In this document: positions 1 through 13,724 of the stretch, in pieces
Layout of the letters: each line of letters begins with the position of its first letter
Position numbering within the stretch: the first letter of the stretch is position 1
NCBI GenBank assembly: GCA_037380845.1
Contig: JARRRI010000022.1
Span: 1-13,724 of the forward strand
Reading direction: 5' to 3'
From: Candidatus Sulfobium sp.
GTDB taxonomy: Bacteria > Nitrospirota > Thermodesulfovibrionia > Thermodesulfovibrionales > UBA6898
Length of the DNA stretch: 13,724 bases
Notes under the pieces: generated by a model
Told to the model about the DNA's origin: nothing
The model's input: the letters and a program-made list of their open reading frames with translations, nothing else
Databases searched by the model: none
Made by a program: the position numbers and the translations under genes

Positions 1-178
1 GCTCAGGTCTCATACATCCGAAAATGAGATGTAGCGCGACCGGGGAAAGGCGGTTGCAGATTCCGCTTCTGGAAAACGGGACGGGATTGTATAAGTTTGA
101 AAAGGCACATCCCTCTTATCCCCCTTTGCCAGGGAGGAATCGAACAAAACATTCGCCGCAGGAAATGCCGGTTGATAA

Positions 179-817
179 ATGAAAGAAAAGAAATTGCAGA
201 AGATTTACGACAGGCTTTTCGCTGCTTTCGGGCCGCAGCACTGGTGGCCGGGGGAAACGGCACTGGAGGTTGCCGTGGGAGCTGTCCTCACGCAGAACAC
301 CAACTGGAGAAATGTCGAAAAGGCGATAGGCAACCTTAAGAAAAAGGGGCTGCTCGATGCGGAACGGCTTCATCTCATGCCGGTCCGGCAGCTGGCCGAA
401 CTGATAAAGCCGGCCGGCTATTTCAATATCAAGGCAGAGAGACTGAAGAACTTTGTCGAATTTCTCACCGTGCAATATGGGGGGAGCATGAGGAAAATGG
501 GAGGCGGGGATGAGGCGACGATCAGGGGAAAGCTGCTTTCCGTCAACGGAATAGGCCCTGAAACGGCCGACTCCATAATCCTTTACGCCCTGGACAGGCC
601 TGTCTTCGTGATAGACGCATATACGAAGCGGGTGCTCTCCAGACACAACATTATGAGGCAAGATTCTTCCTACGACAACTTTCAGCAACTTTTCCATTCA
701 TCGCTTGAAATGGATACTGTTACGTACAACGAATTTCATGCCCTCTTCGTAAGGCTGGCCAAGGAAAATTGCAGGACGAAGCCGCTTTGCGGCGGCTGTC
801 CTCTTGAAAGGATGTGA
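179..817 (+). CDS. HhH-GPD superfamily DNA glycosylase (endonuclease III-related protein)
   Basis: FGPQHWWP, GAVLTQNTNWRNVEKA, IKPAGYFNIKAERLK, HhH motif LLSVNGIGPETADSI, VIDAYTKR, and C-terminal Cys cluster CRTKPLCGGCPL. Confidence 0.92.
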   Translation: MKEKKLQKIYDRLFAAFGPQHWWPGETALEVAVGAVLTQNTNWRNVEKAIGNLKKKGLLDAERLHLMPVRQLAELIKPAGYFNIKAERLKNFVEFLTVQYGGSMRKMGGGDEATIRGKLLSVNGIGPETADSIILYALDRPVFVIDAYTKRVLSRHNIMRQDSSYDNFQQLFHSSLEMDTVTYNEFHALFVRLAKENCRTKPLCGGCPLERM

Positions 818-1029
818 CTGACATGGTAAGAATGGTTACTCAGATAATGGTGGGGCTGATGCTCCTTTTCGGAGTGGCGACTCTCTTCCCGAAGTCGTAT
901 TTCGAGTTCAAGACAGGCAGAAAAAATAAAGGGACCCTTTACCTGGTCCTTGGGAGCCTTGCCCTGATTTTCTCCTTCATGGCGTTTTATTACGCTTACC
1001 TGCTTGTGGACGTACATATAATCCGCTAA
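814..1029 (+). CDS. Small hypothetical membrane protein with two TM helices
   Basis: The GTG start overlaps the upstream TGA (GTGA coupling). Two hydrophobic segments flank a basic loop (FKTGRKNKG). Alternative ATG starts at 823 and 832. Confidence 0.7.
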   Translation: MTDMVRMVTQIMVGLMLLFGVATLFPKSYFEFKTGRKNKGTLYLVLGSLALIFSFMAFYYAYLLVDVHIIR

Positions 1030-1043
1030 CATGCAGACAATGA

Positions 1044-1205
1044 AGCGATCAGCAATCAGCTATAAGCTGTCGGCGGTCAGAAAAAGGCCCAAACAGTCAT
1101 CTGCCCGCCGGGGGCAGGGCTCCGCCCTGAGGACCGCCGTTGCCGGAATCTTTGACGCTGAAAACTGAAAGCTGATGACTGACTGCTGACTGCTGACAGC
1201 CGGAT
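1044..1205. repeat. Inverted arrays of degenerate heptamer repeats between convergent genes
   Basis: Left array 1044-1080: agcgatc/agcaatc/agctata/agctgtc/ggcggtc. Right array 1157-1205: gctgaaa/actgaaa/gctgatg/actgact/gctgact/gctgaca, in reverse-complement orientation. GC hairpins lie between them (1101-1129). Confidence 0.8.
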
Positions 1206-1209
1206 CGGC

Positions 1210-1830
1210 TCAGGGTTTTACGACCACCAGGCGCCGGGTAATGCCGGAGAGAGGGAGCCGAAGGTCGGTCAGGATGATCCTGCCGGGCTCAACCCCCTTC
1301 AGTTCCTCGTCGACTTTCGGTCCCTTGCTAAGCGCCAGGATTCCCCCTTCATTCAGGATACCGGCAGCCTTTTTCAGGAAATCGCCCACGCTGAACAGCG
1401 CCCTGGTCACTGCGGCGTCCACCTTCAGTCCTTCGACCTCCTCCAGCCTTCTGTTGATGACCTCAATACCTTCCAGGCCGAGTCTGGAGCATACATGCCT
1501 GAGAAAAACGGCCTTTTTTTGGGTAGGCTCGACAAGGTAGACTTCAAGCGCCGGATCAGCAATCTTCAGCGGGATTCCGGGAAATCCGGCCCCGCTTCCG
1601 ACGTCGGCCAGTGAGCGCACTTCCGGGGGCAGTACCTTTCTGAAGAGCAGGGAATCGAGGAAGTGTTTGATTACTATGTCACTCGCAGACTTCAAGCCGG
1701 TGAGGCTATAGGTACGGTTCCACTTCCTTAGTTCCGAGAGATAGGTCAAGAAAGAGGCAATCTGAAATTCATTCAGCCCGAGGCCCAGTTCCCGAAGGCC
1801 CTCCCGCAGAAGATCGGCGGCCTCTTTCAT
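1210..1830 (-). CDS. rsmG: 16S rRNA m7G527 methyltransferase RsmG (GidB)
   Basis: WNRTYSLT, KHFLDSL, SAM-binding DVGSGAGFPGIPL, VEPTQKKAVFL, VTRAL, SKG. Confidence 0.95.
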   Translation of the reverse strand: MKEAADLLREGLRELGLGLNEFQIASFLTYLSELRKWNRTYSLTGLKSASDIVIKHFLDSLLFRKVLPPEVRSLADVGSGAGFPGIPLKIADPALEVYLVEPTQKKAVFLRHVCSRLGLEGIEVINRRLEEVEGLKVDAAVTRALFSVGDFLKKAAGILNEGGILALSKGPKVDEELKGVEPGRIILTDLRLPLSGITRRLVVVKP

Positions 1831-1838
1831 GGGCCGGG

Positions 1839-4241
1839 TTAATCCTTCTCAACGACCTTGGCAATGCTTACGATCTTGTCCTCGGTATCCATGAGTTTCA
1901 CCCCCTGGGTATTCCTGCCGTGGACACAGATATTTTCGGCTGTCGTTCGTATCAGCTTGCCGACGCTTGTAATCATGACTACGCCGTCTTCGTCCCTCAC
2001 CTGGAGGAGGCCGGCCACTTTTCCCCCCTTTTCAGTCAGCTTGATGGCGATGACGCCTTTGCCACCCCGGTGGTGAAGGGGATAGTCTTCCGTCCTCGTC
2101 CTCTTGCCATAACCGTTCTCGGCAACGGTAAGGATAGTGGTCTTCTCTTCAACGAAGACTCCGGCCACTACTTCATCTTTCTTTGCCAGCCTTATTCCCC
2201 GCACCCCCCTGGCCGTCCGGCCCATTTCCCTCACGTCCTCTTCGTTGAACTTGATGGCCAGGCCGTTCCGCGTCCCGATGATGAGGTCATTGCTGCCGCT
2301 AGTCCTTCTGACTGCTATCAGCTCGTCCCCCTTGTCCAGACTTATAGCAATTACGCCCTTCCCCCTGGGGTTGCTGTATGCCGTAAGGGCGGTCTTCTTA
2401 ACGGTGCCGTGCTTGGTAAACATTACGAGATAACCTTCCTTGAAGTCCCTTACAGGCAGGGCGGTGGAGACGTACTCTCCCTCTGAAAGCTGAAGGAGGT
2501 TGATGAGCGCTTTTCCCTTTGCCGCCCTCCCGGCCTCGGGGATCTGATAGATCTTCAGCCAGTAGAGCCTGCCCAGGTTTGAGAAAAACAGCATGTAGTC
2601 GTGCGTCGACCCTATGAAGAGCTGTTCGACAAAATCCTCCTCCTTCGTCTCCATGCCGATGAGTCCCTTCCCCCCGCGCCTCTGACTTCTGTATGCGCTG
2701 AGGGGGTTCCTCTTTATGTATCCGGTATGGGAAAGGGTGATCACCATCTCCTCCTCGGAGATAAGGTCCTCTATTGTTATCTCTTTCGTCTCCTCCGTTA
2801 TTTCGGTCCTTCTGTCGTCCGCATATTTTGTCTTTATTTCAAGGAGCTCGTCCTTTATTATCCTGGAAACCAGGGTCTCGCTGCCCAGTATGGCCTTCAG
2901 CCGTTCGATCTCCTTCAGGGTCTCCTTATATTCGCTTATTATCTTTTCGCGCTCCAGGCCGGTCAGACGCTGCAGCCTCATGTCGAGAATAGCCTGTGCC
3001 TGTCTTTCGGACAGCGGATATCCGCTCATCAGTCCCGCCTTGGCCTCTGCGGGACCTGCCGATGCCCTGATCAGGGCGATTATCTCATCCAGGTGATCGA
3101 GGGCTATCTTCAGTCCTTCGAGTATGTGGGCCTTCTCTTCGGCCTTTCTTAGTTCAAAACGCGTCCGCCTGATGATGACGTCCCGCCTGTGGCGGAGGAA
3201 GTAATCGAGTATCCGCTTCAGGCTGAGCACATGGGGCTGGCCGCCCACCAGGGCGAGCATTATGATGCCGAAGGTGGTCTCCATCTGCGTATGTTTGTAA
3301 AGATTGTTAAGAACGACCTCGGCAACCTCACCCCGCTTTAGTTCGATCACCACCCTGATGCCGTCCCTGTCAGACTCGTCCCTCAGATCCGAGATACCCT
3401 CTATCTTCTTTTCCCTCACCAGTTCGGCTATATTTTTGATCAGCCTGGCCTTGTTGACCTGATAGGGAAGTTCGGATATGATTATGTTCTCGCCACCCCT
3501 GTGCTCCCGTTCGATCCTTGCCTTGGCCCTTATCTTTATCAGTCCCTTGCCGCGCGCATAGGCGTCCCTGATACCTGCTGTGCCATGGATGATCCCGCCG
3601 GTGGGGAAGTCAGGTCCTTTTATCGCCGTCATGAGCTCCTCCGCCGCGGCGGCCGGGTTCTCCAGAAGCATGACGAGGCCGTCAATAACCTCCCCGAGGT
3701 TGTGGGGGGGTATGTTCGTCGCCATCCCCACAGCTATGCCGGCGGCGCCGTTGATAATGAGGTTGGGTATCCTGGATGGCAGAACTATCGGCTCTTCCGT
3801 AGTCTCATCGAAATTGGCTGTAAAATCAACCGTTTCCTTGTCAATGTCGGCCAGCAGTTCCTCCGCTATCCTGGCCAGCCTTGCCTCTGTATATCTGTAG
3901 GCCGCGGCCGGATCACCGTCCACCGAGCCGAAGTTGCCCTGGCCGTCCACCAGCGTATATCTCATGTTAAAATCCTGTGCGAGTCGCACCAGGGCATCAT
4001 AGACAGCGGAATCGCCGTGGGGATGGTATTTTTTCAGGACCTCGCCGACCACACCGGCGCTCTTCGAATACTTTCTGCCCGGCAGCAGTCCCTCCCTGAA
4101 CATGGCGTAAAGGATGCGCCTCTGCACGGGCTTGAGACCGTCTCTCACCTCCGGGAGCGCCCTGCCTATGATTACGCTCATGGCGTAATCAAGGTAGCTC
4201 ACCTTCATCTCTTCTTCTATGTTTATGGGTAGTTTAGACAT
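1839..4241 (-). CDS. gyrA: DNA gyrase subunit A
   Basis: [40 protein letters not shown], catalytic AAYRYTEAR, GyrA-box QRRGGKG (2664-2684) and a beta-pinwheel CTD. SD-like AGGAAGG upstream. Confidence 0.98.
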
Positions 4242-4268
4242 CGTATACCTTCCTCTCTGAGATCAGAT

Positions 4269-4277
4269 ATTTTACCA
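4269..4277 (-). promoter_or_regulatory. Putative extended -10 promoter for gyrA-rsmG
   Basis: Minus strand reads TGGTAAAAT (TGn + TAAAAT), about 28 nt upstream of the gyrA ATG. Confidence 0.55.
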
Positions 4278-4359
4278 TATCGCTGCCACTTGCAGCCTTT
4301 GTTTTCAACAGCCTTCGGCTGCCCGGACCACAGCATCATCCGTCACGCGGGGGAGCACG

Positions 4360-4387
4360 ATGCAAATTATTTTAATTTCGCTATAAT
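4360..4387 (+). promoter_or_regulatory. Putative sigma70 promoter for the HAMP-GGDEF gene
   Basis: Perfect TATAAT at 4382-4387, weak -35 ATGCAA at 4360-4365, AT-rich 16-nt spacer. Confidence 0.5.
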
Positions 4388-4425
4388 AAAGTACCCCGGC
4401 GGGTCCGCGGGTTCCGAAAAAGAGA

Positions 4426-5751
4426 ATGAATCTGATACTGCGGCAGAAGATATTCCTTGGATATATGGCCATGGTGTTCTTTACCCTGATAGTCGGGGGG
4501 TATGCTATCTGGAGCCTCGTAGAGCTGAACGAGATTTCTACAGGTATTATCCTCAACGACGCGTCTACGCAGGAAAAGATAACCAAACTGAACGACCTCC
4601 TCCTGGCGCAGAACCTGTATGAGAAACGTGCGCTCACATTCAAGGAACCCGATGCGGAGGAGGCCTTCTGGGGCAGGAGCAGGGAGTTCAGGTCCCTGGT
4701 CTCCGAAATGGCCGGCAACCAGCCGTCTCTGAAGGAAGCCCTTCAGGATATCGGAGCTTTCCACAGCGAATATACGAACCTTTTCGTAAAGGAGCTCTCC
4801 CTTGTCCGGAAAGGCCGTACGGAAGACGCCGACCTCCTTTCATCGATCCAGCTGAAAAACGTCTTCACCAAGATGCTCTTTTCGGTCAAAGACCTTTCGC
4901 AGAAAATCAAGGACCGGCAGAACCGGAATATAAACCGTTCATATTCCTTCGGAGAGAAGGCCCTCATGGTAACTATCATGCTCAGCACAGGGTCCCTTCT
5001 GTTCGGCATCTTCTTCGCGTCCTTCATAACCAGGTACGTCACGACAGCCATCGACAGGTTAAAGGCAGCAACCGTCTCTATCCAGAGCGGTGATTTCGAT
5101 AATCTCCCCGAGATTGCCGGCGCCGACGAACTTGCCGACCTGGCCATCTCCTTCAAGGAGATGTCCGCCAGGCTGAAGGAACTTGAGGAGATGAACCTGG
5201 ACGCCAACCCGCTGACCAAGCTTCCGGGCAACCTCGCCATAGAGAAGGAGCTGCTCACGAGGCTGAATGAGACACTCAGCTTTTCTTTCTGTCTGGCCGA
5301 CCTGGATAACTTCAAGGCCTTTAACGACAGGTACGGCTACGCCCGCGGGAGCGACGTGATCAAGTGGATGGGTGAACTTTTGTCAACCGTCATCAAGGAG
5401 ACGGGCAACCCCGGCGATTTCCTGGGGCATATCGGGGGAGACGATTTCGTCATTATCTGTTCTCCTGAAGAGGTACGGTCTATCTGCAGCAGGATCATTG
5501 AAGAGTTCGACAGAGGTATCGCACAGCATTACGATCCGGAAGATCTCAAGAAGGGCTATATTGTCTCCGTCGACAGAAATGACAGGCCGGTGATAGTGGG
5601 AATAATGACACTCTCCATAGCGGTGGTCAATACCGACCGCACGGTGATAAGGGAGCCGAAAGAGGTCGCCATGAAGGTGGCGGAGATCAAGCAGTACGCC
5701 AAGACCTTCGCCAAAAGCATCTACATAATGGACAGGAGAAGGGCCAGGTAG
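4426..5751 (+). CDS. Membrane sensor HAMP-GGDEF dinucleotide cyclase (GGDDF motif; candidate Hypr-type cGAMP synthase)
   Basis: TM1, helical periplasmic domain, TM2, HAMP (IDRLKAAT...DELADLAISFKEM), then DANPLTKLPGN, DLDNFKAFNDRYGYARGS, HIGGDDF (GGDDF at 5434-5448) and TLSIAVV. Confidence 0.92.
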   Translation: MNLILRQKIFLGYMAMVFFTLIVGGYAIWSLVELNEISTGIILNDASTQEKITKLNDLLLAQNLYEKRALTFKEPDAEEAFWGRSREFRSLVSEMAGNQPSLKEALQDIGAFHSEYTNLFVKELSLVRKGRTEDADLLSSIQLKNVFTKMLFSVKDLSQKIKDRQNRNINRSYSFGEKALMVTIMLSTGSLLFGIFFASFITRYVTTAIDRLKAATVSIQSGDFDNLPEIAGADELADLAISFKEMSARLKELEEMNLDANPLTKLPGNLAIEKELLTRLNETLSFSFCLADLDNFKAFNDRYGYARGSDVIKWMGELLSTVIKETGNPGDFLGHIGGDDFVIICSPEEVRSICSRIIEEFDRGIAQHYDPEDLKKGYIVSVDRNDRPVIVGIMTLSIAVVNTDRTVIREPKEVAMKVAEIKQYAKTFAKSIYIMDRRRAR

Positions 5752-5756
5752 AAAGG

Positions 5757-7115
5757 TTAGTAACGGAGTAAAGCCTTCTTCATGTCACCCACTACTACGA
5801 GTACGCAGTCCCCGGGATGCAGATATCGCCTCGCCACTTTCAGGACATCTTCTCTGGTGACGGAGTTTATGAAGCCGCTGTACCTGTCGGCATAGTCGAG
5901 ACCGAGGCCGTAAAATTCCACGGCGACCAGGAAACCGGCCATCTTGCTGATCGAGTCGATACGCAGGGGAAAGCTGCCTGTCAGATATGCCTTCGCGTCG
6001 CTCAGCTCCCGGTCGGTGACCGGTTTCGACCTTATCCTCTTCAGTTCCCTGAATACCTCGTCGATGGCGGTATTGGCCGAGGAGTTTTTCGTCTGGAGTT
6101 GAACCTGAAAGCCTCCGGCGTACCTGTCGGCGGAGAAATGGCTGCGTACGTCATAGGCGAGCCCCCTGTTGTCACGAATGTTGTCCATCAGCCTCGACGC
6201 GAACCCGCCACCGCCCAGGATATAATTCATGACCGACACGGCATAGTAGTCGGGGTTGTCCCTTTTTATGCCGAGGTGACCCAGGATGATGTTGGCCTGG
6301 GTGATGTTCCTGTCGATCCTGATGACCTTCCGGCCTTTTGCCGGCCGAGGTGCTTCCGGCACACCGCCTGATATATCTTTCCTCCGCCAGTCCCTGAAGT
6401 GTCTGTTGATCAGAGATACCGTCTCCTTCCTGTCCAGATCGCCCACAACGGCCATTATGGCATTATTGGGAGCATAGTAGCGGTCGTGGAAGTCTACTAT
6501 GTCCCTGCGCGAAATCGAGTCCAGGCTCTCCTCCGTGCCCTCCACCGGCCGGCCGTAAGGGTGCTTCCCGTAAACGGTCTTAAGAAAGGCCTTTGATGCT
6601 ATTGTTCCCGGGTCTTCTTTCTGCCGGAGGATAGAACTTTTTATGATCGCCTTCCGCCTCCCGATCTCGTCCCGGCTGAATGAGGGGTGTATGATTATAT
6701 CGGATAGGAGGTCGAACCCCAGTTCCACGTCTTTCTTCAAAACGGTAAGCGACACGGTGACATAATCGCGGCCGCCCGAGATACTCAACTGCCCTCCGAC
6801 AAATTCGATTTCATCGCTGATTTGCCTTGATGTCCGTTTCGCGGTCCCTTCGTTCAGGAGGTCGGCGGTGAGGTTCGAAAGCCCGGGTTCGGAGGGCGGC
6901 TCGACAACACTTCCCGCCTTTACCGCCACCACCACCTTCACTATCGGCAGTTCCGTCTTTTCAGAATGAAGGAGTACCAGACCGTTTGAGAGCACCTCCC
7001 TGTCCGCTGTCCTGCCGGCCGTTGCAGGAATGGCAGTGAGATGCAGGGCAAGAAGACAAAGGAGGAAGTAAAAAGGGACAGGGAGTCTCCTCAGGCCGCC
7101 AGTCTTTCCGGTCAT
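5757..7115 (-). CDS. M16 family peptidase, non-catalytic subunit, exported
   Basis: Likely start is the ATG at 7115, overlapping the upstream TGA (ATGA), followed by a signal peptide. The HXXEH position is degenerate (GLSNLTADLL). Retains YYAPNNAIMAVVGD and ILGGGGFASRL..IRDNRGLAY. Confidence 0.9.
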   Translation of the reverse strand: MTGKTGGLRRLPVPFYFLLCLLALHLTAIPATAGRTADREVLSNGLVLLHSEKTELPIVKVVVAVKAGSVVEPPSEPGLSNLTADLLNEGTAKRTSRQISDEIEFVGGQLSISGGRDYVTVSLTVLKKDVELGFDLLSDIIIHPSFSRDEIGRRKAIIKSSILRQKEDPGTIASKAFLKTVYGKHPYGRPVEGTEESLDSISRRDIVDFHDRYYAPNNAIMAVVGDLDRKETVSLINRHFRDWRRKDISGGVPEAPRPAKGRKVIRIDRNITQANIILGHLGIKRDNPDYYAVSVMNYILGGGGFASRLMDNIRDNRGLAYDVRSHFSADRYAGGFQVQLQTKNSSANTAIDEVFRELKRIRSKPVTDRELSDAKAYLTGSFPLRIDSISKMAGFLVAVEFYGLGLDYADRYSGFINSVTREDVLKVARRYLHPGDCVLVVVGDMKKALLRY

Positions 7116-8431
7116 AGTCCCGCCCCTTTTTTCAGGGGTATGAGGATGCCCGTCGTTTTGCGTTCCGGGACGAGGTATTTCCGGGCGACCCGGCTCACTT
7201 CCTCCGGGGAAACCTTCCTTATCCCTTCCAGATAGGTATCCAGAAGCCGCCACCCTCCGATCATCTCGAAGGCGCCGATCATCCTGGCCTGCATGTAGAT
7301 AGAGTCCTGCCCCATAACGAAGGACGCCTCTATCTGATTTTTCGCCTTCTGCACCTCACGTCCGGAAGGCGGCTCCTTCTTTATCCTTTCGATTTCGTCC
7401 AGTATCGCCTTTTCGACATCTTCTATATTCTTCCCTCCGGCGGCGGTCCCCCCGGTCATAAAGAGGAAGGGATCGCGGTACATGCCTTCGTAACTTGCCC
7501 ATGCCGACAGGGCCAGCTGCTTGTCATAGACAATGGAACGGTAGATCCTCGAACTCTTGCCTTCCGAAAGAACGGTCGCCAGCACGTCGAGCGCATAAGC
7601 ATCCTCATCCCTGATGCCGGGGACCTTGTAGACCGAAAGAACAGCGGGCAGTTCCGCCTCTTTTCTTATGTATATCCTCTTTTCCCCGTATTGTTCATCC
7701 TCCCCGGCAGCGCTTTCAGCTATTGCAGGCCCCCGGGGGATTTCGCCGAAGGATTTCCTGACCGCAGAAAGCACTTCTTCCGGCTTCACATCCCCCACCA
7801 CTATAATTACCGCATTATTAGGGGCGTAGTAGGTTCTGTAATAGGAGGCCAGTTCCGCCGGCTTCAGGGTCTTCAGGTCGGACTTCCAGCCGATCACCGG
7901 CCAGCGGTAAGGATGACTATTGAAGGCCGCCGCCAGGACCTCCATAAAAAGGAGGTTCTGGGGGTCGTCTTCATAACGAAGCCTCCTCTCTTCCATCACG
8001 ACATCCCGCTCGGAAAGGACCGCAGCAGGTGTCAGTACGAGGTTCCGCATCCGGTCGGCCTCGAGGCTAATCGGCAGCCCTATGCGGTCGGAGGAAATCA
8101 TTTCGAAATATGCGGTATATTCCCGCGTGGTAAAGGCATTGTCCCATCCGCCCGCCCTCTGGATGGCCTGGGAAAAAGTCTTTGGGCCGCGGGTCGAGGT
8201 GCCCTTGAACATCATGTGCTCCAGGAGATGGCTCAGGCCGGTCTCGCCGATATTCTCGTCCCGGGACCCCACGCGATACCACACCTGGAAAGTAGCCGTC
8301 GGGGCTTTGTGGTCTTCCACGATCAGCAACTTCAGACCGTTGTCGAGCCGGTACTCTCTGGCATTGACCGCATGTGCGCAAACAGGGGCCATGATGAGAA
8401 GGACAGCCAGCAGGTTCCGGAAAACTTTCAT
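7112..8431 (-). CDS. M16 family zinc peptidase, catalytic subunit, exported
   Basis: Signal peptide (...AHA), LDNGLK, GLSHLLEHMMFKGT (HXXEH), NAFTT, ERDVVMEERR, HPYRWPVIG. Confidence 0.95.
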   Translation of the reverse strand: MKVFRNLLAVLLIMAPVCAHAVNAREYRLDNGLKLLIVEDHKAPTATFQVWYRVGSRDENIGETGLSHLLEHMMFKGTSTRGPKTFSQAIQRAGGWDNAFTTREYTAYFEMISSDRIGLPISLEADRMRNLVLTPAAVLSERDVVMEERRLRYEDDPQNLLFMEVLAAAFNSHPYRWPVIGWKSDLKTLKPAELASYYRTYYAPNNAVIIVVGDVKPEEVLSAVRKSFGEIPRGPAIAESAAGEDEQYGEKRIYIRKEAELPAVLSVYKVPGIRDEDAYALDVLATVLSEGKSSRIYRSIVYDKQLALSAWASYEGMYRDPFLFMTGGTAAGGKNIEDVEKAILDEIERIKKEPPSGREVQKAKNQIEASFVMGQDSIYMQARMIGAFEMIGGWRLLDTYLEGIRKVSPEEVSRVARKYLVPERKTTGILIPLKKGAGL

Positions 8432-8434
8432 TGC

Positions 8435-8502
8435 CTATTTTACATGTATCGGTTGTACGTTTCCAACTCCCGGTTGCCCGGCGGACGCTCTTAACGTACA
8501 AT
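8435..8502. promoter_or_regulatory. Divergent promoter region (M16 operon / IMPase operon)
   Basis: Minus-strand TAAAAT (8437-8442) lies 5 nt before the M16 ATG. Plus-strand TACAAT (8497-8502) lies 9 nt before the ATG at 8512. No clear SD for either gene. Confidence 0.5.
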
Positions 8503-8511
8503 AGCCTTAAC

Positions 8512-9315
8512 ATGGAAATCCGCGACTTCAGGGAGATAGGCAAAAGGTTGATGGAACAGATCCCGGCGATGAGGAATTCCGGCGACTTGAAGACGTCTCT
8601 GGGCAGAGGGGCCGGAGGGGACAGGACCTTTCGAATAGACAGGGAGGCCGAGGACATCATTATCACCGGGTTCCGCGAGCTTGGGGAGCCCCTCACCTTC
8701 ATATCGGAAGAGGCCGGAATCGTGGAGATGGGGGGCGGGGAAACGGTAGTGATCGTAGACCCCGTAGACGGGAGCAAGAACGCCGTTTCCGGGATACCTT
8801 TCTATTGCACATCAATTGCTGCGGCCGGGGGAAAGACGCTCGGCGATATAAGATATGCTTACGTTCTCAATCTGATAAGCGGTGATGAATTCTGGGCCCA
8901 AAAGGGTGAGGGCTCATTCCTTAACGGACGGCGGCTCCTTGCCCAGAAGGACGAAGAACTGTATCTGACCGCTTACGAGGCGCAGTCCCCCCCGCGGGAC
9001 ATCCCGCTGATCCTGCCCCTTCTTGTCCGCTCCGGAAAGACCAGATGTCTGGGCGCCACCGCACTGGATCTATGCCATCTCGCCTCCGGGGCGGTGAGCG
9101 CCTTCGTTTCGCCCTCGCCTTCAAGGAGTTTCGATTTTGCCGCGGCATATCTCATAGTGAGGGAGGCGGGCGGGGTTTTCACCGATATGGACGGGAAGGA
9201 CATAGAGGACGTCCGGCTCGGACTCGGCCGGAGTTCAGCGCTGCTCGTCTCCGGGAACGGACGGCTCCACCGGAAGGTCCTGGCAGTCCTGCGAAAGAAG
9301 GACGAAGTTGTATAG
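8512..9315 (+). CDS. Inositol monophosphatase / FBPase class IV family (FIG superfamily) phosphatase
   Basis: GAGGDRTFRIDREAE, SEEAG, VDPVDGSKN, RCLGATALDL, RSFDFAAAYLIVREAGG. Start reassigned from the TTG at 8431 to the ATG at 8512. Confidence 0.9.
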   Translation: MEIRDFREIGKRLMEQIPAMRNSGDLKTSLGRGAGGDRTFRIDREAEDIIITGFRELGEPLTFISEEAGIVEMGGGETVVIVDPVDGSKNAVSGIPFYCTSIAAAGGKTLGDIRYAYVLNLISGDEFWAQKGEGSFLNGRRLLAQKDEELYLTAYEAQSPPRDIPLILPLLVRSGKTRCLGATALDLCHLASGAVSAFVSPSPSRSFDFAAAYLIVREAGGVFTDMDGKDIEDVRLGLGRSSALLVSGNGRLHRKVLAVLRKKDEVV

Positions 9316-9634
9316 GATTCTGCTGCTGAGGGTGTTTGCCGCGCTCATCGGCGGCTATGTCGCGCACAGAAAAGGCAGGAGCGTGGTCCTCTGGGGTCTG
9401 GCCTGCGGGGTGATACCGCTGGCGGTCCTAGTGGTGCTCCTGCTCCCGCCCGTCCTCGCGAAAGGACGCACAAAGAGATGCCCCCACTGCTCCCGGATAG
9501 TCCCGGCGGGAGACACTGTCTGCCGTTACTGCAAGAGGGAACTCCCGATAGAGCTTGTACATTGCAGGGAGTGCGGCAGCTTCGTCCCCGAGCGCGAATA
9601 CTGCTCGAACTGTCACAGAAAGCTCAAGGTGTGA
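9308..9634 (+). CDS. Small membrane protein with double zinc ribbon
   Basis: Two TM helices with the AHRKGRS...W motif, then four CxxC motifs (CPHC, CRYC, CREC, CSNC). The TTG start overlaps the upstream gene end. Confidence 0.8.
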   Translation: MYRILLLRVFAALIGGYVAHRKGRSVVLWGLACGVIPLAVLVVLLLPPVLAKGRTKRCPHCSRIVPAGDTVCRYCKRELPIELVHCRECGSFVPEREYCSNCHRKLKV

Positions 9635-9723
9635 CCTTCCTGCGCTGTCCGGGAACAGTTCCCTGGGCCTTCGCGTACACCGAAGTTCAAGTGGACCATC
9701 CCTCCCGGTCAAAGCGGAAATGC

Positions 9724-10524
9724 TTACTCCTTTAACAGACAGGTGCGGCCGGCCCGGTCTGCCGGGTCCTGGCGATAGTAGGTACTGAGGACACGGTAGA
9801 GATCGGGGGCGTGCTTCCGCAGGTCAAGGGGCCGGTCAAAGAACTCCTCGGTCGCCACGGCGAAGAACTCCGCTTCATTCGTTGCTCCGTATGCGTCAAG
9901 GAAGGTCTTGTGGCCCTTTCCGGCGAGCCGCCGCAACCGCAGAAATTCGTGAGAACATACGGCCACCCATTCGTCGAACTGGGCGTGGTCGGAAAGGGGC
10001 GGGGTGCCGTCGGCACCTCCGTCGAGCATGTCGAGCTTGTGGGCGAACTCGTGGTAAACAACGTTATGCCCCTGCTCGGGATGGCGAGCACCGTGGAGGA
10101 CGGCGTCCCACACAAGTATCACCGGCCCCTGGGCCAATGCCTGACCAAGAATGGGAACGGGAGCCGCTACGGGCGCGTCTACGCGCTCAAATACACCGTG
10201 GTGGCGTTCGGGAGGCACCACGGTGGAGGGATAGACAAGGATCGACTGCACGTTGCGATAGTAGTCGTGAGGAAGCCCCAGTTGCAGCAGGCACGCCTGG
10301 GCCGCGATAGTAACGCGGATCTCGTCGGTGAGCTCCAGCCCGCCACATCCCTCCCACTGCTTTTCCTCCAGGAGGACCTGTATCATCGCACGCAGTTCGG
10401 CACGTTCAGCGGCGTCAAGCATGCGGTAGTGAACCAGGTTCTCACGCAAGAAGTCCTCCCACTCGGGAGGGAACGGCCGCTTTACAGCCTCGGCCCGGCG
10501 GTGGTCGCGGAGCCAGTGGAACAT
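9724..10524 (-). CDS. MtfA-like zinc metallopeptidase (M90 family)
   Basis: EGCGGLELTDEIRVTIAAQACL, ILVYPS, GHNVVYHEFAHKLDM (HEXXH), DAYGATNEAEFFAVATEEFF, YYRQDP. Strong SD AAGGAGG. Confidence 0.93.
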   Translation of the reverse strand: MFHWLRDHRRAEAVKRPFPPEWEDFLRENLVHYRMLDAAERAELRAMIQVLLEEKQWEGCGGLELTDEIRVTIAAQACLLQLGLPHDYYRNVQSILVYPSTVVPPERHHGVFERVDAPVAAPVPILGQALAQGPVILVWDAVLHGARHPEQGHNVVYHEFAHKLDMLDGGADGTPPLSDHAQFDEWVAVCSHEFLRLRRLAGKGHKTFLDAYGATNEAEFFAVATEEFFDRPLDLRKHAPDLYRVLSTYYRQDPADRAGRTCLLKE

Positions 10525-10542
10525 GATACCTCCTTTACTATT

Positions 10543-10551
10543 AGTTTAACA
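10543..10551 (-). promoter_or_regulatory. Putative extended -10 promoter for the mtfA-like gene
   Basis: Minus strand reads TGTTAAACT just upstream of the SD. Confidence 0.45.
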
Positions 10552-10646
10552 CACCGAAAAAGGGGCCTCACCGCTCGAATCTTTAGCCTGAAGACATGTA
10601 AAGGGTCGCACGTTACATCATTCTCTTCCGCAATCTTCAGGTCAAG

Positions 10647-11201
10647 TCAGTCAACACCGTCCCTCGGCCGCCTGCCTCGATTGGCGTCATTGTCATCCGG
10701 CCTGCCCGCAACATCTGCCGGCAGTTCAAATATTAGCTGGTCTCCGATATTCAACTGCCATTTTTTCGACATGCCGGAGACCGATTCCAGGACATAAGCC
10801 GCCCTTTCTTCGGAAGTATAAGTCCTGCACGGCCCCCTCGCGCACGGTCTTGCGCCGTCGACAATGTGGACAACACGTCTGGCTTGATCAAGCCATATTA
10901 TGTCGAGGGGCATCTTTGTGTTCTTCATCCAGAAATCCCAATAGTCACTCTGCGGACAAACGAACAACATGCCGCGGCCTTCGGGCAGGTTTTCGCGGAA
11001 CATCAGGCCCCGCAACCGGGCTTCCGGGGTGGCGGCAATTTCGGCGGCGATACAATGACTTCTGTCCTTGCACACCTGAACGACGGGCAGGCCGGGCAGC
11101 GATGCAGATTCCGCTGACGAATGAAACATCGCCACCAGTGCAGCTGCCATCAGCAGATTAAAACACTTCCGTCGACCCCGGTCAAACGCCGTCTCAACCA
11201 T
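10647..11201 (-). CDS. DUF192 domain exported protein
   Basis: AEIAATPEARLRGLMFRENL...GMLF, FWMKNTKMPLDIIWLD, YVLE. The likely ATG at 11201 (GGGGG upstream) gives a basic RGRRK N-region plus a hydrophobic signal. A longer start at 11264 is possible. Confidence 0.88.
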   Translation of the reverse strand: MVETAFDRGRRKCFNLLMAAALVAMFHSSAESASLPGLPVVQVCKDRSHCIAAEIAATPEARLRGLMFRENLPEGRGMLFVCPQSDYWDFWMKNTKMPLDIIWLDQARRVVHIVDGARPCARGPCRTYTSEERAAYVLESVSGMSKKWQLNIGDQLIFELPADVAGRPDDNDANRGRRPRDGVD

Positions 11202-11310
11202 ATTGCCCCCGGGGCGGTGGTGAATGAACCGGTTTGTCCGGGCGCTCCGCCTTTTTTTATCCATCAGCCGGTGACGCTATCAGATGTTCCAAAGGTCCGC
11301 CAGAGCGTTC

Positions 11311-11928
11311 TTACGAGGGTGTACCCTGGCCCGGCGTGGTAAGGGATTTCCTGAGTCCGCCGATCAAATCCCTGGTCCAGCGCTCTTCCCGGGGCACAAG
11401 CCGCTGATATTTGACAAAGGCTTCGAGTGCGGCTTCTTTTTCGTCAAGGAGGGCCAGGACGAGGCCCAGATTATAAACCAGGTTCGGGAATCCGGGCTCG
11501 ATTTCTGAGGCCAGCTCATAATGCATCCTCGCCAGACGCAGGTTATCTCCATCGAAATAAAGGTTACCAAGGTTGTAATGCGATTCGAAATGTCTTGGAT
11601 CATGCCTGAGTGATCTTGTGAAACAGTCAAACGCCTTCGTCATCCTGCCCGCCCTGGATTCGAGAATGCCCAGATTGCAATATGCATCGGCTATCTGATC
11701 GCCCTCCGCGATCGCTCTCAGGTATAACTTCTCAGCCCGGCTGTCATCGCGTTCTTCCAGCAGCAGGGCTTCCTCGAAAGGGCTGATGTTTGTCGGAAGC
11801 CGCCTGACCCCGGCCGGCTTTGGAGAGAACAAATTCAACTGGTCCGGGTTTTCCCTGCTCCGTTTTCTTGCCCGCTCGAAACCGAACTTCGACGACTGTC
11901 TCAAAGGAAAAGGAACAATTTTACCCAT
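11311..11928 (-). CDS. Tetratricopeptide repeat protein with an N-terminal disordered arm containing QLNLF
   Basis: TPR repeats AYCNLGIL..., SHYNLGNLY..., LVYNLGLVL.... About 45 aa basic N-terminal arm. Confidence 0.88.
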   Translation of the reverse strand: MGKIVPFPLRQSSKFGFERARKRSRENPDQLNLFSPKPAGVRRLPTNISPFEEALLLEERDDSRAEKLYLRAIAEGDQIADAYCNLGILESRAGRMTKAFDCFTRSLRHDPRHFESHYNLGNLYFDGDNLRLARMHYELASEIEPGFPNLVYNLGLVLALLDEKEAALEAFVKYQRLVPREERWTRDLIGGLRKSLTTPGQGTPS

Positions 11929-11965
11929 GCTCTATTTTACACCATCCCGGCGGAGCAGAAACCAA

Positions 11966-12027
11966 AATATTATCACCCGGAGATTCATCCGCCTCTATAC
12001 CCTTTGCGTCTCTGTGGTGAACTATTA
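11966..12027. repeat. Degenerate inverted repeat with nonamer-like units between ku and the TPR gene
   Basis: aatattatcacccggaga ... tctctgtggtgaactatt, with internal units ctctatacc / ctttgcgtc / tctgtggtg. Confidence 0.45.
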
Positions 12028-12069
12028 TTTTATTTTTTCAGGCATCTTGCGCGGTTTCATTTTCCGGGG

Positions 12070-12924
12070 CTAACCCGCCGCCCTGGATTTCCCCTTTTCC
12101 TCTTTGGATACAGCAGCTTTCTTCTTCCCCGTAGCCTTTTTCATGGGCTTTTTCTGCGACCTGGCCTGTTCGATGCTCTGCTTCAGGGCCGTCATGATGT
12201 CCACAGGCGACTTCTCCTCTTCTTCCACTGTGACGATCTCCTTCCCCTCGATCTTGGCCTCGATCATCGCCCTGAGGGCGTCCTGGTACCTGTCGGTCAG
12301 ATCAATCTTGTCCATCGTAGTACTCATGGAAGAAACGAGACTGCGTGCCAGTTTGAGCTCCTCCTTGTCTATATTCTTTCCGTCAAGCTGGGGGACCTCG
12401 TTTATGTCCCGTATCTCTGCGGGCAGCCGAAGCTTGTAAAGCGCCACGGCGTTCTCGTAGGGCGCGATCATCACCACATCTTCCCGGTCATGCAACACGA
12501 CCTTCCCCATCCCCACCTTCCCGGTTTCCCTCAGCGCGGCAGCCAAAAGGGAATAGGCCTGGACCGCTACTGCACCGTCGGGTCCCGCGTAGTAGGGGCT
12601 TTCATACAGCGTGGGATGGACATCCCCGGCGTCTATAAAGCCCTCTATTTCGATTATCCTTGTACTCTTGAGGTTTATCTTTTCCAGATCTTCCTTTTCG
12701 ACGATCACATACTGCTCGGGCTCATACTTGTATCCCTTGACAATCTCGCCGGACGGCAGGACCTTATCGCATTTTTTGCACCGTTTGTCATAACCTATGC
12801 GGCCGTGGTCCTCCCTGTGAAGAAGATGAAAGCTTATTGTCTCTGAAGTATCCACGGCGTTATATATGAGGACAGGTATCGTTACCAGCGAAAAGCGGAT
12901 ATGACCCTTCCAGATTGCTCTCAT
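12070..12924 (-). CDS. ku: Prokaryotic Ku protein (NHEJ)
   Basis: MRAIWKGHIRFSLVTIPV, RIGY..C, IVKGYKYE..QYV, IEIEGFI, YYAGPD, DRYQDALRAMIEAKIEG, VDIMTALKQS and a Lys-rich tail. SD GGAGGTG. Confidence 0.97.
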   Translation of the reverse strand: MRAIWKGHIRFSLVTIPVLIYNAVDTSETISFHLLHREDHGRIGYDKRCKKCDKVLPSGEIVKGYKYEPEQYVIVEKEDLEKINLKSTRIIEIEGFIDAGDVHPTLYESPYYAGPDGAVAVQAYSLLAAALRETGKVGMGKVVLHDREDVVMIAPYENAVALYKLRLPAEIRDINEVPQLDGKNIDKEELKLARSLVSSMSTTMDKIDLTDRYQDALRAMIEAKIEGKEIVTVEEEEKSPVDIMTALKQSIEQARSQKKPMKKATGKKKAAVSKEEKGKSRAAG

Positions 12925-12979
12925 GTTTCACCTCCCGGGACAGATCTACTAAAAAAACCGGGTTGAGAAAGCCTCGGGA

Positions 12980-13157
12980 TGTCATTCCCGCAAGTGAAGC
13001 GCGCCTGCCGGCAGGCAGGGAATCCTTCCGGAAAACGGAAAGATTCCCGATCCGACTCCCGATGCGGATCTCCGCAGAAGGTGCTACGACTTCGCCGAGA
13101 GTCGCTCCGACCGGACAAGTTTACCCGCCTCCGGCGGTGTCCGGGACCGGAATGACA
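12980..13157. repeat. Composite REP/MITE-like palindromic element
   Basis: 9-bp terminal inverted repeats TGTCATTCC/GGAATGACA enclose several independent palindromes. Confidence 0.8.
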
Positions 13158-13203
13158 AATAGCACCCATACCCGGCTTTCCTTCTGATCTCTTATTCATT
13201 CAC

Positions 13204-13231
13204 ATTATAACCCCATTCAGTCACTTTTTAA
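13204..13231 (-). promoter_or_regulatory. Putative internal promoter upstream of ku
   Basis: Minus-strand TATAAT at 13204-13209 with TTAAAA 16 nt upstream. Confidence 0.5.
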
Positions 13232-13247
13232 CCACGCTCCGGATCGA

Positions 13248-13724
13248 TCACAGGTCCAGATCGGGTCGCAGTCTGAGAAACACGGGCTCCCGAAGCTTCC
13301 CGTCCCTGGTCAGCGAAGAGTACTGCACTTCGCATATCACCCTGGGCTCGATCCAGACGGTCTGTGCATCATCAACCGGTTTTTCGCTGACCGGCCTTTT
13401 TACCCGCCTGATTTTCTTTATGCAGGCCGACGTCTCTTTCATCGACTTTTCGTCGAACCCCGTTCCCACCTTGCCTGCATAGCGGAGGGTGCCGCCTTGC
13501 TGCACAGCCAGATGCAGGGCGCCAAAAAGGGGCCGGCGGCCGCCTTTTCCCTTTGTATACCCCACGATCACACACTCCATCGTCCGCCGCTTCTTGATCT
13601 TCAGCCACTGGGCGCTCCGTGTGCCCGGCCTGTAGGCGCTGTTTCTTTCCTTCGCCATGATCCCTTCGAGTCCCATCTTCACAGCGGCTTCGAACAGGTC
13701 GGCACCCTCGGAGATCGCTTCACT
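13248..13724 (-). CDS. ligD: ATP-dependent DNA ligase, LigD-type (3' part; 5' end outside the window)
   Basis: The frame is open to the window edge. Motifs EGIMAK and WLKIK, then OB-fold VGYTKG..FGALHL..YAGKVGTGF..WIEP..EVQY..T..GKLREPVFLRLRPD. Adjacent to ku. Confidence 0.9.
   Translation of the reverse strand, partial: SEAISEGADLFEAAVKMGLEGIMAKERNSAYRPGTRSAQWLKIKKRRTMECVIVGYTKGKGGRRPLFGALHLAVQQGGTLRYAGKVGTGFDEKSMKETSACIKKIRRVKRPVSEKPVDDAQTVWIEPRVICEVQYSSLTRDGKLREPVFLRLRPDLDL

Follow-up and report, generated by a model that had tools for sequence, protein, structure and literature searches.

Does end joining in some bacteria rely on a third protein besides Ku and LigD? Two-component systems of non-homologous end joining (NHEJ), made of a Ku homodimer and LigD, have been described for Mycobacterium, Bacillus subtilis and Pseudomonas. 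The stretch of DNA analysed in this work, a 13,724-nt contig of Candidatus Sulfobium sp. (the window hereafter), carries next to ku and ligD a gene encoding a 205-aa tetratricopeptide repeat (TPR) protein, P0001. A preliminary description proposed that this protein may be an adaptor, linking Ku/LigD through the TPR groove to the sliding clamp or to DNA. On balance we favour the view that P0001 serves a mobile Ku-LigD cassette as an accessory subunit specific to one lineage, able to bind Ku, DNA and, probably, the β clamp.

Organization of the locus

The preliminary description correctly saw ligD, ku and the TPR gene as co-oriented; they lie on the minus strand of the window, the TPR gene being the last of the three.

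13248..13724, minus strand: ligD, 3' part only, covering the last portion of the ligase adenylation domain and the OB domain; the gene runs past the window edge
12925..13247, no strand: ligD-ku spacer, holding a dispersed intergenic repeat
12070..12924, minus strand: ku, 284 aa (TIGR02772, 5.1e-81)
11929..12069, no strand: ku-TPR spacer, 141 nt (median gap in relatives, 46 nt)
11311..11928, minus strand: gene of the TPR protein P0001, 205 aa, 81 orthologs aligned

The ligD segment matches PF04679 (1.4e-26) and TIGR02779 (8.7e-47). The upstream part of the gene gives a 656-aa translation, and a short run of N breaks the gene outside the window, leaving it without one uninterrupted reading frame. 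Related LigD proteins are about 780 aa long, and have the domain order Pol-PE-Lig; as an example, a full-length relative (L013:6531-8879) matches PF21686, PF13298, PF01068 and PF04679. The ku product, the only Ku in the genome, scores 271.9 bits against the TIGR02772 equivalog (cut-off 150) and matches PF02735 (6.2e-42). Pfam detects in its 284 residues the Ku core domain alone, and no vWA domain.

The ligD-ku spacer is unusually long (median gap in relatives, 107.5 nt) because the dispersed repeat resides in it; 22 other partial copies of the repeat, 70-96% identical, are found in the genome. A promoter and terminator scan of the region 10500-13400 gave counts not above those of shuffled sequences, and no terminator-like site on the minus strand of the ku-TPR spacer. 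An Rfam scan of the window gave no match.

Linkage of the TPR gene to ku and ligD

The adaptor proposal had been made to depend in advance on the linkage of homologs to ku and ligD, on the conservation of the QLxLF motif and on binding to DnaN, Ku or LigD, and survived on the first two counts. Linkage was evaluated in the window and in 80 genome loci, 81 in all, spread over more than ten phylum labels. The ku gene is directly upstream of the TPR gene and co-oriented with it in 77/81 loci, a figure not equivalent to many independent observations where the order came along with a transferred cassette. Two of the four exceptions have no room upstream; L078 and L081 have room, and no recognisable ku. 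The distance from the ku stop to the TPR start has a median of 46 nt, and is at most 150 nt in 62, and at most 20 nt in 18, of 75 loci. Linkage to ligD is usual, the gene being present in the same locus in 44 of the 58 loci with at least 3 kb upstream of ku; in the other 14 the ku-TPR pair occurs without a nearby ligD. Nothing is conserved downstream of the TPR gene in the 81 loci. A few loci have further genes within the ligD-ku-TPR block, for a type I phosphodiesterase, a permease, pirin, Ada and others, and no recurring fourth member was found among them.

P0001 could be a mere passenger that moved with the ku-ligD block when it was transferred, and is devoted to an unrelated job. Adjacency could indeed descend from one ancestral cassette, the TPR fold is generic, and P0001 passes the cut-off of no NCBIfam family. 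Three observations make this very improbable. The ku-TPR order persists in relatives as distant as about 50% identity, where none of the other flanking genes is shared; the pair persists in the 14 loci without a nearby ligD; and conservation of P0001 is high over its full length, the mean column identity across phyla being about 57% in the ortholog alignment.

A profile search of 1.84 billion representatives returned 4218 matches at E <=1e-30, a list dominated by giant TPR proteins with many repeats. Among the top 150 matches, about 32 are single-stretch proteins of 174-280 aa. The search served only to find the longer variants described below. Viral contigs gave 26 pattern matches, and no relative among them.

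A separate clade of Ku

In a sample of 301 genomes of the phylum of the window, Ku was found in 76 and the TPR gene in 2; 74 of the 76 Ku-positive genomes lack the TPR protein. The TPR protein goes with one Ku clade, and not with bacterial NHEJ in general. In a FastTree phylogeny built from every third TPR-linked Ku (24 of 71) together with the full set of 24 Ku ORFs in the phylum sample, TPR-linked Ku form one separate clade (split support 1.0, branch length 0.68); the genome hosting the sister Ku has no TPR ortholog. In the same vein, an HMM of TPR-linked Ku scores 510 bits on the single further TPR-linked Ku in that sample; the 23 others reach at most 244. The clade carries a tail motif of its own.

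12127..12153, minus strand: KKPMKKATG, a tail motif of Ku peculiar to the TPR-linked clade (KKPMEKA.G in the family consensus)

Residues K259, P260, M261, A264 and G266 are invariant in TPR-linked Ku, and the motif is missing from the consensus (60% threshold) of the 23 other Ku of the same phylum. The motif is a candidate ligand of the TPR protein.

Repeat domain and N-terminal arm of P0001

P0001 has an arm and a repeat domain.

11782..11928, minus strand: N-terminal arm, residues 1-49, modelled as disordered, with several conserved short motifs
11854..11889, minus strand: KFGFER (residues 14-19) and basic patch RARKRSR (residues 19-25; nt 11854-11874)
11827..11841, minus strand: QLNLF, residues 30-34, a pentapeptide of the β-clamp-binding type
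11338..11781, minus strand: TPR domain, residues 50-197, nine helices forming about four repeats plus a capping helix

Pfam assigns to the protein TPR_1 (59.4 bits, cut-off 27.8), TPR_2 (47.6, cut-off 27) and TPR_17 (49.8, cut-off 24.4), and none of its helix-turn-helix (HTH) families. Fourteen NCBIfam TPR families are hit far below their cut-offs, MamA, for instance, with 38.7 bits versus 200. In the AlphaFold2 model (pTM 0.77) residues 50-197 have a pLDDT mostly >90, and fold into stacked pairs of antiparallel helices, closed by a capping helix. Foldseek searches of the PDB with this model found only generic TPR structures, with 9gzg_A (TM by query 0.61, E 2.8e-07) and 1w3b_A at the top; the closest are consensus TPR and the TPR of O-GlcNAc transferase. 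Residues C84, C102, H113, H117 and H136 are invariant or nearly so, and were considered as a candidate metal site. A special Asn “ladder”, suggested by invariant Asn residues in the repeats, was dropped, as these residues are part of the general TPR consensus.

The arm features agree with the preliminary description; KIVPFP lies at residues 3-8, RARKRSR at 19-25 and QLNLF at 30-34. In order, the arm displays an N-terminal hydrophobic-x-F-P motif, KFGFER, the basic patch, QLNLF and, just before the repeats, RLP. Its model has no secondary structure before residue 50, and pLDDT values <50 at residues 1-6, 8-13 and 24-43; residues 14-23 reach about 66 in the monomer. K14 and G16 are conserved in at least 90% of the 81 aligned orthologs, and F7 and RLP are conserved as well. 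The net charge of residues 14-29 has a median of +5 over the orthologs, and KFGFER with the basic patch is a probable DNA-binding segment. A search for longer proteins bearing arm residues 1-50 gave 7 candidates, none of which scored, and this is weak evidence against fusions of the arm elsewhere.

Known β-clamp-binding pentapeptides include QLGLF of Pol II and the motifs in MutS tails. P0001 residues 30-34 belong to the type QL[S/D]LF or close variants, and reside in a segment predicted to be disordered. A single QLxLF by itself is not above chance, as the 2984 crude ORFs of the genome contain 6, against about 10 predicted by composition. What is above chance is the conservation of QLxLF within a linker that is rich in indels and variable elsewhere, combined with that of the gene order. 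The motif is exact in 62/81 orthologs, fits a loose pattern in 68/81, and is found in 75/80 members of the sister form described below; Q30 is conserved in 94%, L33 and F34 in 90% of the orthologs. Conservation is uneven, the loose pattern being present in 56/57 orthologs outside the clade of the window versus 12/24 inside. In this clade QLxLF has been lost or degraded in 12/24 members, in two by deletion, and is therefore dispensable there. Only two of the 6 genomic QLxLF are in a polar setting, that of P0001, preceded by ENPD and followed by SPKP, and that of MutS (859 aa), where EQLDLFS occurs at residue 818. In other bacteria, the clamp motifs of MutS lie in the C-terminal tail. In PMC3716654, residues 357-QLNLF-361 of E. 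coli UmuC are a crystallised clamp-binding motif, and the consensus is given as QL[S/D]LF. The cognate DnaN of the genome (L089:766-1866) is 366 aa long.

A sister form with a MerR-type domain

Relatives of about 270 aa, such as P0230 and P0244, share with P0001 the N-terminal x-F-P start and QLNLF before the repeats. A MerR_1 HTH (44.9 and 35.5 bits, cut-off 21.6) is inserted where the basic patch sits in P0001, a replacement consistent with DNA binding by the arm. The TPR domain of P0230 is 44-51% identical to the other six aligned rows (44% to P0001). Among the 43 MerR-type loci with at least 900 nt upstream, ku is found upstream in only 18; the other 25 genes reside among unrelated housekeeping genes, hence association with ku is not obligatory in the wider family. 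QLxLF is kept in 23 of these 25 relatives without an adjacent ku, suggesting that its partner is found in every cell.

The sister form raises the question whether P0001 has a regulatory function instead of being a subunit for repair. According to this hypothesis, the short form derives from an ancestral MerR-type transcription factor, and is a DNA-binding switch controlling how the cassette is expressed or how active it is, with the TPR domain sensing a signal or binding a partner. The HTH of the longer relatives, their frequent location among unrelated genes, and the retention of a basic arm in the short form point in this direction. Yet P0001 has no HTH, and a basic disordered arm does not provide sequence-specific binding. 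The tight coupling to the ku stop in the 18/75 loci with the shortest spacers, as well as the column identity of P0001, resemble those of a stoichiometric partner, and a conserved motif of the clamp type has no obvious role in a transcription factor. A regulatory role of this kind appears to us rather improbable.

Ku, the clamp and the partner of QLxLF

The preliminary idea of a physical association with Ku was assessed by predicting the structure of a Ku dimer with the TPR protein. The complex scored 0.56 (runs 0.64, 0.56 and 0.56), and the best of 3 controls 0.01; the runs agree in at least 49% of the contacts, with partner pLDDT of at least 70. The score is above controls, and is graded as weak support for a putative complex. 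The mark attained by the complex is reached by 116/157 solved complexes and 2/215 mismatched pairs, but scores <=0.60 with the mark reached include only 18 of the 157 solved complexes and both mismatches; these counts are a rough guide for a three-chain prediction with custom alignments, and, where the guess was not already a likely one, a pass of this kind turns out wrong in most cases.

P0001 may be a true partner of Ku or LigD, and QLxLF an internal docking peptide, fitting a hydrophobic pocket of Ku, of LigD or of the TPR groove of P0001 itself, the clamp being irrelevant. Linkage to ku supports this hypothesis as well as the clamp reading. The arm has further conserved motifs (F7, K14, G16 and RLP), its residues 14-23 are modelled as if packed on something, and the predicted complex adds weak support. 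Moreover, eukaryotic accessory factors use short Ku-binding motifs, according to PMC8073936. Those motifs, however, dock on the vWA domain, according to the same paper, and Pfam recognizes in the Ku of the window the core domain alone. The retention of QLxLF in relatives lacking an adjacent ku does not fit internal docking either. The letters of the motif are those of canonical clamp motifs, and the only comparable motif in the genome is in the MutS C-terminal tail. We consider internal docking unlikely.

A conserved protein family travelling with one ku lineage, and carrying a motif of the clamp-docking type, is probably a third partner in end joining. The adaptor idea is thus supported in part: linkage to ku and ligD and conservation of QLxLF are in its favour, but the family accompanies one Ku clade only, and the motif has decayed in the very clade of the window.

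A model for a proposed accessory subunit

In the accessory-subunit model the ligD-ku-TPR end-joining cassette would have spread horizontally, P0001 being its dedicated accessory subunit. The four-repeat TPR scaffold would grip Ku, possibly via the clade-specific KKPMEKA tail motif; regarding the TPR groove as the surface binding Ku/LigD is pure inference. In the disordered arm the basic segment would bind DNA, and QLxLF would dock in the hydrophobic cleft of DnaN. P0001 may thereby anchor Ku, and LigD by way of Ku, at clamps loaded on DNA; alternatively, clamps may report the replication status to the end-joining machine via P0001. All the binding steps, like the direction of the effect, recruitment or restraint, are what we infer from the data. 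A bolder formulation, which we advance tentatively as a possibility below even chances, is that one lineage of bacterial NHEJ is a three-part machine, in which a TPR adaptor sitting on Ku plugs into the replication sliding clamp, so that joining is recruited to, or restrained at, clamp-bearing DNA. Such a machine would be a bacterial analogue of the accessory and cell-cycle regulators of eukaryotic NHEJ that bear short motifs, and would have passed from phylum to phylum as a preassembled cassette.

If the third subunit is real, at least one bacterial NHEJ lineage needs more than Ku and LigD. If the model is true, P0001 would provide the first link found between bacterial Ku and the β clamp, literature searches having given none, and a simple system in which to study how end joining couples to replication. 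The question is directly testable, Ku, LigD and the TPR protein being all small and soluble-looking, and the cognate DnaN being known. The cassette may also interest genome-engineering users of Ku/LigD pairs.

Comparison with known systems

Bacterial NHEJ serves as a minimal model for end joining, and recent literature continues to present it as Ku plus LigD. Among the bacterial Ku papers listed by a literature search, none has the term TPR, which does not occur in PMC7719229 and PMC9226535 either. Literature searches gave no account of such a TPR accessory protein, in line with the preliminary description, which knew of none. The locus resembles two-component systems in that both core genes reside in one co-oriented block, Ku is a TIGR02772 equivalog, and the LigD of a relative has Pol, PE and Lig domains. 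It differs because a third conserved gene follows ku, and Ku falls in a separate clade with its own tail motif.

Generic TPR scaffolds, such as consensus designs, O-GlcNAc transferase and MamA, share the fold with P0001, but none has its arm or gene context. The N-terminal HTH typical of MerR-family DNA-binding proteins is present in P0230 and P0244, and absent from P0001.

As to clamp-binding proteins, the motif of P0001 has the same letters, QLNLF, as that of E. coli UmuC in PMC3716654. It is internal, disordered according to the model, and conserved unevenly among orthologs, and the MutS tail of the same genome has QLDLF. In contrast to these proteins P0001 is a TPR scaffold alone, with no polymerase or repair enzyme domain, its motif has decayed in part of one clade, and its binding to the clamp is predicted from sequence.

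Among eukaryotic factors, XLF, PAXX, APLF and MRI/CYREN attach to Ku by short motifs docking on the vWA domain of Ku70/80, as reported in PMC8073936. No sequence relationship of P0001 to XLF, PAXX, APLF or CYREN was found, their folded parts are not TPR, and docking on a vWA domain does not apply to the Ku of this locus, in which Pfam detects the core domain alone. The likeness is in concept only, and by analogy: according to PMC8073936, these too are small factors devoid of catalytic activity, which join the Ku-ligase machinery or regulate it, and which combine disordered arms with basic patches and short hydrophobic motifs.

Organization of the locus

The window, the initial 13,724 nt of a 137-kb contig in a genome of 3.18 Mb, ends with four consecutive minus-strand genes:

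13248-13724, minus strand, ligD, 3' part
12070-12924, minus strand, ku, 284 aa
11311-11928, minus strand, gene of the TPR protein, 205 aa
10647-11264, minus strand, DUF192 gene, last of the four

The ligD-ku-TPR locus with its QLNLF-bearing arm, as first described, is confirmed. Ku, the only one in the genome, scores 271.9 bits with the bacterial Ku equivalog model (cut-off 150), and the 205-aa protein exceeds the cut-offs of TPR_1, TPR_2 and related models. The elements of its N-terminal arm (residues 1-49) lie where the preliminary description placed them: KIVPFP at residues 3-8, RARKRSR at 19-25, and QLNLF at 30-34 (nt 11827-11841). The ligD gene extends past the window, and its upstream portion corresponds to a 656-aa translation; one continuous frame cannot be read, as the gene is broken outside the window by a few N. 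The ligD-ku spacer (12925-13247) is unusually long because it hosts a short dispersed repeat, of which 22 other partial copies (~27-113 nt, 70-96% identity) are scattered on 20 contigs of the genome, and which matches no Rfam family. The remainder of the window (179-10524) is ordinary, and includes a HhH-GPD glycosylase, rsmG (GidB), gyrA, a HAMP-GGDEF protein, two M16 peptidases, an inositol monophosphatase, a double zinc ribbon protein and a M90 peptidase. The dnaA and dnaN genes reside on the same contig, about 120 kb from the genes of the window.

Distribution of the TPR protein and linkage to ku and ligD

The 120 best matches listed when 5.8 billion proteins were searched with a word index are 63-79% identical to the query, over 89-100% of its length. 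Scanning one genome per species yielded 377 loci, and the best 80 of them were analyzed. According to the record titles, these belong to Nitrospirota, Thermodesulfovibrionales, delta-proteobacterial groups, Chloroflexota, Bacteroidota, Ignavibacteriota, Verrucomicrobiota, KSB1, Latescibacterota, Krumholzibacteriia, Calditrichaceae and Gemmatimonadetes. The 81 orthologs, window included, can be aligned from residue 1, and their mean column identity of 57% is high for a TPR protein found in so many groups.

ORFs were called in the 81 loci and clustered. As anticipated in the preliminary description, homologs are linked to ku: 77 of the 81 loci have a member of a Ku cluster immediately upstream of the TPR gene, in the same orientation in every case. 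Of the exceptions, L073 and L086 show nothing upstream because their contigs stop 135 and 221 nt from the TPR gene, and L078 and L081 have no recognisable Ku despite room upstream. The median gap between the ku stop and the TPR start is 46 nt, with at most 20 nt in 18 of 75 loci, at most 150 nt in 62, and above 300 nt in 5. Linkage extends to ligD, found in 44 of the 58 loci with at least 3 kb upstream of ku; in the other 14 a ku-TPR pair occurs without a neighbouring ligD. The LigD of relatives is about 776 aa long, with domains in the order PrimPol, phosphoesterase, ligase. No gene recurs downstream of the TPR gene among the 81 loci, and where other genes interrupt the block, in a few loci, they are mutually unrelated. 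That the TPR gene is a passenger with an unrelated job is very improbable.

Some loci deserve mention on their own. A type I phosphodiesterase/nucleotide pyrophosphatase gene (PF01663, ~3e-99) separates ku from the TPR gene in two Ignavibacteriales loci (L032:5201-6430 and L033:8773-9996). In a locus labelled Gemmatimonadetes (L087:9107-9963) all that precedes the TPR gene is a degenerate Ku remnant (69 bits) overlapping an adjoining LigD PrimPol-like fragment; the cassette looks decayed there, with the TPR gene still intact. In 25 of 81 loci ligD is preceded by a DUF72 gene (as an example, L015:5950-6675), co-oriented in about 60% of cases, which may belong more loosely to the cassette. In the window's own contig (L090:3518-4222; PF01904, 9.4e-57) a cupin gene is interposed between it and ligD.

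The TPR-linked Ku lineage

Among 301 genomes sampled evenly from the window's phylum, Ku is present in 76, and the TPR ortholog in two only, the window's genome and G190, where the TPR gene again follows ku. A HMM of TPR-linked Ku proteins gave 510 bits with the G190 Ku, and at most 244 bits with 23 other Ku ORFs from 19 sample genomes. A FastTree tree was built with every third of the 71 linked Ku sequences (24 in all), the G190 Ku and the 23 others; in it, linked Ku proteins form one clade (split support 1.0, branch length 0.68), and the genome of the nearest outside Ku has no TPR ortholog. The TPR protein thus goes with one Ku lineage, not with NHEJ in general. Ku proteins of this clade are 56-87% identical across phyla and the TPR family is rare in any one phylum, which fits a cassette spread by horizontal transfer; a search of viral contigs found no copy. 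Past the common VDIM.ALK.SI segment, Ku proteins of the clade share a tail motif, KKPMEKA.G, which we infer to be a candidate docking peptide.

Many genomes of the phylum carry tandem ku pairs (e.g. G169:C19:69764-71093, G238:C2:5904-7239, G209:C13:6034-7436). The copies fall on separate branches of the Ku tree, as if encoding a heterodimer, and the TPR gene is in none of these genomes.

Conservation and context of the QLxLF motif

The 81 orthologs carry QLNLF (45), QMNLF (6), QLDLF (5), QLPLF (5), QLSLF (4), QLHLF (3) or other forms (11), and the motif is deleted in 2. QLxLF is exact in 62 and fits a looser pattern in 68; with the linkage to ku and ligD, both genomic predictions of the preliminary description hold, that of motif conservation less clearly within the window's own clade. 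Conservation is 90-94% at each of Q30, L33 and F34, between flanks variable in sequence and length. Loci were also split by the taxon names in record titles, independently of the motif. Outside a group made of Nitrospirota, delta-proteobacterial loci and L020 (labelled Chloroflexota) the loose motif occurs in 56 of 57 loci, the exception being QLQFLF; inside this group, to which the window belongs with an intact copy, it occurs in only 12 of 24. The motif is hence selected for in most of the family, and part of one clade can do without it.

In an AlphaFold2 model (81-row alignment, mean pLDDT 83, pTM 0.77) QLNLF falls where pLDDT is below 50, before a TPR domain of nine helices modelled with confidence. 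The same letters, QLNLF, form the clamp-binding motif of UmuC crystallised with the β clamp (PMC3716654). In the window's genome, 2984 crude ORFs contain 6 QLxLF, against about 10 expected from composition. Four are in hydrophobic stretches; the other two are DQLNLFS in the TPR protein and EQLDLFS in MutS, the only other one in a polar setting. The latter lies at residue 818 of 859 aa, in the C-terminal tail (L192; G000:C21:16907-19486, minus strand). In other bacteria the C-terminal tail is where the clamp motif of MutS lies.

Arm variants

A profile search of 1.84 billion representatives returned mostly giant TPR proteins, along with some longer relatives. P0229 and P0269 have an acidic or Gly/Pro-rich insertion behind the N-terminal x-F-P start, and retain KFGF, the basic patch and QLDLF. 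In P0230 and P0244, a sister form of the family (~270 aa), the basic patch is replaced by a MerR_1 helix-turn-helix, which scores 44.9 and 35.5 bits against a cut-off of 21.6 and is directly followed by QLNLF or QRNLF and then by the TPR domain. A bona fide DNA-binding domain in the place of the basic patch supports the notion that the arm may contact DNA. A regulatory role of the TPR protein is judged unlikely.

Among the 80 metagenome loci nearest P0230, the match begins within the first 15 residues, and hence covers the MerR region, in 74. Ku is present in 18 and absent in 25 of the 43 loci with at least 900 nt upstream, and partial in 10 of the 20 with 200-899 nt; loci lacking ku have unrelated housekeeping neighbours, among them genes for secretin, CoA ligase, radical SAM, methyltransferase and dehydrogenase proteins. 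Adjacency to ku is not obligatory across the wider family. The motif (L, M, I, V or R at position 2) is found in 75 of the 80 loci, and in 23 of the 25 having room but no adjacent ku. Retention irrespective of ku adjacency is expected if the partner of the motif is present in every cell. The alternative that QLxLF serves contacts inside the Ku/LigD complex is given a modest chance, a little above that of a regulatory role.

Predicted Ku-TPR complex

The preliminary description suggested that the TPR protein may link Ku/LigD to the sliding clamp or to DNA. A Ku dimer and the TPR protein, each with its own alignment, scored 0.56 (runs 0.64, 0.56 and 0.56), with the best of three controls at 0.01 and a verdict of weak support; contact agreement between runs was at least 49% and partner pLDDT at least 70, and the output did not include an interface. 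In calibration, 116 of 157 solved complexes and 2 of 215 mismatched pairs attained this mark; with scores of 0.60 or below, only 18 of the 157 complexes did, and so did both mismatches. These counts are only rough here because of the own alignments and the three chains. The result is a small increment, since gene order made the guess likely beforehand, and lends weak support to Ku binding. We know of no solved Ku-TPR complex. The binding steps are inferred, and the TPR protein is somewhat more probably than otherwise a Ku-bound, DNA- and clamp-binding accessory subunit.

Comparison with known systems

The term TPR does not occur in the bacterial Ku papers searched, nor in the main text of two comparative Ku/LigD genomics studies (PMC7719229, PMC9226535); abstracts of this literature still call bacterial NHEJ two-component. 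The closest analogy is with eukaryotic accessory factors, which attach to Ku through short motifs. These dock on the vWA domain (PMC8073936), and Pfam detects only the Ku core domain in the Ku of the window. The two systems thus resemble each other in logic, without belonging to one family.
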